Assembly: GCA_049512935.1 (NCBI GenBank)
Contig: JBEKWR010000005.1
Location: 65,394 to 129,393, forward strand
From: Candidatus Bathyarchaeia archaeon
GTDB lineage: Archaea; Thermoproteota; Bathyarchaeia; Bathyarchaeales; Bathycorpusculaceae
Length of the DNA stretch: 64,000 bases
Direction: 5' to 3'
Shown: piece by piece, positions 1 to 64,000 of the stretch
How positions within the stretch are numbered: the stretch's first letter is position 1
Layout: every line of letters starts with the position of its first letter
The notes under the pieces: generated by a model
Seen by the model: the letters and a program-made list of their open reading frames with translations, nothing else
What the model was told of the DNA's origin: nothing
Databases searched by the model: none
Program-made: the position numbers and the translations under genes

Positions 1-194
1 TTGATGAATTGATGTATTTTCTCTACAAACTCATACCTTCTACACAAAAGAACTCAACAGAATACCCGCGACTGGAACGAAGGCGAAATCAACTAGTCTG
101 TAGCCTATTTCGTAAAGGACGTATAAACTCCACAATGGCAGCAAAATGGCTTGGTATCAGCGAGATAGAATTTCTTGACTCACTATCCAGCTAA
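1..194 (+). CDS. 5'-truncated protein with a C-terminal UPF0175-like HTH (possible antitoxin or regulator)
   Basis: The frame is open to the window edge. FRKGRINSTMAAKWLGISEIEFLDSL resembles the UPF0175 motif. It overlaps the downstream PIN gene. Confidence 0.5.
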   Translation, partial: DELMYFLYKLIPSTQKNSTEYPRLERRRNQLVCSLFRKGRINSTMAAKWLGISEIEFLDSLSS

Positions 195-690
195 AGCAAA
201 ATATGTCTTTGATACTTCACCAGCCGTAATGCTCTTAGAAAAGTGCCAACTAAGAAAACAATTGTTACGCTTTGGCGAAAACAACGCTTTAGTCGCTCCT
301 TATCGAGTCTCAGAAGAATATGCTGTGGGAGACAGCGAAACAACAAAGCCAAATCTTGTTTTGTTTAGAGAAGTTTTTTCTCCTGTTTTTGTCGAAGAAA
401 ACCGAGAGTTGCTAAGATATTTCCACTTCGATAATAGCTCAGGAGAATACTGGGTTATCGCGTATGCTCTCGGTCATCCAGATTTCATATGTGTTATTGA
501 TGAATATTTTGGAAGAACCATAAGCGGCTATTTTAATGCTAAACTCACGGGAACAATAGGTATTCTGAAAAGAATGAAAGCAGAAAATTGTTTGACACTG
601 GAAGATTTAGATTGTATAAAAAACACAATTAAGAAAAGCCGATTCTACCTTTCAAAAGACTTGCTCAGAGAATTGGATCAAATAACTTAA
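175..690 (+). CDS. PIN-domain protein, DUF3368-like (VapC-related)
   Basis: Motifs VFDTS, SGEYWVIAYAL, VIDE and TGTIGIL. Confidence 0.75.
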   Translation: MTHYPAKAKYVFDTSPAVMLLEKCQLRKQLLRFGENNALVAPYRVSEEYAVGDSETTKPNLVLFREVFSPVFVEENRELLRYFHFDNSSGEYWVIAYALGHPDFICVIDEYFGRTISGYFNAKLTGTIGILKRMKAENCLTLEDLDCIKNTIKKSRFYLSKDLLRELDQIT

Positions 691-745
691 CAATATCGTC
701 ACCACAAAAGACTTAACAGTATCCTATGGATCAATTTGCCGTCAA

Positions 746-1090
746 TCAGCAACTCGACTCATGCTTTTCCCGCGCGCGCTTTTCAACTGTGACTCCGCTG
801 GCTTCAGGCGATAGGTTCTTGGACCAAAAACAGCCTGACCATATCGGGTACGCTGGATCGCCACGCTCAAACTCAACCCAAACATTGGTTCCGATTGCAG
901 GGATGGGGAAAAACCCAATCCCTTCCGCAGAATAGGGAAGGCATGGAAGAGCCCAACTAGAAGTAAGCGTGTCACCGAAAACCTCAGGTACAATGGCGCG
1001 AATGCGACATATCATTAATGGATCCTGATTGTCAACAACCACGCCTCTGTATTTTCCAAAAAACTTCTTGCTTGAACTCAAAATGCTCAT
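746..1090 (-). CDS. Stand-alone phage baseplate protein V / Gp5-VgrG N-terminal OB-fold protein
   Basis: FGKYRGVVVDNQDP..RIRAIVPEV..WALPCLPY..GFFPIPAIGTNVWVEFERGDPAYPIWSGCFW is the signature seen in contractile injection system spike genes. Confidence 0.85.
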   Translation of the reverse strand: MSILSSSKKFFGKYRGVVVDNQDPLMICRIRAIVPEVFGDTLTSSWALPCLPYSAEGIGFFPIPAIGTNVWVEFERGDPAYPIWSGCFWSKNLSPEASGVTVEKRAREKHESSC

Positions 1091-1246
1091 CTTCTTAATT
1101 CACAAATATTATGCCCTTGATCGTTTTAAAGTGTTACTTGATCCGAATTGAGCCTTAGGGCACGCACGCAGATGTTACCGACAGCGCCCGTGCTTGAAAC
1201 CGTCGTTCAGACCTTAAGCATGGTTTTCTTCAATTCAGTCGATTGC

Positions 1247-1665
1247 TTAGGTCAGTTCAGCTGTTCCATCCTGCTGTGTTTTTAACGGTTGCATGTGTTT
1301 TTGGAGAAAACCAAAGTTTTGTGCACGGAAAAGGTGGCTGCTGCATTTGCAGTCTGAGCAGCCGAACCCCGCGATTGGCTGGGCGTTTGCCCCTAGCAAG
1401 CTGGCGATTTCGCACTCTTTAGCTTTAAGACCAGCACTGCAGAAGACCGCTATTACATTTGCTGCTTCGCTGCCTAGAAAGTAGTCGATGTGCCAGAACA
1501 ACCGTTTCTCTTTCTTCGATGCCTTGCCACCCGAAGCTCCAAGTTGCTTTGAGCTGAGCCAACATAAGCGTATAAACCCTCAGCGAAGGCTATCTCTCCT
1601 AAGGCGCCGATTTTGATGAGGACAGCTTTGTTGATTCGGATGATCAGTACATAGACGCCTTTCAA
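1247..1665 (-). pseudogene. GIY-YIG nuclease (DUF123/Uri family), frameshifted
   Basis: The N-half (KGVYVL..GLYAYVGSA..RVARH, 1474-1665) and C-half (FWHIDYFL..GFGCSDCKCSSHLF, 1247-1501) are in different frames. Adding one A near 1511-1513 restores RHRRKEKRLFWHIDY. Confidence 0.8.
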
Positions 1666-1701
1666 CTGCTTCGCCGCAGAGAAAAAACAGTTTTTAAGGC
1701 T

Positions 1702-3780
1702 TTAATGTTTTTCTTCTTTTAGCCCGAGCTGTTGAAGCATCAGCTCAGTGCTGTTGGTTGGTGGAAGGCATGTTTGGTTTCGGCACACGTAAGCAGTGGC
1801 GTTGCCTTCGATTTGCTGGTAACCCAAGCCAGCCTTGTCGGGAAGCTTAAGCGCGGTTATCGTGGTTGGCAGGTAATGTTGCCTAAGCGCCTTGAGCATT
1901 TCTTGAGTGTCCTTTGCGTTTAGTTCGCCGACTACCGTGACGCTGTAGAATGGGCCAAGCTGAAAGTCAACTGCTGAAAGAAAGAATGTGAAGGCGTCGG
2001 GTGCTCCTTCGACTTCTTCCGCGAAGGTTTTAGTCATCTGGGTTGCCATCTGCTCATACGTGGGCTGGTCCGTTAATCGGCTGAGCCACAGCAGGTCATG
2101 CAGCGCCACCGAGTTTCCCGATGGAGTTGCGCCGTCATAGAGCTGTTTGATTTTCGGCATTCCATGCTGATTGCCTTGTGTCTGGTAGAATCCGCCGTTT
2201 TGCTGGTCCCAAAACTTGCTCACCATGTTTTTTGTCAGGTCGGCGGCGGCTTGAAGGTACACGTCGTTGAACGTTGCCTCGTACAGCTGTATGAGCCCAT
2301 ACACAGTGCAGGCATAGTCGTCTAGAAACCCCTCTACAGCCACCTCGCCTTTCGCGTAACGATGATACAACACATCACCTTTCCGCATATTGTTTAACAT
2401 AAAGTCTGCTGTCTTGGACGCTGCCTCAAGATACTCTGCGCTGCCGAAAACGACGCCAGCTCTGGCTAAAGCCGCAATCATTAAGCCGTTCCAGTCGGCT
2501 AAGACCTTGTCATCTATCGCTGGAGCGACACGCTTTTGTCTGGCTTTAAAAAGGGCGTTTCGGATTTTTCCCATCTGCATGATTAATTCATCGACGCTTA
2601 AGCCCTTGTACGCGGCAAGGTCTTCAAGGGGTTCTGCTATGTGCAGAATGTTTTTGCCGTTTGTATGCCTTGTTTCGCTAATGTAGTTGCCTTCGGGTTT
2701 CAAGCCGTAGAGGTGAACTGCCAACTCTGCATCCGCAGGAGATAAAACATCGAGTACTTCGTCGACGGTCCAGATGTAAAACTTGCCTTCTTCCCCCTCC
2801 GAGTCAGCGTCTTGAGCCGAATAAAACCCGCCTCCGTCTCCTGCAGACAGGTCGCGAAGGACGTACTCCAAAGTCTCTTTTGCCGAAATCTTGAACTTGG
2901 GGGAACCCGTCGCCTGATACGCCTCAACATACGCCAGCGTCAGCAACGCCTGGTCGTAAAGCATCTTTTCAAAATGAGGAACCAGCCATTCCGGGTCAGT
3001 GCTGTACCTGTGAAAACCAAAACCGAGTTGGTCAAAAATTCCGCCCAAACGCATCTGGCGCAGAGTATTTTCAGCCATAGAAAGCGCGGTTTTTTCCCCA
3101 GTGTGTGCATAGCGGCGCAGAAGATACAGGAGCTTGTGCGGCGTGGGAAACTTCGGCGCAAACCCGAACCCGCCGTTTTCCTTGTCGTAATCCAGCTTAA
3201 GGCGGTCAAATCCGTCCTGCAAGACCTCAGCGTTGAGTTGGTTTTGGGGCGCTCGTTTCTCGACGGCTTCTATGCGCGCTTTGATATCTGCACCGACCAT
3301 TTCCATTTGGGAACGCTGCATTTTCCATATTTGCGTGACCTGCGGCACAAGGTCAAACATGCCGATTATGCCTGGTCGACTGTGTTTAGGTATATAGCTT
3401 TGGGCAAAGAACGGGTTTAGCTTGGGTGTCATTATTATGTTGAGGGGCCAGCCGCAATTTCTGCCCATGGCTTGACACACAGCCATGTATTGAGCGTCAA
3501 GGTCGGGTCTTTCTTCACGGTCAACTTTAATGCACACGAACGCTTGGTTCAGCAGGTCGGCGACTTGCTGGTCGCTGAAGCACTCCATTTCCATCACGTG
3601 GCACCAGTGGCAAGTCGAGTAGCCTATGCTGAGAAAGACTGGTTTGTCTTCAGCCTGCGCATTGTCTAAAGCTTCTTGGCTCCAAGGATACCAGTCCACA
3701 GGGTTGTAGGCGTGCTGGAGAAGGTACGGGCTTTTTTCCTTGATAAGCCTGTTAGGTTTGGGTTCTGGTTTTTGCTGCAT
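1702..3780 (-). CDS. YyaL/SSP411-family protein (DUF255 thioredoxin domain plus alpha/alpha barrel)
   Basis: [39 protein letters not shown]. Confidence 0.95.
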
Positions 3781-3945
3781 AAAACTTGCGCTTCCTGCTT
3801 TCAGTATAAGTTTAGTGCCTTTTATTAACCGTTAAGGTTTTTGGTTTAGACTGTTTTCTGTTTTTGCCTTTTTTTGATTCAAGAGCAAGAAATTGAATTA
3901 TTCGCTAGGTTGCCTAAGTGGCGTGAAAAGCGAAGGGAACTATTT

Positions 3946-4215
3946 TTAATAATAGTAGAGTGGGTGACGTTTGCGGGTTGATGAGAGAAGACCAAGCAAC
4001 AAAAAAACTGCGCCGATTAAAGCAACAAAGCAGCCTACCAACAATTCAACGCTAGAACCTGACAGCGCCGATGATGAATCAAAAGAGCTCTGCTGCGTCA
4101 CGCCTGCCGATGCCCAGCAAAGAACGAGTCCTATAATTAGAACAATGAACCCGAAAAATGCAAGGTACACATTTAATGACCAATTATTCAAACGGCTCAT
4201 TGTCCCACGGCTCAT
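3946..4215 (-). CDS. Small membrane protein with two TM helices
   Basis: Two hydrophobic segments and a basic tail. GGAG lies upstream of the ATG. Confidence 0.6.
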   Translation of the reverse strand: MSRGTMSRLNNWSLNVYLAFFGFIVLIIGLVLCWASAGVTQQSSFDSSSALSGSSVELLVGCFVALIGAVFLLLGLLSSTRKRHPLYYY

Positions 4216-4357
4216 GTTCTCCTATTTTTGAAAGTTAAGCTTTATGAATTATAAAGCCAGAAGTCGCGAAGCCTCAGAATCCCCTCTTGGGGGGTTGGGT
4301 GAGTTCGTAGGTTCTGAAAAAATCTGAATTGTTAAGACGGGATTTGCGGGGAGTTAC

Positions 4358-4366
4358 TTTAATATA
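4358..4366 (+). promoter_or_regulatory. TATA box of the queT promoter
   Basis: TTTAATATA lies about 28 nt upstream of the hairpin at 4394. Confidence 0.6.
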
Positions 4367-4393
4367 TCTCTGATGAGATAATTTTGTTCCTTC

Positions 4394-4431
4394 GGTAGTT
4401 TCCGTATATAACCTACCTTAAAAAACCCGGG
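4394..4431 (+). ncRNA. Putative preQ1-class-I-like riboswitch aptamer in the queT 5' leader
   Basis: 5-bp stem GGTAG/CTACC, a U-starting loop ending in AAC, and a tail TTAAAAAAC. It sits directly upstream of a QueT transporter. Confidence 0.7.
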
Positions 4432-4440
4432 TTGAATGAA

Positions 4441-4932
4441 ATGAAATTGAATGCTAAGAGTTTAGCTGTTATGGCTATCTTTGCCGCTTTGTATGCGGTT
4501 GGAGTTATTGTATTGGCGCCGATAAGCTTCAGTATCGTCCAAGTAAGAGTTGCAGATGCATTATTGCCGTTGGCTATGATTTTTGGGTTGCCAAGCGCTT
4601 TGGGTCTTAGTTTAGGATGTATAGTTTCAAATGTCTATGGAGGGCTTGGAGTAATTGACATTGTTGGGGGAGCAGCCGCAAATCTTGTTGCTTGCACTTT
4701 GGCATGGTACATTGGAAGAAAAGGAAACGGACTTCAACGATTTACAGGAACTGTTGCAGAAACAGTAGCTGTCACTTTGATTGTTGGAGGATACCTATCG
4801 ATTATATTTCAAGTGCCACTGGAGTTCAGTCTATTGGGATTATCCATAGGGGAAATAATTGCCATAAACCTCATCGGGTTTCCTCTGCAGGAAGTCATAA
4901 GAAAAAGCAAAATTTTCAGCAAATTCACCTAA
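4441..4932 (+). CDS. queT: QueT-family queuosine/7-deazaguanine precursor transporter
   Basis: AIFAALY..LAPISFSIVQVRVADAL..GLSLGCIVSN..G.IDIVGG. Multi-TM protein; ATG 4441 preferred over TTG 4432. Confidence 0.9.
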   Translation: MKLNAKSLAVMAIFAALYAVGVIVLAPISFSIVQVRVADALLPLAMIFGLPSALGLSLGCIVSNVYGGLGVIDIVGGAAANLVACTLAWYIGRKGNGLQRFTGTVAETVAVTLIVGGYLSIIFQVPLEFSLLGLSIGEIIAINLIGFPLQEVIRKSKIFSKFT

Positions 4933-4966
4933 AAATGGTGCCCAAAGGATAGAAAACGCGGTTTCT

Positions 4967-5542
4967 TTATTTTTGTAGCTGGCAGTTTTTTATGCATTCT
5001 ACCAGTGACCTGAGGTTTTGCACACTTTTGTCTAGAGTGACGAAGTTTTCGATTTCGCCTATTGCGCTGCCTGGAATAATTACGATTACCTTGCTCAGGA
5101 AGGGTCTGCTGAACCCGAGTTCCATAGCAGCTTTATCATTCAAGGCAACCTGCAAGCCATTGACTCTCCAGTTGTCCAAATCCACATCTACCCCATCGAC
5201 TTCTCCCAAAACCTCGCCATTTGGGCTGAATACTTTTTTGCCTTCGACTTTGACATTATCTACCTGCATCTCTTTTTCCGCGATATCTTTGAGGTTTCTT
5301 ATCGGTTCCTTGAGTTCTATCACGTCGCCGACTGCCTTGATTAATTCAGTTGGTAGGCACACCATTATTTTTCGTAGAAATTGCTTTTTCATGTCGAGTT
5401 CTGCTGCCGCTTCATCGCTGAGGATGACGTAGAAGGCGGTGGCTTGCCACGCGTCGAAGTCAAAATGCAGATCATTGATTTCTCCCAGGATATAGCCTTC
5501 GGTTCCGACAACTTTTTTTGCTTTTAACAGTACAGGATTCAT
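4967..5542 (-). CDS. Tandem PRC-barrel domain protein
   Basis: Two copies of KKV..EG.ILGE...D.D.W.....V.L.D.AA.EL. Confidence 0.85.
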   Translation of the reverse strand: MNPVLLKAKKVVGTEGYILGEINDLHFDFDAWQATAFYVILSDEAAAELDMKKQFLRKIMVCLPTELIKAVGDVIELKEPIRNLKDIAEKEMQVDNVKVEGKKVFSPNGEVLGEVDGVDVDLDNWRVNGLQVALNDKAAMELGFSRPFLSKVIVIIPGSAIGEIENFVTLDKSVQNLRSLVECIKNCQLQK

Positions 5543-5648
5543 CGGGTTTCACTCTCTTGGTTATTTCAGCTGTTTCAAGAATAAATAATTTGCTTAAGTG
5601 CCAGCCCGTCAAGCTGGGGCGAGGCGGGAACCTTAGAGACTTGGCAGC

Positions 5649-5852
5649 TTAAATCTTCTTTATTTGGGTTGCTTGCCTATCAATTCTTCTAAAGATAAAG
5701 TTAGCAACCAGCCCCACCAAAAGGCCACCGATGAGGAATTCGATCAGATTTAGGAATCTGAAGGGTGGCTCATACAAGATTAGAAGAAGAATCACCAGTA
5801 CGAGACCTACTATACCAACGATACGCTTCTTCCTGCGGGCAGCCTCATCCAT
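5649..5852 (-). CDS. Small 2-TM membrane protein (67 aa)
   Basis: MDEAARRKKRIVGIVGLVLV... with GAGGTTGG upstream. The longer ORF extension looks spurious. Confidence 0.6.
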   Translation of the reverse strand: MDEAARRKKRIVGIVGLVLVILLLILYEPPFRFLNLIEFLIGGLLVGLVANFIFRRIDRQATQIKKI

Positions 5853-6065
5853 CTGTGTAATCCCAACCTCAACAATCCACCAATAGCCTATAATCATTGC
5901 TGCTAGTGCATAGGGAAAAGGAAGGCACGTTTTGTCCTTTACGTTCGGGTTGATTTCCACCTTTCCGTTTGAGTCTTTTTCGCGGGTTACCACTTTCACG
6001 TTGCAACCGACCCTTAACGTCTCTTCACGACTTTTCCCGTCACTTCTGAAAGAACACAATCAAGG

Positions 6066-6827
6066 TTATGACGCCATTTTGTTAAGCGACCTCAAACCCC
6101 ACAAGAACACGAGAACAGCAAGCACGCCTATTATTACGAATCCTTCTACTATTGCAACGTTCGAAAAGTTCCCAGCGAACAATGCACGGGTCGCGTTGAC
6201 CGCGTAGGAGAACGGGTTAACCTTCGAGGCGTCTTGAAGCCAAATCGGCGCGAGCGCCAAGGGAAGAATGATGCCTGACAGCAGGGAAACGGGAAGGGTT
6301 ATGGTGTTCAGCGTCGGCGCAAGAGGGTCTTCAATCTTGTAGATAAGCGCGAAACCGTATGAAATAGACGCCATGGTGATTCCGATCAGAGCGTACAGCA
6401 GCAGAGAGAGCAAGAACCCGTAAATATTTATGCTAAGCCCAAACGGAATAGCAACCAGTGTAATTAGGACGCATTGAAGAAGCAGGATTATTGCATCCCT
6501 TAGAACCCTGCCTAAAAGAATGGCGGGTCGTTTCACTGGGGTGACTAAGAATCGTTCTATAACTCCAGTTCTTATATCGTCAATAAGTGAGAATCCGACG
6601 AAGGCTGTGCCGAAGAGCGCTTGCAGAACAAGAAGTCCAGGAATGAAAACATCTACTGCTTTTCCAGGGGGAATACCAGGAACGCTGCCAAGCCCGTTAA
6701 GGAGCGGCATAAACAAGATCAAGTACATGAGCGGCTGGAACATGCTTACGAAAACAAAAACTGGGCTCCTCAGCGTGTGTTGCATGTTGCGGATAAACAT
6801 CAATTTAGTGTCGCGTAGAAATGTCAT
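6066..6827 (-). CDS. ABC-2 type exporter permease (DrrB-like)
   Basis: QPLMYLILF, G.IERFLVTP, NPFSYAVNATRALF. ATGA overlap with the ATPase gene. Confidence 0.92.
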   Translation of the reverse strand: MTFLRDTKLMFIRNMQHTLRSPVFVFVSMFQPLMYLILFMPLLNGLGSVPGIPPGKAVDVFIPGLLVLQALFGTAFVGFSLIDDIRTGVIERFLVTPVKRPAILLGRVLRDAIILLLQCVLITLVAIPFGLSINIYGFLLSLLLYALIGITMASISYGFALIYKIEDPLAPTLNTITLPVSLLSGIILPLALAPIWLQDASKVNPFSYAVNATRALFAGNFSNVAIVEGFVIIGVLAVLVFLWGLRSLNKMAS

Positions 6828-7807
6828 TTTATGTTATCCTCCCTGAGCGAGCGGCCCGTGTACTTAAGGAAAACATCATCTAAACTTGGCCTAGACAACG
6901 TTACAGCTTGCGCCTCCAAGTTGCTCGCGTCGAGCGAGCGTAAAAGGTCAGGCATAATTCTCTCTCCGTCTTTAACAGTAAGATGCACAGCGTTGTTCAT
7001 AGTTTGAATTTTCTCCACCTTAACCTTCTCGGTTAACAAAGTTTCAGCCTTGCAAGCAACTTCCTCCGACACAAAACTAAACACTATCGTGTCGCCGCCA
7101 ACCGAGCTTTTCAATTCTTCCGGTGTTCCCTCCACAACAATTTTTCCGTTATCTATGATGGCTATTATGTCGCACAGCTTATCGGCTTCATCCATGTATT
7201 GAGTTGTTAAAAAGATGGTGACGCCGTCAGCCTTCAGTTTTTTAATTTCTCCCCACAAGTATGCTCTGCTCTGCGGGTCAAGCCCTGTTGTCGGCTCGTC
7301 GAGAAGAAGCAGTTTCGGATGGTGAATCATTCCAAGCGCAATGTCTAAACGACGTTTTTGTCCGCCCGAGTAGGTCTGGGCTGGCCGCGCAATGAATGAG
7401 CCCATCTGCAAGCGCTCCACAAATTCGGAGGCGTATTTCTTCGCGGTTAAAGTGTCTAAACCGTACAGTTGAGCTTGAAGGACCAGGTTCTCAACGCCTG
7501 TAGAACTCAAGTCGGCTCCACCTGCTTGGCTCACGCACCCAACGTTCTGCCTGATCTGCTCCTGCTGACCCGCCAAATCGTACCCGAGAACCTTCGCTTC
7601 CCCACCAGTTGGGCACAACAACGTGGAAAGCATCTTCTGCGTGGTGGATTTGCCAGCGCCGTTTGGACCTAGAAAACCGAAGATTTCCCCTTTCCTAACG
7701 GCGAGATCTATACCTCTAACTGCTTCTACCTCTTTTTTGCCGCCCCGCCCGTTAGTAACGAAGGTCTTCCGAAGCCCTTTCGTTTCTATCACTAAATTTT
7801 CTGTCAT
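6824..7807 (-). CDS. ABC exporter ATP-binding subunit (DrrA-like)
   Basis: Walker A GPNGAGKST, signature YSGGQ, LLLDEPTTGLD, and C-terminal PSLDDVFLKYTG. Confidence 0.95.
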   Translation of the reverse strand: MTENLVIETKGLRKTFVTNGRGGKKEVEAVRGIDLAVRKGEIFGFLGPNGAGKSTTQKMLSTLLCPTGGEAKVLGYDLAGQQEQIRQNVGCVSQAGGADLSSTGVENLVLQAQLYGLDTLTAKKYASEFVERLQMGSFIARPAQTYSGGQKRRLDIALGMIHHPKLLLLDEPTTGLDPQSRAYLWGEIKKLKADGVTIFLTTQYMDEADKLCDIIAIIDNGKIVVEGTPEELKSSVGGDTIVFSFVSEEVACKAETLLTEKVKVEKIQTMNNAVHLTVKDGERIMPDLLRSLDASNLEAQAVTLSRPSLDDVFLKYTGRSLREDNIK

Positions 7808-8319
7808 ACCTAACCGCCATAGTTAATTGATCAAATTTCAATACCGAAATCGTTTAACCGATATTGATCAAGCGCTATAAACGTTGTCTTCATTTAGAAA
7901 AGGAGCCATGGAAGGATGATGCGCCTTGTTGACCAAAAAACGGTCAGAGACACTGTTGCTAAGCGATGTTACGCACATAGTTTTAAGAACAATCTTAGGC
8001 AATCTCTGCTTGAATCGTCATGTGCAACTTACCGAATATGCAAAGATCAGATCTTAACGAGATCCCGAAGCCCGAAAGAAAACAAAAAAGAGAAATCGAA
8101 GTTGACCCAGTCAACATGTTTACGGTCGACTACAAGCTGCTGAAGAATCTCCGTTAACACGCGAAATGCCACGCTTGCAACAGCCCAGCTTAAAGCGTTT
8201 CCAGAAAACAGAGCGCTGCCTAACCGTAATCGTGCTGCTTCCCGTGTGAAAACTCATACGTTATCTGAGATGCCAAAAAACGTTTTCCATTAAACTTTGG
8301 AAAGACAGAAAAGTGAGGC

Positions 8320-8682
8320 TTAACTTTCTGTTTTCTCTTCGTTCGTTTCTTCGAAGGCGATTTCTTGCTCGGCTTGCGCTTTAGCTTCTTGCTCAGCCTT
8401 CGTCTCGGCTTCTTTCCGAGCGTGCACTTCTGCGTCCAGCGATTCTGACTCTGAGTTTATCGCGTTTGACGTGACGATCGCCACTACGAAGGAAATAACG
8501 CCGGCAACTATGAACGGCAAAGATGCTGTTAACACGCTCATGTAAACTAACTTCGCAGGAGCCGTTGACAAGTAGAGCACCGTATCTAACTCGTAAGTCG
8601 CCACCGCCGCTATCCCAGTGAAAACTATGAACACAATGCCGAACAGGAAGGAGAGTTTGTTTACGATTTTCCAGTTATCCAT
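8320..8682 (-). CDS. Membrane protein with two TM helices and an acidic C-terminal tail
   Basis: Probable start MDNWKIV after GAGGA. Two hydrophobic helices and an E/A-rich tail. Confidence 0.65.
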   Translation of the reverse strand: MDNWKIVNKLSFLFGIVFIVFTGIAAVATYELDTVLYLSTAPAKLVYMSVLTASLPFIVAGVISFVVAIVTSNAINSESESLDAEVHARKEAETKAEQEAKAQAEQEIAFEETNEEKTES

Positions 8683-8934
8683 TCGTCCTCGCCAGTTACC
8701 TCTGCTTACTCGCTCTCTCCTTTTAAACCCATTGCATCCCAAACCGACCGCGGAGTTGGCTGCAAAAACGCCTCAAGCCAGCAGATCGAAGCGGATATTT
8801 GTTTTGTCTGATGTTTCAGGAAGACAGAGCGGGACGCGGAATCGAAGCGCCAATAAACATATAAGGTACCAAACGTCACGTTATTTTGGGTATTTTGCCC
8901 TTTCTTCTGTTTTAAGAAAACAAGAGGACTTTTT

Positions 8935-11900
8935 ATGAAATTTAAGGTTTGTAAGCTTGTAGCATTAGTATTCGTAGTTTTTATCATGACTTTTGCATTG
9001 TTAGCTACTAATGGAGCCCGCGGGGCGGCAGTGAACTCAACAGTAACGGTGGGAGCCAGTCCTGTTGGTGTGGCTTACGACTCGGGCACGGGCGAAATAT
9101 TCGTGTCTAACACCGGCGCTAACACCGTTTCAGTCATTTCGGACAGCACTGACAGCGTCGTTGCAAACGTCACAGTCGGGAACTCTCCCAGCGGCGTGGC
9201 TTACGACTCAGGCACGGGCAACATATTCGTAGCTAACACTAACTCAAACACTGTCTCGGTCATCTCGGACGGCACCAACAGCGTAGTTGCAAGCGTAACG
9301 GTGGCGGCTAATCCCGTGGGAGTGGCTTACGATTGGGGCAAAGGCGAAGTTTTCGTGGCTGACTCGGGCGCTGGCAACGTTTCAGTGATATCTGACAGCA
9401 CCAACAAAGTGGTTGCTAACGTGGCGGTGGGAACAAATCCCCAAGGCTTGGCTTATGATTCTGCCAAAGGCGAAGTGTTCGTGACAAACTACGGGTCTAA
9501 CACGGTCTCAGTCATATCAGACAGCACCAACAAAGTGGTCGCGACCATCAACGTGGGAAACAACCCCTTGGGCGTCGACTACGACTCGAACAAAGGAGAA
9601 ATATTCGCAGCGAACTACGGAAGCAGTACGGTTTCGGTGATATATGACGGCAACAACTCGGTGATTGCGACCGTCACTGGGGAAAACAACCCGTACGGTG
9701 TGGCCTACGATGCGGGAATAGGCGAGGTCTTCGTAACAGACGCTGGCTCAGGCTCGGTCTCGGTTATATCGGAAGAAACTAACACGGTGGTTGAAAACAT
9801 AGCGGTGGGAAACAGCCCGTACGGCATAGCTTATGACTCTGGAATGGGCAAGATACTGGTGGCTAATCACGGGTCTAACTCGGTGTCGGTCATATTGGAT
9901 GCGGTTGTTGCATCCGTGCCCACGGGAAGTTGGCCCCAAGACTTAGCTTATGACTCTGGCAAGGGCGAAATATTCGTGGCCAACTGGGGCGACAACACGG
10001 TATCCATAATATCAGACAACATCAACAGCGTGGTTGCAACCGTAAACGTGGAAAACTGGACTTATGGCGTAGGTTATGACGCTGCCAAGGGCGAAGTGTT
10101 TGTAGCCAACTATGGAAACGACACGGTCTCAATCATATCGGATAAAACTAACACCGTGGTTGCAACCTTGAATGTCGGAGCAGGCCCCTCATGCGTGGCT
10201 TACGACCCTGCCAAGGGCGAAATCTTCGTAACCGAGTACGACGGCAACGCGGTGACAATCATATCCGACAGCGCCAACAGCGTAGTCGCGACGGTGCCCG
10301 TGGGAGCAGGCGCATATGGCATAGCTTACGATTCTGGCAAAGGCGAAGTTTTCGTGGCTGACCTCAACTCCAACTCTGTTTCAGTCATTTCTGACAGCAC
10401 CAACAGCGTAGTCGCAACCATAAGCATGCCGCATGCTGACGGTGTGGCTTACGATTCTGGCAAAGGCGAAGTTTTCGTCACGAACTATTACGAGGGCACG
10501 GTCTCGGTGATATCGGACAGCAGCAACTCTGTCGTGGCAACTGTAAACGTTGGAACGTCTCCTGAATGCGATGTTTATGACCCGGCGAACGGTCAGGTTT
10601 ACGTGACTAACGAGGGGTCAGACTCTGTGTCGGTGATATCTGACAGCAGCAACAGTGTGGTGGCAACCTTAACTTTGGGGTACTACCCCTACGGCATAAC
10701 TTACGATTCTGCAAGAGACGAAATATTTGTAGGCAACACTTTCTCCCAGACGGTTTCCGTATTGTCTGACGGCACAACTTTTGCTACGCACGCGCTCACA
10801 GGCACGGTGGATCAGGGTCAGACATCCACGTTGACCTCGACCCTGCCTACCTCGGGCACCCCGCCTTACACGTACCAGTGGTTCAGCAAAGCGCCAAGCG
10901 CCTCATCATACACGGCGGTTAGCGATGCCAACTCGTTCAGCTACAACTTCGCAACCTCAACTTCAACAGCCGCTGGAATCTGGAGCTTCCGCCTACAAGC
11001 AACCGACAGCACAGGAACAGCAGTAAACTCCACTGCCACAACCGTAACTGTTAACACTGCGTTGTCCGCTCCCTCTGCCTCGTCCTCGCCAAGCGCAATC
11101 GATCAAGGACAAACCTCAAGCCTAACCTCCACAACGGTGACGACGGGAACGGCGCCTTACACGTATCAGTGGTTCAGCGAAGCCCCAGGAGCATCAACGT
11201 ACACGGCAATCAATGGCGCAACATCGTCTGGCTACAGCTTCGTAACGTCGGGTTCTACGGCAGCGGGAAGCTGGAACTTCATGCTTCAAGTAACAGACAG
11301 CACTGGTGCAACGGCAAATTCCAATGCAGCCGCAGTTACGGTAAACGCCGCTGCAATTGTCTCTGTAACGCCTTCTTCCTGGACTATGGATGTTGGCCAG
11401 TCTAAACCCTTTACAGCTGCTGTTTCAGGCGGCACTGGCACGCTTAGCTATCAATGGTACTTGAGCGGTTCCTCCGTTTCAGGTCAGACTGCCTCAACCT
11501 ACACGTTCACCGCGTCTTCTGCTGGCTCGCCGACAATCTACTGTGTGGTCAAGGACGGCACTTCCAAAGTGGTACAGTCGAACACGGTTTCCGTTACGGT
11601 GAATCCTGCCTTGACGGTTGCCGTGTCACCCGCATCCGCCGCGATGGACAGCGGTCAGTCTGAACTGTTCACGGCGACAACCTCAGGTGGCAGCGGCACT
11701 CTCAGCTATCAATGGTACCTAAACAGTTTATCCGTTTCAGGCCAGACGAGTTCAACCTACACGTTCATTGCTTCGTCCTCTGGCTCACAAACGATTTACT
11801 GCAAAGTGACCGACCAAGCTTCCGCCCCTATAACTATCCAGTCAACGACGTCAACTGTTTCGGTGAATTCCGCTTTAATCGCTCCAACCGCCTCCTCGTC

Positions 11901-12711
11901 GCCCAGCACTTTGAACCAGGGTCAGACTTCAAGTTTGACTTCTACCGCGGTGACAACGGGGACAGCGCCTTACACGTACCAGTGGTTCAGCAAAGCGCCA
12001 AGCGCATCAACATACGCGACAGTTAGCGGCGCGAACTCTTTGAGCTACAACTTTGCAACGTCAACCTCGACAGCCGCGGGAGAATGGAACTTCAAGTTTC
12101 AAGTGACCGACAGCGCAGGAGCGGCAGTAAACTCTACTGCCACAACCGTAACAGTCAACCCCGCACTAGCCGTACCCACTGCAACTTCCAATCTAAACCC
12201 AGTTGTCCAAGGACAAACCGCAACCTTAACCATCACAACCGTCACAACAGGAACCGCACCCTACGCATACCAATGGTTTAGCGAAACGCCCGGAGCATCA
12301 ACGTACACTGCAATCAATGGCGCAACATCGTCTGGCTACAGCTTCGCAACGTCGGCATCCACGGCAACTGGCACCTGGAGTTTCGTGCTTCAAACTACGG
12401 ACAACGTTGGAGCCGCAATCAACTCAACAGTTGCCACAGTGACCGTTAATGCAGTCAGCACAGGTAACTCCCAGCCTAACCCGACACAAACTCCGTACGT
12501 AAGCCCAACTGCCCCTCCTTCAACTCCAAGCCCGACACCAAAGCCGACCGCTTCTCCTTCTCCAACCCCCACAGCAACGCCAACATCGTCTGCCTCTCAA
12601 AAACAAACTGGATCCAAGTTCAGCACTGCAGCGCTCGTTTTGATGGGATTAGGAATCGCGGCGGTCGCCGTTTCATTGGTTGTTGTGGCAATAAAGAAGT
12701 TTAAGCATTAG
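8935..12711 (+). CDS. Cell-surface protein: YVTN/YncE beta-propeller repeats, six Ig/PKD-like modules, Pro/Thr linker and C-terminal TM anchor
   Basis: Signal peptide, about 14 P.GVAYD.GKGE.FV.N..SN.VSVISD repeats, repeated GT.PY.YQW modules, PTP linker, TM followed by KKFKH. Confidence 0.92.
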   Translation: MKFKVCKLVALVFVVFIMTFALLATNGARGAAVNSTVTVGASPVGVAYDSGTGEIFVSNTGANTVSVISDSTDSVVANVTVGNSPSGVAYDSGTGNIFVANTNSNTVSVISDGTNSVVASVTVAANPVGVAYDWGKGEVFVADSGAGNVSVISDSTNKVVANVAVGTNPQGLAYDSAKGEVFVTNYGSNTVSVISDSTNKVVATINVGNNPLGVDYDSNKGEIFAANYGSSTVSVIYDGNNSVIATVTGENNPYGVAYDAGIGEVFVTDAGSGSVSVISEETNTVVENIAVGNSPYGIAYDSGMGKILVANHGSNSVSVILDAVVASVPTGSWPQDLAYDSGKGEIFVANWGDNTVSIISDNINSVVATVNVENWTYGVGYDAAKGEVFVANYGNDTVSIISDKTNTVVATLNVGAGPSCVAYDPAKGEIFVTEYDGNAVTIISDSANSVVATVPVGAGAYGIAYDSGKGEVFVADLNSNSVSVISDSTNSVVATISMPHADGVAYDSGKGEVFVTNYYEGTVSVISDSSNSVVATVNVGTSPECDVYDPANGQVYVTNEGSDSVSVISDSSNSVVATLTLGYYPYGITYDSARDEIFVGNTFSQTVSVLSDGTTFATHALTGTVDQGQTSTLTSTLPTSGTPPYTYQWFSKAPSASSYTAVSDANSFSYNFATSTSTAAGIWSFRLQATDSTGTAVNSTATTVTVNTALSAPSASSSPSAIDQGQTSSLTSTTVTTGTAPYTYQWFSEAPGASTYTAINGATSSGYSFVTSGSTAAGSWNFMLQVTDSTGATANSNAAAVTVNAAAIVSVTPSSWTMDVGQSKPFTAAVSGGTGTLSYQWYLSGSSVSGQTASTYTFTASSAGSPTIYCVVKDGTSKVVQSNTVSVTVNPALTVAVSPASAAMDSGQSELFTATTSGGSGTLSYQWYLNSLSVSGQTSSTYTFIASSSGSQTIYCKVTDQASAPITIQSTTSTVSVNSALIAPTASSSPSTLNQGQTSSLTSTAVTTGTAPYTYQWFSKAPSASTYATVSGANSLSYNFATSTSTAAGEWNFKFQVTDSAGAAVNSTATTVTVNPALAVPTATSNLNPVVQGQTATLTITTVTTGTAPYAYQWFSETPGASTYTAINGATSSGYSFATSASTATGTWSFVLQTTDNVGAAINSTVATVTVNAVSTGNSQPNPTQTPYVSPTAPPSTPSPTPKPTASPSPTPTATPTSSASQKQTGSKFSTAALVLMGLGIAAVAVSLVVVAIKKFKH

Positions 12712-12768
12712 CATCGCTGTTTGCAGACAAAAGAGAATTAGGAGTTTCTGGGTAAGTAATGCTCCCTA

Positions 12769-12785
12769 TTTTTTTCTTTTTTTTT
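12769..12785 (+). terminator. Oligo-T archaeal terminator
   Basis: Long T-tract downstream of the YVTN gene. Confidence 0.55.
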
Positions 12786-12818
12786 GAAACGGTGCCTTCA
12801 AACCGAAATCGACCTGTC

Positions 12819-13427
12819 TTAAACAACAGGGTACAGCCCACGTTTTTTTAGAAAAACAATTCTGGCGTCAATGGATCCCGCGATGGAGAAAAGCTGAGTA
12901 GGAACCAGTGCTCCTCTGCTCCATTTGTTTTTCGGAAAGAACCTGTCGACGGCTTCGTCAGTTACGGGGTTAAACCTTTCTTGACCCGTTTCTATGCTTG
13001 CACCCCTAATCAGCATGTGCCCCCGGGGTTTCAAGACACGGAAAACCTCGCTGCTGAACCTTGACCGATCAGCATCTTCTATAAGGTGGAACAAGCCCCG
13101 GTCAGTGACGAGGTCGAAGGTTTGGCTTTCAAGCGGCAAATCAAAAACGCTGCCGAGCACCCAATCAACCTTAACTTGGGCGGCGTCGGCTCTTGCTTTG
13201 GCGATTTTGAGCGCTTTCCTGCTTAAATCAACGCCAGCCAGTTTGAAGCCGCATCGCGCCATGAAAATCGCGTCCAACCCGCCTCCGCAGCCGACGTCCA
13301 AGATTTTATCGGTTTTCCTCAGCAATCCAGCAGCCACCAGCGCCGCAAGCTCGGGAGACGAGCTGTTTGGCTCCCAATGCCTAAAATCTCCAGACACGTA
13401 ATCAGAATCCCAATTGTAATCTGACAT
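12819..13427 (-). CDS. Class I SAM-dependent methyltransferase
   Basis: ILDVGCGGG, FDLVTDRGLFH, RVLKPRG. Confidence 0.92.
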   Translation of the reverse strand: MSDYNWDSDYVSGDFRHWEPNSSSPELAALVAAGLLRKTDKILDVGCGGGLDAIFMARCGFKLAGVDLSRKALKIAKARADAAQVKVDWVLGSVFDLPLESQTFDLVTDRGLFHLIEDADRSRFSSEVFRVLKPRGHMLIRGASIETGQERFNPVTDEAVDRFFPKNKWSRGALVPTQLFSIAGSIDARIVFLKKRGLYPVV

Positions 13428-13623
13428 TGATTTCGGCTCGCTGCCTTGATTAATTCTCCGGGTCGTAGAAAGCCTTTTTCGTTGAGTTTATTTTGTCGAA
13501 GAGGTTAATAACCAAGTTTACAATCTAGGTATTGACCCTAAAACGCAGGCGCAGACGCATCACACGGCTGCATCTCATTCTTGATGGGGTTCTTGAACAG
13601 AAGAAAAATGTGAAGTGTCAAGT

Positions 13624-15087
13624 ATGGCTTCGAGGTATCAACTGTTTATCAACGGAGAATGGGTGAACTCAGAGTCAGGAGAAACCTTCCAAAGAGTTAA
13701 CCCTGCAGACCCAGACGAAGTTATCGGAGAATTCCAGAAGGGAAACGTTCTTGACGTGCAGAAGGCTGTTGACGCCGCCGAAAAAGCTTTTGAGGCTTGG
13801 TCGGATACGCCCGCTCCGAAACGCGCCGAATACCTGTTTAAGGCTGCCCAGCTGCTGAACGAAAACAAGGTTGAGTTGTCTCGCATCATGACTCGAGAAA
13901 TGGGCAAGACCTTGTCCGACGCAGGCGCTGACGTTCAAGAGGCAATCGATGTCGGGTTCTACGCCGCTGGCGAAGGCAAAAGGCTCTTCGGATACACCGC
14001 GCCCTCGGAAAAACCGAACAAGTTTGCGATGACCATAAGACTGCCCATCGGCGTGGCGGGGCTGATTCCACCTTGGAACTTCCCGATTGCCATTCCTGCC
14101 AAGAAGGTTTTCTACTCGCTTCTCTGCGGAAACACCGCCGTTCTAAAGCCAGCGTCAGACACTCCCCTCTGCGCCATTAAGCTGGTTGAGCTGGTGGAAA
14201 AGGCTGGAGTCCCGAAAGGCGTCATCAACTTGGTTACTGGACCAGGCGAAACCGTAGGGATGGCTTTGATAAGAGACAAGCGTGTGCGAGTCATCAGCTT
14301 CACGGGGCACAAAGACACGGGCGCAACGATTTTGAGGGAAGCAGGGCTTAAACGGTTAAATCTTGAGATGGGAGGAAAAAACCCGATTATAGTTATGGAC
14401 GACGCAGACCTTAAACTTGCAGTGAACGGGGTTTTATGGGGCGGCTTCGAAACCACGGGGCAGAGATGCACCGCTGCGTCCAGAGTGATTGTTCACCAGA
14501 AAATCAAGGAGACCTTTGAGGCTATGCTGCTTGATCAGGTTCGCAGGCTTAAGCTTGGAAACGGCTTAGACCCGAAGACCGATATTGGACCCTTAGTCAA
14601 CAAGGCGGCGCAGGACAAGGTAAGCAGGTACGTTGAGATCGGAAAAAATGAGGGCGCTAAGCTGCTGGTAGGAGGCAACGTGCCCAAGGATTTGAAGGGG
14701 TACTTCTTTGACCCAACAGTTTTTACAGACTGCACGGCGAACATGCGGATTGCTCAGGAAGAAATTTTCGGACCAGTAATCTCGATTTTCTCAGCCCAAA
14801 ACCTAAGTGAGGCAATCGAAATCGCGAATTCCGTCGAGTACGGTTTAAGCTCCTCGATATACACCAACAGCATAAACAACGCGTTTGTCGCAATCAACAA
14901 GCTTCAGGCAGGATTAACCTACGTTAACAGTCCAACAATCGGCGCTGAAAGCCACCTTCCCTTCGGAGGCATGAAACACTCAGGAAACACGCGGGAAGAC
15001 GGACCTGAAGGCGTAAAGGAATTCACGGAGTTAAAAACGGTTTACGTTGACTTCTCAGGGAAACTTCAGAAAGCGTACATAGATTAA
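13624..15087 (+). CDS. Aldehyde dehydrogenase family protein
   Basis: PWNFP, LEMGGKNP, GQRCTA (catalytic Cys), EEIFGPV, PFGGMKHSG. Confidence 0.95.
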   Translation: MASRYQLFINGEWVNSESGETFQRVNPADPDEVIGEFQKGNVLDVQKAVDAAEKAFEAWSDTPAPKRAEYLFKAAQLLNENKVELSRIMTREMGKTLSDAGADVQEAIDVGFYAAGEGKRLFGYTAPSEKPNKFAMTIRLPIGVAGLIPPWNFPIAIPAKKVFYSLLCGNTAVLKPASDTPLCAIKLVELVEKAGVPKGVINLVTGPGETVGMALIRDKRVRVISFTGHKDTGATILREAGLKRLNLEMGGKNPIIVMDDADLKLAVNGVLWGGFETTGQRCTAASRVIVHQKIKETFEAMLLDQVRRLKLGNGLDPKTDIGPLVNKAAQDKVSRYVEIGKNEGAKLLVGGNVPKDLKGYFFDPTVFTDCTANMRIAQEEIFGPVISIFSAQNLSEAIEIANSVEYGLSSSIYTNSINNAFVAINKLQAGLTYVNSPTIGAESHLPFGGMKHSGNTREDGPEGVKEFTELKTVYVDFSGKLQKAYID

Positions 15088-15211
15088 ATCAAGCCCTTCG
15101 ACTGATGCTTTGCTAAAGCCGCTTATCATTCCCACATGATTTACTGGCAGATTTAGCCGCTGTTTTCTTCTTTCGCAAGTTCTAAATACGGGCTTGAATG
15201 TCTGATGTTTT

Positions 15212-16435
15212 ATGAACGAGAAATCCGCGGTCAATAAGGGCTTTAAAAGGGTGCTGCTGCTTCCCGCCGTGCTGTTAGGTACGTTTCTCGCATATTCAAT
15301 TAGTGTTTTTACCAGCACACTTCTTGTCGACATCGCCTCATCATTTAAAGTTTCGATCGGCACGGCAAGCCAGCTTGGGTTGATTAGCAGTCTTATAGGC
15401 TTAATAATGGGTTTAGCGATGGGTGCCATTTCATTAAAGTTCAAACATAAATCGCTGTTTCTTTTGGGTATCGCATCCTTTGCGGTTGGAACATTGGGTT
15501 TCTTCGTTGCCCAAAACTTCGCTACAGTTCTGTTGTTCCAGTTCTTCATAGGCGTTGGCGCAGCGATTATCAGCATCATGAGTTACGCCTTGATTGGGGA
15601 CCTGTTTCCTTTGGAAAGAAGAGGATGGGTTGTCGGCTTGACAGTTTCAGCCGTAATGGCGTCCTTTGTTATTGTTGCGCCATTGTCTGGATTTATCGCA
15701 GGCATTGCAGGATGGCGGATGGTGCTCCTCAGCTTTATCTTCCCGTTGTCTATCGCTTGCCTTGCAATCGGCTTTTTCGGCATTCCTTCAAAACAGTCAC
15801 TGCCACAGTCGAGCAAATCTCTGTATTCGGAGGCGTTCAAACAGATTTTGCTCAATAAGTCAGCCATGGCATGCGTCATAGGGACCACACTCTTCACATG
15901 CATCGGTGTTATACCCGTGTATGCGGTTTCCTTCTACAGAATAGCATTCTCAGTGTCTCCTGCGATTGGAGGGGTATTTTCATCAGTCGCCGCTTTTGGA
16001 GGCATTTTGGGAGGAGTCACAAGCGGGAAACTTATAAACAGATGTGGCAGAAAGCCATTAACGGTAGCTGCAAGTGTCGCTTCAGGAATATCATCCATCT
16101 TATTCACTTACATCCCTAACATGCTGATTTCAGTTGCCTTCTGGGCGATTGCAGCAACCTTCGCCTCCATAACCGTCGCAGCACTTTACAGCTTGGTTCT
16201 TGAACAAGTACCGAGTTTTAAGGCGTCGATGATGTCAATTAACTTGACGTTCCAAAATGCTGGTTTAATTTTGGGATTAATCATAGGTGGACTGGTGCTG
16301 AACCTCGACCACAACAACTTCCAATTGCTAATGACTATTTTCGGAGCCTTGGGAGCTACTGCAGGCGCTATTGTACTTCTTTTAGCAAAAGACACATGCA
16401 AAACAGCTCAATTTGAAAGTTTAAGTCAGAAATAG
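15212..16435 (+). CDS. MFS transporter
   Basis: About 12 TM segments; ALIGDLFPLERRG and GWRMV motifs. Confidence 0.9.
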   Translation: MNEKSAVNKGFKRVLLLPAVLLGTFLAYSISVFTSTLLVDIASSFKVSIGTASQLGLISSLIGLIMGLAMGAISLKFKHKSLFLLGIASFAVGTLGFFVAQNFATVLLFQFFIGVGAAIISIMSYALIGDLFPLERRGWVVGLTVSAVMASFVIVAPLSGFIAGIAGWRMVLLSFIFPLSIACLAIGFFGIPSKQSLPQSSKSLYSEAFKQILLNKSAMACVIGTTLFTCIGVIPVYAVSFYRIAFSVSPAIGGVFSSVAAFGGILGGVTSGKLINRCGRKPLTVAASVASGISSILFTYIPNMLISVAFWAIAATFASITVAALYSLVLEQVPSFKASMMSINLTFQNAGLILGLIIGGLVLNLDHNNFQLLMTIFGALGATAGAIVLLLAKDTCKTAQFESLSQK

Positions 16436-16606
16436 CCTTTTAAATATTCACAAGAACCAAAAAATAATTTTTCTCAAACCTTACCGCTTTAATTTCTCTT
16501 CCTAAAAAATTGCTCCGGCAATTGAACGTGAGTTGACTGCGTTTGTAAATAATTAAAAGAAACTCGGGAGGCTAAGGCAGGATGCCTTTATGATTTTGTT
16601 GGATAG

Positions 16607-17875
16607 CTAGCTTTGCGGAGATTTCCTGTTTAGCCTCTTCTTTTCCGCGGCGAAAACAGCGAATGTCGTGCATACTGTCATGGCAACTAACGCGAGGGCA
16701 AGCGCTTGGCTGGGGAACTCTGGAACTGGCGGTGGAGTTGGCTGGGGAACCGTGATTGCGCCGAAAGCGTACAGGCTGTCGTCGTTTGAGCCGACGTACA
16801 CTACGCCGTTAGCGATTGCAGGAGAGGAGTCTACAAGACCGCCAGTCCCGTAAGTCCACACGGTGCCACCCGTTGTAGCGTTCAAGGCGTAAACGTTATT
16901 GTCGTCAGAGCCCACGTAGACAACGCCGCCCGCAACTGCAGGAGAAGATTCCAGTTGGCTGCCCGTGGGATAGCTCCAAATTTTGCTTCCCGTCAAGGCG
17001 TTAAAAGCGTACAGGTTATTGTCTAATGAACCAACGTAGACCACGCCGTTGGCGACGGCGGGACAAGAGACGACTTGGTCACCTGTGCTGAAACTCCAGA
17101 CTTTATCGCCGTTTGCAATGTTCAAACCGTATACGTAGTAGTCGTCTGAGCCAATGTAGACTAAGTTGCCAGCAACTGCGGGAGAAGAATCAACAGAATC
17201 ACCAGTGGGGTAACTCCATTGCTCTGCGCCGGTTTGCGCGTTCAGCGCGTACACGTTGTCGTCTTCAGAGCCGACGTAAACCACGTTGTTTGAAACAGCG
17301 GGAGACGAAACCACGGAGTCACCTGTTTTGAAACTCCACTCTTTCGTGCCTGTTTGAGCGTTCAGTGCGTAAACCTTGTTGTCGTCTGAGCCAACGTAGA
17401 CTACGCCGTTAGCAACCGCTGGGGAAGACTCCACTTGGTCGCCTGTCTTGTAGCTCCAAATCTTTGCGCCTGTAATTGCGTTTAAAGCGTAAATGCTGTG
17501 ATCTTCGGAGCCAACGTAGACTATGCCGTTTGCAACGGCGGGGGAAGAATCTATAGCGCCGCCAGTCTTGTAACTCCAAATGAATGCGCCAGTGGCCGCG
17601 TTTAGGGCGTAAAGGTAATGGTCATATGAGCCCACGTAAACCTCTCCGTTCACTACGGCGGGAGAAGAGTAATCTATCTTGTTGTCTGTCGCGTAACTCC
17701 ACAGCTTGGTGTTTGCGAGCGGACCTGCTGAAGTGGAGGAGCAGGTGTGGGTCAAGTCATGACCGAACATGGACCACCAATCTACCGTAGATTGCGCGTT
17801 GACTTCAGACGCCAAAACCGAAAACATCGACAAACATAAGATCCCAATAATAACCACGCTAAGGATTTTTTTCAT
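16607..17875 (-). CDS. Secreted PQQ-binding-like (BamB-type) beta-propeller protein with a PEF-CTERM-like sorting signal
   Basis: Eight SSPAVANG.VYVGS.D..YALNA.TG..W repeats; C-terminal VPEFP, TM helix, then KKR. Confidence 0.92.
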   Translation of the reverse strand: MKKILSVVIIGILCLSMFSVLASEVNAQSTVDWWSMFGHDLTHTCSSTSAGPLANTKLWSYATDNKIDYSSPAVVNGEVYVGSYDHYLYALNAATGAFIWSYKTGGAIDSSPAVANGIVYVGSEDHSIYALNAITGAKIWSYKTGDQVESSPAVANGVVYVGSDDNKVYALNAQTGTKEWSFKTGDSVVSSPAVSNNVVYVGSEDDNVYALNAQTGAEQWSYPTGDSVDSSPAVAGNLVYIGSDDYYVYGLNIANGDKVWSFSTGDQVVSCPAVANGVVYVGSLDNNLYAFNALTGSKIWSYPTGSQLESSPAVAGGVVYVGSDDNNVYALNATTGGTVWTYGTGGLVDSSPAIANGVVYVGSNDDSLYAFGAITVPQPTPPPVPEFPSQALALALVAMTVCTTFAVFAAEKKRLNRKSPQS

Positions 17876-18003
17876 TTTGTCTCATCCTCAAGAAATCTGC
17901 TTTGAACTACATAAACGCAATGGGCTTTTAAGATTTTCCATCAATAAAAGGCAAGCTAAAGTTCCATGGCGACTGCTTGCTTAGAGACACCCAATTATCG
18001 CCG

Positions 18004-18426
18004 CTACTTAGAAGTTTGAATGTGATAGAGGTAGAAGGTTTTGTGTCCATTTTGGCATTCGGGAATTTCATCCGCTTTTAACGTTTTCAGCCAGTCATCA
18101 ACCTTGGAGAACCCAGATCTTGCAACGAAAAACCCCAAGTTAGAAGGCATCGTGTTCAACGGAGACGCTACGTTAAATATCCTGACGGAAAACCCTGCTT
18201 GTGAGCCTTGTTCGTCAACTGGGGAGTCAGGGGTGTTTTTGCAGATTTCAACGAACTCTTCGAACTCGATCTTTAGGTTGGCGTCGTAATCCTTAATCCT
18301 GTAGTATTTGTACTGTGGATTTTCAACTTCTACTAACACGTAGACGTCGCCTTTTTTCTTAAGATATTCAAGAGCGTTAGGGTCGATTTCGATTTCTAAA
18401 ACATCTGAGCTAGTGTTTTCGATCAT
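18004..18426 (-). CDS. Hypothetical protein
   Basis: 140-aa ORF with upstream GGTGA/AGGA and a TATA-like TTAAATA. No family recognised. Confidence 0.6.
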   Translation of the reverse strand: MIENTSSDVLEIEIDPNALEYLKKKGDVYVLVEVENPQYKYYRIKDYDANLKIEFEEFVEICKNTPDSPVDEQGSQAGFSVRIFNVASPLNTMPSNLGFFVARSGFSKVDDWLKTLKADEIPECQNGHKTFYLYHIQTSK

Positions 18427-18497
18427 CCTTTTTCACCCAGTCTATGAGCCACCGATCAATTACCTGCATCTTTGGTTTAATATTTAACAGTTTAGCT

Positions 18498-18655
18498 AAA
18501 AACCCTCTTGCTGAACCGACTTCTGGTTGAACCCCTTGAACCCTTGGCTTCTCTGGATGTTCTCCAAGTGGCTGCCGACCGCTCCGTCCCGACCAAACGT
18601 TGAAGCCTGCTCACGGGTCAACCTCGCGAATACTCGTCGGCTGCACGGCAGGGTC
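18498..18655 (-). ncRNA. Putative rod-shaped structured ncRNA (about 158 nt)
   Basis: BRE/TATA (AATCAAAG-TTTTAAG) starts 27 nt upstream. Seven nested helices with G-U pairs form only on the minus strand. The RNA ends in UUUUU. Confidence 0.65.
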
Positions 18656-18728
18656 AAAAATGGATTTCGCATAAACTTAAAACTTTGATTTCGCTTATTT
18701 TCATCATCGCAGGCACGGTGCATGTAAC

Positions 18729-19571
18729 TTGGCGGTTTCTGTTACCAAGGCAGATGGTTCTAAACAGTTGTTTGATAGAGAAAAGATTGTGCAGACTTGT
18801 TTGAGGATGGGCGCGAACATTCAGGTTGCCGAGCAAGTTGCAGGGCGGGTTGAAAGAAGACTGTACGAGGGCATGGCTACTCGAGTGATTCTTAGCCTTG
18901 TTTTCCAGTTCCTTCGAGAATATAAGCCTGGCGTCAGGCATCTCTTTGACTTAAGGCGAGGCATAAGCCTGATGGAGCCTAAGCCTGAATTCGAAAGGTT
19001 CGTGCGAGTCTTATTAGCTCACAGCGGCTTCGAGGTTACGCCTAACCAGGTTCTCAGGGGAAAATGCGGTGAACACGAGGTTGACGGCGTTGCCAAGAAG
19101 GACGGCGTCACGTATTTTGTGGAAGTGAAACATCATTCCAGCTATCACGCTTTAACGGGGCTGGATGAAAGCCGCATTGCACAGGCTGTGCTGGAGGACG
19201 CCGCTGACGGTTTTGCCATCGGCGTGAACGACCTGAAGATTGACCGCGCCATGATAGTGACTAACACCAGGTACTCGGAGCATGCGATACAATACGGAAG
19301 ATGCAAGAACATCCTGCAGATTGGGTGGAGTTCGCCTCAATACCTTGGTTTAAGAGATATGATTGAGAAAGGCAGGTTGTATCCGCTGAGTTGCCTCCGA
19401 GGCGTAAACCACGAGGCGAGGATGAGGCTTGTCAACTCGGGGATGATGCTTATAAAAGAGTTACTTAACCAAGACCCAGGAGCGTTAGCGGTGAAAACAG
19501 GGTTGCCGCGGGAAATCGTTGGGGAAATCATGGAAAAAGCCCGGCAGAGCGCAAACGAACTATGGCTTTAG
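18729..19571 (+). CDS. ATP-cone domain plus Mrr-like restriction endonuclease (PD-(D/E)XK) protein
   Basis: VTKADGSKQLFDREKI (ATP cone), FERFV..HEVDGVA..VEVKHH, AMIVTNTRYSEHA. Confidence 0.85.
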   Translation: MAVSVTKADGSKQLFDREKIVQTCLRMGANIQVAEQVAGRVERRLYEGMATRVILSLVFQFLREYKPGVRHLFDLRRGISLMEPKPEFERFVRVLLAHSGFEVTPNQVLRGKCGEHEVDGVAKKDGVTYFVEVKHHSSYHALTGLDESRIAQAVLEDAADGFAIGVNDLKIDRAMIVTNTRYSEHAIQYGRCKNILQIGWSSPQYLGLRDMIEKGRLYPLSCLRGVNHEARMRLVNSGMMLIKELLNQDPGALAVKTGLPREIVGEIMEKARQSANELWL

Positions 19572-19575
19572 TGTT

Positions 19576-19899
19576 TTATTTCTTATTTGCCATTTCAACA
19601 TATATCCTGCCGTTTTCAACTTTACAGCGGTAGCACTCCAGCTTCACCTGCGGAATTTCTAGGTATTCCCCGTTTCTCACGTCGAACTTCCAACCGTGGC
19701 ACGGGCACATCAACGTATAACCCGTAAGGATTCCCCCTTGAAACCTGCAGCCTGCGTGAGGGCAAAGGTTTGAAACGCCGTAAACTTCGCCGCCAACCCT
19801 TAACAGCAACACAGGCTTACCCTTAAGCCGCACAGCTTTCATCATTCCTTCCTCAAGCTCGCTCTCTTTTGCCGAAGGCAAAAAATTAGTCCTGCTCAA
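19576..19899 (-). CDS. Rieske [2Fe-2S] ferredoxin
   Basis: CPHAG..CPCHGWKFD. Probable TTG start after AGGTG. Confidence 0.9.
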   Translation of the reverse strand: MSRTNFLPSAKESELEEGMMKAVRLKGKPVLLLRVGGEVYGVSNLCPHAGCRFQGGILTGYTLMCPCHGWKFDVRNGEYLEIPQVKLECYRCKVENGRIYVEMANKK

Positions 19900-20084
19900 A
19901 CAATGGCACCTTTGAATGTAAGCAAGAGTCGCGTGAAAGCTCAAAAACCTTGCTCAAAAAAGCTTTTAACCGCTTTTTTACCCTAACCAATATAGGGAAA
20001 GCCGCTGGACCTAAAATACAAAAAAGATAAATGCACTGGTTTCATAATGTATTTGGTTAAAAACCGCAAGTCGCAGGACTAATC

Positions 20085-22028
20085 ATGAATTTTTTGAATT
20101 ATCAAAAATGCAGCGTCCTTCTGTTCGCCATTCTTTTAGTCGCCTTCATATTGCCCGCAACTGCAGCAGGCAACATAGAAAAGTCCTACACGGTCCAACC
20201 CCAATCAACTATCAGCCGCCAATTCAGCCTAATCAACATTCAACCCAGACTCCTCAGCCAAACCCACAACCAAAAACTTTACGTTTCCATACCAGCCTCG
20301 CTCATCAACTATTACGGCAACCTGACGCACATAGTAAACGGCGACAGCGACTACGTACAGTTCGTCACGCCTCAAACAGTAGCGCCAATCGCAGATTCCA
20401 TCCTAAAAGTCACTGACAAGTTACCCAACAGTCAAGAGCAGTTTGCAGATGCGGTATTGGCGCTCGTCCACCAAATCCCATACAACGTAACTACTCCCAA
20501 ATATCCCGTCGAAACACTTGCTGAAGACACAGGTGACTGCGTCGGACTATCACTCCTTGCCGCATCCATCATGGAAGCAGGCGGCTTAAACGTCGTTTTA
20601 ATTCACTACATCGACATAAACCCCCAGCACATGAACGTTGGGGTCTACCTGCCCTACACACCCGTCTACCATACCATCCTCATGGCACCAACAAGCTTCA
20701 CATACGACGACAAAACCTACTGGACGGCTGAAGCCACCCCTGGTGCCAACTGGAAGGTCGGAGACCAATCGCCAATGCTAGCCAACGCACAAGCAATCGT
20801 TATACCTCTCAATAACTCCGAGCAGCCGCTGCTCCAAGGGCAGGTCTCAGCCAGCTTAAACAGCAATTTACTTCCGTCATCAATAACTCTTAACCCAACT
20901 CAACAAACAACAAGCACCGAAGTAAACGATGAACGAACCATAACAATCTCAGGCACAATCACACCCGCAATCCCCGACCAAACAGTCACCATTTACGTAG
21001 ACAGCAGCAACAACAACAATGAAGCATACAACTTCTTCACGGCAGCGACTAATAATGCCGGCGATTACAGCCTGAATTGGAACTTCACCACCTCAGGCGC
21101 GTACTACTTAACGGCAAGCTGGAACGGCGCCTCAAACTACGCAGGCTCCGACAGCCAAACAGTACCAGTGTTTATCGGACCCCAATCATACTACCAATTT
21201 GACGCAGGTTCATACAACTACATTTATGGGCAACCAAGCCTGCCAGCTTTCGCCACAGTTCCAATGCAAGGCGCCAACAGTTTTCTCTCCTTGACGATTG
21301 GCACAAACGTTTCATTGAGCTACGATTTTATTGTGCTGCAGGCAGGACAAACGATCTCGAACGTGCAAACAATAAACGTCACAGTACCAGCAAGCATAGA
21401 AAGAGTATTAACCTATAACGGGAGGCTGCAAACAGTAAATGTACCCGCCCACAACGAAACAGTCCCCGTAAACATACCAGACGGTTTAGCGCCATTAATG
21501 CTGCCAGACGATTTTAACCAAACCCTCGACAACCAGTTCTGCTTCATCCTGCAAGACAAAGCGGGCAACTACGTCCTAAACGTTAACGGATTAAGCCAAG
21601 ACGACCTATCCAACATGCAAGCCTACGCAGCCATCACAAACGCCACATCAAACATAAAACAGGACACATGGTACCATGTAACCACAAAGGCAACGGGCAA
21701 CACATCAACTACCAACTTGGAAAATAGCAACGGCACAATAATAGAAAACACAAGCACCCAAAACAGCAACAACCAAACAGTGCTGCTCATAACAAACAAT
21801 GAAGACACCGCCATAGTGCTCAAAAACCTAACAATCCAAACCCAAAACAGCCCAGTCCAGACGCCACAAGCCACGCAAAAACCAACCAGCAACCCCTTAA
21901 ACGAAACCATAGCATTATACGTGTTTGCGTCGTTTTTGGCAGCGGCAACAGTAGCCTTGCTTTACGCGAGGAGACAAAGAAAAACCCAAAGACAGACAGA
22001 GAACAATCAAAGCCGAGTTTTTAAGTAG
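20085..22028 (+). CDS. Secreted, membrane-anchored transglutaminase-like protein with Ig-like domains
   Basis: Signal peptide; YPVETL..GDC..HMNVGV..AEAT (Cys-His-Glu); ASWNG..Y.GS module; C-terminal TM plus RRQRK. Confidence 0.75.
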   Translation: MNFLNYQKCSVLLFAILLVAFILPATAAGNIEKSYTVQPQSTISRQFSLINIQPRLLSQTHNQKLYVSIPASLINYYGNLTHIVNGDSDYVQFVTPQTVAPIADSILKVTDKLPNSQEQFADAVLALVHQIPYNVTTPKYPVETLAEDTGDCVGLSLLAASIMEAGGLNVVLIHYIDINPQHMNVGVYLPYTPVYHTILMAPTSFTYDDKTYWTAEATPGANWKVGDQSPMLANAQAIVIPLNNSEQPLLQGQVSASLNSNLLPSSITLNPTQQTTSTEVNDERTITISGTITPAIPDQTVTIYVDSSNNNNEAYNFFTAATNNAGDYSLNWNFTTSGAYYLTASWNGASNYAGSDSQTVPVFIGPQSYYQFDAGSYNYIYGQPSLPAFATVPMQGANSFLSLTIGTNVSLSYDFIVLQAGQTISNVQTINVTVPASIERVLTYNGRLQTVNVPAHNETVPVNIPDGLAPLMLPDDFNQTLDNQFCFILQDKAGNYVLNVNGLSQDDLSNMQAYAAITNATSNIKQDTWYHVTTKATGNTSTTNLENSNGTIIENTSTQNSNNQTVLLITNNEDTAIVLKNLTIQTQNSPVQTPQATQKPTSNPLNETIALYVFASFLAAATVALLYARRQRKTQRQTENNQSRVFK

Positions 22029-22337
22029 TTACGTGTGCTTGTTTGCCTGTTTGGCTCTTCTAGATGCTTCTATTCGGATCGTCTAGTGAACCTATAGAGG
22101 CTGGACGCAAAAAGAAAATAGGCAAGAAGAAGCCTAATCCAGACTAAGCAGTCTACGCGATTGTTGATGATGATGAAGATGATGACACAACTGTTTCCCA
22201 CACGCTCAAAGACCTAAGCCTCGCTTCAAGGTTGTTGATGATGAAGGAGTATTTTCCTTCTTTCTGGAAACAATAACGTCTAGTAGACGCCTACCGATAG
22301 GGTACCCCATTTTTACATCAAAAATCAATGCTAAAAC

Positions 22338-22408
22338 GGGTTTAAAGAGCCGACCCTGAGAGGAGGTCTACTATTTGTGACAAAAAACCGCCACAAAAAG
22401 CGGTTCAG
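22338..22408 (+). repeat. Left arm of a perfect 71-bp inverted repeat
   Basis: Exact reverse complement of 29549-29619, checked base by base. Confidence 0.95.
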
Positions 22409-22444
22409 AAAAAACGTGGAAGAGGCGGCGGTGCACAGCGCCGT

Positions 22445-23113
22445 TTAGGGTTGGGCTTTGGCTCTTATCGGGATTCTTGTGAAGGCGTGGATGGTTGATT
22501 CGTGGTACCAAGCGTCAGGGTTCTGGTACTTAACGACAGGCGTCACATGCCGCAACCGCTCAGCCTCCTTCGCCTCCAAACTGCTGATGACGTCGATCAA
22601 GACTTCACGATGCTCCTCCTTCTGCTCCACAAACGAGTCGAAAACACGCCTGAAGTTGTTGGAGCTCTGCGGATTCAACTTGGAAAACTCGTCAGCCACA
22701 AACTTAGTTGTCGAAGACTGCAAATAGCTAGTGTACGCCTCATTAATCAAATCCTCCATGTTGATAAGCTCACTTAAAACCTCACAGGTCAGCAACGTGC
22801 TCAAATTGTTAATCTTACCGATAACCCGAGAAAACGTCGCAACCTCAACAGTCAACTCCGCAATCTCCTTCTTACACTCACCCCCCTCAACCTCCGAAAG
22901 ATCAAGGTGAGAAAGCATCCCCTGAAGAATCTTTGCACACTTAAGACTGTCATAGGCTAAACCCAAAATAAAACTACTCTCAGGCTGGTTTACCTTCTTG
23001 GACAGAACCTCATAAACCCGAAAAGACTCAACCTCAAGATTGTTAAAACACCTCAAATACTGAGCGCTCTCTTGCAACTTTTCATTCATGTCAGGCAGCT
23101 CCGAAAAAAACAT
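22445..23113 (-). CDS. Hypothetical protein, possibly a degenerate ferritin-like fold
   Basis: Helical; LE.ES..VY and E..H-like spacing (EEH); C-terminal PVVKYQNPDAW. Confidence 0.55.
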   Translation of the reverse strand: MFFSELPDMNEKLQESAQYLRCFNNLEVESFRVYEVLSKKVNQPESSFILGLAYDSLKCAKILQGMLSHLDLSEVEGGECKKEIAELTVEVATFSRVIGKINNLSTLLTCEVLSELINMEDLINEAYTSYLQSSTTKFVADEFSKLNPQSSNNFRRVFDSFVEQKEEHREVLIDVISSLEAKEAERLRHVTPVVKYQNPDAWYHESTIHAFTRIPIRAKAQP

Positions 23114-23234
23114 GTATAGGGAATCTTAATAAGGATTATTGATTCCGGCTTCAACTTCATGTCTGTTCAACACGGCTACAAAATCCCACGAAGAAAACCG
23201 CGAATCAATCAGGCTCAACCACGAATCGCGCGGG

Positions 23235-23645
23235 TCACGAGCTACGCAGTACAATCATCGTGTTGGTTTTGACGATGCCTTCCACCATGCGGATCTTTTC
23301 TATACACTCGTTAACTTCCGTCATGTTCATACCGCCGATGACGGCAACAATGTCGTATTCGCCGCTGACCTCATAAGTTGTCTCAACGTTCGGAATCGCC
23401 TGAACCTTCTTCGAAACCTCCTGCGTCGGATACGCCGGGTTGGCGGTTAGCAAAGTTATGGCCTGCGCGCCTTCCGCAAGGCTAATCTTCACAGTGAATT
23501 TGCGGATAACCCCCTCGTCAGTCAACGTTTTAATTCTTTTCCGCACCGCGCCCTCCGACAACCCAACTTTCGCCCCTATGTCCCCGAAGCCTGCTCGCGC
23601 ATTGTCTTTAAGAAGCTTGATTATTTCCTTGTCTTTAATGTCCAT
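23235..23645 (-). CDS. lysM: Lrp/AsnC family regulator, LysM-like, divergent from lysW
   Basis: HTH GLSEGAVRKRI, VSGEYDIV, and the lysW context. Confidence 0.8.
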   Translation of the reverse strand: MDIKDKEIIKLLKDNARAGFGDIGAKVGLSEGAVRKRIKTLTDEGVIRKFTVKISLAEGAQAITLLTANPAYPTQEVSKKVQAIPNVETTYEVSGEYDIVAVIGGMNMTEVNECIEKIRMVEGIVKTNTMIVLRSS

Positions 23646-23921
23646 TGAATAACGCCGAATGGTTATTATTGCAGCAAAAATTTAACGGTTTCCCTTGCAG
23701 AGCTTCGACGTACGGTTCGTTTTCCGCATTTTTCGTGGGTTAACTGTTTCCTAAATCGCGTGCTTGCTAGATGCACCAAATGGAACATTACTGGCTCAAG
23801 TTGTAACAATTTAGTCACAACGTTTAAATTTGGAATTAGAATTAATGAAAAAGTCATTTCCCATAAAAAATAAAGTGACGAATAAAAAATGATTAAACCT
23901 GTAAATTCAAACATCCAAAAC

Positions 23922-24095
23922 ATGAAGGCAAGATGCCCCGACTGTGACGCAGAGCTTGACGTTCCAGCAGACACGGAGAAAGGAGAAATCCTCAGTTGCC
24001 CGGGTTGCGGGCTTGAACTTGAAGTTAAACAAGTTAAGGGCGGATGCGTAGACCTTCAAGAGTTAACGATTGAAGGGGAAGACTGGGGAGAATAA
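23922..24095 (+). CDS. lysW: Amino-group carrier protein LysW
   Basis: CPDC..CPGC zinc ribbon and C-terminal EDWGE. Confidence 0.95.
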   Translation: MKARCPDCDAELDVPADTEKGEILSCPGCGLELEVKQVKGGCVDLQELTIEGEDWGE

Positions 24096-24164
24096 GCAGT
24101 ATTCACCGCTAAGCCCTCATTTAACACGGTTTTTTGAATATTTTTTGTTGGAAGCGGAGAAGCG

Positions 24165-25349
24165 ATGAGCATTGCTCTTTTGTATGAACGTTCAGAAAAC
24201 GACGAAAACGGCATCAAACTAACCGCGCAACAATTAGATGTTGACTTGACTTTTCTGCCCTTCAGAAAAATCGCCTTCTCAATTTCCAAAGACGGCGTTA
24301 CGGCTAAAACAAAAGGCAGAGACTACACGGAAGCGCTCAAAAACGTCGCCGTCGTGCTTAACCGTGCGCAAAGCAAAAACCGCCGTCTCCAAGCTTCGTA
24401 CATCATGGAGCAGCTTGGCAAAAAAACTTTAAACACCTCTCAAGCCGAGTTTGTCTGCTACAGCAAACTGCGCACGCTTCTGAACCTTTGGAAGGCAGGT
24501 ATACCGATTCCAAAGACAGTCTACGTTCCCTGCGACTCGACAGACACGCTGAAGAATGGACAGGAAATCCATAACGAGAAGGATATTGCAGAACTGTTCC
24601 AGAAAGAAATTTCCCTGTCAGACGGCATAGTGATTAAGGCTGACGCTGGAACTCACGGCAAGATGATTATGCTAGCTAAAAACACTGAAGAGCTCATCGC
24701 GAACATAAAGGAAACAAAGCCGTCAATCATTAACCCTGTCGGCGTAGTCGCACAGGAACTCGTTGAAAAATGGTTTTACGACCTTCGGATAATCGTCTCA
24801 AAAGAAAAAGGCAAACAACCTGTTTGCTACCCCACCGCGATGGCGCGAGCCGGCTTTAAAGATTTTAGAACAAACACCTTTTTGGGCAACTTGGTTTTCG
24901 GTACCAAACTTCCCAAAAGTGTTCAGGAACTCGCGGTAAAATGCGGCAAGACCCTTGGCAAAGGCAGCGAAGCTTGGATTTTTGCCTTGGACGCGATGGT
25001 GAATGTAAAAGGAGAAAAAACTGCAGATGATGCGTACGTTAAAGCTCAGTTGGACAAGGCTGGGCAAGCGTTTTTGCCAGTGCAGAAAGTAAAGCGGGAT
25101 GAGGGACGCCTGACTGATTTTTCATTATGGACATCTAAGCTGGAAAAAGCGTTTCAGGTTTACGCGAACAGCGAGTGTTACGAAAATATCAAGAACGTTA
25201 TTGAAGAAAGTGTAGAAAAAAAGAAGAGCGCCTTAGTGTTTCATGAATCAAATTCGTGCCCCGAGTTTTGGGAGAACACTCGGCTTACGACCGGCCTTAA
25301 CGTTGCAGTTCCCCTCTTGAAGGGCGCTCAAAGCTTAATCGACCATTAA
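24165..25349 (+). CDS. lysX: LysX/ArgX-like ATP-grasp ligase, enlarged (394 aa)
   Basis: GIPIPKT, IVIK..GTHG, QE..DLRI, FRTN, E.N..PEF. Located between lysW and lysY. Confidence 0.8.
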   Translation: MSIALLYERSENDENGIKLTAQQLDVDLTFLPFRKIAFSISKDGVTAKTKGRDYTEALKNVAVVLNRAQSKNRRLQASYIMEQLGKKTLNTSQAEFVCYSKLRTLLNLWKAGIPIPKTVYVPCDSTDTLKNGQEIHNEKDIAELFQKEISLSDGIVIKADAGTHGKMIMLAKNTEELIANIKETKPSIINPVGVVAQELVEKWFYDLRIIVSKEKGKQPVCYPTAMARAGFKDFRTNTFLGNLVFGTKLPKSVQELAVKCGKTLGKGSEAWIFALDAMVNVKGEKTADDAYVKAQLDKAGQAFLPVQKVKRDEGRLTDFSLWTSKLEKAFQVYANSECYENIKNVIEESVEKKKSALVFHESNSCPEFWENTRLTTGLNVAVPLLKGAQSLIDH

Positions 25350-25375
25350 TCAAAGTATCAAGGAAAGATTGGAAA

Positions 25376-26431
25376 ATGTTGAAAATTGGAATAATAGGCG
25401 GTTCAGGATACGTTGGCAGCGAGCTCCTGCGGCTGCTTCTTCTTCACCCGCAAGCAGAGGTAACTACAGTTACTTCTCGCCAAAGCGCAGGGGAATACGT
25501 GTTTAATATTCACCCAAACCTGCGGGGTTTAACTCAGCTGAAGTTTGTGCCACTGGACATTGCTGAACTGCAGAAAAACTGCGATTTAATTTTCACAGCA
25601 ACACCACACGGCGGCTCAGTTAACCTTGTTCCCAAACTATTGGAGGCGGGCTTAAAGGTAATTGACATGAGCGCTGACTTCCGCCTCAAAAACCCAGCGG
25701 ACTACGAAACCTACTATGGCTGGAAGCACGCTCACCCCGAGATGCTCAAAGACGCGGCGTACGGATTACCTGAACTTCACCGCGAAGAAATAAAAAAAGC
25801 CAAGCTCGTTGCTTGTCCCGGCTGCGAGGCAACAGCCGCCATTTTAGGTCTAGCGCCCATAGTGAAGGCGGGGCTTGTTGACGAGGACAAAATTGTGATA
25901 GACCTAAAAGTTGGGTCCTCAGGAGGAGGAAGCAAACCATCGGTGTCTTCACATCACCCTGAACGGGCAAGCGGAGTACGACCATACAAGGTTGTTGGGC
26001 ACCGCCACATCGCCGAGGTTGAGCAAGAACTGGACGCTTTAGCAAAGGAGCCAGTGATAATCTCTTTCACGCCGCACGCCGTAAACATGATTCGGGGAAT
26101 CCTTGCAACAATCCACACGTTCCCGAAGCAAAAACTGGAGAACAAAGACCTTTGGCGTGCCTTCCGCGGAATGTACGGCAATGAACCGTTCATACGCTTA
26201 GTGAAGTACCAAAAAGGACCATATCAGCTGCCTGACCCCAAAGTCACCTTAGGCACAAACTTCTGCGACATCGGCTTCGAAATTGACGAGCATGCAAATC
26301 GGCTTTTGCTTTTCTCTGCACTGGATAACATGTGCAAAGGCGCTTCAGGGCAAGGCGTACAATGCATGAACATCCTTATGGGCTTTGACGAGACAGCTGG
26401 GCTAAAAAGCACTGGTTTCCACCCGATGTGA
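25376..26431 (+). CDS. lysY: [LysW]-aminoadipyl/glutamyl-phosphate reductase (ArgC family)
   Basis: GGSGYVG, SADFRL, PGC, HRH..E, DNMCKGASG. Confidence 0.93.
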   Translation: MLKIGIIGGSGYVGSELLRLLLLHPQAEVTTVTSRQSAGEYVFNIHPNLRGLTQLKFVPLDIAELQKNCDLIFTATPHGGSVNLVPKLLEAGLKVIDMSADFRLKNPADYETYYGWKHAHPEMLKDAAYGLPELHREEIKKAKLVACPGCEATAAILGLAPIVKAGLVDEDKIVIDLKVGSSGGGSKPSVSSHHPERASGVRPYKVVGHRHIAEVEQELDALAKEPVIISFTPHAVNMIRGILATIHTFPKQKLENKDLWRAFRGMYGNEPFIRLVKYQKGPYQLPDPKVTLGTNFCDIGFEIDEHANRLLLFSALDNMCKGASGQGVQCMNILMGFDETAGLKSTGFHPM

Positions 26432-26436
26432 TAGCT

Positions 26437-27246
26437 ATGCTGCTTGTAATTAAGATGGGTGGAAGCATACTCAAAGAGGGGGCGTCCCAAGACTTGGTCG
26501 CAGACCTTAAAGAAGTGACCAAAACCAACAAAGTCGTTTTAGTCCACGGCGGCGGCGTGGAAGTCACCGAAGTCGCTTCTAAACTTGGGAAGGAGCAGAA
26601 GTTCATTGTTTCACCCGAGGGATTCAGAAGCCGCTACACCGATAAGGAAACAATAGAGATTTACACCATGGTTATGGCTGGCAAAATCAACAAGCAAATC
26701 GTTTTGGCCCTGCAGAGCCAAGGCATCCCGGCGGTGGGCATAACTGGGTTAGATGCGGCGACGTTGAAGGCTGAGCGGAAAACCAAGCTTATCGCGGTTG
26801 ATGAGCGTGGACGCAAGAAGGTTATCGACGGCGGCTACACTGGAAAGATTACGCAGGTTAACAGTGGATTGCTCTCTCTTTTGCTTGAGAGGGGTTATGT
26901 GCCGATTGTGACGCCTATCGCGGTTAGCCAAGACTTTGAACCTCTTAACGTGGACGGCGACCGAACAGCGGCGGTAATTGCTGGCGCCCTGAAGGCTGAC
27001 CGCCTGATTCTACTCACCGATGTGCAGGGCTTGATGCTTAAGGGTGAATGTGTTTCCAAGATTGCTGCAACCGAGGTTAAAGAGGTCTTGTCAAGCGTCG
27101 GTCAGGGCATGAGCACTAAGGTGCACGCGGCGTTGGAGGCGTTGAACCAGGGCGTCAAAGAGGTCATTGTCACTGCAGGCGCTGGGAAAGAGCCTATAAG
27201 TTCAGCGTTGAATCACAAAGTGGGTACGGTGATAACTGGTGAATGA
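26437..27246 (+). CDS. lysZ: [LysW]-aminoadipate/glutamate kinase (ArgB family)
   Basis: VIKMGGS, VHGGG, SRYTD, LNVDGDRTA. Confidence 0.93.
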   Translation: MLLVIKMGGSILKEGASQDLVADLKEVTKTNKVVLVHGGGVEVTEVASKLGKEQKFIVSPEGFRSRYTDKETIEIYTMVMAGKINKQIVLALQSQGIPAVGITGLDAATLKAERKTKLIAVDERGRKKVIDGGYTGKITQVNSGLLSLLLERGYVPIVTPIAVSQDFEPLNVDGDRTAAVIAGALKADRLILLTDVQGLMLKGECVSKIAATEVKEVLSSVGQGMSTKVHAALEALNQGVKEVIVTAGAGKEPISSALNHKVGTVITGE

Positions 27247-28453
27247 ACAAGAAATAATGAATGTTGAAACGCGTTTCATGGCGAACGTTTTCTCAAAAAA
27301 ACCCGTTGTCCTCACGAAGGGCAAGGGCGCGCTTGTCTGGGACATCAACGGCAAAGAATACGTGGACTGTTCAACCAGCTATGGCGTGGCTTTGCTGGGG
27401 CACTGTCACCCGAAGGTTGTGGCGGCTATTCATGCTCAGGCGGAACAGCTTATCACCTGCCACGGCTGCTACTACAACGACAAACGCGCGGAATTCGTTG
27501 AGAAACTTGTCCACATAACGCCAAATGGCTTAGACAAGGTGTTTCTTTCTAACAGCGGCGCCGAATCGGTTGAGTGCGCCATAAAACTCGCTCGTAAATT
27601 CACTGGTAAACCAGAGGTTATCGCGTTGATGGGGGCGTTTCACGGCAAAACTATGGGGGCGCTTTCTGCAACTTGGGACAAAAAGTACCGTGAGCCTTTC
27701 ATGCCGCTTCTGCCTGAAATCAAGCACGTTGCCCCCGATAATGCTGATAAAATCCGTGAGGCTATTAGCGAGAAGACGGCGGCGGTTCTTATGGAGCCTA
27801 TTCGGGGGGAGGGCGGCGTTCGGGTTCCTCCTGACGGGTATTTGCAGGCAGTGCGGGAAATCTGTGATGAGAAGAATGTTCTGTTGATTTTTGATGAGGT
27901 GCAGACGAGCTTTGGGCGCACGGGTAAGCTGTTCGGTTGCCAGAATTGGGGTGTTACGCCTGACGTGATGTGTTTAGCTAAGCCGTTTGCAGGCGGTTTA
28001 CCCATCGGCATAACTGTTGCTAAGGAAAATGTTATGTCAGCTCTCAAGGTTGGTGAGCACTCAACTACTTTTAGCGGTAGCCCGCTGGTTTGTGCGGCTG
28101 GATGTGCGGCGATAGATGCGCTTGTCGAGGAAAACTTGACTGACCGCGCTTTGGAGATGGGTGGTTACTTCAAGGCTGAGCTGGAGGGTTTGCAGGCAAA
28201 GCATAGAATCGTGAAGGAAGTTCGCGGTTTAGGCTTAATGCTGGGCATGGAGCTACGCTTTGATGTTTTGAATGTTATTTTGAAGGCTGCTGAGAAGGGT
28301 GTTCTGGTTCTGGACGCGGGACGCACCGTGGTTCGTCTGTTGCCGCCTTTGGTGATTTCAAAGGAGCAGATTGACCGAGCAGTGACGGTGCTGGATGAAG
28401 TGTTGGGAGACGAGGAAAATGAGCGAGCAGGAAGCAGTACGGTTTCTAACTAA
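27239..28453 (+). CDS. lysJ: [LysW]-semialdehyde aminotransferase (ArgD family)
   Basis: NSGAES, FHGKT, DEVQT..GRTG, LAK, HSTTF. Confidence 0.93.
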   Translation: MNEQEIMNVETRFMANVFSKKPVVLTKGKGALVWDINGKEYVDCSTSYGVALLGHCHPKVVAAIHAQAEQLITCHGCYYNDKRAEFVEKLVHITPNGLDKVFLSNSGAESVECAIKLARKFTGKPEVIALMGAFHGKTMGALSATWDKKYREPFMPLLPEIKHVAPDNADKIREAISEKTAAVLMEPIRGEGGVRVPPDGYLQAVREICDEKNVLLIFDEVQTSFGRTGKLFGCQNWGVTPDVMCLAKPFAGGLPIGITVAKENVMSALKVGEHSTTFSGSPLVCAAGCAAIDALVEENLTDRALEMGGYFKAELEGLQAKHRIVKEVRGLGLMLGMELRFDVLNVILKAAEKGVLVLDAGRTVVRLLPPLVISKEQIDRAVTVLDEVLGDEENERAGSSTVSN

Positions 28454-29552
28454 CCTCCTGGGCATCTATAGCCCTTCAGGCAAAGAAGAAGATGCAGCTA
28501 ACTTTTTAGCGGTTGAAATGAAGAAGATAGGGTTCGAGGTCGGTAAAGACGCAATTGGAAACGTGATCGGCGTCGTCGGCGAGGGTGAACCCGTCATCCT
28601 GCTTTGCGGACACATGGATACTGTGGCTGGGCATCTGCCGCTTCGGATTGAGGAGGGCAAAATCTACGCTCGGGGCGCCGTGGATGCGAAGGGTCCGCTT
28701 GCCGCGATGATTATGGCTGCCGTTTCTGCTTCGAGGGAACCTGGGTTTAAGGGTAAAATCTTGGTTGCAAGCGTGGTTGAGGAGGAAGCTACGAGCCGAG
28801 GGGTTAAGCACCTTATCACTCAGGGCATTAAGGCTGACTACGCTATTTTCGGTGAGCCCAGCGGCGTTGAAAACATAACCGTCGGGTACAAAGGGCAAAT
28901 CCAGTTGAAAATCGTTTGCGTGACCGAGACGGGGCATTCTTCTACGCCGTGGCTTTATGATAACGCGTTAGAGAAGGCGTTTGAGGTTTGGGAGCAAATC
29001 AAGCACGCTTCGTCTTACCCGTCGCTGGATCCTTCGGAGAGCCCTTTCAATGCGGTCACGGCCTGTTTGGTTCGGGTTGCAGGCGGCAGAGCGACATCCG
29101 TTGTCCCATTTGAGGCTGAAATGAACATTGATGTGCGGGTGCCGATTCAGTTTTCTACGGCTCAGGTTTTTGAGCAGATTGAGAAGATAATCGCGAAGTA
29201 CCAGGCTGCTAACCCGAAGGTCTCGGTGAAGGCGACGGTGATGGATACTGTGGAGCCGTTCGAGGTGAACAAGGCTTCGCCGCTTGTGCATGTTTTTTCC
29301 TCCTCCGTCAGAAAAGTGCTGAACAAGCCCGCGACGCTTCTGCGCAAGACGGGGACAGGCGACATGAACATACTGGGCAAAGCCATGAGCCTGCCCATCG
29401 TCACTTACGGACCAGGCAACAGCCGCCTCGACCACACTCTGGAAGAACACATCGAAATAAGCGAATACCTCACAGCCATCCAAGTCTACAAAGAAACCCT
29501 GCTGCGGCTATCGGAACTTTACAACAACAAGAACCCAAGCGACCAAGGCTGA
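28419..29552 (+). CDS. lysK: [LysW]-lysine/ornithine hydrolase (M20 family)
   Basis: GHMDTV, GAVDAKG, EEE, GEPS, KTGTGDMN, LDHT..E. Confidence 0.93.
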   Translation: MSEQEAVRFLTNLLGIYSPSGKEEDAANFLAVEMKKIGFEVGKDAIGNVIGVVGEGEPVILLCGHMDTVAGHLPLRIEEGKIYARGAVDAKGPLAAMIMAAVSASREPGFKGKILVASVVEEEATSRGVKHLITQGIKADYAIFGEPSGVENITVGYKGQIQLKIVCVTETGHSSTPWLYDNALEKAFEVWEQIKHASSYPSLDPSESPFNAVTACLVRVAGGRATSVVPFEAEMNIDVRVPIQFSTAQVFEQIEKIIAKYQAANPKVSVKATVMDTVEPFEVNKASPLVHVFSSSVRKVLNKPATLLRKTGTGDMNILGKAMSLPIVTYGPGNSRLDHTLEEHIEISEYLTAIQVYKETLLRLSELYNNKNPSDQG

Positions 29553-29730
29553 ACCGCTTTTTGTGGCGGTTTTTTGTCACAAATAGTAGACCTCCTCTCA
29601 GGGTCGGCTCTTTAAACCCATATTTGTGATGGTTTTTGGTCACAAATACTAGACCCCTCCCCGTCTTTGTGAACCCATATTTACATTGGAATTTTGATGT
29701 AAATACTAGACCCCCTCCCTCGGTAGGCGG
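29549..29730 (+). repeat. Right arm of the 71-bp inverted repeat (29549-29619) within an array of three roughly 60-bp palindrome-containing units
   Basis: TAGAC at 29587, 29650 and 29707. Each unit carries a 9-bp-arm/N10 palindrome. Confidence 0.9.
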
Positions 29731-30016
29731 GTTCCAGTCAGGGCTTGTTTTGGGTTGATTTATTGATTTAGAGCCCAAATCAAGTTCAAACTAACCTCAT
29801 TTTCCAAGACAGAAAAAAAGAGCGGCCTACCGAGCAGGTATAAACCCATTCATACCTGACCGCCAGATAACCCCGCCAAAAACTCTTCAGTTTGTTGCTT
29901 TCAGCGCCCAACCTCCATTTTGTAATCCTTCACTTTCACTTATCCCTCCACTGTGCGTCACTGCAGTTTCGCAGGTTGCTTTTTAACCGCCCTCCACGGA
30001 TAGGCGTGAGTCAAGG

Positions 30017-30244
30017 ATGATTCGCATGAAAAAGAAAACAGCAGTCTTAGCCGCGCAGGAGGACCTTGAGGTTGACTTGACGCTCCACAATGTCCCTGCT
30101 GTGCTCATCAGCGAATTTGCAGAAAAAATCGTGAGACCCTACTACAACGGCAACTTAAACGCTGCCATACAAGACTTGATTGGGAAGGCGTTGTCGGAGC
30201 AGGAATTCGTCCACTCGCACATAACCCACACGAGAAGCCCTTAG
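30017..30244 (+). CDS. Small hypothetical protein, possibly ribbon-helix-helix-like
   Basis: Strand-helix-helix pattern (VDLTLHNVP..EFAEKIV..LNAAIQDLI); upstream TTTTTAA. Confidence 0.55.
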   Translation: MIRMKKKTAVLAAQEDLEVDLTLHNVPAVLISEFAEKIVRPYYNGNLNAAIQDLIGKALSEQEFVHSHITHTRSP

Positions 30245-30645
30245 AATTGAACGCAAAGCGCTTTTTCGTGGGAAAAGACCCATTTTACATGACCTTAAAA
30301 GATTTGCAAAATTGAAAACTTTTCAACATTACTAATGTGTTGATATTAGATGGTTACCGCCCGATGACTGTCTAAACGATAACTTGGTTGCTGGTTAGCA
30401 GACTTGAATATTTAGAAAGTTCCTTACGATTTATCTTTGAGGAAGAAGTAAGCACTGGGCGCGAAAAGAAGAAAAAAGGTTTGCTGAGGCTCTGGAAACT
30501 TTAAGGAGAAGAGACACGCAAAGCTTGCTAAAGGCTATTGCCTCTCGTGAATTTAACCAGAGCCTACTCAGCCCTATTTTTCTTCTCCACTGCTTTTTAA
30601 GACTAAAAAAAAGGGAAAGATTGGGTTTGCTTGTTTTTTTCGGTT

Positions 30646-33423
30646 TTATGGCCTTCTTCTAAGCAAGAGCAAGCCGACTACGGCGATTGCGATGACTATT
30701 ACGATTATTGCGGCTGCGAACCCTATAGTTACCTCTGCTGCTGTTGCTGCGTTTGATGCGGGTGTAGCTGTTGGTGGTGGTGTTACTGCTTGTTGCATCA
30801 CGTTAAAGCTTGTTGTGTCAGATGACCCATAGTATCCGTTGTTGCCACAGAAGGTTGCTGTGACAGTGAAGTTGCCTGGGATGTCTGGAATCCACGCGAG
30901 GGTGTACATTCCGTTTGCATTGGTCATTGCTGTGCCTATGACTCTGGTGTTGCCGTTTGAGTCATGAACGCTTATGGTGACTGGAACTCCGGTGAAGTTG
31001 GCTGGTTCCGGCTGCTGCTGGTAAACATAGCCCATCCACTGAGCCATGCTCGCGTCAGAGCAGACTGGAACACCGTTCGGGAAGTCTGCTGCCTGTTCTG
31101 CTTGTGTTGTGCCTGCGGATATGTCCGTGACTGTGCCGCTGATCACTACTGATTGTCCATAGGTTAAGCCGCTGTTTGGTGCCGTAACTGTGGTTTTGCT
31201 TGGTCCTTGGCCTACAACGTAGATTGATGAGTCGTAGCCGTTGAACCATGTGTTGTACCCGTCTGCCGCAGCGTAACTGAACGTCTCAAATTCGCCAGTG
31301 TAGTCTGAAATTGACCAGATCAGTTTTCCAGTGGTAGCGTTGATTGCACTTGCAACTCCGCCTTTGAAGAGTGGTGATTCAGGGGTGTGCTCAGTAGTGA
31401 CTAAGTATACTACATCGCCGCCGATTGCTTGGATGAAGGTTGGATAGTGGGCGAAAGGAGTTTCAACTCCTGAGCCGGTGTTGTTGCCTTCGCCGCCGTT
31501 GCCGTAAGTCCATAGAATGTCGCCTGTCTTTGTGTCGTAGCAGTAGACGATTCCAGCGTAGGCGCTGCTGTACATCTTTCCGTAGGCAAATGCGTTTGAT
31601 AAGCTGCCAGATGCGGGGCTGCCATAGTAGTCAAGGTCTGCTTGAGGCACGGTTGGACCCCAAAGGTGCGCACCCGTGGTTAAGCTGTAGCCTACGTATT
31701 GCTGAGTTTCTCTCCAGTTTTCAACGAAAACCATGTTTACTGGGTCAATTCCAGCTTCCATGACGGTTATGTTTCCTGCTGGTGCGGTTTCAGTCTGGTG
31801 CCATTGTGGCGTCGTAGTTGTCGATTTTGAGGTCAATCCTGCCGTGCTGATTGCGACGTACTGGTACGGTGCAGTGCTTTGTCCACCTGCGAACAGGAAT
31901 TGTCCTGATGATGGTAGAGAACCGGTGTAGCAGAGTAGCAGGTCATTGTAGATGGCTCCGACTACGGTGGGTGAACCTGCTGCAGTGTTTAGGTACGGCA
32001 CTGAGACGTTGAAGTCATACATGCTAGGAATGTACGTTGGGGCGGGTCCGAACATGCTATTTTCCATCACGGTGCCGCCTGCCCAATTTGCTGCAATACC
32101 ACCTTGAGTGCTTATAAATGGAACGACTGGTGGCACTGTAGACGGACCAGAATAGTCGTCGCCCCACAGCCTAGACGAATTCCATTCTTGCAGATAGTAT
32201 TGATTAGGTCCTAATTGAGTGTATATCGGACCAAAAGGACCGTACCCCGTTATTTCGGTTGGTGCGAGGTTTACGAGTGATAGTATTAGCATTTCACCGC
32301 TTGGGCCGAGTATGGTTGTGCCTGATGGAACGTCGGTTTCGCTGAACAAGAAAGCTCCAGTGAATGCGTCGTAAGCTTGTGCGAAGCCGCTTGTGAACAG
32401 GATTGGCGGGTAAACTCCGTGGTCGTTAGGGTCTTGAACATCGTAGACGTAGGCGAAACTTATTTGGACTTGAGGACCTACCCAAACTGTGGCGCCTGTC
32501 TGCAGGTTAACGCAAGTGAGGTTTCCAGTGGATCCATCGGCAAAAGAGAGTGGTGGATTGTAGTAAAGCATTCCGTCGACTATTATCGGGTTCTCGAATC
32601 TTTGGCAGTAGGCAGAACCCTCGAAGTACGAGTCTCCAGCAATTGAAGTTTGGTTTCCTCCGACTATTCCGCCTGGGCCAATTTGTTTGGTCCACATTAT
32701 GTGGCTCGTCATGGAACCTACAACGTCATTTGCTCCGGCTAATGTTTCACCGTTGCCTCCAGCGTTGTATGTGCCTGCGAAGCCTGTGTATCCAGGTGCG
32801 CCGTCACCGAGCCAGTTTGATGCTACGGTGTACCAGGCGCTGTTCTCGCCGTAAATTGGCCGTGTCCAGTAAGCTGTTGGAAGCGGAGTTTGTGGGAGTG
32901 CGGGTATTGTGGCTGATTGGACAGTGAGGCTGCATGATGCTGTGCTGGGTTCATAGTAAGTGCCGTCGTATGCATTAACTGTACCACCGAATAGGCCTGG
33001 GTAACCCGTCCATGTGAATGTTAGTCCTGGAAAACTGAAGGTCAACATGTAATTGCCTGTTGTGGAGGGCGTGAAGGCGTAGTCCTGTGCTGATGTTGGG
33101 TCTTCGACGGTTGCGAATGTTTGTGAGGTGTTTGTGCCGTCTGGTTCTGTTATTGTGAGTTTGTAGTTGGAGAATCGGATTGGGTTTCCTGGTTCTGCGC
33201 CTGGCAGTACGATGTTTAGCCACATGATAACTTCTACTGATTGACCGTGACCGACTGGGTTAGTTGAAACAGCTATGTAAGCGTAAGTTGGTACATTTGG
33301 TCCTGTTGCTGCCTTAGCGTTCGGAATAAGTAACAATGAAGCTGACATTGAAAGTATTAAGAATGTTGCGATCGCAATAGCTCCGATTTTGTTTTTAGAA
33401 ATTCCAAATAGTTTATTTACCAT
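30646..33423 (-). CDS. Large secreted, membrane-anchored PQQ-like beta-propeller protein (paralog A)
   Basis: Signal peptide, PLPT.YWTRPI, TG..LW repeats, YD..IY.VGQGPS.TTV, C-terminal TM plus RRRP. Confidence 0.85.
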   Translation of the reverse strand: MVNKLFGISKNKIGAIAIATFLILSMSASLLLIPNAKAATGPNVPTYAYIAVSTNPVGHGQSVEVIMWLNIVLPGAEPGNPIRFSNYKLTITEPDGTNTSQTFATVEDPTSAQDYAFTPSTTGNYMLTFSFPGLTFTWTGYPGLFGGTVNAYDGTYYEPSTASCSLTVQSATIPALPQTPLPTAYWTRPIYGENSAWYTVASNWLGDGAPGYTGFAGTYNAGGNGETLAGANDVVGSMTSHIMWTKQIGPGGIVGGNQTSIAGDSYFEGSAYCQRFENPIIVDGMLYYNPPLSFADGSTGNLTCVNLQTGATVWVGPQVQISFAYVYDVQDPNDHGVYPPILFTSGFAQAYDAFTGAFLFSETDVPSGTTILGPSGEMLILSLVNLAPTEITGYGPFGPIYTQLGPNQYYLQEWNSSRLWGDDYSGPSTVPPVVPFISTQGGIAANWAGGTVMENSMFGPAPTYIPSMYDFNVSVPYLNTAAGSPTVVGAIYNDLLLCYTGSLPSSGQFLFAGGQSTAPYQYVAISTAGLTSKSTTTTPQWHQTETAPAGNITVMEAGIDPVNMVFVENWRETQQYVGYSLTTGAHLWGPTVPQADLDYYGSPASGSLSNAFAYGKMYSSAYAGIVYCYDTKTGDILWTYGNGGEGNNTGSGVETPFAHYPTFIQAIGGDVVYLVTTEHTPESPLFKGGVASAINATTGKLIWSISDYTGEFETFSYAAADGYNTWFNGYDSSIYVVGQGPSKTTVTAPNSGLTYGQSVVISGTVTDISAGTTQAEQAADFPNGVPVCSDASMAQWMGYVYQQQPEPANFTGVPVTISVHDSNGNTRVIGTAMTNANGMYTLAWIPDIPGNFTVTATFCGNNGYYGSSDTTSFNVMQQAVTPPPTATPASNAATAAEVTIGFAAAIIVIVIAIAVVGLLLLRRRP

Positions 33424-33662
33424 TTGCTTTTTTCTCCTTTTTCGGTGATTAGCTCTCTTTTTGTTTTTGTATTTAAAACTTCTTAAGATTGGTAAAAATG
33501 CTGAATAAAATCGCAGTTTTTAATAAAAAAAGGCAATAATATAAGATTAAAATTCAGAAATGAGACATTAACCAGAGCCTTCTCAGCCCAAACCTTTTGA
33601 TCATTGATTTTAAAAAGTAAAAAAAAGAAAAGAGGATTATGTTTATGCGTTGTTTTGGCTTA

Positions 33663-36446
33663 CTAGCGTTTTCTTGAGACGAGGACTGCGAGTACTGCGC
33701 CGATTACGATTATGACGATGATGATTGCGACGCCTATGTATTCGAGCGTGCTTTGTGTGGCGAGTCCGCTAGGTGGTGAGGCTGTTGGTGCTGGAGTTGC
33801 TGCTGTTGGCCCGGCGTAGAATGCGGTTTCGGCTGAAGACCCGTAGTATCCGTGGTTGCCTGCGAAGGTTGCGAAGACTGTGAAGTTGCCTGCGATGTCT
33901 GGTGTCCATGTGAGGTGGTATGTGCCGCTCTCGTCTGTGTATGCAGTGCCGATGACGTAGTGGTTACCGTTGGAGTCTAAGACAGCTATCTGAACTGGAA
34001 CGCCTGTGAAAGTGGTTGGTTCAGCTTGCTGCTGGTAAACGTAGCCCATCCATGCTGTCATGCTCGCATCAGAGCAGACTGGAACACCGTTCGGGAAGTC
34101 AGCTTTTTGTTCGAATTGTGTTGTGCCTGTGGAAACGTCTGTTACCGTGCCTGTTATCACTACTGGTGTGGCAGTTGTCACGCCTGAACCTGGTGCCGAA
34201 ACTGTTGTAGCGCTTGGTCCTTGGCCCACACAGTAGATTTGGTTGTCGTAGCCGTTGAACCATACTGCGTAGCCGTCTGCCATGGCGTAGCTGCTAGTCG
34301 TGAATTCGCCTGTGAAATCCGAAAGTTGCCAGAGTAGTGCTCCAGTTGTTGCATTGATTGCAGATGCTACTGCGCCTTTGAAAATGGGTGTTTCCTGAGT
34401 GTGTTCAGTTGTGACCAAGTATATTACTCCGGAGCCAACGGCATTTACGAAGGTTGGATAGTGGCCGAATGGAGTTTCAACACCAGAGTTTGTGCTGTTG
34501 CTTGATCCTGTTGGACCGTTGCCGTAGGTAAAGACAATGTTTCCTGTCAAATCGTTGTAGCAGTAGACTATTCCTCCGTATTCGCTGCTGTAGATATTGC
34601 CGTATGCGATAGTATCGCTTATACTGCCTGACGCGTCTGAGCCATAGTAGTCAAGTGACACTTGTTCCGGGGTTGGACCCCAAATTTCCTTGCCTGTAGT
34701 CAAACTGTATCCGACGAACTGCATAGTTTCCCTCCAGTTTTCAACGAAGACATGGTTGATTGGGTCGATTCCAGCCCATAGGACAGTGATGTTGCCTGCT
34801 GGCGGTTGAACCGTGTTGGACCATAACTCCTGACCCAGATTTACGCTACCAGTTGCAGTTGTTGCAGGAGTTGTTGCACCCACAACGAGTCCAGTTGTGT
34901 TGAGGCCGATGCAATAATATGTGTAGGGAAGCCAGCTTTGTCCACCAAAGAAGCTGTTTTCGCCAGTTGATGGATAAGCGCCAGCGCGTACGAGCAGTAC
35001 ACCATTTTGGACGGCTGCGAGAGCACTATAGGATGTTATGAGAGCCCCGTTGAGCGTTTGAGTGTTGAGCCACGGTACTGAAACGTTAAAGTCGTTTGTT
35101 ACAACTTGGTTAATTCCGTTTACCAAGACTGTGGTGGTTGCACTAGTTACCGGCGGAGGAATTGTTGGCGTTGTTGATGGACCAGAGTAATCATTTTCCC
35201 AAAGCCTAGATGAATTCCATTCTAACATATACCAATTTGGAGCCGCATTTGTTCCATAGTTATGCAGGTAAACTACCAGATATTCGCCGTTTGGACCCAT
35301 CATTGTTGTGCCCGAGGGAACGCTTGTTACGTTAAAGAGTGCGTCTCCTGTGAAAGCATCATAAACTTGCCAGCTACTCGATACTAGCATTGGTGGCCAA
35401 ACTCCGTGTTGGTTGGGGTCTTCAGGATCGTATACGTAGGCGAAGTTTATTGCAGGTACGGGGTTGTTAGGGGTGCCAGTTGCGGTGCCAATCCATTGTA
35501 TCTTTCCAGTTTGCAGGTTAAGGCAGACGGTTGGTCCGTTTGAGGGCAAAGTTTGACTGAGTGGTTCTCTGAAGATGAGCAGTCCGTCCACAATTATCGG
35601 GTTAGTGAATTTTTGATCGTATGCGGATCCATCGGCGTAAGTGTTTGCCTGTATTGAAGCGGTGGTTTGTCCGACTTCTCCGCCACTGCATAGAGGTGAA
35701 GTCCACATAACGTGAGAAGTCAGTGGTCCTACGTTGGTTGTTGAGCCGTCTGGGTTTGTGCCGAACTCTTCACCGTTGCCGCCTAAGTTAGTTCCGCCGC
35801 CAAGCGCTATATAGCCAGGTGAACCGAAACCTAGCCAGTTCGAACCGACCGTGTACCACGCGGTATTTTCACCGTATATGGGTCGCGTCCAGTACGAGGT
35901 TGGAAGCGGAGTTTGCGGAAGTGGGAGTACTTGCGTTTGCTGAACAGTGAGGTTCGTTGATATAGACGCTGCTAGATAAGTATTGCCAACTATGGAGGAT
36001 GAAATACCGTCGTTAGCGGTAGTTAGTTGTGTTTGCGGGAAATTGAAGGTGAGCATGTAGTTGCCGACCGCTGGAGGAGTGTAGTAATAGTCATAGGTAG
36101 ATGTTGGGCTTGAGATAGTGGTAAAAGTAGTGGATGTATTTGTACCGCTTGGCGAAGTAATGGTGAGTACCCAGTTTGAGAATCGATAATTATTGGTTAA
36201 TTCTGCAATGTTGCCGCCGTCTACCCCGAAAACTGTCTGAACCCACATGATAACTTCGACTTGTTGGCCGACGCCTGCAGGGTTAGGTGATGCATTGATG
36301 TAGGCGTATATTGGAATATTATAAGGAGCGGCTGCGTGCGCGTTTGGTATTAGCATCATTGAAGCTGTCATTGAAAATGCAAAGAGTAAAGTGATCGCAA
36401 TAGCTAATACTTTGTTTTTATGGATATCTCTTAGTTTAAAAGACAT
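33663..36446 (-). CDS. Large secreted, membrane-anchored PQQ-like beta-propeller protein (paralog B)
   Basis: Collinear with paralog A, sharing DFPNGVPVCSDASM, VFVENWRET and SGVETPF; TM plus RKR. Confidence 0.85.
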   Translation of the reverse strand: MSFKLRDIHKNKVLAIAITLLFAFSMTASMMLIPNAHAAAPYNIPIYAYINASPNPAGVGQQVEVIMWVQTVFGVDGGNIAELTNNYRFSNWVLTITSPSGTNTSTTFTTISSPTSTYDYYYTPPAVGNYMLTFNFPQTQLTTANDGISSSIVGNTYLAASISTNLTVQQTQVLPLPQTPLPTSYWTRPIYGENTAWYTVGSNWLGFGSPGYIALGGGTNLGGNGEEFGTNPDGSTTNVGPLTSHVMWTSPLCSGGEVGQTTASIQANTYADGSAYDQKFTNPIIVDGLLIFREPLSQTLPSNGPTVCLNLQTGKIQWIGTATGTPNNPVPAINFAYVYDPEDPNQHGVWPPMLVSSSWQVYDAFTGDALFNVTSVPSGTTMMGPNGEYLVVYLHNYGTNAAPNWYMLEWNSSRLWENDYSGPSTTPTIPPPVTSATTTVLVNGINQVVTNDFNVSVPWLNTQTLNGALITSYSALAAVQNGVLLVRAGAYPSTGENSFFGGQSWLPYTYYCIGLNTTGLVVGATTPATTATGSVNLGQELWSNTVQPPAGNITVLWAGIDPINHVFVENWRETMQFVGYSLTTGKEIWGPTPEQVSLDYYGSDASGSISDTIAYGNIYSSEYGGIVYCYNDLTGNIVFTYGNGPTGSSNSTNSGVETPFGHYPTFVNAVGSGVIYLVTTEHTQETPIFKGAVASAINATTGALLWQLSDFTGEFTTSSYAMADGYAVWFNGYDNQIYCVGQGPSATTVSAPGSGVTTATPVVITGTVTDVSTGTTQFEQKADFPNGVPVCSDASMTAWMGYVYQQQAEPTTFTGVPVQIAVLDSNGNHYVIGTAYTDESGTYHLTWTPDIAGNFTVFATFAGNHGYYGSSAETAFYAGPTAATPAPTASPPSGLATQSTLEYIGVAIIIVIIVIGAVLAVLVSRKR

Positions 36447-36679
36447 TTGTTCGTTTTTCTCCTTTTATTTGTAACCTACAGTTTACTAAAGTTAATTATT
36501 TAAGAGTTTAGGGAGCGCCCAATAAAATAGCCATTGTTCAGCAATAAAGGCAACATTATAAGTTTCAATTTTCAGAAAAAAATCTAAATAGTGATAAATT
36601 CCAATAGAAACACAAGTTATTTGAAGATGAATTTAAATATTATTGAGTGCGCCATTAACGTCAGCGAGGGACAGCAGCC

Positions 36680-37666
36680 TTAAACGAGCAAATTAGCCAA
36701 GTTCAATCAAAAATTCTCAAAGAATTATTAGCAGATGGTCGCAAAACTGAAAACGAAATTGCCAAAACAATAGGCGAAACAAAAGAAAATGTGAAGAAAA
36801 ATATTCGCGAAATGGAAGAAATGGGAGTAATTACTGGCGCGACAATTCACATTAATTATAAGAGTTTTGGTTACAAGGTAGTAGCGCACATATTGCTAAA
36901 TGTCGATTCTCAGCAAGAAGCTGAACTTATTGAGTACTTGCAGAAAATGCCCGAGCTTTATGCCTTCTATAGCAGGGAAGTCAAGGGGAACTTGGATGTT
37001 ATTATGATCCTTAAAACGCTTGGACATTTAAACGACATCAAAGATGCAATCAAGAGACGTTTTTCGATCTTGGAGATGAAGACTGCAATCTGGACAGATG
37101 TAAAAGAAATGAACCATAACTTGTCAATAGCCACAGATAACACGAAAAAGGAAGAGGAGACAACCAGTTGTCAAGTAGATACTCGAAGAAGTAATCCTCA
37201 AACGATGGTTGTAAATCAAATTGACCAAAAAATAGCGGATAAGCTCTCCGAGAATGGACGGGTTTCTATGGAGACGCTCGGTAGAGAAATAGGAATCTCA
37301 TCTGACGCCGCTAAAAGAAGATACGAAAAACTAAAGAAAAATGGAGTATTAAAAGTCACAATCCAATTTAACCCTGGCAAAATTGGATACAGAGCCATGT
37401 GCATTTTCTTTGCCGCGACCTCGCATGAAAACTTGTTCGTAATCATTGAAAAAATCAGCAAAATACCTGACGTCATAAGCATTATGAAAACAACAGGGGA
37501 CTACGACCTGCAAATATGGTTGATGGTAAGGGATATAGGTCAATTGCTTTGCGTTCAAGAAGAACTTGGAAAGACGCCCGGCATAATAAGAATGGATAAG
37601 GAGATATGGCGATTAGATAACTGGGAGAAATGGCCGAGTCCTCGCCAATGCATATCAACGTTCTAA
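36680..37666 (+). CDS. Tandem (double) Lrp/AsnC regulator whose N-terminal HTH lacks a canonical start codon
   Basis: The frame is open from 36659. SKILKELLADGRK aligns with SKILKILLKDGR in the neighbour. Two HTH+RAM units; C-terminus WPSPRQCISTF. Confidence 0.75.
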   Translation, partial: LNEQISQVQSKILKELLADGRKTENEIAKTIGETKENVKKNIREMEEMGVITGATIHINYKSFGYKVVAHILLNVDSQQEAELIEYLQKMPELYAFYSREVKGNLDVIMILKTLGHLNDIKDAIKRRFSILEMKTAIWTDVKEMNHNLSIATDNTKKEEETTSCQVDTRRSNPQTMVVNQIDQKIADKLSENGRVSMETLGREIGISSDAAKRRYEKLKKNGVLKVTIQFNPGKIGYRAMCIFFAATSHENLFVIIEKISKIPDVISIMKTTGDYDLQIWLMVRDIGQLLCVQEELGKTPGIIRMDKEIWRLDNWEKWPSPRQCISTF

Positions 37667-37769
37667 GAGTTAACCTTAGTCAGTCGTCGAATTCGCCAAA
37701 ATAGTTAAGTAATTGGCGATTTTATCTTAATTCTTGAAAACTCGAACAACCTAAGCGACAGAAAAGAAC

Positions 37770-38747
37770 ATGCCTAAAATCAATGAGCTTGACTCAAAAA
37801 TACTGAAAATTCTGCTAAAAGACGGGCGAACAGGCTATTATGAAATAGCAAAGCAGTGCGGAGTGTCGAAGAACAAAGTTTGGAAACGCTGCAGGTCAAT
37901 GGAGAATAAAGGAATAATTAATGGCGGGACAGTTCAGATGAATTTTGCTCATTTCGGTTATGACGCACTTGCCACGCTACTTATCAGTGTTGAGGCTCAG
38001 CAGATTGAACAGGTTATGGAATTCATAGGTAAAATAACTGAGGTGCGTGCTTATCGGCAGTATAACAGTGTTTACAATATCAGGGCAGTTGCAAATTTGA
38101 GGGACCTCAATGAATTGGACTATGTGAAGCAGACGATTAAGCGAAAGCTACCCACTATAGGTTTAAAAACTTACATCTGGACTGGCATCAGAAACATTCC
38201 CGAAAACTTGAACCTCGCTCAGAAAGAAACCGTCGAGAGCAATCAACCGAGTTCAGATTATGCAACTATTGCCGTGGCTGACAAAATCGTCATCGATGAT
38301 TTGGATAAGCAGATAGTGGCAAAACTCACTCTTGATGGGCGCGCTTCATTTACTGAAATCGCGAAGGAACTGGAATTATCTACCGACACAGTCGTAAAAA
38401 GGTATCACAGGCTCAAGGAAAAAGGCACGATAAAAGTTTCAACCCAAATAAACCCAAATAAAATTGGGTACTCCGCAATATTAGATTTCAACATAGCGTT
38501 TACCACTCCTGGCGGCTTGTCGAATCCGGTAGTTGACTCGCTCACGAAAATACCCGACATAATTATCATTACAAAAACGAGCGGCGATTACGACCTGCAA
38601 TTGACGGCTATGATAAGAGACGTTGCGCAGGCATTTCTCATACAAGACCAAATCGCAAGAATCTGCGGAATAACAAAAATTGAAGCCACAGCAAGGAAAA
38701 TTCCTGATAAGTGGCCAACGCCGCAACAATACATATCCACGTTCTAA
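37770..38747 (+). CDS. Tandem (double) Lrp/AsnC regulator
   Basis: Two D..D..I...L..DGR HTH units, SGDYDL, C-terminus WPTPQQYISTF. Confidence 0.9.
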   Translation: MPKINELDSKILKILLKDGRTGYYEIAKQCGVSKNKVWKRCRSMENKGIINGGTVQMNFAHFGYDALATLLISVEAQQIEQVMEFIGKITEVRAYRQYNSVYNIRAVANLRDLNELDYVKQTIKRKLPTIGLKTYIWTGIRNIPENLNLAQKETVESNQPSSDYATIAVADKIVIDDLDKQIVAKLTLDGRASFTEIAKELELSTDTVVKRYHRLKEKGTIKVSTQINPNKIGYSAILDFNIAFTTPGGLSNPVVDSLTKIPDIIIITKTSGDYDLQLTAMIRDVAQAFLIQDQIARICGITKIEATARKIPDKWPTPQQYISTF

Positions 38748-38772
38748 TCTGAGTGGCAACTGCTCAAAAAAA

Positions 38773-39492
38773 CTACTTGCGCTTATGCTTCTCGATTTTC
38801 TCCACGGCGCCAGCGACGGTTCCAACATAGGCAACATCGGTTAACCCAACGAAAAAGCCCGTTTCCACCACGCCCGGAATCATCTTCACCTTGACAGCCA
38901 AGTCGGCTGGAGCCGCGATTTCGCCGAAAAACGAGTCTAAAATCGCGTTGCCATTATCAGTTATGGTTGGCCCAAGCTTGCCTTTGCCCTCACGCAAAAC
39001 AGGCTTCCCACCGATGGCGGCGATTTTCCGCTTAGCCAGTGAGATGGCGAAGGGCAAAACCTCCACGGGGACGCCTTGACCTTTCTCGCCTAGCAGCTTA
39101 ACTTTCTTTTGTTCGTCGGCGATTATCACGTTGAGCTTTGAGGCTGCGGCAACAATCTTTTCCCTCGCCAAGGCCGCGCCCATGCCCTTGATCAGGTAGA
39201 GCTCGGGGGTTACCTGGTCGGCGCCGTCGATGGTCACGTCAACTTCGGGGTGCTCATCCAAACTCGTAATCTGGATTCCGCACTCGACTGCCAAAAGAAA
39301 AGCTTGATACGAAGTAGGAATACCCATGATACGCAGTTTTTCAAGTTTTATTCTTTCGCCCAACGCTTCGATGGCAAACGCGGCTGTGCTTCCACTGCCT
39401 AAACCAACAATAAAGCCGTCCTTAACATGCTTAACCGCGGCCAACGCTGCATTCCGCTTCGCCTCCTGAATCGGGTCAAGGTTAGCTTTCAA
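38773..39492 (-). CDS. rpiA: Ribose-5-phosphate isomerase A
   Basis: GLGSGSTA, DGAD, IKG.GAAL.REK, TDNGN, GVVETG. Confidence 0.96.
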   Translation of the reverse strand: MKANLDPIQEAKRNAALAAVKHVKDGFIVGLGSGSTAAFAIEALGERIKLEKLRIMGIPTSYQAFLLAVECGIQITSLDEHPEVDVTIDGADQVTPELYLIKGMGAALAREKIVAAASKLNVIIADEQKKVKLLGEKGQGVPVEVLPFAISLAKRKIAAIGGKPVLREGKGKLGPTITDNGNAILDSFFGEIAAPADLAVKVKMIPGVVETGFFVGLTDVAYVGTVAGAVEKIEKHKRK

Positions 39493-40234
39493 TTTCCATC
39501 TGCCCCAGCTTATCTAAAACCTTCTCAACTTCACTTCGAATCGACTCAATCCTCTTCTCAGCCTCGGTTTTCTGGTCAGGCTTCTCTTCAGGCGGCTTAC
39601 GCTTCCGCTTCTGCTTCTCCTCACCCGCAGCCTCCTCCTCCACCTCTTCTTCCTCTTCAGCCGTCTCCATTTGGGAAGCAGGCGTCGCCGACGGCATTTT
39701 CACGGGTATTTCTTTGATCGGTTTGACGTCGATTCGGGTTCTCAGTTCCTCAACCTTAGAAGTTAATTCAGTGAAGCGTTCGCTGAAAAGCTTCATCAGG
39801 TCTTCCTGCATGCTTTCAAGGTCGTGCAGCGCGACGATGGATTCGTCTTTTGAGATGGATTCTTTAATAGACATCATCCTTGCAGTGTAGGTGCCCGCAA
39901 GCTTCTCGCGTTCCTGCTCAGTGATTTTTCCTTCAGCCTGCGCCTCGTAGAGTCGGCGGAGCGCGTCGCTTAAGATATCCCGCTCTAAATCCAGCATGCG
40001 CAACTCGTCTTTCGCGCTGGTCGCCGTTGACGCCTGAACACTCTTTGAAATCTTGAAGGGAACGCCAGAGGTTTCAAGGTTTAGGTCGCCAGCCATTGAC
40101 TGGGTCTTCTGCGGCTTTTTCTTCGACGGACCCATCGATCCGAGGCGTCGCATGGCATAGATAACCACTCCGCAAGCGAAAATTATCACTACCGCAACCG
40201 CAGTGACTGTTACTGGGTCGTCATACCAAGCCAT
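39482..40234 (-). CDS. Membrane-anchored coiled-coil hypothetical protein
   Basis: N-terminal TM helix, coiled coil and acidic tract. Overlaps the rpiA start. Confidence 0.7.
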   Translation of the reverse strand: MAWYDDPVTVTAVAVVIIFACGVVIYAMRRLGSMGPSKKKPQKTQSMAGDLNLETSGVPFKISKSVQASTATSAKDELRMLDLERDILSDALRRLYEAQAEGKITEQEREKLAGTYTARMMSIKESISKDESIVALHDLESMQEDLMKLFSERFTELTSKVEELRTRIDVKPIKEIPVKMPSATPASQMETAEEEEEVEEEAAGEEKQKRKRKPPEEKPDQKTEAEKRIESIRSEVEKVLDKLGQMEIES

Positions 40235-40335
40235 GCCAAGCTGTCCTCGGTATCTTGATTATGTACCATTAATATATAAATTATACAAATCTCAACCGTG
40301 AATGCGAACCAAACGCGCGGTAAAAAACGGTTTTT

Positions 40336-41166
40336 TCACTTCTCCGCGTCCAAGGTTCTAAGCATGCTTCCCGACTGGTAACCTTCCAAATCAAAGGTGA
40401 CGTACTTGAAACCGAGTTTTTTGAGGTTTTCAGCCACGCCGTCCAAAACGTCGATGTTGCAGAATAGTGCTCTCTCCGCTTTTGCAACCTCTATCCTTGC
40501 CAAGCCGTTGTGGTCCCTCACCCGAACCTGCTTAGCCCCAGTTAACGCCTTCACAGCCCGCTCTGCCCTGTCGATTCTGACCAGCTTTTCAGCCGTTATT
40601 CTCTCGTTGAACGGTATCCTCGACGCTAAACACGCCAAGGCAGGCTTGTCATGAACGCTAAGCCCCATGCTTTTCGCAACTTGGCGAATCTCGCCTTTGG
40701 TGAACTTGTTAACCATCCATGGGCTGTAAACGTTTTCTGCCTCCTTAACCGCTTTAAAGCCTGGCCTATGATCGCCAAGGTCTGAGAAGTTGGTGCCTTC
40801 AAAAACCGCGTGGAACCCGATTTCATGTGCGAAGTCAACGAGGCGCGCGAGCAGCTCTTTTTTGCAGTAGTAGCAGCGGTTTTCGGGGTTTCGGCTGAAA
40901 TCCTCGTTGGATAACTCGTCAGTTTCAATGATGAAAAGCTTGATGCCTATTTCTTTGGCTACCCTCTTGGCATCCTGTAGCTCTTCAGACGTGTAAGTGG
41001 GCGACTTGGCAATAACAGCCACCGCTTTCTCGCCTAGAACCTCGTGGCTGACCGCCGCCAAGGTCGAGCTGTCTACGCCGCCAGAAAACGCGATGACGAC
41101 ACCGTCTTTCCCAGTTTCCGAAATGAAAGTTCGAAGCTGCTCAAGCTTGCCGTTTAACTCGTCCAT
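40336..41166 (-). CDS. larE: ATP-dependent sulfur transferase LarE
   Basis: SGGVDS PP-loop, RCYYCK, DHRPG, CLASRIP, VRVR.H. Confidence 0.95.
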   Translation of the reverse strand: MDELNGKLEQLRTFISETGKDGVVIAFSGGVDSSTLAAVSHEVLGEKAVAVIAKSPTYTSEELQDAKRVAKEIGIKLFIIETDELSNEDFSRNPENRCYYCKKELLARLVDFAHEIGFHAVFEGTNFSDLGDHRPGFKAVKEAENVYSPWMVNKFTKGEIRQVAKSMGLSVHDKPALACLASRIPFNERITAEKLVRIDRAERAVKALTGAKQVRVRDHNGLARIEVAKAERALFCNIDVLDGVAENLKKLGFKYVTFDLEGYQSGSMLRTLDAEK

Positions 41167-41175
41167 GCAGATTAC

Positions 41176-42426
41176 CTACTTTTGGATGAAGATTTCCCTT
41201 GCCTTTGAAACAGCCATTTCAGCAAGCTCTCGCAGGGGTTTTTTGGTTTTTTCAGCCAGCCGTTTAAGGTCATCGTACTCGGGTTTTACCCGAATAACTT
41301 TCCCGTCTGCGTCTTTGACAACTTTGACTTTAACATGCTCCGTTATGCCCCCTAAAACCAAGTCAACCACGCATGATTCCCGACTCATGATGTGCCGCTC
41401 ACACGCATAGACTCTGACGCCCAGCGTGCCAGTCTCCTCAATCAGCACGCGCGAAAGACGCTGAGAATCCCCTTGGTCGGCGATGACCTTGATTATTTGC
41501 CCGGGCCTGTTCTTTTTGGTGAACATGGGAATGATGGCTACATCTTTTGCGCCTTCGGCGAGAAGTCTGTCAACGGCGTGCCCAACAATCTCGCCTGACA
41601 CGTCGTCAACGTTGGTTTCCAACACCGCAATCTGATCCTTGCCCAAGCAGCTCTCCAAAGGTTTGCCCACTACGATTCGGAGAACGTTGGGGACTTCAGC
41701 GAAATCTTTGCCGCCTGCCCCGTAACCAACCTTTAGAGGAGCCATCTCAGGGTAGAAACAGCTCACTTCCTGAGCCAAATTAACTATCAATGACGCGCCC
41801 GTGGGCGTGGCCAACTCTGACTCGACAGGCCCGCCTTTAATCGGGAAACTTTTTGATTGAAAAATGGCCAGCGCGGCAGGGGAAGGACTTGAGACGGTGC
41901 CGTGCGAGAACTGAAATAGCCCTCCGCCCACCGAGACGGGTGTCGCAACGATCTTAGCGTTGAAGAAGCCGAGGTCGTCCATGGCAACCGCTGAACCTAT
42001 GATTTCCGCTGCCGTGTCAACTAGTCCAACTTCGTGCAGGTGCGCATTTGCCAAGTGGTGTCCATGAAGCTTTGATTCAGCGTCTACAAGCGTGTGTATG
42101 ACGTTGGAGGCAAACTGCTTTGCTTTCTCGGACAAGCCGAGTTTTTCCGCCGTTTCTTCAACTATCGCGATTAGTTGTGCGCCGTCTTTTCTTGATTTTC
42201 CTTCGGCTGTAACGTCAACTTTGGTGGCTCGGAAGCCTTTCCGCATCACGTGCTTGATGTCCACCGTCACGTTCTTGTACCCGTACTCGGCGTTTTCCAG
42301 ACTCTTTATCGCCAAAGTAACCTTGTTTACGTCAGCGCCGAGGTCCAGCAGCGCACCCAGCATCATATCTCCGGAAATACCTGCGACTTGGCAGTCAATG
42401 GTAACTATTTGGGAAAATTCAGTCAT
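41176..42426 (-). CDS. larC: Nickel-pincer cofactor nickel insertase LarC
   Basis: GISGDM.LGAL, HLHEVG, TPTGA, LETNVDD, KKNRPG, ETGTLGVR, KPEYDD. Confidence 0.95.
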   Translation of the reverse strand: MTEFSQIVTIDCQVAGISGDMMLGALLDLGADVNKVTLAIKSLENAEYGYKNVTVDIKHVMRKGFRATKVDVTAEGKSRKDGAQLIAIVEETAEKLGLSEKAKQFASNVIHTLVDAESKLHGHHLANAHLHEVGLVDTAAEIIGSAVAMDDLGFFNAKIVATPVSVGGGLFQFSHGTVSSPSPAALAIFQSKSFPIKGGPVESELATPTGASLIVNLAQEVSCFYPEMAPLKVGYGAGGKDFAEVPNVLRIVVGKPLESCLGKDQIAVLETNVDDVSGEIVGHAVDRLLAEGAKDVAIIPMFTKKNRPGQIIKVIADQGDSQRLSRVLIEETGTLGVRVYACERHIMSRESCVVDLVLGGITEHVKVKVVKDADGKVIRVKPEYDDLKRLAEKTKKPLRELAEMAVSKAREIFIQK

Positions 42427-42503
42427 TATGTTTCGACCGCTGGCTACTATTAAAAAGGCAAAAACGATATATTACTTGTGGTTCTATGGCAAGTGATTAA
42501 ACA

Positions 42504-43289
42504 ATGTACGCTTTGAAGGATATTTTGGAAAAAACCGCCAAAGGCGAGGTCACGGTAGAAGAAGCCGAAAAACTGGTGCGTTTGCAAGCCGTCGCTGAGC
42601 TTGAAGGCGTGGCGAAGATTGATTTTAACAGGGAGCAGCGCAAGGGCATTCCTGAAGTTGTTTTGGCTGAAAACAAGATGCCAGCAGACGTTGTTGAAAT
42701 AACCCTGCGGATGATGCGTGAGAGCGGCAGAGTGATAGTTAGCAGATGCAGCCCAGAACACATTCAAGCCCTCAGAGGCGGGTTGCCGCGTGACGCTGTT
42801 TTCCAAGTTAATGAAAAAGCAAGAATGGCGGTTGTAAAAAACAGGGATTTCTCGGTTAAGGCTACTGGCGGAAAAATCGGGATTTTAACGGCTGGCACCT
42901 CTGACATTCCAGTCGCTGAAGAGGCGAAAGTGATTGCGGAGGAGATGGGCTGCCAAGTTTTTGCTTCGTACGACCTGGGCGTTGCTGGCATCCACAGGCT
43001 GCTTGGCCCGCTTAAGGATTTAATCATGAAGGACGTCGACGTTGTCGTTGTGGTCGCAGGCAGGGAAGGCGCCTTGTGCTCCGTTGTCGCAGGGTTAGTT
43101 AATGTTCCAGTCATCGCGGTTCCAACCTCTAACAGCTACGGCTTCGGCGAAAAAGGTGTAGGCACGCTGATGGCTATGCTTCAGTCATGCTCGCTGGGCT
43201 TAGCGGTAGTCAACATCGACGCGGGAGTTGCCGCTGGCGCGATGGCTACGTTGATCGCTAATCGAGCCGCCAAATTTAGAAAAACCTGA
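42504..43289 (+). CDS. larB: Nickel-pincer cofactor carboxylase/hydrolase LarB
   Basis: AGTSDIPVAEEA, GVAGIHRL, AGREGAL, VVNID. Confidence 0.95.
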   Translation: MYALKDILEKTAKGEVTVEEAEKLVRLQAVAELEGVAKIDFNREQRKGIPEVVLAENKMPADVVEITLRMMRESGRVIVSRCSPEHIQALRGGLPRDAVFQVNEKARMAVVKNRDFSVKATGGKIGILTAGTSDIPVAEEAKVIAEEMGCQVFASYDLGVAGIHRLLGPLKDLIMKDVDVVVVVAGREGALCSVVAGLVNVPVIAVPTSNSYGFGEKGVGTLMAMLQSCSLGLAVVNIDAGVAAGAMATLIANRAAKFRKT

Positions 43290-43410
43290 CGGGAACCGAT
43301 TTTCAACGGGCATCTTTGATTCGCGTGGCTCGGTTGACAGTATAATTTATCTTTAGCAAGTTACCCTTTTTCTGTTTAGGCATCAGACGAATGTGTGAGT
43401 TTTGGGAGAA

Positions 43411-44510
43411 ATGGCGACGGCAGAGAAACGTAAGCTTGTAGTTTTCGACGTTGAAGGGGTGCTTATTCCGAAAAACCGCTTCATTTTCGAAATTGGAAAA
43501 GGCTTAGGTTTTTTTAGGCTGGTTAAGCTCCTTTTTTACGGTTTCCTCTATGAATCAGGCATTCTTGGGCTGCAATCAGTGCTTAAGCGTCTCTTCAGTG
43601 AACTCAGAGGAGTTAAGCTTGACGTTATAGTGGCGATTTTCGGTAAAATCTCTTCAACTTCTAGTCAGCAAACCGTCTTTGCACAACTCAAAGCGAGGAA
43701 CTGCAAGACCGCTTTAGTCAGCTCTGGTTTGCCAACGGTTGTCGTGAAAATGTTAGCTGACCAACTGGGCGCGGACTACGCTTACGGCGTTGAAGTCGGC
43801 ACGGAAGACGGCAGATTAACAGGCGAAATCTGCGGCGACGCAACCGAACCTAACGGGAAACTGAAGATTCTCACGCAGATATTAACGGCTGAAAACTTGA
43901 GGTTAAGCGACTGCGTGGTCGTGGCTGACGACAGAAACAACCGTTGCATTTTCCTGCCTGGGGTGTTGAAGATCGGTTTTAACCCTGATTTTGTCTTGCG
44001 TGTTAAAGCAGACAGGGTGGTGAGCGGGTCGCTTTCAGCCGTTATTCCCATAGTTGACGGGGAACGGCGTCGGCGTTCTTTCCCGTCGGTGAACGATTTC
44101 GTGCGGGAAGACATTCATGCGTCGGGGGTTTTCATGCCTATCATCGCCAGCTTGATAGGTGTCCCCGCAGTTGGCGTGCTGATTTTCGTTATAGCAGCAG
44201 TCTACACAGTGTCTGAGCTTTGGCGCTTGGAGGGAAAAGAGCTTCCGTTCATCTCGGCTGTAACCCGCCGTCGCTTTTCGGAGGCTTGATTTCATCGTCT
44301 TTGCCGTTTAATAAGGGGAAAACTTGGGAGGGCTCGTTGGCAGGGGTGTTCTTCGCGTTTCTAGCTGGAATGTTCTTTTTGCCTGGCAAGCCGCTTATTG
44401 CCTTGGCTGGCGCGGCGATCGCGATGACCGTTGAGGTTCTTCCGCTGCCTGTAAACGACAACGTGCTGGTTCCAGTGATAACGGGAGCGGCATTATCACT
44501 GCTCGTCTAA
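43411..44510 (+). pseudogene. HAD (SerB-like) plus dolichol/phytol-kinase-like membrane domain fusion, broken by an internal deletion/frameshift
   Basis: N-part has VVFDVEG, SSG and VADD; the C-part in another frame has NKGKTWEGS and VNDN. Junction about 44265-44272. Confidence 0.75.
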
Positions 44511-44525
44511 ACTTACACGGTTTTT

Positions 44526-44798
44526 TCAAGCAGTGTTCCGAGACGGTTTTTTATTTTGGGAATTGATCAGGTCGCCTTTCTGCTGGTGGCTTAGCTTTTT
44601 TATTTCTCTTTCCCGCTTCATCGCTGCACCCCGGGAACCGAAAAGTTCAGTGTACGCGATTTTCAACGGCTTGTGTGTCTTGGTGTATCTTGCGCCGTTG
44701 CCGTTTTGGTGGAGCCTTGTTCTCGCGTCCAGATCTTTGGTGTAGCCCGTGTAGAAGCTTCCGTCGGCGCAGAGCAGGATGTAAACGCAGAACGACAC
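44526..44798 (-). CDS. GIY-YIG nuclease (UPF0213/YhbQ family)
   Basis: VYILLCADGSFYTGYT..H..G.GARYT..AMKREREIKKL. Confidence 0.92.
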   Translation of the reverse strand: MSFCVYILLCADGSFYTGYTKDLDARTRLHQNGNGARYTKTHKPLKIAYTELFGSRGAAMKREREIKKLSHQQKGDLINSQNKKPSRNTA

Positions 44799-44803
44799 TT
44801 GCC

Positions 44804-45484
44804 CTATTGCCCCCTGACCTCGGCGGGCATGTAATCATAAACGATCCCTCGCTGGATGGCTCTTTTCAGGTATGCCTCAGGGTCGATTTCCTGGACCTTC
44901 GCGTGGTCAACGTCGATAATGTAGATTTCGTGAATGCGCGCGTTTTTTATCTCTTCAAGCGTAACAGGCGGCCTCTGATAGTACGCGTCGCAGAGCCTTT
45001 TTATCTGCTGGATTTCCCAGTCTTCACGGTTCCTGGGCGGTTTGGCGAGCGCACGGGGAAACGGCAGGATATAGTGGGGAGGCACGCCCAACGCGAATTT
45101 TCCCGCGAAGCTGCTGTACCGTATTATTTTGCTTGCTAACCGAGCTGAAGTGTACGTTAACGGCGCCAGTGCGTTTTCAGGCGGAATGAAGCCTGTTTCA
45201 ACCTCTACGATAAGGTTTCCTAACCCTTTTGTGGCGAAAAGGTCGCAGGTTAAAATTTCGTTCAGTTTGTTTTCAATTTGAACCTCGTAGCCCTTTTCAA
45301 TCAGGTACTTTGCGCATACAAGCTCGTTTACGGAGTGGTTGATTTTTACGATGTTTTCTTTGCGCAGGTTCACCAGGCAGTTTTTGAGGAAGCCGAGTTT
45401 GTTTTTGACTTGCTCGTCGCAGTCGCTTGTTAGCCTAGAGAGTAAAGTCGTTAAATCATCTTCGAACTCTTGCCTGCTGCTCAT
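44804..45484 (-). CDS. Hypothetical protein with a PD-(D/E)XK nuclease-like core
   Basis: H..NE, GYEVQIE, CDLFA, IVEVETG pattern. Co-oriented with the GIY-YIG gene 5 nt away. Confidence 0.65.
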   Translation of the reverse strand: MSSRQEFEDDLTTLLSRLTSDCDEQVKNKLGFLKNCLVNLRKENIVKINHSVNELVCAKYLIEKGYEVQIENKLNEILTCDLFATKGLGNLIVEVETGFIPPENALAPLTYTSARLASKIIRYSSFAGKFALGVPPHYILPFPRALAKPPRNREDWEIQQIKRLCDAYYQRPPVTLEEIKNARIHEIYIIDVDHAKVQEIDPEAYLKRAIQRGIVYDYMPAEVRGQ

Positions 45485-45623
45485 TTACGTTTCCTTTCCA
45501 AGTTGACTTGCCCTTTGCACTTAAACTATTTGGTTTCGAAAATATATAAACTCAGAAACGCGCTGGGTGTTGAATCATTCTGTGCACAACTACGCTTATA
45601 TAGAATTTCTGCGCATTTATACA

Positions 45624-45803
45624 GTGTCCAAGTTGAGGAGCAGGCTGAAAGTCAACTAAGCTTGGCTCGGTGTAAATATTAACTTCACCGCTTGGCGCTG
45701 TCTCGGCGAAAAGTGAACGGGACACATGTTTCCCGGGGTTTAGTTAACCAGCTGGCTGAACCTTGCTAGTTGCTCAGGCTTTGACTCAACTTGGCATCCT
45801 TTT
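45624..45803 (+). ncRNA. Putative multi-branched structured ncRNA (about 180 nt)
   Basis: TATA CTTATATA at 45595-45602. Terminal 10-bp helix CCAAGTTGAG/CTCAACTTGG, several internal hairpins with G-U pairs, then TTTT. Confidence 0.6.
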
Positions 45804-45900
45804 GCTTACAGAAGCCGCATGTAAAGGGTAGACAGGGGTCGGCGGTTTTTTGTTGGGTTTGTTTTGGGTTGATTTTGTGGTTTGGGGCTTGTGGCGTTTG

Positions 45901-45991
45901 CAGGTCACGTTCTTTCCCGTGGAATCCCGTGGATTAGCGTTGTTTCCCGTTTTTTCCCGTTCATTACCGTTTCTTAGCGTTTTGGCAACGT
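45901..45991. repeat. Helically phased array of 10-bp units ending in CGT
   Basis: Eight consecutive decamers end in CGT; a ninth follows at 11 bp. Confidence 0.85.
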
Positions 45992-46053
45992 ATTCAGTTA
46001 GTGAATTATTCAGCAAGTGAATACAAACTGAGACTTGTTGATCGCTACCTCGC

Positions 46054-46239
46054 CTATGGCTTTATGGACGAGAGCACAAGCCGTGTGTTGGGCACGTCCA
46101 CATCCACAATCTTGCAACCTTTGAACTCTTTCGCTTCCCCAAGGATGCTTTTGACTGTCACGTTGTCGCCTTCGACTTTAGCGTAGATTACATCTTTAAA
46201 CTGGGTTTTCCCATCAAGGATAACGTTAAATTCACACAT
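46054..46239 (-). CDS. CooT-family nickel-binding protein
   Basis: MCEF start, DVI, ILGE, 61 aa. Confidence 0.8.
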   Translation of the reverse strand: MCEFNVILDGKTQFKDVIYAKVEGDNVTVKSILGEAKEFKGCKIVDVDVPNTRLVLSSIKP

Positions 46240-46484
46240 GAATCTTCACTGCTAGCAAAAAGAGAATTGTCGGTAATAAGCGTTTTATGGAAACAACTAA
46301 CTGTTCCTGAGAAACCTTTACTTATATCAGCTTAAGGCTTTTTGAGGAAAAGCGGTCTTGAGTCGCCTTTACTAAGTTAAAGCGGCAGAGGAAAAGTGTA
46401 AACTTCAGGGGCAGTTCAGCGTGGACACCGTAAACTTTTTATGTTTACATGGCTGATTCTTTAGAGTACGCGGTATTAAGAGGC

Positions 46485-46541
46485 ATGAAAATGAGGGATT
46501 GTCACCTCCATAGCTGGAATCGTCGGGTACTTATTCTTTGA
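46485..46541 (+). CDS. Putative ilvB leader peptide MKMRDCHLHSWNRRVLIL
   Basis: GAGG at 46480-46483, ATGs at 46485 and 46491, ending GTA CTT ATT CTT TGA within a long ilvB leader. Confidence 0.5.
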   Translation: MKMRDCHLHSWNRRVLIL

Positions 46542-46640
46542 TTCTCCCAGGAAACCCTCTGAAAAAGCCGCGTCAAAATTTGCAATCATTTCTTCCCGAG
46601 ACGAGGGTATATTTGTTGGAAAAGGAGAAAGCGATGAAAA

Positions 46641-48347
46641 ATGACTAGAATGTCTGGTGCGCAAGCACTGTTAGAATCTCTTGAACGGCAAAACGTGAAC
46701 ACCATATTCGGCATCTTAGGCGGAGCCATCCTGCCAGTTTACGACGCTTTATTGGGCAGCACGAAAATCAGGCATATCCTTGCTAGGCACGAGCAATGCG
46801 CAGCGCATGAAGCCGAAGGCTACGCACGAGCCAGCGGGCGAGTCGGAGTCTGCATGGCAACTTCAGGTCCTGGAGCGACCAACCTGGTTACGGGCATAGC
46901 GAACGCGTACATGGATTCTTCACCCATAGTGGCATTGACAGGACAGGTTCCATCCAAAGCCGTTAACTCGTCCTACATGATCGGCAAAGACGCCTTCCAA
47001 GAAGCAGACATCATCGGCATCACAACCCCAATCACGAAGTACAATTTCCAGCCAAGAACCGTCGCTGAAATTCCGACGATCGTTAACACGGCGTTCTACA
47101 TTGCGTCCACGGGCAGGCCGGGACCAGTTCTGATTGATCTGCCAAAGGACGTGCAGTCAGACATGGGTGAGGTGGAGGTGACTGACAAGATCGAAGCCCG
47201 CGGTTACAAGTCAATGATCGAGATAGACTTAACAAAGATTAGCGAAGCCGCCAGTTTGCTTGTCAGTGCGGAGCGACCCCTGATTCTGTCAGGCGGCGGA
47301 GTCATAATCTCGAACGCTTCAGACGAAATCATGGAGATGTCTGACTTGCTGATGGCGCCGGTCGCCACAACACTTATGGGCAAAGGCTCTTTCCCCGAAG
47401 TACACCCCCTATCGGTCGGAAGCATAGGGATGCATGGAAACCCGGCGGCGAACAGGCTGCTGGGTGAAGCCGACGTGCTTCTGGCTGTGGGAACAAGATT
47501 CTCTGATCGTGCAACGGCAAACCTGGACACTTTCGCGTCTGAAGCCAAGAAGATACACATCGACATTGACGAGGCAGAAATCGGCAAAAACGTCGAGGTC
47601 GAAGTGCCCATAGTCGGCGACGCCAAAACCGTCTTGAAACTTTTGTTAGCCGCCTTAGCCGATAAATTGCATAAAGGTGAAGGAACCGCTTGGACAAAAC
47701 GGGTTAAAGAGGCAAAAGAGAAGCTGAGTCCGCTGCTGAAGGATAGACCCCGAGACATCGTTCCGAAAGCGTTGCTGATGGAGTTAAGGAAACTGCTGCC
47801 TGAAAGCGCGATAGTCACCACGGAGGTTGGGCAAAACCAGATGTGGTCGGCTCTGTACTTCCAAGCCCTAAGGCCTAGAAGCTTCATCAGCTCAGGCGGG
47901 TTAGGAACCATGGGCTTCGGTTTCCCAGCGGCAATCGGCGCAAAAGTCGCCTGCCCAGACAGACCAGTCGTTGACATAGCGGGCGACGGCAGCTTCATAA
48001 TGAGCGAACAGGAACTCGCATGCTCCGTCACGGAAAAGATTCCCGTCACCGTCATAGTGCTGAACAATTCGGTGCTGGGCATGGTGGCGCAGTGGCAGAG
48101 AATGCTCTACAAACGCCGCTACATGGCTGTTCATCTGGGTAAAACGCCTGACTTCGTAAAGCTGGCTGAGGCTTACGGAGCGCAGGGGCTGCGGGCAACG
48201 TCAATCGAGGAATTCCACAAAGCAGTTAAGACAGCACTTGACAGTAAGGTTACCACGGTGATCGATGTGCCTATAGGCTCAGAGCATGACGTCGTGCCCT
48301 TTGTGCCTCCAGGCTGCGGTTTACCGCAACAGAGAGGTGACTACTAA
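46641..48347 (+). CDS. ilvB: Acetolactate synthase large subunit
   Basis: RHEQ, TSGPGATN, DAFQE, GDGSF..NN ThDP motif, GMVAQWQ. Confidence 0.97.
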   Translation: MTRMSGAQALLESLERQNVNTIFGILGGAILPVYDALLGSTKIRHILARHEQCAAHEAEGYARASGRVGVCMATSGPGATNLVTGIANAYMDSSPIVALTGQVPSKAVNSSYMIGKDAFQEADIIGITTPITKYNFQPRTVAEIPTIVNTAFYIASTGRPGPVLIDLPKDVQSDMGEVEVTDKIEARGYKSMIEIDLTKISEAASLLVSAERPLILSGGGVIISNASDEIMEMSDLLMAPVATTLMGKGSFPEVHPLSVGSIGMHGNPAANRLLGEADVLLAVGTRFSDRATANLDTFASEAKKIHIDIDEAEIGKNVEVEVPIVGDAKTVLKLLLAALADKLHKGEGTAWTKRVKEAKEKLSPLLKDRPRDIVPKALLMELRKLLPESAIVTTEVGQNQMWSALYFQALRPRSFISSGGLGTMGFGFPAAIGAKVACPDRPVVDIAGDGSFIMSEQELACSVTEKIPVTVIVLNNSVLGMVAQWQRMLYKRRYMAVHLGKTPDFVKLAEAYGAQGLRATSIEEFHKAVKTALDSKVTTVIDVPIGSEHDVVPFVPPGCGLPQQRGDY

Positions 48348-48859
48348 TGGAAGCTGGAAGAACCAAAATAATTTCGGTGCTCGTCGAAAACAAGCCGGGT
48401 GTGCTCTTCGGGGTTTCAAACCTGTTCCGACGTAGAAACTTTAACATCGAAAGCATCACGGTCGGCCCGAGCGAGCAAAAGGACATGGCGCGGATGACAA
48501 TAACCGTCAACGAGGATGAAAGAACAATCGTCCAAGTCGTCAAGCAAGTCGCGAAACTCATCGATGTGCTTAAAGTCGAGGAGCTGGAGCCTGGAAACTT
48601 TGTGATGCGGGAGCTGGCTTTGATAAAAGTTAACGCGCCAACCGCGAAAGATCGCTCCGACATCATCAACTGCGTTGAAGTCTTCCGAGGGCGAATCATC
48701 GACGTTTCAACCGACAGTTTAACCGTGGAAATCACGGGGACACCTGACAAGCTAGACGCGTTCCTAAACCTGATGAAGGCGACAGGAGTCATTGAACTTG
48801 CAAGAACAGGCATAACCGCGTTGGCAAGAGGAGCAAAATCCGTGAGAATAGACGAATAA
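48347..48859 (+). CDS. ilvN: Acetolactate synthase small regulatory subunit
   Basis: VENKPGVL, RRNFNIESITV, RELALIKV, ELARTG. Confidence 0.96.
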   Translation: MEAGRTKIISVLVENKPGVLFGVSNLFRRRNFNIESITVGPSEQKDMARMTITVNEDERTIVQVVKQVAKLIDVLKVEELEPGNFVMRELALIKVNAPTAKDRSDIINCVEVFRGRIIDVSTDSLTVEITGTPDKLDAFLNLMKATGVIELARTGITALARGAKSVRIDE

Positions 48860-48902
48860 ACCGCCTCTGTGAACGGAAACCCTTAATTTCAAGTTTTCTT
48901 AA

Positions 48903-48920
48903 AATGACAAACTTGTCATT
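48903..48920. promoter_or_regulatory. Palindrome (operator or hairpin) just downstream of the leuC TATA box
   Basis: AATGACAA-AC-TTGTCATT; CTTAAT at 48882-48887. Confidence 0.5.
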
Positions 48921-48964
48921 GTTATCGGCAGCAAAAAAGCAACTGATAGAAGAAGAGAGTAAAA

Positions 48965-50233
48965 ATGAACATAACAGAAAAAATCTTGGCTAAAGCTTCG
49001 GGAAAAGAAGCCGTGCATCCAGGAGAAATAGTCGACGCGAACGTTGACATGGTGATGGTGCACGATTTAACTGGACCTTTAGCCGTTGAAGCCTTCAAGA
49101 AAATAGGCGTACAGAAAGTTTGGGATAGCCAAAAAGTAGTGGTTATACTGGACCATCAGGTACCAGCTGAATCCATCAGAGCTGCGGAACTGCACAAGAC
49201 CATGCGTCAATTCGCCAAAGACCAGAAACTGCGCATATACGACGTCGGCAGAGGCGGAATCTGCCATCAAGTCATGCCTGAGAAGGGGCATGTTGTTCCT
49301 GGAACAGTTATCGTAGGCGCCGACTCGCACACTTGCACCTACGGAGCCTTCGGAGCCTTCGCCACGGGAATAGGCTCAACCGAGGCAGCGGCGGTTATGG
49401 CGACGGGGAAGATTTGGCTGAAAGTACCTAAGGCGATAAAAGTAAACGTGACGGGGAAGTTCCCAAAGTACGTTACTCCAAAAGACCTGATCTTATCCAT
49501 AATCGGCAAATTAAGTGTAGAGGGCGCCATATACGAAAGCGCTGAATTCACCGGTCCAACAATCAAGGACATGAGCATAGCGGGAAGAATGACGCTGTGC
49601 AACATGGCGGTTGAGATGGGCGCTAAAAACGGCATCATCGAACCTGACGAAACAACCCGTGAATTCTTAAAGGGAAGAGTCAAAACCCTGCCGAACTTTG
49701 AAGAACTAAAAAGCGACAAAGACGCCGTTTATCGACGCACCGTGAACTTTGATGTTTCAAAGATGGAGCCCCAGATTGCTTGCCCATCGTCGGTAGACAA
49801 CGTGAAGCCAGTTTCAGAAGTAGGCAACGTCCAGATTGAGCAAGCGTTCATCGGGTCATGCACCAACGGCAGAATCGAAGATTTACGCATCGCCGCTCAA
49901 ATCCTAAAAGGCAGACGCCTAAAAGACGGCGTCAGGGCACTGGTGATTCCAGCGTCGCAGGAAGTTTACAAGCAAGCATTAGACGAAGGCTTAATGGAAA
50001 CCTTTACAGATGCAGGCGCGATGGTCTGCGGTTCAGCTTGCGGACCATGCTTGGGCGGGCACATAGGGTTATTGGCGGCGGGCGAAACTTGCGTTAGCAC
50101 TTCAAACAGGAACTTCATCGGAAGAATGGGCAGCACCCAAGCCAGCGTGTACTTAGCTTCCCCAGCAACGGTAGCTGCTTCAGCCGTAACAGGTAAAATC
50201 ACCGACCCGAGAAAACTGGAGGCAAAAGCATGA
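48965..50233 (+). CDS. leuC: 3-isopropylmalate dehydratase/homoaconitase large subunit
   Basis: GADSHTCT, IGSCTNGR, CGPCLG, STSNRNF.GRMG. Confidence 0.93.
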   Translation: MNITEKILAKASGKEAVHPGEIVDANVDMVMVHDLTGPLAVEAFKKIGVQKVWDSQKVVVILDHQVPAESIRAAELHKTMRQFAKDQKLRIYDVGRGGICHQVMPEKGHVVPGTVIVGADSHTCTYGAFGAFATGIGSTEAAAVMATGKIWLKVPKAIKVNVTGKFPKYVTPKDLILSIIGKLSVEGAIYESAEFTGPTIKDMSIAGRMTLCNMAVEMGAKNGIIEPDETTREFLKGRVKTLPNFEELKSDKDAVYRRTVNFDVSKMEPQIACPSSVDNVKPVSEVGNVQIEQAFIGSCTNGRIEDLRIAAQILKGRRLKDGVRALVIPASQEVYKQALDEGLMETFTDAGAMVCGSACGPCLGGHIGLLAAGETCVSTSNRNFIGRMGSTQASVYLASPATVAASAVTGKITDPRKLEAKA

Positions 50234-50733
50234 ATATGAAAATCAAAGGTCCAGCCATAAAACTCGGAAACAACGTTGACACAGACGTCATTCTGCCCGG
50301 ACAATACTTGACGTTGATTGACCCTTACGAGCTGGCAAAGCATGCCCTAGCAGGCTTAGATCCAGCGTTTCCTGAGAAAGCAAAAAAAGGCGTGATCTTG
50401 GTAGGCGGGAAAAACTTCGGGTGCGGATCCAGCCGAGAACAAGCGCCTTTAGCGCTAAAGTACGCTGGCGTGAAATGCGTGTTAGCTGAATCTTTCGCGC
50501 GGATCTTCTTCCGAAACGCCATAAACATCGGCTTGCCAGTGATCGAGTGCAAGGGCATATCGGCAGCGGTTGAAACGGGTGACGAGTTAGCCGTGGATTT
50601 CGAAGCTGGCAAGGTGGAAAACGTTTCGAAGGGCAAAAAGTTTCAAGTAGAGAAGCTGCCACCGTTCATACTGGAAATATTGGCTGATGGCGGATTAATT
50701 GAGAATTTACGAAGGAGAATGAACAAGAAATGA
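50230..50733 (+). CDS. leuD: 3-isopropylmalate dehydratase/homoaconitase small subunit
   Basis: DTDVILP, NFGCGSSREQA, SFARIFFRN. Confidence 0.93.
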   Translation: MNMKIKGPAIKLGNNVDTDVILPGQYLTLIDPYELAKHALAGLDPAFPEKAKKGVILVGGKNFGCGSSREQAPLALKYAGVKCVLAESFARIFFRNAINIGLPVIECKGISAAVETGDELAVDFEAGKVENVSKGKKFQVEKLPPFILEILADGGLIENLRRRMNKK

Positions 50734-51767
50734 CTGAATACGTGATTTCCCTGATTCCAGGAGACGGGATCGGCCCAGAACTGACAGAGGCAACCTTGAA
50801 GGTTTTGGATGCTGCCCAGAAAAAGTTTGGCATAAAACTGAAAATGGTTGAGGCGGAGGCAGGCGACGGCACCTTGGTGAAAAGAGGCGCGGCGCTTCCT
50901 GCTGACACCGTAGAAAAAATTAAGGCTTCCCACGCTTGCCTAAAGGGTCCAGTGGGCGAAACAGCGGCAGACGTCATAGTTAAGCTCAGGCTGATGTTTG
51001 ATTTGTACGCGAATCTGCGTCCGATCAAGTCTTACCCAGCCGTCCCAGCGGCTAGACCCGACATTGACATGCTGTGGGTCAGAGAAAACACTGAGGACGT
51101 TTACAAAGGCTTAGAGTTCACCCTCGACAACGACACAACGCTGTGCCTAAGAGTCATCACCCGAAGGAACTGCCAGCGCATAGCCAAAAAAGCCTTCGAA
51201 ATGGCTCGGCTGCGAAACGGCAAGAAGAAGGTGACCGCCGTTCACAAGGCAAACGTCATGCGGGTAACTGACGGGCTATTTGCCAGCGTGTGCCGAGAAA
51301 CGGCGAAGCAGTACCCAGACATCGCCTTTAACGAACTGTACGTTGACGCCGCATCTATGCGTCTAATCAAAGAGCCTCAGATATTCGATGTGTTCTGCAC
51401 ATGCAACATGTTCGGCGACATACTAAGCGACGAAGCAGCCCAACTCATCGGCGGACTAGGCATGGCTCCAGGCGCAAACATCGGCGAAAACTTTGCGCTA
51501 TTCGAACCCATCCACGGTTCAGCACCGAACAGGGAAGGAAAACACACGGCAAACCCGATCTCGATGGTTCTGAGCGCAAAGATGATGCTGGAGTGGCTGG
51601 GAGAAAAGTACAACGACCCGAAATGCACTCGGGCAGGCGCGGCAATCGAGAACGGCGTGGTCTACGCTTTGCGTAACGGTCAAACTGTTCCAGACTGCGG
51701 CGGCGACACAACGACCGTGGGAATGGCGGAAGCCATTGCTGCAGCTTTAACAGTGAAAACTGGCTGA
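50730..51767 (+). CDS. leuB: 3-isopropylmalate dehydrogenase (beta-decarboxylating dehydrogenase family)
   Basis: GDGIGPE, GETAADVIVKLR, RENTE, NMFGDILSD, EPIHGSAP. Confidence 0.9.
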   Translation: MTEYVISLIPGDGIGPELTEATLKVLDAAQKKFGIKLKMVEAEAGDGTLVKRGAALPADTVEKIKASHACLKGPVGETAADVIVKLRLMFDLYANLRPIKSYPAVPAARPDIDMLWVRENTEDVYKGLEFTLDNDTTLCLRVITRRNCQRIAKKAFEMARLRNGKKKVTAVHKANVMRVTDGLFASVCRETAKQYPDIAFNELYVDAASMRLIKEPQIFDVFCTCNMFGDILSDEAAQLIGGLGMAPGANIGENFALFEPIHGSAPNREGKHTANPISMVLSAKMMLEWLGEKYNDPKCTRAGAAIENGVVYALRNGQTVPDCGGDTTTVGMAEAIAAALTVKTG

Positions 51768-51771
51768 AAAC

Positions 51772-53283
51772 ATGACAAATAAATACATTCGAATTTTAGA
51801 CACCACCCTGCGGGATGGTGAGCAAACCCCCGGGGTTTCTTTGACCCCTGAAGACAAGATCGAGATTGCGCGCCAACTAGCCAAATTGGGCGTTGACGTT
51901 ATCGAAGCTGGTTTTCCAAGCTCTTCCGAGGGCGAAAAAAAGGTCGTTAAAGAAATTGCCAAAATGGGCTTAGACTCTGAAATCTGCGCGCTGTCACGGG
52001 CTACTAGGGGCGATATCGACGCGGCGCTGGAGTGCGATGTCGATTTGATTCACGTTTTCATCCCAACTTCCCCAGTGCAGATGCGGTACGCGGTGAACTT
52101 GACGCCTGAGCAGGTTTTGGCGTCGGCTGTTGACTCCGTTGAGTACGTGAAGAAGCACGACGTAAAATGCGAGTTTTCACCCATGGACGCCACACGCTCC
52201 GAAATGCCCTTCCTAAAGCAAGTGTGCCAAGCCACTGAAAAAGCTGGAATGGACACCCTAAACCTTCCAGACACGGTCGGCATAATGATTCCTAAAACAA
52301 CCATAAAATTCGTTGAAGAAATAAAATCAGTCGTCAACGTTCCAATAAGCATCCACTGCCACGACGACTTCGGCTTAGCAGTAGCAAACTCGCTGGCTGC
52401 CGTCGAAGCAGGCGCTGCACAGGTGCACGTTGCCGTCAATGGACTGGGCGAACGCGCGGGCAACGCCTCGCTAGAAGAGGTGGTTATGGCGCTGCAGGTA
52501 ATCTACAAGTACAAGACAGGCGTAAACTCGCGCTTGCTTTACAGCACATCCCGACTGGTTTCTTCGTTGACGGGCATCGCCGTGCAGGCTAACAAGGCGC
52601 TGGTGGGCGAAAACGCTTTTGCGCACGAATCAGGCATCCACACGCGCGGAGTAACAGAGAAGCCCTTAACGTTCGAACCGATAGATCCCGCGTTGGTGGG
52701 TCGCACAAGAAAACTTGTCGCTGGGAAACTGGCGGGGACACGCGGCATCAAGGCGGAGCTTGACGAAGTCGGCATTCACCCAACGGAGGAGCAGCTGAAA
52801 GAGATTGTCAGACGCGTCAAGGAACTTGGCGACAAAGGCAAAATGGTCACGGACGCTGACCTGCTGGCTTTGACTTCAGCGGTTATAGGTGAAGTCATTG
52901 GCGAAGAAAAAATCGTTGACCTCTGCGACATGGCAGTTGTGACAGGCATCAAAGTCATACCGACAGCCTCGGTGCGGCTGGTTCTGAACGGAAAAGCGTA
53001 CGTTGCCGCGGAAACAGGCGTCGGTCCAGTTGACGCGGTTCTTAAGGCGATTCAGAAGTTAACCAGCAACCTGGAAGAAATCCGCCTCAGAGAGTACCGT
53101 CTTGAAGCAATCACGGGCGGCTCAAACGCTGTGGCGGAAGTTATCATAAAGGTGGAAGACGAGGAAGGCAACGTTGTGTCGGCTCGCGCGGCAAGAGAGG
53201 ACATCGTGATGGCCAGCGTTGAAGCGATGATAAACGGCATAAACAAGCTTCTGATTAAGCATAAGCAGGGAAACAAACCATGA
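51772..53283 (+). CDS. leuA: 2-isopropylmalate synthase / citramalate synthase family protein
   Basis: DTTLRDGEQ, HCHDD, GERAGN, HESGIH, and a C-terminal regulatory domain (GVGPVDA). CimA is not excluded. Confidence 0.8.
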   Translation: MTNKYIRILDTTLRDGEQTPGVSLTPEDKIEIARQLAKLGVDVIEAGFPSSSEGEKKVVKEIAKMGLDSEICALSRATRGDIDAALECDVDLIHVFIPTSPVQMRYAVNLTPEQVLASAVDSVEYVKKHDVKCEFSPMDATRSEMPFLKQVCQATEKAGMDTLNLPDTVGIMIPKTTIKFVEEIKSVVNVPISIHCHDDFGLAVANSLAAVEAGAAQVHVAVNGLGERAGNASLEEVVMALQVIYKYKTGVNSRLLYSTSRLVSSLTGIAVQANKALVGENAFAHESGIHTRGVTEKPLTFEPIDPALVGRTRKLVAGKLAGTRGIKAELDEVGIHPTEEQLKEIVRRVKELGDKGKMVTDADLLALTSAVIGEVIGEEKIVDLCDMAVVTGIKVIPTASVRLVLNGKAYVAAETGVGPVDAVLKAIQKLTSNLEEIRLREYRLEAITGGSNAVAEVIIKVEDEEGNVVSARAAREDIVMASVEAMINGINKLLIKHKQGNKP

Positions 53284-54092
53284 AAGTAGCCTATCAGGGC
53301 GAAATTGGCGCATATGGTGAAATGGCTGTCTACAAGTTCTTCGGCAGCAAAGTAGAGCCGATCTCCTGTATGGATTTCAGGGATGTTTTCGAGTCGGTAA
53401 AAAACGGCACGGTTCAAGCTGGTGTCGTGCCGATTGAGAACTCCATTGAGGGCAGTGTCAACCAAAACTACGACTTGTTCCTTAGCTATGACCTAAAAGT
53501 TTCAGGCGAGGTCGCAGTGAAACTCGCCCATGTCCTCATCGCCAACCCCCAAACCAAGTTTGAGGACATAGAAACTGTTTATTCGCATCCGCAAGCGTTA
53601 GCTCAATGCCGAAATTACCTCGAAAAGCACAAGTGGGAAATCATCCCAGCCTACGACACCGCTGGAAGCGTCAAGATCATCAAAGAAAAAGAGCTTCTCA
53701 ACGCCGCCGCAATCGCAAGTGAAAAAGCCGCCGACATCTACGGCATGAAGATTCTTGCCCGCGACATAGCCGACAACCTGTCAAACTACACCCGTTTTCT
53801 TGTGCTTTCGCATGAAGACGCGGCGCCTACAGGCGATGATAAAACCTCAATCATATTCTCAACCAAACATGTCCCAGGAGTGCTGTACCATGCTCTTGGG
53901 GAGTTCGCGTCAAGAAACATCAATCTAACTAGAATCGAATCCAGACCTACCAAAACCACGGCGTGGCAGTACAACTTTTACGTTGACTTTGAAGGGCACA
54001 GAACCGAAAAACGCTGCGCGGAAGCCCTGACAGCGTTGGAAAAGTACGCCACGTTCGTCAAAATTCTGGGGTCTTACCCAAGAGTCATCTAG
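53280..54092 (+). CDS. pheA: Prephenate dehydratase
   Basis: PIENSIEGSV, SHPQALAQC, NYTRF, INLTRIESRP, LGSYP. Confidence 0.96.
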   Translation: MKVAYQGEIGAYGEMAVYKFFGSKVEPISCMDFRDVFESVKNGTVQAGVVPIENSIEGSVNQNYDLFLSYDLKVSGEVAVKLAHVLIANPQTKFEDIETVYSHPQALAQCRNYLEKHKWEIIPAYDTAGSVKIIKEKELLNAAAIASEKAADIYGMKILARDIADNLSNYTRFLVLSHEDAAPTGDDKTSIIFSTKHVPGVLYHALGEFASRNINLTRIESRPTKTTAWQYNFYVDFEGHRTEKRCAEALTALEKYATFVKILGSYPRVI

Positions 54093-54117
54093 ATTACCCG
54101 AGCCTCACACGATCCAA

Positions 54118-54201
54118 GCTGAAGCCCTGAAGGCTCTGGAAAAGTACGCGGCGTTCATCAAAATCTTAGGGTCATATCCTGAAGCCAAATCGTCACAATA
54201 A
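54118..54201 (+). pseudogene. Diverged duplicate of the pheA 3' end
   Basis: AEALKALEKYAAFIKILGSYPEAKSSQ*; 47/60 nt identical to 54021-54080. Confidence 0.9.
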
Positions 54202-54263
54202 GACAAAATGAGATTGTAACATACTTGTTACATATGGAACAAAAATGTTACAGGCAAACTTTG

Positions 54264-54899
54264 CTATCGCTTAACCACGTTTCTGTAGAAATTCCCGATG
54301 ACTCTGTGCCCCTCAAGATGTGATTCGCCTTTTACGTTTACGCGTTCGGGATGGAACTGAACGCCGTAAAACGGTTTGCTTCTGTGTTTAACGGCTTCTA
54401 CTTCGCATGAAGCCGAATCTGCAAGCAGAACGAAGCCAGCCTCTCTAAGATTTTCTTTCAAGACGTTATCGTAATGATTTTCTGACAGCGGCACCGTCTG
54501 GTTTTCTCTGAATCCAGCGAATATCCCGTCGACGTCAACCACCCGGACTGCTTCAAAACGGTCCAGTACAGGCTGAGCGAGCGACCCGACTTTTGCGCCG
54601 AACGCCCAGCAGAGCAGCTGATGGCCAAAGCAGATGCCTAAGGTGGGTAAGTCGCAGGTTTTTATCAGATTAGCAACCCCCTCGAAGAAGTGCCTGTCTG
54701 AAGGGTCAACTATTCTGGCGCCAGAACCGCTTATGACAACGGCGCCAATTTCCTCTTTGACGCGGTAGCCCTCATGGATGTCGCTGAACTGGATAACGTC
54801 GCATTCGCTGAACTTTCCAACGGCTTCAACTAAAGCCTCGCTTTTCGTTTTAAGAGAACAGTTAACAATCAATGATTTTGGGATGTAATCACGTCTCAA
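54264..54899 (-). CDS. Class I glutamine amidotransferase (GMP synthase subunit A-like)
   Basis: ISGSG, LGICFGHQ, GVQFHPE. Confidence 0.9.
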   Translation of the reverse strand: MRRDYIPKSLIVNCSLKTKSEALVEAVGKFSECDVIQFSDIHEGYRVKEEIGAVVISGSGARIVDPSDRHFFEGVANLIKTCDLPTLGICFGHQLLCWAFGAKVGSLAQPVLDRFEAVRVVDVDGIFAGFRENQTVPLSENHYDNVLKENLREAGFVLLADSASCEVEAVKHRSKPFYGVQFHPERVNVKGESHLEGHRVIGNFYRNVVKR

Positions 54900-55056
54900 T
54901 TGCTATATCCACATACGCCTCGGCGTCGTAGAGCGTTCCTTCCATTCCTCGGTGTCTCCCGCCTTTCATAATCAGTCTTGGCCCAGAAACTTTGCGGGCA
55001 ATGTAGACTATACGTTTGCCGACAATGCTGTCGCCTTCTTTGGTTAGTGTGGTCAT
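54889..55056 (-). CDS. Small 55-aa protein below the ORF-track cutoff
   Basis: MTTLTKEGDSIVGKRIVYIARKVSGPRLIMKGGRHRGMEGTLYDAEAYVDIAIET. ATGA overlap with the upstream RHH gene; overlaps the GATase start. Confidence 0.6.
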   Translation of the reverse strand: MTTLTKEGDSIVGKRIVYIARKVSGPRLIMKGGRHRGMEGTLYDAEAYVDIAIET

Positions 55057-55403
55057 TTTTTCGCCTTCTTTACTTGTCCCTCTTCGAGAAGCTTGTTAAT
55101 CGCCTTGAACGTTATGCTAAAGTCTAATCCGAGTGCATTGGCTATTTCACTGGCGAAGTTGGGTCCCGGATGCTCTTTGAGGTAATCCTGAATCATGCGT
55201 TCAGCTTCTTGGGCGTCTACGTTTTTGACGCTGACAATTTCCATGCTGCCGAGCTTGTCTCGTACGGATTCCCGGAGGAAGTCTGCGAAACTGCGGTAAA
55301 GTCCTGCATCGACGAGTTGCTGGACCTTTGCGTAGTTTGATTTGGAAAGTCGGACTGCTGCTTGGAGCCCTTCTGACTCAGCGAGTTTCTGCTTCTGCAC
55401 CAT
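55053..55403 (-). CDS. CopG/ParD-like ribbon-helix-helix plus winged-HTH regulator
   Basis: VRLS..QLVDAGLYRSFADFLRESVRDKL, then ASEIANALGL..AINKLLEEG. Palindrome GTACCA-AA-TGGTAC (55421-55434) upstream. Confidence 0.8.
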   Translation of the reverse strand: MVQKQKLAESEGLQAAVRLSKSNYAKVQQLVDAGLYRSFADFLRESVRDKLGSMEIVSVKNVDAQEAERMIQDYLKEHPGPNFASEIANALGLDFSITFKAINKLLEEGQVKKAKK

Positions 55404-55540
55404 AAAGAGGCACTTCTTTGGTACCAAATGGTACAGGAATAACTAATAAGGTTTATCATAAATGTGGGATAAAAAATGTCAAAACCAAATCTTGATTGAA
55501 AGAACCTACACAGCGAAAAAGTTCTAAAATCGAGCTGCTC

Positions 55541-56416
55541 CTATTTTTCTGTGGCTTCCAGCATTCGGTACATGACTTCGTAGGATTCGGCGAAGTCGGG
55601 GTCAGCCTTCAGCAGTTTCGCTTTAAGCTGCTCCATCCGATCAACGATTGCCTGCGGGTTCTTCTGCTTGAGCAAGTCCAGCCACTCCTGCGCCTTGGCG
55701 ATGTAGAGCTCCTCGATCTTGCCCATCTCCGGCAGCTTCATCTGCAAATTCGCGTACAAGTCAGGAGTTTCCAGAGCGGTTGCCTCCGCCAAGGTGAAGA
55801 GCATGCGGTAAGTCGTCCCCGCCACATGCTTGGTTTCAGAGAAATCCTTTTGCTCAAGAAGGGTTTCGCAGGCGGCTAACCCGAGGAAATGCGGCAGCCC
55901 CAAAACGACGGACATGAGTTGGTCGTGTTTTTTGGGGGTCATGATGAAAACGCGGGCTTCTTCCTTTTCCAGCCACTTCTTGAAGCCGTCGGCATATTTC
56001 GCCTCGGCGGCGTTGGTTGGGGTGAGCACGTAGGCTTTGTGTTTTACGCCCTTGCTGCCTGGACCGAAAACGGGGTGCGTCCCCAAGACCAAGCCGCGCT
56101 TGATGTGCTCATGCATGACCCTGACTGGGTACTCCTTGATTGAGCATATGTCCGTGACCGCCTGCCCATCATGAACGTAAGGACCGATTTTTTTTACGAC
56201 TTCTTCGAAGCTGCTGATTGAAACGCAAATCATGATTTCGTCGGCTGCTTTGACCGCTTCTACGAAATCAGGGGTGGTTTCAACGCCCAATTCTTTGCCA
56301 AGCCTTGACAGCTTTGCCTCTTTTCTGTCTGACAGGATTACGCTGTCGCCTTTCTCCTTGCAAAACTTTGCGAACCATACACCCATTTTTCCCGCGCCGA
56401 GAACCGCGGTTTTCAT
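55541..56416 (-). CDS. tyrA: Prephenate dehydrogenase
   Basis: GAGKMG, DICSIK, HPVFGP, HDQLMS.VLGLPH. Confidence 0.93.
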   Translation of the reverse strand: MKTAVLGAGKMGVWFAKFCKEKGDSVILSDRKEAKLSRLGKELGVETTPDFVEAVKAADEIMICVSISSFEEVVKKIGPYVHDGQAVTDICSIKEYPVRVMHEHIKRGLVLGTHPVFGPGSKGVKHKAYVLTPTNAAEAKYADGFKKWLEKEEARVFIMTPKKHDQLMSVVLGLPHFLGLAACETLLEQKDFSETKHVAGTTYRMLFTLAEATALETPDLYANLQMKLPEMGKIEELYIAKAQEWLDLLKQKNPQAIVDRMEQLKAKLLKADPDFAESYEVMYRMLEATEK

Positions 56417-57492
56417 CGGAGCGCCTCACTGATCTTTTCCAGTCCCACCTTTATATGGTCTCTTGGAGCAGTCAACGAAATGCGGAAGTGCTCGCGGTAG
56501 TCGCCGAAGGATGTCCCAGGAGCCACCGCCACGCCTTTATCAAGCAGGTCCAGCGTGAATTTCTCTGAGTCTAAGCCTTTGCGTTTGGGGAATATGTAGA
56601 ATGGCGCCTCGGGTTTTGTGAAGGAAAGCCCAGCTGCAGCCAGGGTTTTGCTTGCCATGTTGGCTCTTTCATGGTATTCCTCTTTGATTTCCTTTGTAAG
56701 TTGCCTTTGCATTTCAAGCCCTTTCAAGGCTGCTTCCTGTATGAACACGGGAACGTTGTTTATTGTAATCTGGTTCAGTCTGGTTATGTTGTCTATCAGT
56801 TGCTTGTTCGCTATGATGTAGCCGACTCGCCAGCCTGTCATGGTGAACATTTTTGAGAACCCGTTCGACAGTATGTGCGTGTAGTTGCCGTCGTATTCGA
56901 GGATGCTTTTTGTTTTCACGAAGCTGATTGGACCGTAAACTTCGTCTGAGAGGATAGTTACGCCTTTCCTGTTGGCGATTTCCACAATGCCGTCCAAGGT
57001 TTTGGCATCCATCACTTTGCTTGTTGGGTTATTGGGGTTGTTGAGAATTATCAGCCGAGTGTCTTTGTCAATCATGGCTTCAAGCTTACCCAGATCCACT
57101 GCCCAGCCATCTTCCATTTCGGTTCTCAACAGTTTTGTCTGTGCACCGATGCTTTTCGCCATCAGTTCGTAAGCGGTCCAGTAAGGCGTGGGAATGATGA
57201 TGTTTCCTCCGCCCTTCATCAGAAGGTACAGGGTGGCGAAGACGCCCCATTTGGAGCCGGGGGTAATGACCACGTTTTCTGTTTTTACGCCGTGAATTTT
57301 GGCGAGTTTCTGTCTTAGTTTTTCCTCGCCATAAGCTGAAGAATACTTTGTTTTGCCTGCCTTCATGGCTGCGTAAGCAGCTTCCACGATTTCGCTTGGC
57401 GTGGCTAGGTCAGGGTCACCTAAGTTTAAGCGGATAATCTTTTTTCCTTCGTTTTCGAGCCGTATGGCTTTCTCGTTTATTTCGTAAAGCAT
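56413..57492 (-). CDS. PLP-dependent class I/II (aspartate/aromatic) aminotransferase
   Basis: NNPNNPT, SDEVY, FSK...MTGWRVG. Confidence 0.92.
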   Translation of the reverse strand: MLYEINEKAIRLENEGKKIIRLNLGDPDLATPSEIVEAAYAAMKAGKTKYSSAYGEEKLRQKLAKIHGVKTENVVITPGSKWGVFATLYLLMKGGGNIIIPTPYWTAYELMAKSIGAQTKLLRTEMEDGWAVDLGKLEAMIDKDTRLIILNNPNNPTSKVMDAKTLDGIVEIANRKGVTILSDEVYGPISFVKTKSILEYDGNYTHILSNGFSKMFTMTGWRVGYIIANKQLIDNITRLNQITINNVPVFIQEAALKGLEMQRQLTKEIKEEYHERANMASKTLAAAGLSFTKPEAPFYIFPKRKGLDSEKFTLDLLDKGVAVAPGTSFGDYREHFRISLTAPRDHIKVGLEKISEALR

Positions 57493-57515
57493 CGCGGACC
57501 TTTCCTTTTTGTTTT

Positions 57516-57776
57516 CTACTCTTGAACAACACTGCACATATTAACTATTTCGCGGTAAACAGCCTCAACTTGCAGGGAATCTAAACCGAATTCGGCTGAT
57601 TTCTCTTTTACCCTCTTGTAGACTTCGTTTTCTCTGGAAACGTCTTTGACAGGCATGCCCCGCTTCTTCTTAACTAAGCCGATCGCCATGCATATTTTTA
57701 CTCTTTCACAAAGCGCCTTCAGAATTACGTCGTCGACTTGATCAACCCGTTTTCGGTACAGTTCAAGCTCTTCCAT
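57516..57776 (-). CDS. Chorismate mutase type II (AroQ)
   Basis: LELYRKRVDQVD..IL..L.ER..IG..KKK..PVKD.SRE. TGATG coupling to aroC. Confidence 0.9.
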   Translation of the reverse strand: MEELELYRKRVDQVDDVILKALCERVKICMAIGLVKKKRGMPVKDVSRENEVYKRVKEKSAEFGLDSLQVEAVYREIVNMCSVVQE

Positions 57777-58882
57777 CAGTTCTTTCTCTCCAAAACTTTC
57801 GGTATAAAACCTGCACGGATCATGTGGTCCGCCACAGTTACCGCAACCGCAGCCTCGACCGCTGGCACAGCCTTCGGAACCACGCATGGGTCATGCCTTC
57901 CCTTAACGGTGAGCACGGCTTCTTCCATCGTGGACAAGTTCACGGTTTTCTGTTCCCTGCCGATTGAAGGCGTCGGTTTAATCGCTACCCGCATCAGGAT
58001 TGGCATGCCGTTTGATAAGCCGCCTAAGACTCCGCCCATGTTATCCGTTGAAGCCGTGACTTTCCCGTTTTTCATGACATACGCATCGTTGCTTTCTGAA
58101 CCTTTCAACTCCACGAGACCAAATCCCAAGCCGAACTCAACAGCCTTCACGGCGGGAACATTAAACAGCGCCTTAGCCAAGTCAGCGTCAAGCGAATCGA
58201 ACATTGGCTCGCCAACTCCCACGGGAACATTCAACGCGACGCATTCAACCGTGCCGCCCACGCTTTCCCCTTCCTTGCGAGCAGCGACAATGGCTTCCTC
58301 CATCCGTTCAGCGCACGACAAGTCAGGGCATCGAGTCGACGCGGCATAACGGTTCCTGCGGATTTCTTCAGTGCTGAACTTTTTTTCGGTTTTGATTTTG
58401 CCGACGGCTCTGGTGTAGGCTAGGACGTCAACGTCGAACTCGCTTAGGAGTTTTTTGGCAATGGCTCCAGCCATTATGAGCGCCACGGTTACTCTGCCGC
58501 TGAAGCGTCCGCCGCCGCGGTAATCATTAAAGCCGCCGTATTTCACGCGAGCGGGGTAATCGGCGTGTCCCGGCCTTGGCAAATCCTTGATTTCCTCGTA
58601 GCTGCCCGAGTCAACCTCCCTGTTCTCAACCGTCACCGCTATTGGAGCGCCAGTGGTGAAGCCGTTGAAAACGCCCGAGAGAATTTTAGGCACGTCTTTT
58701 TCGATTCTTGCGGAAACAATTTTTGGGTCTGCCGGGATACGCCTGTCCAGTTCAACTTGAATGTCAGCTTCCGAAAGAGGCAAACCCGCTGGGCAACCGT
58801 CAACGACTACGCCGACGATTTTGCCGTGGCTTTCGCCGAATGTTGTTACCGTGAATTCTTTACCAGTCGAATTTCCCGCCAA
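57776..58882 (-). CDS. aroC: Chorismate synthase
   Basis: FGESHG, RPGHAD, GGGRFSGR, KPTPSI, GRHDPC. Confidence 0.97.
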   Translation of the reverse strand: MAGNSTGKEFTVTTFGESHGKIVGVVVDGCPAGLPLSEADIQVELDRRIPADPKIVSARIEKDVPKILSGVFNGFTTGAPIAVTVENREVDSGSYEEIKDLPRPGHADYPARVKYGGFNDYRGGGRFSGRVTVALIMAGAIAKKLLSEFDVDVLAYTRAVGKIKTEKKFSTEEIRRNRYAASTRCPDLSCAERMEEAIVAARKEGESVGGTVECVALNVPVGVGEPMFDSLDADLAKALFNVPAVKAVEFGLGFGLVELKGSESNDAYVMKNGKVTASTDNMGGVLGGLSNGMPILMRVAIKPTPSIGREQKTVNLSTMEEAVLTVKGRHDPCVVPKAVPAVEAAVAVTVADHMIRAGFIPKVLERKN

Positions 58883-60164
58883 CGATTTCCGCTCCTAACT
58901 GTTTTAGATGAGTGAAGAACTGCGGATAAGACTTTCTGACGCACTCGGCGTTTTGAATTGTGCTTTGTCCTTCCGCGCCAAGGGCAGCGACCGCGCAAGC
59001 CATCGCTACCCGATGGTCGTTATGAGGGTCGATTACCGCGCCATGCAACCCCGCTGGTCCAGTGACTTCTAAGCCGCTGGAATCTGCTTTTATCTGGGCG
59101 CCCATCTTGGCAAGTTCAGCTTGAATTGACGCTAACCTGTCTGACTCTTTAAGCCTTAGCCGTTGCGCGCCAGTTATTTTGGATGCGCCTTTTGCGAAGC
59201 ACGCGAGGGCGGCGAAGACTGGGACCAAGTCGGGCGTGTTTTTTGCGTCAACCGTTAAAGCCTCAAGCGAGCCGCCTGCCCCGTCGATTTCAACGCTGTT
59301 CTCGCAGACCTTTCCAGCCACACCCATCTGCTTGAGGACGGCTAGAATCGACTTGTCTCCTTGAACGCTCTCGTAATCAAGGTCGTTCACCTGAACCTTA
59401 GACTTAGTTATGGCTGCTGCTGCGAGAAGAAACGCCGCTGAAGAAAAGTCGCCTGGCACCCTGCAGTCAACGGGCTTGTAGGTTTGGTTGGCAGGGATGA
59501 AGATGCGTTCAAAATTGCCGTAAACGTCCACGGTGACTCCGTGCTTCTGAAGCACAGTCCAGGTCATTTTGGCGTAGTCAGCCGACTCCAACGGCGAAGT
59601 GAGAGTGATCTCGGTGTCAACCTTAGCCATCGGGCAGGCAAACATCAAGCCTGAAATAAACTGAGAACTCACGTCTCCCCGAATGGACGTTTGGCCTCCG
59701 AGGATACCACCGCCCTCAACTGTGACCGCGTCTTTTCCGCCCAGCTTTTTGTAGTGTACGTTAGCGCCGAGGTCGCTTAAGGTTTGAATGAGGGGTTCGA
59801 TGGGTCGGCGTTCAAGAGAGCCTCTGAAGAGAAGAATCGAAGGGTCAGCCGCTAGGGCAGCTACGGGTATCATGAAGCGCAATGTTGCCCCAGACTCTCC
59901 GCAGTCTACAGGCGCTTTCGCGGCTTGAAGAGGAACTGCGCCTTTGACGACCCAGCCGTTTTCCTCAAAGCTTGTTTCTGCACCCAACGCCGTAACCGCG
60001 CGCAATGTTGCCTCCGTGTCCTCGGATAGAAGAGGATTCGAAACTTTCCCAGCCCCGTTGGAAAGCGCCGCGGCAATAAGCATCCGCTGAGTATAAGACT
60101 TCGACGGTGGAGCACAGACTTCCCCGCTTAGCCTTTCAGCCTTCTTAACTGTCAAATCAACCAT
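58860..60164 (-). CDS. aroA: EPSP synthase
   Basis: PSKSYTQR, CGESGATLR, SSQFISGL, KESDRL, DHRVAM, KSYP. Confidence 0.97.
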   Translation of the reverse strand: MVDLTVKKAERLSGEVCAPPSKSYTQRMLIAAALSNGAGKVSNPLLSEDTEATLRAVTALGAETSFEENGWVVKGAVPLQAAKAPVDCGESGATLRFMIPVAALAADPSILLFRGSLERRPIEPLIQTLSDLGANVHYKKLGGKDAVTVEGGGILGGQTSIRGDVSSQFISGLMFACPMAKVDTEITLTSPLESADYAKMTWTVLQKHGVTVDVYGNFERIFIPANQTYKPVDCRVPGDFSSAAFLLAAAAITKSKVQVNDLDYESVQGDKSILAVLKQMGVAGKVCENSVEIDGAGGSLEALTVDAKNTPDLVPVFAALACFAKGASKITGAQRLRLKESDRLASIQAELAKMGAQIKADSSGLEVTGPAGLHGAVIDPHNDHRVAMACAVAALGAEGQSTIQNAECVRKSYPQFFTHLKQLGAEIVGGKFDW

Positions 60165-60167
60165 TGG

Positions 60168-61037
60168 CTACAGCACCCTCGCTTTCTCTTGGTTAAGGCA
60201 AGCCTGCAGGACTTCACCGCCGTGTTTTTGCAACGCAGCCTTCACCGAGTCAACTTTGTCTTTAGGCGCAACTGCCGTCACCGCTGGTCCTTTTCCGCAG
60301 AGCCCAGCAGCCACGGCTCCAGCAGCCAACGCGTCAACCGCGATTGAAGCGTCATACCCTGAAGCTGAGGAGTAAATCAACCCGTTCAGCGTCAGCGCCG
60401 CCCAGAACTTGCCCGCTAAAGCCTGCTCGTAAGCGACTTGAACAAGGGGTTTCACCGTTCTAAGCCTCTCAACGTTGGAATCAGCTGAGTAAGCTTTTTG
60501 CGGCGGCACATGAAAAAGCACCGTCAAATCCTCAGTAAACGGTTGCTGCTTGACGATTTCCCTTTTCAAGTTGTCTGTGATGACTATGCCCCCGAAGTAT
60601 GAGGCGCAAGCATCGTCAAAAGCGCCCGTCACCGTAACTTTCGCGTCAAAAGCGGCGTCTACACCCAGATTGACGATTTCCAAGTCATCAAGCGTTTTTT
60701 CCAGAGCCGCCGTCGCTGCCAGCGCCACCGCGTTGGCCGCGGCACTGCTGCTTTTGAGCCCCTTTGCGACTGGGATGTTAGACCAAGTCTTAACCTTGGC
60801 GCCGAACCTGCTCTCGACTTTGAAACGCCTAAAAACCTGCGTCACCGTCTTCTCCATCAAAACTGTGCTTTCTTTCGGGTCCGAGGTTATCCCTGCTTCG
60901 ATGACGCCGGGTTCGTCTGTTAACTTTACTTCAGCCTTCGTCCACAGGTCAACTCCGAAAGCCGCGCCCTTGCCTAGCGCCATCGCGTTAACGATTGTTG
61001 CCGCTCCATGAGCGGTAGCCGCTGCTTTGCCAGTCAA
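60168..61037 (-). CDS. aroK: Archaeal (GHMP-type) shikimate kinase
   Basis: GAATIVNA, P..KGLKSSSA, VTGAFDDA.AS, G.GP. Confidence 0.93.
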   Translation of the reverse strand: MTGKAAATAHGAATIVNAMALGKGAAFGVDLWTKAEVKLTDEPGVIEAGITSDPKESTVLMEKTVTQVFRRFKVESRFGAKVKTWSNIPVAKGLKSSSAAANAVALAATAALEKTLDDLEIVNLGVDAAFDAKVTVTGAFDDACASYFGGIVITDNLKREIVKQQPFTEDLTVLFHVPPQKAYSADSNVERLRTVKPLVQVAYEQALAGKFWAALTLNGLIYSSASGYDASIAVDALAAGAVAAGLCGKGPAVTAVAPKDKVDSVKAALQKHGGEVLQACLNQEKARVL

Positions 61038-61900
61038 TTTTTCCGCACCTTTTGCAAGTGGTTAAGCGCTGCCCCCCTCATAACTTCAACTGGCGCCTCG
61101 CGACCAGTCCAGATTTCAAAAGACACCGCGCCTTGCTGAATCAGCATTTCAACCCCGCTGACCACTTTGGTTCCTGCAGCCTTAGCGTCTTTCGCCAGCC
61201 TAGTTTCGACTGGGTCATACACGATGTCCATTACCGCCAACTCGGGTTTAAGCCATTCAGAAGCCACCAGGGTCTGGTTGACGTTTGGTTTCATCCCAAC
61301 CGAAGTAGCGTTAACCAGCACATCGGCGTTGGCAAGATTAGCTTTGACCGTTTCCCGTGAAAGCTCGTCAGCATCGACTTTTTTATTGTAAGTTTCTCTG
61401 AGCATGTTTGCTAAGTCGATGGCTGCTTTCGGGCTCCGATTTAAAATTACCAGCTCAGCCCCTTCCAGAGCAAGAGCCAGCGCTATCGCTCTTGCGGTGC
61501 CTCCCGCCCCGAGCAAAAGCACTTTTTTGTCCTCTACCTCGACGCCGTTTTCCTTCAGGGCTTTGAATGCCCCGAAGCCGTCGGTGTTGTAGCCGAAAAG
61601 TTTGCCGTTCTCGTTTTCTATCGTGTTAACCGCGCCGAGGAACGTGGCGGTTTGGTCAACTTCGTCTAAGAAGCTGACTACGGCGTTTTTGTAGGGCATG
61701 GTAACGCTTAATCCTTGAATGTCTAAAGCTCGCATGCCTTGGACGGCGTTTTCAACCTCATCGGGTTTCACTCTAAATGCCAGGTAAATGCAGTCCAGTT
61801 TAAGCGCTTCGAACGCTGCATTATGAATGATTGGGCTCAGGGTGTGCTCTATGGGGTCGCCGATTACACCGTAAACCTTGGTTTTTCCAGAAACAAACAT
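61034..61900 (-). CDS. aroE: Shikimate dehydrogenase
   Basis: GDPIEHTLSP, VTMPYK, GAVNT, NTDG, GAGG, NATSVGM. Confidence 0.96.
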   Translation of the reverse strand: MFVSGKTKVYGVIGDPIEHTLSPIIHNAAFEALKLDCIYLAFRVKPDEVENAVQGMRALDIQGLSVTMPYKNAVVSFLDEVDQTATFLGAVNTIENENGKLFGYNTDGFGAFKALKENGVEVEDKKVLLLGAGGTARAIALALALEGAELVILNRSPKAAIDLANMLRETYNKKVDADELSRETVKANLANADVLVNATSVGMKPNVNQTLVASEWLKPELAVMDIVYDPVETRLAKDAKAAGTKVVSGVEMLIQQGAVSFEIWTGREAPVEVMRGAALNHLQKVRKN

Positions 61901-61903
61901 CTG

Positions 61904-62584
61904 TTAAGCCCCCAAAATGCTGTAGGCATTTTTCATTTCGCTGATTGAGATTTGCCCCTTCGCCGTTTCGCTGCCATTTTCAAGCGATGCGAACGTGAAG
62001 AAGGCGCCGAACAAAGGTGAAAGAACCCTTGAAACCCGCCCTGCTTCGCCCATGCAGAAACATACGAGTTTAACCTTGTCTGAATGGGAAGCGACAAAAT
62101 TCAGCACCGCCAAGTTGTCTTCTACCGTTTCGGCTGCGCCCACGATTTTGCAGACGCTGGCGTCGCATGCGATTTCCTCCTTCAGAACCATTTCCATCTC
62201 GGGAAAGCTTAATGGACAGTCGAGTTTGTGATGGGAAACGATTGGTTTGGCGCCTAGCTTTTTGAGTTCATCAATTGTTTCTTTATGGTTTGGGCTTGAA
62301 AGGTCAACGTCGACGTACTGGAACCCGTTTTCGGCTGCGTTTAGAAGTGTCTGTTGCCGCTCGGCTTCTGTTCCAGCGAAGAACCCTTTCTCGCCCGTAA
62401 GCTTGTTTGTCGCGATCAAGGGGATTTTTGCAGTTTTGGCAAGCACCGCCAAGTTTTGGGGCATTTCAAAACAGTCCAATCTAACTTCAATCAGATCCGC
62501 TTTTAGTTTTTGCGCCTTCTTGACAAGCGCCAGTGCTTCAGCGTTGTTTTTTGGAAGAATTGAGGCACAGATTCTAGGGGTCAT
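61904..62584 (-). CDS. aroD: Type I 3-dehydroquinate dehydratase
   Basis: DLIEVRLD, IVSHH, CKIV, MGEAGRVSRV. Confidence 0.92.
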   Translation of the reverse strand: MTPRICASILPKNNAEALALVKKAQKLKADLIEVRLDCFEMPQNLAVLAKTAKIPLIATNKLTGEKGFFAGTEAERQQTLLNAAENGFQYVDVDLSSPNHKETIDELKKLGAKPIVSHHKLDCPLSFPEMEMVLKEEIACDASVCKIVGAAETVEDNLAVLNFVASHSDKVKLVCFCMGEAGRVSRVLSPLFGAFFTFASLENGSETAKGQISISEMKNAYSILGA

Positions 62585-63609
62585 TTTTCAATCACCGTTT
62601 CTTCAGGCACGGACACTCCGAAGTGTCTGCCCCCTTTCGCGGCTAAGTGCACCACGACTTCGTCGTTGGACTTCAGGTCCGTGACGGGTTTTGAGCCTTG
62701 GGGCGTGACGAGTCGGATGGTTTCCGCGTTTTGAAGGATCACTTTTATGATTTTGTCTTCAACCTGTGCCTCTACGAGGATGAGCGGCCTGATTTCGATT
62801 TTTACTCGTCCCACGTTGGTTTTGCGTGTTTTGCCTTCGCGATTTACTATTATGACTTCGTCGCCCGCTTTGAATTCCTGCAGGTAACGAGTAGTTTGCA
62901 GAGTGCCCAATGTGTACATGGATACGGAGCCAGCGTTTACCCTGAACGGTCGAGAAGCCACATAGAGGTTCTCGTTGACTTCCGCTTCCACGAGGAATAA
63001 GCCTGCACTTTGGCTTCCAACCAGCATGCCTTCGCCGTGAGTCATCAAATCGCAGGTGTCCACGCATACCCGAGCGCCCGTGCTGATGGGTCTTGTCGAA
63101 ATTATTTTTGCCACCGCCATTTCAAGCTTCAACGCCTCAGGCTTAACAACGGCAACGGTTTTTAGAACTTCATCGCGGTCAGAAGTCTTCAGCAAAACGC
63201 CGTCCGTTCCCAATTCAAGGGTTTCAAGCGCCACCTTTGCCTCTTCGGCGTTAGTAACTTCAACGATCAGTTTGCTTTTACCCTTGATGCGGGCAATCAA
63301 GTTTTCAAGAGGAATAACTCGCCAGTTTGCGCAGCTGATGATAAAGTAACTTGCTCCAAGTTCTGCTCCTTTGACGATTTGATCTTCACTTTCTTTGTCG
63401 CTGACACAGATCCGAACAATCTTTTTCTGTACATCGGTTTTTTCGAGTTTCACTCCTTTTTTGGGAGAAAAGATATCCAGTGTAACGGGTTTCTTGTTTA
63501 CAAAAAAGGTGGCTTTGTCCCCTTCGACCACGCAATCGCCGTACTGATTGACAAGCGACTCTAAAGCATCCTTTTTTTCCTGCGATGGTTCAATCCAGAG
63601 TTCCTTCAA
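62581..63609 (-). CDS. aroB': 3-dehydroquinate synthase II (AroB')
   Basis: [47 protein letters not shown]. Confidence 0.95.
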
Positions 63610-64000
63610 GGCTTTTCACCGAGAATTTTAAGCGCTTGCTCCACGCTGGCTCCGCCGTGAACAATCGCCGCGAGCGCCTTAACCATGAGGGTTGGGGTTT
63701 CATGCTGGAACACGTTGCGTCCGATTGAAAGCCCCGCCGCGCCAGCCAAAAGTGCCTCGTGGGTCGTTTGAAGAATCTCTGCGGACGTCTTACATTTTGG
63801 TCCTCCGGCAATCACAACGGGAACCGGGCAGCTTTCAACGACCGCCTTGAACGTTTCCGTGCTGCCTGTGAAGTTGGCTTTGATTATGTCTGCGCCGAGT
63901 TCCGCGCCTATGCGTGCCGCATGAGCCACCACTTCGACCGCGTGCTCATTCTGGATTTTTGGACCTCGCGGGTACATCATTGCAAGCAGCGGCATGCCGT
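63606..64000 (-). CDS. aroA': 2-amino-3,7-dideoxy-D-threo-hept-6-ulosonate synthase (AroA', DhnA-type aldolase), 5'-truncated by the window edge
   Basis: [32 protein letters not shown]; upstream of aroB'. Confidence 0.9.

What the first reader, a model, noticed from the sequence alone, without database searches (positions are those of the whole stretch)
4358..4443. Candidate preQ1/preQ0 riboswitch controlling queT in an archaeon
Seen: a TATA box (4358-4366) places the start just before GGUAG-UUUCCGUAUAUAAC-CUACC-UUAAAAAAC-CCGGG, then UUGAAUGAA-AUG of queT. This gives a 5-bp P1 (4394-4398/4413-4417), a loop starting with U and ending in AAC, and an A6 tail followed by C. Loop CCG (4402-4404) can pair with CGG (4428-4430), covering a G-rich SD-like element about 10 nt before the AUG. 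Known (from memory): bacterial preQ1-I aptamers have this layout (B. subtilis AGAGG-UUCUAGCUACAC-CCUCU-AUAAAAAACUAA; T. tengcongensis CUGGG-UCGCAGUAAC-CCCAG-UUAACAAAACAAG) and often regulate queT. Archaea use preQ0 for archaeosine, and very few archaeal riboswitches are known. Inference: a translational OFF switch for 7-deazaguanine salvage, possibly tuned to preQ0. Deviations from the bacterial form are the 14-nt loop and two extra C residues before the P2 partner.
Basis: partly seen in the sequence, partly recalled or inferred. Interest (0 to 1): 0.9.

Follow-up and report, generated by a model that had tools for sequence, protein, structure and literature searches.

The report
Compact archaeal queT leader, preQ1-I-like
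A 38-base RNA element in front of a 7-deazaguanine transporter gene of a Bathyarchaeia archaeon is almost invariant across relatives and looks like a miniature bacterial preQ1 riboswitch, which matters because almost no riboswitches are known in archaea.

Summary

- **Conservation.** The element is real and under strong selection. Identity is 0.94-1.0 across 16 distinct orthologous leaders, against 0.36 just upstream and 0.53 at third codon positions.
- **Linkage to queT.** It occurs once per genome and always before queT. It decays where queT is deleted.
- **Fit to preQ1-I.** It has all four pocket determinants of bacterial class I preQ1 riboswitches, but it fails the Rfam model. The window copy gets no hit. 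A short-loop variant scores 10.8 bits against a cut-off of 39.
- **Covariation.** Support for P1 is weak and there is none for P2.
- **Context.**
  - The genome has arcTGT, but no QueC or QueF was found.
  - Most relatives carry a larger H-type pseudoknot leader ("type B"). It is strongly covarying, is not in Rfam, and sits before queT-queC.

Most likely this is a translational OFF riboswitch for preQ0 (confidence about 0.6). Ligand binding is untested.

The parts
4358..4366 (+). TATA-like promoter box (TTTAATATA)
   Evidence: Sequence. A TAATATA-like box ends 22-37 nt upstream of P1 (mode 27-28) in 51 of 54 distinct type A loci; 3 had none by my regex. Promoter function and the TSS are inferred, not shown.
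4394..4398 (+). P1 5' strand GGUAG. G4398 would form the pocket floor with C4413.
   Evidence: The inner 4 pairs are invariant in 41 of 43 distinct sequences. The outer pair reads GC 38, AU 2, UA 1, unpaired 2.
4399..4401 (+). L1 (UUU). U4399 occupies the class I U6-like position.
   Evidence: Invariant in 43 of 43 distinct aligned sequences. This is partly forced by the search pattern, but it also holds in all protein-ascertained loci and in G266.
4402..4404 (+). P2 5' strand CCG
   Evidence: Complementary to 4428-4430. Invariant, so there is no covariation.
4405..4412 (+). L2 (UAUAUAAC). Its centre is variable. C4412 is the candidate specificity base and is preceded by A.
   Evidence: The centre varies in sequence, and L2 length is 7-9 nt. 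The terminal AAC is invariant.
4413..4417 (+). P1 3' strand CUACC
4418..4427 (+). A-rich L3 (UUAAAAAACC)
   Evidence: The A6 run is invariant. The base(s) between A6 and CGG vary (C, CC, AC, GC, UC). One variant has an 8-nt insertion.
4428..4430 (+). P2 3' strand CGG, overlapping the SD-like G-run
   Evidence: It is mutated to CAG only in the G130 copy, whose queT is truncated.
4429..4435 (+). Weak SD-like GGGUUGA (GGUGA or GGGAG in relatives)
   Evidence: Spacer list. The 16S 3' end in four congeners reads ...GGAUCACCUCCU. SD function is inferred.
4441..4932 (+). queT coding sequence (163 aa from ATG 4441)
   Evidence: PF06177, 100 bits. Relatives that lack the upstream out-of-frame ATG keep this ATG.

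Best explanation
The 38-nt element at 4394-4431 sits at or near the 5' end of the queT mRNA. It most likely folds into a small H-type pseudoknot:
- P1: GGUAG/CUACC.
- P2: CCG 4402-4404 with CGG 4428-4430.
- L3: an A-rich strand lying along P1.

I infer that a 7-deazaguanine binds between P1 and P2. This is most likely preQ0, the only such base this archaeon should handle. The ligand would pair with C4412 and be flanked by U4399, the G4398-C4413 floor and an L3 adenine, as in bacterial class I preQ1 riboswitches.

Binding would lock the CGG, which is the start of the SD-like GG(G)U(U)GA and lies 6-11 nt from the ATG, into P2. That would lower translation of the QueT importer when the base is plentiful.

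**Shown:** the sequence, its extreme conservation, its exclusive linkage to queT, and the pathway context.

**Inferred:** the fold, the ligand, the TSS and the direction of regulation.

By descent it appears to be a miniaturised derivative of a larger archaeal queT-queC leader (type B). It does not appear to be a transferred bacterial riboswitch.
For: 1. **Selection.** In 16 distinct protein-ascertained loci, mean pairwise identity of the element's parts is 0.89-1.0. It is 0.36 for the 20 nt upstream, 0.92 at second codon positions and 0.53 at third codon positions.
2. **Specific linkage to queT.**
   - One copy in the own genome: 72.5 bits, with the next hit at 14.8 bits.
   - 21 of 120 genus genomes match, one match each. 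One of these, G140 at 22.4 bits, lacks P1 and looks like chance.
   - 60 of 61 metagenome copies precede queT, and the 61st lies at a contig end.
3. **Natural control.** In G130, queT is truncated after about 28 codons. Its leader carries G-to-A changes in both P1 and the P2 CGG.
4. **Class I pocket determinants.** All are present, as listed in PMC11625349 (sections 4 and 8 read): a G-C closing pair of P1, U as the first loop base, AC before the P1 3' strand, an A-rich L3, and SD bases in P2.
   - The bases that vary lie in the centre of L2 and at the L3/P2 junction.
5. **Rfam.** RF00522 is the only one of 4227 families to match a short-L2 variant at E<=10. The match covers the full model, with P1 aligned on P1 (10.8 bits, E 3.1).
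6. **Pathway logic.**
   - TgtA (arcTGT) is present at 560 bits against a cut-off of 350.
   - No full QueC and no QueF was found in a genome that is 93% complete.
   - 6 of 7 type A genomes in the sample lack QueC.
7. **Sister system (type B leader).**
   - It precedes queT, and in 24 of 26 QueC-bearing genus genomes it precedes queT-queC.
   - It is an H-type pseudoknot with 9 of 13 pairs compensated.
   - Its model aligns the window element P1-to-P1 and tail-to-tail (10.9 bits, rough E 5e-4 on 121 nt).
8. **Spacing.** The distance to the ATG is tight at 6-11 nt. The loop length between the two P1 strands varies from 13 to 15 nt. This suits an RNA hairpin better than a DNA operator.
Against: - RF00522 gives no hit on the window copy at E<=10, on 181 nt or on 47 nt. 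The best variant score of 10.8 bits is not significant. Random sites in the same genome reach 20.3 bits.
- Covariation is nearly absent.
  - Only the outermost P1 pair changes on both sides, in 3 cells, and 87 of 500 shuffles do as well.
  - That same pair is A.A, G.A or U.U in three other variants.
  - One variant has C.A at the middle pair (L097).
  - P2 never varies.
- The invariance of GUAG/CUAC is more than pairing alone requires. That leaves room for a protein-binding or other sequence-specific reading.
- L2 (8 nt) and L3 (9-10 nt, or 17 in L052) are longer than I recall for characterised class I aptamers. Those lengths come from memory, not from a call.
- Folding energy is no better than shuffles, and with the 5' flank a competing fold wins.
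- There are no TSS, expression or ligand data.
- Type B has UU, not C, before its P1 3' strand. If A and B sense the same ligand in the same way, the C4412 reading is not obviously transferable.
Confidence: 0.6

Rival explanations
1. A conserved cis-regulatory RNA in the queT 5' UTR that does not sense a small molecule. It could be a binding site for a regulatory protein or sRNA, or a constitutive structure that tunes translation or mRNA stability.
For: - Sequence is nearly invariant, including both strands of the inner P1, with almost no compensatory change.
- Thermodynamic stability is weak.
- The PreQ1 model fails.
Against: - All four class I pocket positions are occupied by the expected bases.
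- The only Rfam family that aligns at all is PreQ1.
- The sister type B leader controls queT-queC, an arrangement typical of metabolite riboswitch regulons.
- No candidate regulator gene is linked. The neighbouring genes differ between loci, and only queT is shared.
Confidence: 0.2
2. A DNA operator. The inverted repeat GGTAG-N14-CTACC at or near the transcription start would bind a dimeric archaeal transcription factor that blocks RNA polymerase.
For: - It is a perfect 5-bp inverted repeat placed 22-37 bp downstream of the TATA-like box.
- The half-sites are invariant without covariation, as expected for protein-contacted DNA.
Against: - Conservation is asymmetric and covers the whole 38 nt, including the non-palindromic TTTCCGTA, AAC and TTAAAAAACC(C)GG.
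- The half-site spacing varies from 13 to 15 bp, which would change the helical phase.
- The distance to the TATA box varies more than the distance to the ATG.
- The related type B leader shows RNA-level covariation, including G.U pairs.
Confidence: 0.1
3. A true homologous member of the bacterial preQ1-I family (RF00522), acquired with queT by horizontal transfer from bacteria.
For: - The layout and pocket bases match class I.
- PreQ1 is the sole Rfam alignment.
- Bacterial class I and class II riboswitches are known before queT (PMC11625349 section 6; PMC5372724 passages).
Against: - Scores are far below the gathering score.
- The QueT proteins behind type A form one clade (support 98/98). 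This clade also contains one type B leader (L057) and one unrecognised leader (L016). It is nested in a 99/98 group whose other members are archaeal and mostly carry type B leaders; two are internal operon copies with no leader (midpoint root only).
- The long-tail variant L052 resembles type B tails.
- The review lists only bacterial phyla for class I (section 4 read).
Confidence: 0.07
4. A chance resemblance with no function.
For: The motif is small, the region is AT-rich, and folding energy is no better than that of shuffled sequences.
Against: - Conservation is far above the flanks and above synonymous sites.
- There are 61 environmental copies.
- It decays only where queT is dead.
Confidence: 0.02

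Closest known systems
preQ1-I (class I) riboswitch, Rfam RF00522, especially the translational type II/III forms
   Same: - 5-bp P1 with a G-C closing pair.
- U (UU) directly after the P1 5' strand.
- AC directly before the P1 3' strand.
- A-rich L3.
- A 3-bp P2 between the loop and the 3' tail, which buries the first bases of the SD.
- A position before queT.

The class I features are taken from PMC11625349 (sections 4 and 8 read).
   Different: - It fails the covariance model: no hit for the window copy and 10.8 bits against 39 for the best variant.
- L2 is 7-9 nt and L3 is 9-10 nt or more.
- P2 is CCG/CGG.
- The inner P1 is invariant rather than covarying.
- The host is an archaeon, where the expected ligand is preQ0 rather than preQ1.
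- Its likely origin is an archaeal leader.
Type B archaeal queT/queT-queC leader
   Same: - The topology is P1 (5 bp), loop, P1', A-rich linker, C(C)CGG, SD.
- A loop CCG pairs with the tail CGG next to P1.
- It sits immediately downstream of a TATA-like box and before queT.
- The type B model aligns the window element in that register.
   Different: - Type B is about 65 nt.
- Its loop carries GUGA plus a 7-10-nt anti-SD strand, which pairs with the whole SD (-13 to -21 kcal/mol).
- L2 is UU, not ...AAC.
- The P1 closing pair flips between G-C and C-G (46 against 14 of 60).
- It is widespread: 93 of 151 class genomes and 15 of the same-phylum genomes outside the class. Type A is in 2 of 151.
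preQ1-II (RF01054) and preQ1-III (RF02680) riboswitches
   Same: They have the same ligand family. Class II also sits before queT and hides the SD in a pseudoknot (PMC11625349 section 6 read).
   Different: Those are HLout pseudoknots about twice the size. Neither model matches type A or type B, even at E<=10.

Membership tests
preQ1-I riboswitch (RF00522) | Scores at or above the family's gathering score (39 bits) with the Rfam covariance model | tested here: not met
   - No gathering hit in the window.
- No RF00522 hit at E<=10 on 4300-4480 or on 4390-4436.
- The site is not among the 9 genome hits.
- The short-L2 variant L138 scores 10.8 bits, E 3.1.
preQ1-I riboswitch (RF00522) | H-type pseudoknot: P1 hairpin plus P2 between the loop and the 3' tail | tested here: inconclusive
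   - Complementarity is present for P1 (5 bp) and P2 (3 bp).
- Only 1 of 5 P1 pairs shows compensatory change, and it is also mismatched in some variants. P2 is invariant.
- The 38-mer minimum-free-energy fold forms P1 at only -4.3 kcal/mol.
preQ1-I riboswitch (RF00522) | Cytosine specificity base immediately 5' of the P1 3' strand, preceded by A or U | tested here: met
   A4411-C4412 precede CUACC. AAC is invariant in all 43 distinct aligned sequences and in G266. The feature definition is from PMC11625349 sections 4 and 8.
preQ1-I riboswitch (RF00522) | U as the first L1 base, and a conserved G-C closing pair of P1 as the pocket floor | tested here: met
   U4399 follows G4398, and G4398 pairs with C4413. 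This pair is GC in 42 of 43 distinct sequences. The exception is the G130 remnant.
preQ1-I riboswitch (RF00522) | A-rich L3 able to line the P1 minor groove | tested here: met
   UUAAAAAA at 4418-4425. The A6 run is invariant. Tertiary contacts are not testable here.
preQ1-I riboswitch (RF00522) | Selective binding of preQ1 or preQ0 | not testable with these tools
   This needs in-line probing, ITC or a structure.
preQ1-I riboswitch (RF00522) | Location in the 5' leader of queuosine/7-deazaguanine synthesis or transport genes | tested here: met
   queT lies directly downstream in the window, in all 21 protein-ascertained loci, and in 60 of 61 metagenome copies.
preQ1-II (RF01054) / preQ1-III (RF02680) | Match to the family covariance model | tested here: not met
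   Neither family is listed at E<=10 for the window element, for L138 or for a type B leader.
   - No hit in the own genome at E<=0.01 with filters on.
- With filters off on 121 nt, 10.9 bits and a rough E of 5e-4. P1 and the AAAACCCGG tail are aligned, but the loop is not.
QueT transporter (PF06177) | Pfam model above the gathering score | tested here: met
   100 bits against a cut-off of 33.7, covering profile positions 1-141 of 141.

The most novel reading that the evidence does not exclude
Types A and B together would be a domain-specific family of H-type pseudoknot riboswitches that sense preQ0, the archaeosine precursor. They would be the first 7-deazapurine riboswitches in Archaea.
- Type B would be the ancestral form. 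It is widespread in Bathyarchaeia, other Thermoproteota classes and Asgard MAGs, and controls queT-queC.
- The window's type A would be a miniaturised descendant that has converged on the binding pocket of bacterial class I preQ1 riboswitches.
Probability: 0.45. Interest if true: 0.9.

Novelty: new variant of a known kind. Interest (0 to 1): 0.8.

Why it matters
Archaea are reported to use very few riboswitch classes. These are TPP and fluoride, with occasional FMN, Mg2+-I and guanidine-II (McCown et al. 2017, PMC5473149, passages read). The 2024 preQ1 review lists only bacterial phyla (PMC11625349, sections 3, 4, 6 and 8 read).

A 7-deazaguanine-responsive leader in archaea would:
- Add a new metabolite class to archaeal RNA-based regulation.
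- Link it to archaeosine rather than queuosine.
- Give a 38-nt aptamer small enough for direct biophysics.
- Offer a natural pair, compact type A and elaborate type B, before the same gene family, for studying how riboswitch architectures evolve.
- Predict that part of this Bathyarchaeia genus is a preQ0 auxotroph that depends on QueT.

Seven searches of the open-access paper library found no report of an archaeal preQ1 or preQ0 riboswitch. Subscription papers and supplements were not searchable.

Tried and rejected
**Rfam**
- The gathering-threshold search on the whole window found nothing.
- At E<=10, the 4300-4480 region gave only four weak hits: two C/D snoRNA models triggered by a UGAUGA at 4371-4376, a viral pseudoknot and SAM_alpha. 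The UGAUGA is not conserved in relatives, so I rejected these as chance.

**Folding and simple scans**
- Minimum-free-energy folding and z-scores were uninformative.
- The sigma-70/terminator scan is not applicable to archaea and found nothing near the site.
- The tRNA scan of 3500-5600 found none.

**Expression**
- One metatranscriptome run held a 0.05 share of the sampled words.
- When laid, its contigs covered only 4642-4874 (about 90% alike, so a relative's queT) and 4942-5000.
- This gives no information on the leader, the TSS or the expression level.

**Other searches**
- The exact pattern for the 16S 3' end was not found in the own assembly. I read the 16S end from four congeners instead.
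- The G140 hit of model R1 (22.4 bits) lacks P1 and any queT signature. I treated it as chance.
- I considered an alternative register in which GUU(U)CCG of types A and B are equivalent. The window's YGG/CCG would then form a 3-bp hairpin, as in the minimum-free-energy fold. I could not exclude this. The base before P1 is a pyrimidine in 39 of 43 distinct sequences, which could equally be an initiator signal.

**Not available**
- McCown et al. 2014 (PMC4145258) is not held.
- Supplementary files were not consulted. Supplementary lists of riboswitch hits in the 2014 and 2017 surveys could contain archaeal preQ1-I hits that I could not see.
Full report
**1. The observation**

- TTTAATATA at 4358-4366.
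- GGTAG at 4394-4398 and CTACC at 4413-4417, around a 14-nt loop TTTCCGTATATAAC.
- TT + A6 at 4418-4425, then CCCGGG at 4426-4431.
- ATG at 4441.

Loop CCG (4402-4404) is complementary to CGG (4428-4430).

The ORF starting at 4441 is QueT (PF06177, 100 bits, E 1.9e-28). One search lists the ORF from an in-frame TTG at 4432. Relatives that lose the out-of-frame upstream ATG keep the ATG that corresponds to 4441.

The organism is an archaeon. A congener's locus carries an archaeal LSU rRNA. The public titles of related records read Candidatus Bathyarchaeia or Bathyarchaeota.

**2. Known RNA families**

- No Rfam 15 family reaches its gathering score anywhere in the window.
- At E<=10, the PreQ1 model RF00522 does not appear on 4300-4480 or on 4390-4436.
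- A whole-genome RF00522 search lists 9 sub-threshold sites, the best at 20.3 bits. None is this site.
- The only positive sign comes from a natural variant with a one-base-shorter loop (L138).
  - There, RF00522 is the only one of 4227 families listed at E<=10.
  - It scores 10.8 bits, E 3.1, against a gathering score of 39.
  - It aligns over the full model, with P1 on P1 and the A-tract on the A-tract.
  - This is a resemblance, not membership.
- Folding energies give no support.

**3. Conservation and linkage**

*Occurrence of QueT and the element*
- QueT relatives were found in 50 of 61 related genomes.
- The seven loci with 69-100% identical QueT carry the same element.
- So do 14 more loci from named Bathyarchaeia MAGs.

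*Conservation in the 16 distinct sequences of this protein-ascertained set*

| Region | Mean pairwise identity |
|---|---|
| The element's parts | 0.89-1.0 |
| 20 nt upstream | 0.36 |
| Second codon positions | 0.92 |
| Third codon positions | 0.53 |

*Covariance-model searches (model R1)*
- It finds one copy in the own genome, at 72.5 bits. The next hit is 14.8 bits.
- It matches 21 of 120 genomes of the genus, one match each. One match (G140) is probably chance.
- It matches 2 of 151 genomes sampled across the class. The second is in another genus of the same family.

*Metagenome scan*
- A scan with a pattern that left both P1 strands free returned 65 hits.
- 61 hits have a complementary P1: 58 with 5 of 5 pairs and 3 with 4 of 5.
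- 60 of those are followed at once by queT. The other ends at its contig's edge.
- The 4 remaining hits have 0-1 of 5 pairs and no queT.

*A natural control*
- In G130, queT is cut down to about 28 codons.
- There the element has G-to-A changes in the closing pair of P1 and in the P2 CGG, plus one change in L3.

**4. Structure evidence**

This is the weak point.
- Over 43 distinct sequences, four of the five P1 pairs never change to another pair.
- The outermost pair reads GC 38, AU 2, UA 1 and unpaired 2. One pair with compensatory change is reached by 87 of 500 shuffles.
- Further variants show U.U at that pair (G266) and C.A at the middle pair (L097).
- P2 (CCG/CGG) never varies.

What does vary fits the model:
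- The centre of L2 varies in sequence and length, from 7 to 9 nt.
- The base or bases between A6 and CGG vary.
- One variant has an 8-nt insertion at the start of L3.

The element ends 6-11 nt before the ATG. It begins 22-37 nt after the TATA-like box, with a mode of 27-28. It should therefore lie at the very start of the mRNA, but no TSS data exist.

The CGG overlaps an SD-like sequence: GGUGA in many relatives, GGGAG in G266 and GGGUUGA here. This is complementary to the 16S 3' end ...GGAUCACCUCCU read in four congeners.

**5. Fit to the class I pocket**

The 2024 review (PMC11625349, sections 4 and 8 read) defines class I by:
- An H-type pseudoknot.
- A G-C closing pair of P1 as the pocket floor.
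- U as the first L1 base.
- A cytosine specificity base just before the P1 3' strand, preceded by U (type I) or A (types II and III).
- An A-rich L3.
- SD bases buried in P2.

The element has G4398-C4413, U4399, A4411-C4412, A6 and CGG/SD. All are invariant in functional copies. Part of that invariance in the metagenome set was imposed by the search pattern.

**6. Pathway context**

- The own genome (93% complete) encodes TgtA, the archaeosine tRNA-guanine transglycosylase (TIGR00432, 560 bits against a cut-off of 350).
- It has only partial PP-loop matches to QueC (positions 1-68 of 210).
- It has no QueF and one PTPS-family gene.
- Among the sampled relatives, QueC was not found in 5 of the 6 type A genomes (G003, G019, G026, G031, G035; completeness 82-98%).
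- The sixth, G030, has QueC.
- An organism that inserts preQ0 into tRNA but cannot make it needs an importer. Feedback on that importer is plausible.

**7. A second, larger leader (type B)**

Most other QueT genes in the genus and beyond are preceded by a different conserved sequence of about 65 nt.

*Layout*
- Its order is P1 (consensus GGCGG), GUGA, a variable stretch, CUCC(U/C)A-CCCG, UU, P1' (CCGCC), an A-rich linker, C(C)CGG(G), and then the SD (GGGAGG).
- The loop's 3' half pairs with the tail and SD in all 23 sequences tested (-13 to -21 kcal/mol).

*Covariation over 60 distinct sequences*
- 9 of 13 pairs of P1 plus this pseudoknot helix show compensatory changes, in 49 cells.
- 95.5% of cells are paired, against at most 57.6% in shifted controls.
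- 0 or 1 of 500 shuffles reach the observed values.

*Distribution and novelty*
- No Rfam family matches it, either at gathering score or at E<=10.
- It is in 93 of 151 genomes sampled across the class (72 of 95 high-quality ones).
- It is in 28 of 151 genomes sampled across the phylum, 15 of them outside the class.
- It is also in Promethearchaeota and Hodarchaeota MAG loci.

*What it precedes*
- It always precedes QueT where I looked: 8 of 8 first ORFs in multi-copy genomes and 7 of 7 loci from other classes.
- QueC follows directly in 24 of the 26 QueC-bearing genus genomes (coordinates; Pfam check).
- QueC follows in 6 of 7 loci from other classes.
- G030 has both systems: type A before one queT, and type B before queT-queC.

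**8. Relation of type A to type B**

- With filters off, the type B model aligns the window element P1-to-P1 and AAAACCCGG-to-AAAACCCGG (10.9 bits, rough E 5e-4 on 121 nt).
- The long-tail type A variant L052 has a tail much like type B tails.
- In a QueT tree of 47 proteins:
  - The 13 type A proteins fall in one clade (support 98/98), together with one type B-led protein (L057) and one without a recognised leader (L016).
  - That clade is nested in a 99/98 group whose other members are archaeal and mostly type B-led.
  - The root is a midpoint root only, for drawing.
- The simplest reading is that type A arose from a type B-like leader within archaea.
- In that case its likeness to bacterial class I is convergent, or else reflects a much deeper relationship.

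One caution applies. Type B has UU where type A has AAC, and its P1 closing pair flips between G-C and C-G (46 against 14). The two may therefore not read the ligand in the same way.

**9. Verdict**

- The element is a real, strongly selected, queT-specific leader.
- A preQ0-responsive translational OFF switch built like a class I preQ1 aptamer is the best explanation (about 0.6).
- It is not a member of RF00522 by the family's own model.
- Its fold rests on complementarity, the pattern of conservation and analogy, not on covariation.
- The rivals are a non-metabolite RNA element (0.2), a DNA operator (0.1), a transferred bacterial riboswitch (0.07) and chance (0.02).

No report of an archaeal preQ1 or preQ0 riboswitch turned up in seven full-text searches. 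McCown et al. 2017 (PMC5473149, passages read) list only TPP, fluoride and occasional FMN, Mg2+-I and guanidine-II riboswitches in archaea.

Noticed in passing
Not in the window. Examples: L025:1426-1496, L150 (about 900-977, before queT 978-1511 and queC 1513-2169), L151:1161-1230.: A widespread archaeal leader of about 65 nt ('type B') before queT or queT-queC.
- It is an H-type pseudoknot whose second helix contains the whole SD.
- 9 of 13 pairs covary.
- It is in 93 of 151 class genomes, in 15 same-phylum genomes outside the class, and in Asgard MAG loci.
- No Rfam 15 family matches it.

It looks like an undescribed riboswitch candidate for a 7-deazaguanine.
   Followed up: partly
L083 (G130:C5, element at 1501-1545 on the minus strand): This is a remnant of the type A locus. 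queT is truncated after about 28 codons and runs straight into the sequence that lies downstream of queT in the window. The leader has mutations in P1, L3 and P2, and the TATA-like box is degenerate.
   Followed up: yes
Own genome: G000:C18:32558-33529 (TgtA); whole-genome searches: The genome has arcTGT (TgtA), but no full-length QueC and no QueF was found at 93% completeness. A sub-lineage of the genus seems to be a preQ0 auxotroph. 26 of 36 sampled congeners do have QueC.
   Followed up: partly
L016 (G054:C3, upstream of queT at about 1489): This QueT falls in the type A clade (58% identical), but its upstream region shows neither type A nor type B. It starts with a GGCGG...CCGCC hairpin followed by a longer G-rich leader. 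It may be a third leader form.
   Followed up: no
window 4393 (the base before P1): The base before P1 is a pyrimidine in 39 of 43 distinct type A sequences. This could be an initiator signal, with transcription starting at G4394. It could also be part of an alternative 3-bp hairpin YGG/CCG, as seen in the minimum-free-energy folds.
   Followed up: no
window 1702-3780 (-), 4967-5542 (-), 6066-7807 (-): The neighbouring genes look ordinary and unrelated to 7-deazaguanine metabolism.
- A DUF255/thioredoxin-domain protein and a PRC-barrel protein.
- Two ORFs at 6066-7807 whose translations look like an ABC transporter pair. This is from the ORF translations only; I did not run them against Pfam.
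   Followed up: no
G052:C1:395350-396965 and G060:C4:36146-37783: The operon order here is type B leader, then queT-like, queC and a second queT (coordinates). Two QueT paralogues share one leader.
   Followed up: no

Follow-up and report, generated by a model that had tools for sequence, protein, structure and literature searches.

Organization of the locus

In the window, the whole 64,000-nucleotide stretch of Candidatus Bathyarchaeia archaeon DNA that was analysed, positions 45626–45803 of the + strand hold a stand-alone structured RNA gene, lying head to head with a gene for a 226-aa protein, whose operon also contains a gene for a 90-aa GIY-YIG protein (Table 1). The RNA is the founding member of an undescribed family, present in Bathyarchaeia and in at least one other class of Thermoproteota. 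A 10-mer, TCCAAGTTGA, occurs at both 45497–45506 and 45627–45636, its first copy lying 13 nt from the start codon of the 226-aa gene (45484, minus strand) and adjoining AAGGAA on the mRNA strand. CCAAGTTGAG (45628–45637) is the exact reverse complement of CTCAACTTGG (45785–45794). Both copies of the 10-mer, the closing helix of 10 bp, and the U-run and TATA box of the preliminary description all lie at the positions it had given, and its further pairings CUGA/UCAG and CAACUA-GC/GC-UAGUUG were likewise present.

Table 1. Features of the RNA gene and its divergent neighbours (positions in the window)
Feature	Positions	Strand	Remarks
Stand-alone GIY-YIG protein gene, 90 aa	44526–44798	-	Same operon as the 226-aa gene, downstream of it
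PD-(D/E)XK-fold protein gene, 226 aa	44804–45484	-	Conserved partner gene; without described family
Leader copy of the 10-mer	45497–45506	+	Reads UCAACUUGGA on the 226-aa mRNA, then AAGGAA, AUG
First intergenic TATA-like box, AATATATAA	45541–45549		Conserved as TTTAGAATATATAAAGCCAGAAAAC in relatives
TGTGCACAA element	45581–45589	+	Just 5' of the TATA box of the RNA gene; seen directly
TATA box of the RNA gene, CTTATATA	45595–45602	+	About 25 nt 5' of the first paired base; seen directly
RNA gene	45626–45803	+	About 170–178 nt; rod fold; covariance-model match spans 45625–45800
Closing helix P1, 5' strand, CCAAGUUGAG	45628–45637	+	Overlaps the second 10-mer copy (45627–45636)
Internal loop 5' side GAGCAG (consensus RAGYAN) and helix P1b 5' side GCUGA	45638–45648	+	
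Apical hairpin UGUCUCG...CGGGACA	45699–45724	+	Stem covaries heavily
P1b 3' side UCAGGC and internal loop 3' side UUUGA (consensus UUAGA)	45774–45784	+	
Closing helix P1, 3' strand, CUCAACUUGG	45785–45794	+	Seen directly and by covariation
U-run TTTT	45800–45803	+	Directly 3' of the closing helix; seen directly

Two open reading frames overlap the RNA gene (45470–45682 on the + strand and 45552–45725 on the - strand); a coding reading of them is not credible, because relatives differ by many indels of 1–3 nt.

Strand, promoter and transcription

The strand of the RNA was assigned as + because the U-G pair at alignment columns 23/223 is kept in 37/38 rows, and because the covariance model scores 108.4 bits on the + strand versus 8.5 bits on the - strand. 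Homology in relatives begins and ends at the closing helix. A TATA-like box stands at the same distance 5' of the RNA in relatives from families f1, f7, f14 and f19, and the genome encodes TBP. The element just upstream of this box is conserved in position and sequence in the upstream flanks, reading TGTACAA in most f1 relatives. T-runs follow the helix in most relatives, and the U-run in the window is likely the archaeal terminator of the RNA gene. The first intergenic TATA-like box, which abuts the RNA body in deletion variants, probably serves the 226-aa gene. A scan for sigma-70-type promoters and terminators was uninformative, since the genome is archaeal.

A contig of 163 nt from a metatranscriptome, bounded on both sides by adapter sequence, covers 45652–45785 at 90–95% identity, and its 7 further insert letters read GCUGAAC upstream; this is a single contig, from a relative, carrying no strand information, and from a library that may contain DNA. 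The run contained a fraction of 0.04 of the sampled words and yielded this one contig on the RNA and a 34-nt piece at 45858–45891; gaps in its coverage of the window are uninformative.

Conserved secondary structure

The + strand folds with a predicted energy of -69.6 kcal/mol (z -3.56; 0/200 shuffles as good) and the - strand with -56.7 kcal/mol (z -2.08; 6/200 shuffles as good). When sequences were folded singly, the two ends paired with each other in 29/29, 4/4 and 10/12 sequences of three sets, and most of the folds were one rod; the ~237-nt forms L176 and L177 were branched inside the closing helix, and L174 and L178 folded poorly.

Secondary structure is conserved through compensatory changes. 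In the MAFFT alignment, 79.5% of the cells of the rod are paired versus 74.2% in shuffles, 165 cells carry double changes versus 80.5 in shuffles (0/500 shuffles as high), and 39/59 pairs have changed on both sides, with 0/500 shuffles reaching any of these measures. In a wider alignment, which leans towards the structure since it was fitted to the covariance model, 84.0% of cells are paired versus 66.0% in shuffles, 53/59 pairs have changed on both sides, and double-change cells number 408 versus 153 (0/500 shuffles as high), with slid controls at most 44.5% paired.

The rod begins with a closing helix of 10–13 bp formed by the two RNA ends, followed by a conserved asymmetric internal loop (5' RAGYAN, 3' UUAGA), clamped by a short helix GCU(U)/(A)GGC, and continues through a covarying middle to an apical hairpin. 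In the wider alignment the P1 pairs are kept in 86–96% of cases and 12/13 of them have changes on both sides; A19-U227 and C22-G224 are invariant in 38/38 rows, and U23-G223 is found in 37/38. The 5' motif of the internal loop (RAGYAN) recurs in every lineage compared, as does a GGCUUAGAC-like sequence, covering the 3' side of the internal loop and of P1b, in all lineages. Helices 7 and 8, which make up the apical stem, are 88–91% paired, with 9/9 pairs changed on both sides; the loop that they carry is A-rich in the window, whereas f1, f7 and f19 mostly have GAUNNCAUCAA there.

The preliminary description had drawn inner hairpins inside the closing helix. Their strands are present in the sequence, as CGGUG (45668–45672)/CACCG (45686–45690), UGUCUCG (45699–45705)/CGGGACA (45718–45724) and GGGUUUAGUUA/UGGCUGAACCU, but together they are not the best-supported fold, and relatives favour the nested rod. 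The data also accommodate a cloverleaf-like fold built from these hairpins (80 versus 36 double-change cells, with 83% paired). The rod was nevertheless preferred, because the two hairpins distinctive of the cloverleaf have only 11 and 7 double-change cells, versus 44 for the long-range rod helix that competes with them. The sequence found in the window can itself adopt either fold.

Novelty and distribution of the RNA

A search against Rfam, proposed with the first description of the locus, placed the RNA in no known family: Rfam 15 gave 0 matches at gathering scores across the 64-kb window, and at E<=10 two chance-level matches in 45200–46700 (E 6 and 6.8), neither overlapping the RNA. For the paralogue loci L154 and L221, Rfam returned miRNA noise only (E 0.37–0.48). 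No tRNA or tmRNA was found, and the SRP RNA of the genome was located elsewhere (144.5 bits). Inspection by eye for H/ACA, C/D and bulge-helix-bulge elements, against their consensus motifs, revealed neither an ACA nor a C box, and no 3-4-3 motif. Among the papers listed by literature searches, no title or abstract opening described such an RNA.

The RNA was detected in 36/120 genomes of its own genus (model R1), in 72/151 genomes and 27/63 genera of the order (model R2), and in 21/151 genomes of a sample of the phylum (model R3), with a second class included. Genomes with the RNA have 1–4 matches each, with a few paralogous copies per genome; paralogous RNAs within one genome share the terminal module and are about 150, 170 and 237 nt long. 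Paralogous RNAs with the same terminal module are also present in the genomes of the truncated-RNA loci described below.

The 226-aa protein and the GIY-YIG gene

Searches of the 226-aa protein against Pfam and NCBIfam gave no significant match, and weak profile matches were to Cas4 and AF1548 (E 0.07–0.17). Homologues form 222 representative clusters at E<=1e-3, and among 46 sequences with identity down to 21%, E71, D81, E94 and K119 are invariant and E96 is nearly so. The structure model has a pLDDT of 94.6. Its better Foldseek matches in the PDB are mostly of the restriction-endonuclease fold, with CdiA-CT (4g6v, E 5.3e-4) as the best, and XisH, SfsA, NucS/EndoMS, Can2 and Hjc among the others; TM-scores of these matches are low (0.2–0.35 on the query), and only one reaches E<=0.001. 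The invariant residues and the fold matches agree with the PD-(D/E)XK assignment made from the sequence at the outset, and the modelled protein is a PD-(D/E)XK-fold protein outside described families, with nuclease activity as a prediction. It shares with this superfamily the core fold and the invariant acidic residues and lysine, but differs in having an E-x-E motif with the lysine on a later helix, versus the classic (D/E)-x-K, and in the presence of an N-terminal part of three helices and of a C-terminal domain.

The second gene of the operon, likewise called as GIY-YIG from its sequence, matches Pfam PF01541 at 61.6 bits versus a cut-off of 22.6 (E 8.9e-17). It is linked to the RNA and 226-aa pair only within family f1 and stands outside the conserved pair beyond f1, which speaks against an essential-antitoxin role of the RNA.

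Co-occurrence and adjacency of RNA and protein

Among 151 genomes of the order, 68 have both the RNA and the protein, 4 the RNA only, 21 the protein only and 58 neither, these counts being inflated by shared ancestry. The RNA and the 226-aa gene lie within 86–398 nt of each other in 41 of the 68 genomes, and are divergent in all 41. Co-occurrence and conserved divergent adjacency thus bear out the tie, suspected in the preliminary description, between the RNA and the divergent nuclease-like gene. The association extends to genus g71, of another class, where the same 11/14 genomes hold both, adjacent to each other. In genus g16 the RNA is present in 19/19 genomes and the protein in 17/19, yet the two are unlinked, and the RNA is therefore not the leader of that gene. 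Overall, RNA and protein gene follow vertical inheritance in conserved synteny, without a patchy distribution.

At eight related loci the RNA is 5'-truncated or mostly deleted, and the 226-aa frame is intact in seven of them. In the phylum sample whole families have the protein only; in f15 the protein is found in 16/20 genomes and the RNA in 0/20. Stretches of 900 nt upstream of the protein gene in f15, f24, f25, f28, f29 and f37 contained no RNA when searched with filters off. In f15 another gene starts close by, and the space 5' of the protein gene is too short for the RNA. The protein-only genomes and families imply that the protein can exist without the RNA, or that the models miss diverged forms.

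The leader copy of the 10-mer and alternative explanations

Counting both strands, the 2.30-Mb genome has 20 copies of the 10-mer, compared with the ~4.4 that length alone would predict, and no context is common to the other copies. At the observed frequency, the odds of finding it on the right strand within the 45-nt leader are ~2 in 10,000 by our own arithmetic. In relatives the leader site is degenerate (TTRCCARTTGA), often within a palindrome TTGCCA-N6-7-TGGCAA.

These observations bear on the original suggestion that the RNA is a trans-acting antisense regulator or antitoxin, whose 5' end UCCAAGUUGA would pair with the leader sequence UCAACUUGGA and block translation of the nuclease mRNA. 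The 10-nt complementarity is exact in the window, the site abuts the ribosome-binding-like motif AAGGAA, and the predicted duplex of RNA and leader (-17.7 kcal/mol) is matched by 0/300 shuffled leaders. The match is exact also in L034 and L041, and has one G-U pair in L029 and L030. Across 52 distinct loci, 14 beat shuffled leaders at p<=0.05, with ~2.6 expected by chance; 12 of the 14 are among the 37 loci of f1, and L137 of family f7 is significant with an extra G-C in both RNA and leader. Against this, the other 38 loci have no significant complementarity (significant in f10 0/3, f19 1/8, f14 0/1), and a conserved complement is absent from the 12 leaders examined in genus g16, in which the RNA and the gene are not linked. 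Where the helix end has changed to UUGCUAAG, the leader is mostly unchanged, and therefore the covariation between the two 10-mers that was to be looked for in relatives does not accompany changes in the closing helix in any systematic way. The RNA 5' end is also predicted to be engaged elsewhere: 9/10 of its bases are at least 98.7% paired (unpaired probability <=0.013), opening it costs 10.6 kcal/mol, and its own 3' strand binds it better than the leader does (-20.3 kcal/mol). Variants without the RNA 5' strand keep an intact 226-aa frame, which speaks against an essential antitoxin, and the order-wide conserved synteny is unlike that of toxin-antitoxin loci. The proposed pairing thus holds for the lineage of the window (exact in the window, L034 and L041) and is significant at 14/52 loci, but as the core mechanism it is not supported, and we regard trans-acting antisense or antitoxin action of the RNA as improbable. 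An essential-antitoxin role is unlikely, given the seven of eight truncated-RNA loci that keep the frame and the vertical, syntenic inheritance, with the caveat that paralogous RNAs in the genomes of those loci have the same terminal module.

The repeated 10-mer could instead be a shared protein-binding site, as operator DNA for one regulator, made up of the leader palindrome TTGCCA-N6-7-TGGCAA plus half-sites at either end of the RNA gene, or as a leader RNA hairpin that mimics the end of the closing helix, through which an RNA-binding protein would repress its own translation. The leader site is palindromic in most relatives of the genus (TTGCCAATCGACTGGCAA and similar), and its stem UUGCCA/UGGCAA is identical to the six outermost base pairs of the closing helix in some RNAs, L035 and L094 among them; L137 has a leader hairpin, UGCC(U)/(G)GGCA, that follows the UGCCC/GGGCA helix end of its RNA. 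The site also falls in the interval from the first TATA-like box to the start codon, where archaeal repressors often bind. The palindrome is, however, degraded to CAAGTTGACTTG in the window itself and absent from many loci of other f1 genera and from the 12 unlinked g16 leaders, and a candidate regulator was not found; we consider a binding site shared in this way to be possible but unlikely. Far less probable still is that the stretch is a DNA inverted repeat (a miniature transposable, recombination or replication element) or, read on the other strand, the long 5' UTR of the divergent gene. Its terminal inverted repeats of 10–13 bp, its near-palindromic overall shape, weak echo matches on the opposite strand and the few paralogous copies per genome would suit a DNA element, but one syntenic copy stands by the same gene across families and classes, and instead of the many dispersed copies of a multiplying element there are 1–4 matches per genome. 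Many of the G-U pairs are possible on just one of the two strands, including the pair at 23/223 (37/38 rows), the model scores 108.4 bits on the + strand versus 8.5 on the - strand, and the stretch has its own TATA box and U-run. The 5' UTR reading fails in genus g16, where the RNA family is unlinked from the protein gene.

Comparison with known systems

One known system of similar architecture is that of Ro60 (Rsr) with Y RNA/YrlA in bacteria and animals. The 5' and 3' ends of Y RNAs pair into a closing stem that is conserved, as is its internal loop or bulge, and the rest varies; the RNA described here likewise combines a closing stem and conserved internal loop with a variable remainder, several paralogous RNAs per genome share the module, and the RNA gene lies by the gene of its presumed partner. 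Unlike in that system, the partner is a 226-aa PD-(D/E)XK-fold protein and not a Ro/TROVE ring, and the RNA is a ~170-nt rod without a tRNA-like domain and without a match to the Rfam Y RNA models.

Type III (ToxIN-like) toxin-antitoxin systems, whose RNA antitoxin inhibits a nuclease toxin by binding it, also encode a structured RNA beside a nuclease-like protein, and an inhibitory complex is one possible mode of action here. Type III antitoxins consist of tandem direct repeats that the toxin processes, and they are encoded upstream of it on the same strand, whereas the present RNA forms one non-repetitive rod, encoded on the opposite strand from the protein gene in 41/41 adjacent cases. Vertical syntenic inheritance across the order, and truncated RNAs beside intact protein genes, are further differences from such systems.

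The internal loop was compared with the kink-turn bound by archaeal L7Ae, in which a three-base bulge is followed by tandem sheared G-A pairs and the opposite strand has no extra unpaired bases. The 3' strand of the RNA, GGC-UUA-GA-C, and its 5' strand, G-(G/A)A-G(C/U), resemble this consensus; the bulged-strand signature GGC-UUN-GA is found in all lineages, and some lineages have both A's jointly replaced by C (GC/GC). In the best register, however, the non-bulged strand has 6 unpaired bases versus the 2 of a kink-turn, and the loop is therefore probably not a canonical kink-turn. The molecule shares with 6S RNA and 4.5S/SRP RNA a stable nature, a length within ~110–190 nt and a single hairpin, long and irregular, whose internal loops and apex are conserved, but it has no sequence or model similarity to either, the genome has its own SRP RNA elsewhere, and there is no large 6S-type central bubble.

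Proposed function of the RNA-protein pair

The reading that we favour, by a little more than an even chance, is that of an independently transcribed rod RNA whose function is tied to the divergent 226-aa protein, likely within a complex, and for which the leader copy of the 10-mer is secondary. The RNA and the PD-(D/E)XK-fold protein would form an RNA-protein complex, in which the protein may recognise the conserved module of closing helix and internal loop, and the RNA may regulate, inhibit or direct the nuclease. The leader copy of the closing-helix sequence, lying by the ribosome-binding site, would be an optional feedback feature limited to f1, acting either through binding of the protein to this look-alike of its RNA site, or through pairing of the RNA 5' strand with the leader.

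A more ambitious form of this proposal, which we put forward tentatively and hold to be rather unlikely, is that the rod RNAs and the 226-aa protein constitute a so far unknown nuclease of Thermoproteota that works as a ribonucleoprotein and bears no relation to CRISPR, Argonaute or TnpB-type systems. The protein would dock on the shared module of closing helix and internal loop, and the variable bodies of the paralogous RNAs in one genome (about 150, 170 and 237 nt) might differ in the specificity or regulatory state that they confer on it.

Bathyarchaeia rank with the most abundant of the uncultured archaea in sediments, peat and soils, and to our knowledge almost nothing is known about their non-coding RNAs. 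The locus supplies an RNA family with a well-supported structure, together with a covariance model that spans the order and a second class, and a specific candidate partner protein, nuclease-like in fold and outside known families. If the RNA and the protein form a complex, they would add a ribonucleoprotein of a new type to those of archaea, possibly a nuclease under RNA control, and a role would be assigned to a protein family that is today without annotation. The pair is small (about 170 nt and 226 aa) and, if it is a ribonucleoprotein nuclease, would be an RNA-directed or RNA-gated enzyme unrelated to the CRISPR, Argonaute and TnpB-type systems.

RNA locus and its genomic setting

By direct sequence reading, every element listed in the preliminary description was found at its coordinates, the inner pairings included, and the region between the 226-aa protein gene and CooT holds a genuine structured RNA gene that is new. 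The window belongs to ordinary chromosomal DNA; TBP is encoded in the same genome (G000), which marks the organism as archaeal.

Features of the RNA locus and of two paralogous RNAs (window positions, unless a contig of the window's own genome, G000, is named)
Feature	Coordinates	Strand	Remarks
LarE-like, LarC and LarB-like genes, then HAD hydrolase			
GIY-YIG protein	44526–44798	minus	90 aa
226-aa protein	44804–45484	minus	no family
Intergenic region with RNA			between 226-aa gene and CooT
10-mer TCCAAGTTGA	45497–45506 and 45627–45636		two copies; sequence reading
TATA box of RNA gene, CTTATATA	45595–45602	plus	sequence reading
Closing helix, CCAAGTTGAG with CTCAACTTGG	45628–45637 with 45785–45794	plus	sequence reading
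TTTT run	45800–45803		sequence reading
CooT	46054–46239	minus	
ilvB, ilvN, large aconitase-family subunit genes			listed after CooT
Paralogue 1	G000:C3:149179–149327	plus	149 nt; GCCAGUUGGG-GAACAC ... GGGGUUUUGACCC
Paralogue 2	G000:C9:81352–81588	plus	237 nt; GGCAGGUCGGG-GAGCAC ... GGCUUAGACCC

Rfam 15 gave no match anywhere in the window at gathering scores and none overlapping the RNA even at E ≤ 10, and homology in relatives (BLAST) was bounded by the closing helix (query 149–317, window 45628–45796); the gene is conserved and belongs to no known RNA family. A TGTACAA element and, ~25 nt ahead of the first paired base, a TATA box recur in the upstream flanks of the relatives, and T-runs follow the closing helix. 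The locus is syntenic: in 25 of 28 oriented loci the RNA has the 226-aa gene upstream of it on the opposite strand, with CooT and ilvB usually downstream.

Folding of 45620–45812 gave −69.6 kcal/mol on the plus strand (z −3.56, 0/200 shuffles as good) and a clearly worse −56.7 kcal/mol on the minus strand (z −2.08, 6/200 shuffles as good), and covariance-model scores were 108.4 vs 8.5 bits. A U–G pair (columns 23/223), kept in 37/38 alignment rows, also supports the plus strand, which, judged from sequence, is the transcribed one. One public metatranscriptome run contained a 163-nt contig, flanked by adapter on both sides, that covers 45652–45785 at 90–95% identity, with 7 further insert letters upstream reading GCUGAAC; coming from a relative, carrying no strand information and possibly DNA-derived, it is a weak hint of expression.

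Several other features were observed nearby. A nickel-pincer cofactor cluster at 40336–43289 (PP-loop LarE-like, LarC (Ni_insertion, E 2e-115) and AIR-carboxylase-like LarB) stands near the nickel chaperone CooT. Since CooT lies within ~10 nt of the RNA in most relatives, the ~250-nt T/G-rich stretch here is an insertion in the window's lineage. Between the RNA end and the CooT 3' end, eight 10-bp units run head to tail (45905–45981; T-C/A-C/G-CGT plus 4 bases, e.g. TCCCGTGGAA, TCCCGTTTTT, TAGCGTTGTT), so that their period equals one helical turn; the window contains 22 copies of TTCCCGT, where 8.1 are expected (0/100 shuffles get to 22). Immediately 3' of the CooT stop codon, adjacent 16-nt direct repeats (45991–46022; TATTCAGTTAGTGAAT, TATTCAGCAAGTGAAT) each carry an ATTCA...TGAAT palindrome, operator-like and with no obvious target. 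Elsewhere in the genome, ARAGORN called a candidate tRNA-SeC (anticodon tca, G000:C6:51427–51510).

RNA fold and conserved module

The closing helix of the fold described earlier stood, and its inner hairpins are present, but a single rod was preferred over the resulting cloverleaf. When 35 sequences were aligned with MAFFT, blind to structure, the rod had 79.5% of cells paired (74.2% shuffled) and 165 double-change cells (80.5 shuffled, 0/500 shuffles as high), and the cloverleaf had 83.0% paired (78.8% shuffled) and 80 double-change cells (35.9 shuffled). The rod is favored because of the helices that distinguish the two folds: its long-range helix carries 44 double-change cells, and the two hairpins that replace it in the cloverleaf carry 11 and 7. 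In single-sequence folds of three sets, the ends paired in 29/29, 4/4 and 10/12 sequences, and most folds were one rod despite a G+C content of 0.34–0.63; a more distant clade, reached via the 226-aa protein, gave an unambiguous single nested rod. Two ~237-nt forms (L176, L177) branch inside the closing helix, and two further loci (L174, L178) folded poorly.

A wider alignment of 38 sequences from seven families, fitted to the model and hence biased toward it, had 84.0% of cells paired (66.0% shuffled; slid controls ≤44.5%), both sides changed in 53/59 pairs, and 408 double-change cells (153 shuffled, 0/500 shuffles as high). The universally conserved module consists of the closing helix, an internal loop (5' RAGYAN, 3' UUAGA) and a clamp, GCU(U)/(A)GGC, two pairs of which are invariant in 38/38 rows of this model-fitted alignment. 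An apical loop, GAUNNCAUCAA, is common to the window's family (f1) and two others (f7, f19), the window's own loop being A-rich instead. Length variants measure ~142 nt (f11, genus g18), ~237 nt with two inner domains (other f11 genera) and 113 nt (f39).

Distribution and coupling to the 226-aa protein

Successive covariance models found one main copy in 36/120 genomes of the genus (R1), the family in 72/151 genomes and 27/63 genera of the order (R2), and, with the broader R3, the RNA in 21/151 genomes of a phylum sample, 63/151 of which carry the protein. In the order, the protein profile matched 89 of the same 151 genomes: 68 held both, 4 the RNA only, 21 the protein only and 58 neither (nominal Fisher p 5e-19, overstated through shared ancestry). 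The two genes lie 86–398 nt apart in 41/68 genomes with both, divergent in 41/41. The remaining 27 are of three kinds: the majority come from genus g16, which retains both genes without linkage (RNA 19/19, protein 17/19); in the others the detected RNA is a paralogue, or a contig break separates the genes. In a genus of another class (g71), the same 11/14 genomes carry both, adjacent and divergent. Several families have the protein with no RNA detected, e.g. f15 (protein 16/20, RNA 0/20), in which the neighboring upstream gene leaves no space for it. This evolutionary coupling, spanning the order and a second class, is the strongest biological signal, rather than the 10-mer. Of the two-nuclease operon proposed earlier, the GIY-YIG gene goes with the RNA–protein pair in f1 alone.

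The 226-aa protein had no sequence match in Pfam, NCBIfam or PDB. HMMER against 1.84 billion representatives returned 222 clusters at E ≤ 1e-3 (137 at ≤ 1e-10, 38 at ≤ 1e-30), and in the Atlas it resembles clusters annotated as 'hypothetical protein' in Bathyarchaeota/Thermoproteota. Four residues (E71, D81, E94 and K119) are invariant in 46 sequences whose identity falls as low as 21%, and H50, G65, E96, R115, Y123, S124 and F130 are nearly so. Most of the better PDB matches of a confident AlphaFold model (pLDDT 94.6, pTM 0.90) have the restriction-endonuclease fold, at low query TM-scores (0.2–0.35): CdiA-CT tRNase 4g6v (E 5.3e-4), XisH, SfsA, NucS/EndoMS, Can2, FokI, Hjc and tRNA-intron endonuclease. 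Since these matches, the invariant residues and weak profile matches to Cas4 and AF1548 (E 0.07–0.17) concur, the PD-(D/E)XK fold named in the preliminary description is a reasonable prediction.

The leader copy of the 10-mer

Since the 10-mer is over-represented in G000 (20 copies on both strands of 2.30 Mb, ~4.4 expected from length alone; the others in unrelated, mostly coding-looking contexts, flanks judged by eye; codon or dipeptide bias may be the cause), the second copy is less improbable than it appears; that chance alone placed it no more than 13 nt from the neighboring start codon is nonetheless unlikely. In most relatives the intergenic region spans ~260 nt and comprises a first TATA-like box (TTTAGAATATATAAAGCCAGAAAAC) close to the protein gene, a middle unit carrying CCATGGTTTTTT and a second TATA box, and the RNA's own promoter; the window (141 nt) and L029 (138 nt) have a shortened form. 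In L016 (1229–1500) and most genus relatives, the middle unit reads TATA GCTTAAATAG, CCATG, ~45 nt, then TCCATGGTTTTTT, and is conserved there and lost in the window; it may give rise to another very small transcript or serve a regulatory purpose.

If the RNA and the protein do act together, the leader copy would be a family-specific feedback site, acting by protein mimicry, which we consider unlikely, or by antisense pairing, which seems quite unlikely. The leader site is identical to the RNA 5' end in the window, L034 and L041 only; L029 and L030 each show a single change, which would still allow a G–U pair, and most relatives have a degenerate TTRCCARTTGA by the start codon, often within a palindrome (TTGCCA-N6-7-TGGCAA). 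Duplex energies (first 18 nt of the RNA vs 45-nt leader, 300 shuffles per locus, p ≤ 0.05) were significant in 14/52 distinct loci, 12 of them in f1 (own genus 5/19, other genera 7/18); outside f1, the counts were f7 1/2, f19 1/8, f10 0/3, f14 0/1 and f4 0/1. Complementarity is thus enriched in f1 and not a defining feature. Against a core antisense role, 12 leaders from the unlinked g16 had no conserved complement to the RNA 5' end, and in lineages with an altered helix end (UUGCUAAG) the leader is mostly unaltered, so the expected covariation of the 10-mers failed to appear. In the window's RNA, 9/10 bases of the 10-mer are predicted to be ≥98.7% paired (opening cost 10.6 kcal/mol), and its own 3' strand (−20.3 kcal/mol) beats the leader duplex (−17.7 kcal/mol); the site would thus become accessible only on opening of the closing helix. 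The pairing proposed earlier survives as an exact match in the window and is not supported as the core mechanism.

Deletion variants and paralogous RNAs

The closing-helix 5' strand is absent from six loci (L024, L025, L027, L032, L037, L042; L024 and L025 identical), where the RNA body directly follows the first TATA-like box, and two others (L041, L043) retain only the 3' third. The 226-aa frame is intact in 7/8 of these and split in L043, which speaks against an indispensable role for the RNA as the antitoxin suggested earlier; paralogous RNAs, found with the same terminal module in 5/5 deletion-variant genomes searched, could substitute. Both G000 paralogues are weaker matches with the same closing-helix and internal-loop module and different bodies, each preceded by a TATA-like box and followed by a T-run, and neither matched Rfam. 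The C3 copy presumably precedes genes for ribosomal protein L14e and Cbf5-like proteins, going by N-terminal similarity. Relatives hold similar paralogues; L036 (genome G140) carries two family members on the same strand ~1 kb apart (464–618 and 1501–1675), the upstream one of the paralogue type that L044 also has.

Significance

Within the openly accessible literature, as covered by listings and abstract openings, neither such an RNA nor such a protein was found described. We give somewhat better than even chances to the RNA and its PD-(D/E)XK-fold partner forming a ribonucleoprotein, or a nuclease with an RNA regulator. The RNA is new, its partner protein belongs to no described family, and their coupling spans an order and reaches a second class.

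Follow-up and report, generated by a model that had tools for sequence, protein, structure and literature searches.

A conserved leader uORF with fixed Leu and Val codons as a candidate ribosome-based amino acid sensor upstream of a Bathyarchaeia ilvBN-leuCDBA operon

Control of amino acid operons by leader peptides is textbook knowledge for bacteria and is, to our knowledge, undocumented in Archaea; full-text literature searches found no archaeal case. Bacterial ilv, leu, and his operons carry ribosome-mediated attenuators, in which a leader peptide is combined with a terminator and an antiterminator. In translational attenuation of the ermC type, a stalled ribosome opens a helix that sequesters the Shine-Dalgarno (SD) sequence, and T-box leaders present an amino-acid-specific triplet in the 5' leader of biosynthesis genes. 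In Bacillus, a stalled ribosome or an SD-like element can serve as a 5' stabilizer of mRNA; archaeal decay enzymes differ from those of Bacillus. Archaea couple transcription and translation yet terminate transcription differently. Bacterial comparators for the present locus are the ilvBNC attenuator of Corynebacterium (PMC11857589) and the attenuators surveyed in Actinobacteria (PMC1262725). A further comparator is the mycobacterial polycysteine short ORF, which is leaderless, cysteine responsive, and built on a run of Cys codons (bioRxiv 10.1101/834739).

The Bathyarchaeia leader described here resembles bacterial attenuators in that a short, SD-led ORF containing codons for the operon's own amino acids precedes the first biosynthetic gene and, in other Bathyarchaeia orders, in that runs of Val/Ile/Leu codons are followed by a hairpin. 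It differs from them in its archaeal host, in having a single invariant, presumptively sensed codon in each module, whose spacing from RGG-GAU is fixed, and in that no conserved terminator or antiterminator hairpin and no match to an Rfam leader family was found. Like the polycysteine ORFs, it is a very short, 5'-proximal upstream ORF (uORF) whose translation would report amino acid supply and tune the operon; unlike those leaderless runs of Cys codons, it is SD-led and presents single sensed codons. We propose that the 5' leader of ilvBN-leuCDBA, with its presumably translated 16-codon uORF, may use the ribosome to sense charged tRNA for Leu, Val, and possibly Ile, a reading to which we assign a probability of roughly 60%.

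The window (i.e., the whole 64,000-nucleotide stretch of DNA analyzed here) derives from a Bathyarchaeia metagenome-assembled genome, and the organism is known from metagenome assemblies alone. The operon placed under this leader (46641..53283, + strand) was delineated by NCBIfam matches and comprises ilvB (46641-48347), ilvN (48347-48859), leuC (48965-50233), leuD (50230-50733), a leuB-like gene (50730-51767), and leuA (51772-53283), all on the + strand. A pheA-like gene follows leuA, with a PDT domain at G000:C5:118679 (about window position 53286). A tRNA scan of the window retrieved none. Upstream of ilvB lies a BRE/TATA-like promoter box, ACACCGTAAAC followed by TTTTTAT (46425..46442, + strand), which is near-invariant in 23 of 23 congeneric leaders, more than chance would give; AAAA(G/C)NTTTTTAAG-like boxes are found at a similar distance in other families. 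The TTTTTAT element (46436-46442) had been reported in a first-pass annotation of this DNA, and all letters and coordinates in that annotation were exact when checked against the window sequence. From the position of the box, transcription is predicted to start near 46463-46468.

The first-pass annotation interpreted an ORF at 46485-46541 as a leader-peptide sensor of branched-chain amino acid (BCAA) supply. This frame does run from ATG 46485, with GAGG upstream, to the TGA at 46539-46541 and ends GTA CTT ATT CTT TGA, and the uORF is conserved beyond chance; its start, however, is ATG 46491 and not ATG 46485. Only about 9 of 23 relatives have the latter codon (alignment by eye), and it is located 1 nt after the SD. 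As redefined, the uORF (46491..46541, + strand) comprises 16 codons plus a stop and encodes MRDCHLHSWNRRVLIL*. Its SD, AAGAGG (46478..46483, + strand), is positioned 7 nt before ATG 46491, is conserved in the genus, fits the 16S 3' end ...GGAUCACCUCCU (read from two congeners), and is replaced by GGAGG-like sequences in the upstream 14-mers of other families.

Conservation of this uORF was gauged in 23 congeneric genomes, which were retrieved via the ilvB protein rather than via the motif and are therefore free of ascertainment bias. In all 23, there is hardly any variation in the SD, in ATG 46491, or in the 39 nt that follow. Across the order, a uORF of the form start-RGG-GAK was detected in 83 of 90 ilvB upstream regions; at the remaining 7 loci, ilvB sits after a leuA-like gene, and the uORF was found before that gene in 3 of the 4 such loci examined. 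The hallmarks of translation are retained throughout these 83 uORFs, in that the start codon is GTG in 48 and ATG in 35, an SD-like sequence is present at about -7 in all listed upstream 14-mers, and every frame ends at a stop after 6 to 19 codons, the shortest version being the 6-codon MRDRFL*. An extra 18-nt block in sister families keeps the frame, and a length of 16 residues is shared by 42 of the 48 distinct peptides in the genus. Codon 6 encodes Leu in 59 cases and Val in 24; as the genomes are related, such counts are not independent events.

Within the uORF, two similar five-codon modules can be distinguished. Module 1, AGG GAT TGT CAC CTC (46494..46508, + strand), ends in the proposed sensed Leu codon 6 (CTC, 46506-46508, + strand), and its AGG-GAT forms an SD-like GAGGGAU directly after the uORF start. 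Module 2, TGG AAT CGT CGG GTA (46515..46529, + strand), repeats module 1 at a distance of 21 nt and ends in Val13 (GTA, 46527-46529, + strand), which is present in every genus peptide listed. In sister families the order is swapped, a Val module being followed by one for Leu or Ile. Classical bacterial leaders carry many more sensed codons than the single invariant one per module seen here. Synonymous substitutions are almost absent from the AGG and GAT codons (AGGGAT in 77 of 83), while the amino acids at these positions are not the same in all leader types (R or G; D, Y, E, or N), from which we infer a constraint at the RNA level.

The fixed Leu and Val codons support a leader-peptide sensor before ilvB; the specific role that the first-pass annotation gave to the terminal Val-Leu-Ile-Leu is not supported. 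In the window, the candidate regulatory codons are Leu6 and V-L-I-L at codons 13 to 16, of which Leu6 and Val13 alone are invariant in the genus. The last three codons (CTT ATT CTT, encoding L-I-L; 46530..46538, + strand) vary among LIL, QLL, QLF, HFY, PRN, and others, so that this variable tail is BCAA enriched rather than conserved. Its BCAA share is 0.58 (73/126, distinct peptides), or 0.50 among 35 distinct 9-mers, compared to 0.31 expected from shuffled nucleotides and to 0.08 and 0.26 in the other two frames.

Leaders of related design precede other operons. In 47 of 49 long-form hisG upstream regions, drawn from three orders, a uORF was found with His at codon 6 (CAC 24, CAT 23) and with ATG (32), GTG (10), or TTG (5) as its start codon; in the other two, His is at codon 7. 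In a second order, tandem mini-uORFs precede ilvB, and codon 6 encodes Ile, Val, or Leu in 20 of 20 of these mini-uORFs; one leader carries three, with codons for Val, Leu, and Ile in that order. Trp occupies codon 6 in two trpE leaders, both of whose uORFs lack the RGG codon. In further orders, classical leader peptides with Val/Ile/Leu runs are present before ilvB: at least 5 BCAA codons per 6-codon window occurred in 16 of 39 regions, compared to 0 of 39 for the reverse complement and 9.1% of shuffles. A leader-peptide amino acid sensor is well supported because the cognate codon 6 recurs before both ilvB and hisG and because mini-uORFs and BCAA-run leaders occur elsewhere. The combination of start codon, RGG, cognate codon 6, and matching operon was found in 83 of 83 ilvB uORFs, 47 of 49 hisG leaders, and 20 of 20 mini-uORFs, figures that describe the family rather than test it independently, as it was defined from the same data. 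No such uORF was found at 9 short-form hisG loci of a third order or before trpE in the organism's own genome.

The hisG leaders contain a second copy of the TTCAY sequence 19 nt past the first in 44 of 47 cases. This copy is out of frame or outside the uORF, and decoding therefore cannot explain it. It is located within or beside a hairpin; in a comparison made by eye, the substitutions in the stem appear compensatory between lineages. A programmed +1 frameshift into the second repeat was entertained as an explanation but discarded, given the lack of conservation of the preceding codon.

Such repeats would fit a reading of the leader DNA as an operator, with direct repeats 3' of the promoter bound by an operon-specific repressor and the uORF being incidental. 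The sequence GGGATCGTC occurs twice, 21 bp apart, before ilvB, as TTCAY does, 19 bp apart, before hisG; both spacings correspond to about two helical turns, in-frame decoding does not cover the second hisG repeat, and conservation is at the nucleotide level. An operator nevertheless leaves unexplained the mutual replacement of ATG, GTG, and TTG as start codon, the retention of the SD, the synonymous CAC/CAT at the His codon, the constant match between codon and operon amino acid, and the separate tandem Val, Leu, and Ile uORFs. In addition, AGG-GAT is common to two operons, each of which would require its own effector. We consider an operator unlikely.

Downstream of the uORF, the leader contains two further conserved elements. 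The first is the box CCCAGG-NN-ACCCTCT (46546..46562, + strand), conserved in the genus, which includes a second in-frame stop (TGA, 46560-46562) and complements either the uORF SD (AGAGG) or the GAGGG after the start; in sister genus g21, the uORF stops at the equivalent CTC TAA. The second is AGACGA (46599..46604, + strand), which can pair with the TCGTC of either repeat. The ilvB ribosome-binding region (46624..46652, + strand) was read from the sequence and comprises the SD GGAGAA (46624-46629, + strand), a 4-codon mini-ORF from ATG 46634 to TAG 46648 (+ strand), and candidate ilvB starts at ATG 46641 and ATG 46650 (+ strand); the N-terminus M-x-x-M-S-G-A of the ilvB product is conserved.

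In the mechanism proposed by the first-pass annotation, a ribosome stalled on V-L-I-L covers TTCTCC, frees GGAGAA, and turns on ilvBN translation. This would be a close analogue of ermC, in which ribosome pausing on a short leader ORF alters expression of the downstream gene. The hexamers TTCTCC (46542-46547) and GGAGAA (46624-46629) are complementary in the window, as are the nested ACCCTC (46554-46559) and GAGGGT (46603-46608), and the alternative pairing of TCGTCGGG (46520-46527) with CCC-GA-GACGA (46595-46604) exists in the letters as well. The enrichment of the genus tail in BCAA codons is consistent with this model, and such logic does exist in the class, since a strong hairpin is predicted 0 to 3 nt past the stop in most of the 12 BCAA-run leaders from other orders that were folded. 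The conservation of the anti-SD helix is another matter. TTCTCC is present only in the window and in leader L014 (leaders compared by eye), and across the 23 leaders the anti-SD and nested helices are paired in 63.4% of cells compared to 63.0% after shuffling, a value that 159 of 500 shuffles equaled or exceeded, i.e., no better than chance. Tails such as HFY and PRN are also found in the genus.

Predicted folding argues in the same direction. With the ribosome footprint masked in partition function calculations, mean access to the ilvB SD in the 23 leaders is 0.51 with the uORF free, 0.49 with a stalled ribosome, and 0.51 with a terminating one; the window itself gives 0.38 in all three states, and in its minimum-energy fold the ilvB SD pairs with another stretch. 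Thus, unlike in ermC, the SD-sequestering helix is not conserved before ilvB and no switch is predicted; on these models, the anti-SD switch is not the output, and of the readings considered we hold it to be the least probable. RNAalifold on the genus alignment returned only invariant pairs, including that between the 46546-46562 box and the uORF SD, and none with changes on both sides. Pairing between TCGTC and GACGA is more frequent (83.7% of cells compared to 37.5 to 63.0% when slid), again with no pair changed on both sides. Taken together, RNAalifold and the pairing counts gave no conserved terminator hairpin, antiterminator, or anti-SD helix in the genus: a terminator hairpin with a U run between the uORF and ilvB is absent from the consensus, and no covarying alternative helices were found for a mutually exclusive antiterminator at the stalled-ribosome footprint. 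A T run of at least 4 occurs in 91% of leaders compared to 43% of mononucleotide shuffles, a mild excess over a weak null. In archaea, a hairpin may be dispensable for termination.

Direct binding of a ligand or uncharged tRNA by a structured RNA of the riboswitch or T-box kind, with the codon-like triplets as specifiers, would account for sequence conservation strongly beyond coding needs and for the compensatory stem changes (by eye) near the second hisG TTCAY. As in T-box leaders, an amino-acid-specific triplet is located in the 5' leader of a biosynthesis gene; unlike in T-box leaders, this triplet is in frame, 15 nt after an SD-led start codon. No Rfam family was matched by the window leader at E values up to 10, a scan of 45400-46800 giving only two weak hits outside the leader, to t44 and to a snoRNA (E about 6), or by nine related leaders at E values up to 1 (0 matches). 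The ilvB consensus structure is without two-sided pair changes, the folding energy of the window leader is ordinary (z of +0.56 relative to shuffles), minimal versions are just the 6-codon uORF, and the conserved start codon and SD speak for a role of ribosomes. A structured RNA is accordingly rated as quite unlikely.

In the sensor that we favor, the unit would be a five-codon module consisting of RGG, GAU or AAU, two free codons, and the sensed codon. The window would hold two such modules, one reading Leu at codon 6 and the other reading Val at codon 13 together with the BCAA-enriched tail. When cognate charged tRNA is scarce, a ribosome would wait at the sensed codons near the mRNA 5' end. 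The G-rich, SD-like GAGGGAU after the start may brake the ribosome; with 6 nt between its end and codon 5, the P site would be occupied by codon 5 and the A site by codon 6. Two candidate outputs are ranked jointly as most likely: the stalled ribosome may protect the mRNA 5' end, or it may alter early transcription termination at the U-rich tract that precedes AGACGA. The former would resemble the Bacillus 5' stabilizers in holding a ribosome near the 5' end, and such a hold could explain why sister families can do without conserved sequence downstream of the uORF. It fits poorly with the fact that in some genera the uORF comes directly after another gene.

The same ribosome-binding features could instead belong to a constitutive leader, in which the uORF loads or positions ribosomes as an enhancer or general mRNA stabilizer and senses nothing. 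The strong SD and the SD-like GAGGGAU near the 5' end do resemble ribosome-binding stabilizers. An operon-specific fixed codon (Leu, Val, or Ile; His; Trp) is unexpected for a generic enhancer, and we regard this reading as very unlikely. Extending the sensor reading, we tentatively suggest, at distinctly less than even odds, a Bathyarchaeia family of minimal fixed-codon sensor uORFs. In these, an SD-like RGG brake would park the ribosome so that codon 6 (Leu, Val, or Ile; His; Trp) in the A site reports charged tRNA for ilv-leu, his, and trp operons. Modules would be duplicated, swapped, or split into tandem uORFs, and the output would require neither a terminator hairpin nor an anti-SD helix, relying, e.g., on 5'-end shielding or altered hairpin-independent termination.

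If true, these fixed-codon uORFs would be the first described case of leader-peptide control of amino acid operons in Archaea, with an architecture unlike that of bacteria. Given archaeal coupling and the different mode of termination, a conserved sensor uORF would enable a direct test of feedback from ribosome position on expression. The comparative series, which leads from single-codon modules through tandem Val/Leu/Ile mini-uORFs to Val/Ile/Leu runs with hairpins and includes the His twin, yields clear codon-swap predictions. In addition, the start-RGG codon-6 pattern provides an annotation rule for uncultured Bathyarchaeia genomes.

A second copy of the core was sought in the organism's own genome; the sole near match, at C6:90976, reads like opposite-strand coding sequence and was taken as chance. 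A loose motif scan of the same genome gave 53 matches, 11 of which pass a filter for intergenic position and downstream gene; among these, the ilvB and hisG matches were followed up, and both are conserved.

The first-pass annotation had proposed that a short upstream open reading frame (uORF) regulates ilvB by attenuation, and each sequence element that it listed is present in the window at the position assigned to it. ilvB (46641-48347) is the first gene of an operon that continues with ilvN, leuC, leuD, a leuB-like dehydrogenase, and leuA; a prephenate dehydratase domain comes next. An archaeal-type BRE/TATA-like box (46425-46442) lies 5' of the uORF. The leader has no match to an Rfam family, a tRNA scan of the window gave no hits, and the ∼950 nt 5' of the promoter box (45485-46435) contain only ORFs of 76 codons or fewer, whichever strand is read, and no Rfam match. 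The prephenate dehydratase domain starts directly after leuA (about 53286 onward); given this adjacency, leader control may extend to a Phe-pathway gene.

For comparison within the genus, ilvB orthologues were gathered via the protein rather than the motif, and a match was found in all 24 other congeneric genomes. The loci of 22 congeners and the window's own leader were aligned. Across these 23 leaders, the promoter box, the Shine-Dalgarno (SD) sequence AAGAGG, ATG 46491, and the next 39 nt are almost invariant, with variable sequence beyond. The start previously assigned, ATG 46485, occurs in only about 9 of the 23 (alignment read by eye) and lies 1 nt after the SD; we therefore place the conserved start at 46491, giving the peptide MRDCHLHSWNRRVLIL. 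An exact-pattern scan with the opening 23 nt of the uORF, using one genome per species, gave a single occurrence in each of 89 stretches, all Bathyarchaeia-type; ilvB begins 153-167 nt after nearly all of them. Most distinct uORF peptides have 16 residues (42/48), and every peptide listed carries Leu6 and Val13, while the last three residues vary widely. Branched-chain amino acid (BCAA) codons make up 0.58 (73/126) of this tail when distinct peptides are counted and 0.50 when 35 distinct 9-mers are, compared to 0.31 in shuffled nucleotides and 0.08 and 0.26 in the other two frames. The Val-Leu-Ile-Leu ending is thus a favored state rather than a conserved one. A second in-frame stop (46560-46562, after ACC CTC) lies 21 nt past the uORF stop. 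In a sister genus (g21), the uORF continues as far as the corresponding CTC TAA, which suggests that the window's genus acquired its stop at 46539 later, shortening the frame.

In the order as a whole, an ilvB orthologue (E up to 1e-150) was present in 153 of 251 genomes, and 90 upstream regions were compared (60 newly fetched plus the first 30 loci). A uORF opening with a start codon, RGG, and GA(T/G/A) was found in 83, with GTG (48) or ATG (35) as the start, AGGGAT as codons 2 and 3 in 77, and either Leu (59) or Val (24) at codon 6. The seven regions lacking it are loci where ilvB comes after a leuA-like gene; in three of the four such loci that were extended, the uORF precedes leuA instead. 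The shortest complete peptides are MRDRFL, MRDRFLR, and MRDHFLVH. In the window's genus, the Leu module comes first (AGG GAT TGT CAC CTC) and is repeated 21 nt later as TGG AAT CGT CGG GTA, which ends in Val. Several other families encode MRD-x-RV-RR-x-x-(F/Y)-L, in which an in-frame 18-nt block places the Val module ahead of a Leu (sometimes Ile) module. Comparing Leu and Val modules across families defines the unit as RGG, G/A-AU, two free codons, and the amino acid codon. In sister families with the Val-first uORF, no conserved sequence was found between the uORF and the ilvB SD.

Two groups of loci depart from this layout. In L180, L181, and L183 (family f7, genus g16), a leuA-like gene opens the operon, with ilvB next, and a two-module uORF (MRDHWVLEGQKMGDRFIH, then stop) overlaps the open leuA frame. 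In two of the three loci, no ATG, GTG, or TTG was seen in frame before the conserved leuA N terminus. In L140 to L146 (genera g20, g24, g25, g32, and g48), the ilvB uORF directly follows the stop of the upstream gene (peptide ending ...FWYETRPEG-) and no promoter box is visible ahead of it; judged by this arrangement, the leader may lie within a longer transcript.

The start-RGG-GAY motif has 53 matches in the window's own genome, 11 of which lie outside long ORFs and are followed by a gene. The comparison across genomes covered two of these, one before ilvB and one before a hisG-like gene. The latter, a twin uORF (MRDCVH...) located outside the window at positions 51812-51877 of contig C1, precedes hisG by about 170 nt. 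We examined 49 long-form hisG regions (30 from the order, 17 from a second order, and 2 usable ones from a third; L187-L216, L257-L273, L281, and L283), having dropped one locus with only 28 nt of upstream sequence. His occupies codon 6 in 47 of them (46 by script and L214 by reading) and codon 7 in the other two. The start codon is ATG (32), GTG (10), or TTG (5), the His codon is CAC (24) or CAT (23), and 14 uORFs stop right after His (e.g., MREYIH). Nine short-form hisG loci have no such uORF. Because start codons interchange and the His codon changes synonymously while AGG-GAT changes almost not at all, the frame appears to be decoded and the G-rich stretch to matter as RNA. A second TTCAY lies 19 nt after the first, out of frame, in 44 of 47 hisG leaders; together with the repeat in the ilvB leader, this points to a role for a repeated element in the RNA or DNA as well, and a DNA operator or a direct RNA-binding partner is possible as a second layer.

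Other leader designs occur elsewhere in the class. Among 39 ilvB regions from other orders (L217-L256; 40 fetched, one having only 99 nt), 11 loci of four families contain 20 mini-uORFs that fit M-G-(Y/F/N/C/S)-x-x-(I/V/L), and codon 6 specifies Ile (14), Val (3), or Leu (3) in all 20; three unrelated MG-starting ORFs lack these residues there. One leader carries three in tandem (Val, Leu, Ile). A short ORF with at least five BCAA codons per six-codon window was found in 16/39 regions, versus 0/39 on the reverse complement and 9.1% of shuffles; nine regions reach 6/6, versus 0.6% of shuffles. Such peptides end in VVVIII, LIVVVLLV, or VVVLIL, among others, and a strong hairpin is predicted to start 0-3 nt past the stop in most of the 12 leaders folded. 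Two trpE leaders from the second order (L276 and L278) have Trp as their sixth codon (peptides MYHLDWIRRSS and MYQLNWNQSS); the trpE of the window's genome (C3:66210-67655, minus strand) shows a TATA-like box and no leader of this kind. From these mini-uORFs, BCAA runs, and trpE leaders, leader-peptide logic ahead of amino acid operons appears to be widespread in this class, the window holding one variant.

How the uORF might act on ilvB was addressed with the alignment and predicted folds. The first-pass annotation held that a stalled ribosome frees the ilvB SD from an anti-SD helix (TTCTCC/GGAGAA). The helix did not hold up: in the 23-leader alignment, it and the one nested within it are paired in 63.4% of cells, against 63.0% in shuffles. 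The alternative TCGTC/GACGA pairing fares better (83.7% paired versus 37.5-63.0% when slid), but in no pair have both sides changed. RNAalifold returned only short invariant helices for the genus (the uORF SD with CCTCT 46556-46560, GAGG with CCTC within the uORF, and a small module 2 hairpin), all lacking covariation, and the fold of the window leader is no more stable than those of shuffles (z, +0.56). A ribosome was then represented by masking its footprint, placed either at the stop codon or with its A site on codon 6; mean predicted SD access stayed at 0.49-0.51 across the 23 leaders whichever mask was used, and at 0.38 in all three ribosome states for the window itself. T runs 3' of the uORF are mildly enriched, albeit against a weak null.

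Near its predicted 5' end, the leader contains a conserved, SD-led, closed frame in which fixed codons specify the amino acids of the operon itself. A ribosome would pause at those codons when charged tRNA is scarce. The 16S 3' end in two congeners reads ...GGAUCACCUCCU, and GAGGGAU after the start is SD-like, ending 6 nt before codon 5, a typical distance from SD to P site here (for the uORF's own SD and start it is 7 nt). The G-rich stretch may act as a brake that could hold the ribosome with its P site on codon 5 and its A site on codon 6, though not universally, since the trp uORFs lack RGG. As output, the stalled ribosome might shield the 5' end or alter hairpin-independent premature termination; we rank both above SD unmasking because no downstream structure is conserved. 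In mode of action, the element would resemble bacterial leader-peptide attenuators, from which it differs in having neither terminator nor antiterminator in this lineage and no Rfam counterpart. Full-text literature searches returned no archaeal leader-peptide attenuator in the text retrieved, the nearest analogue among the matches being mycobacterial cysteine-responsive short ORFs (bioRxiv 10.1101/834739). If the element acts in this way, leader-peptide control, long assumed to be bacterial, would enter the Archaea with a distinct minimal design.

At the ilvB start itself (46624-46652), the ATG best spaced from the SD is ATG 46634, which opens a four-codon mini-ORF (stop TAG, 46646-46648) overlapping the ilvB ATG at 46641. 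In some congeners, ATG AAA TGA overlaps the ilvB ATG likewise, and such an arrangement could allow start-stop coupling.
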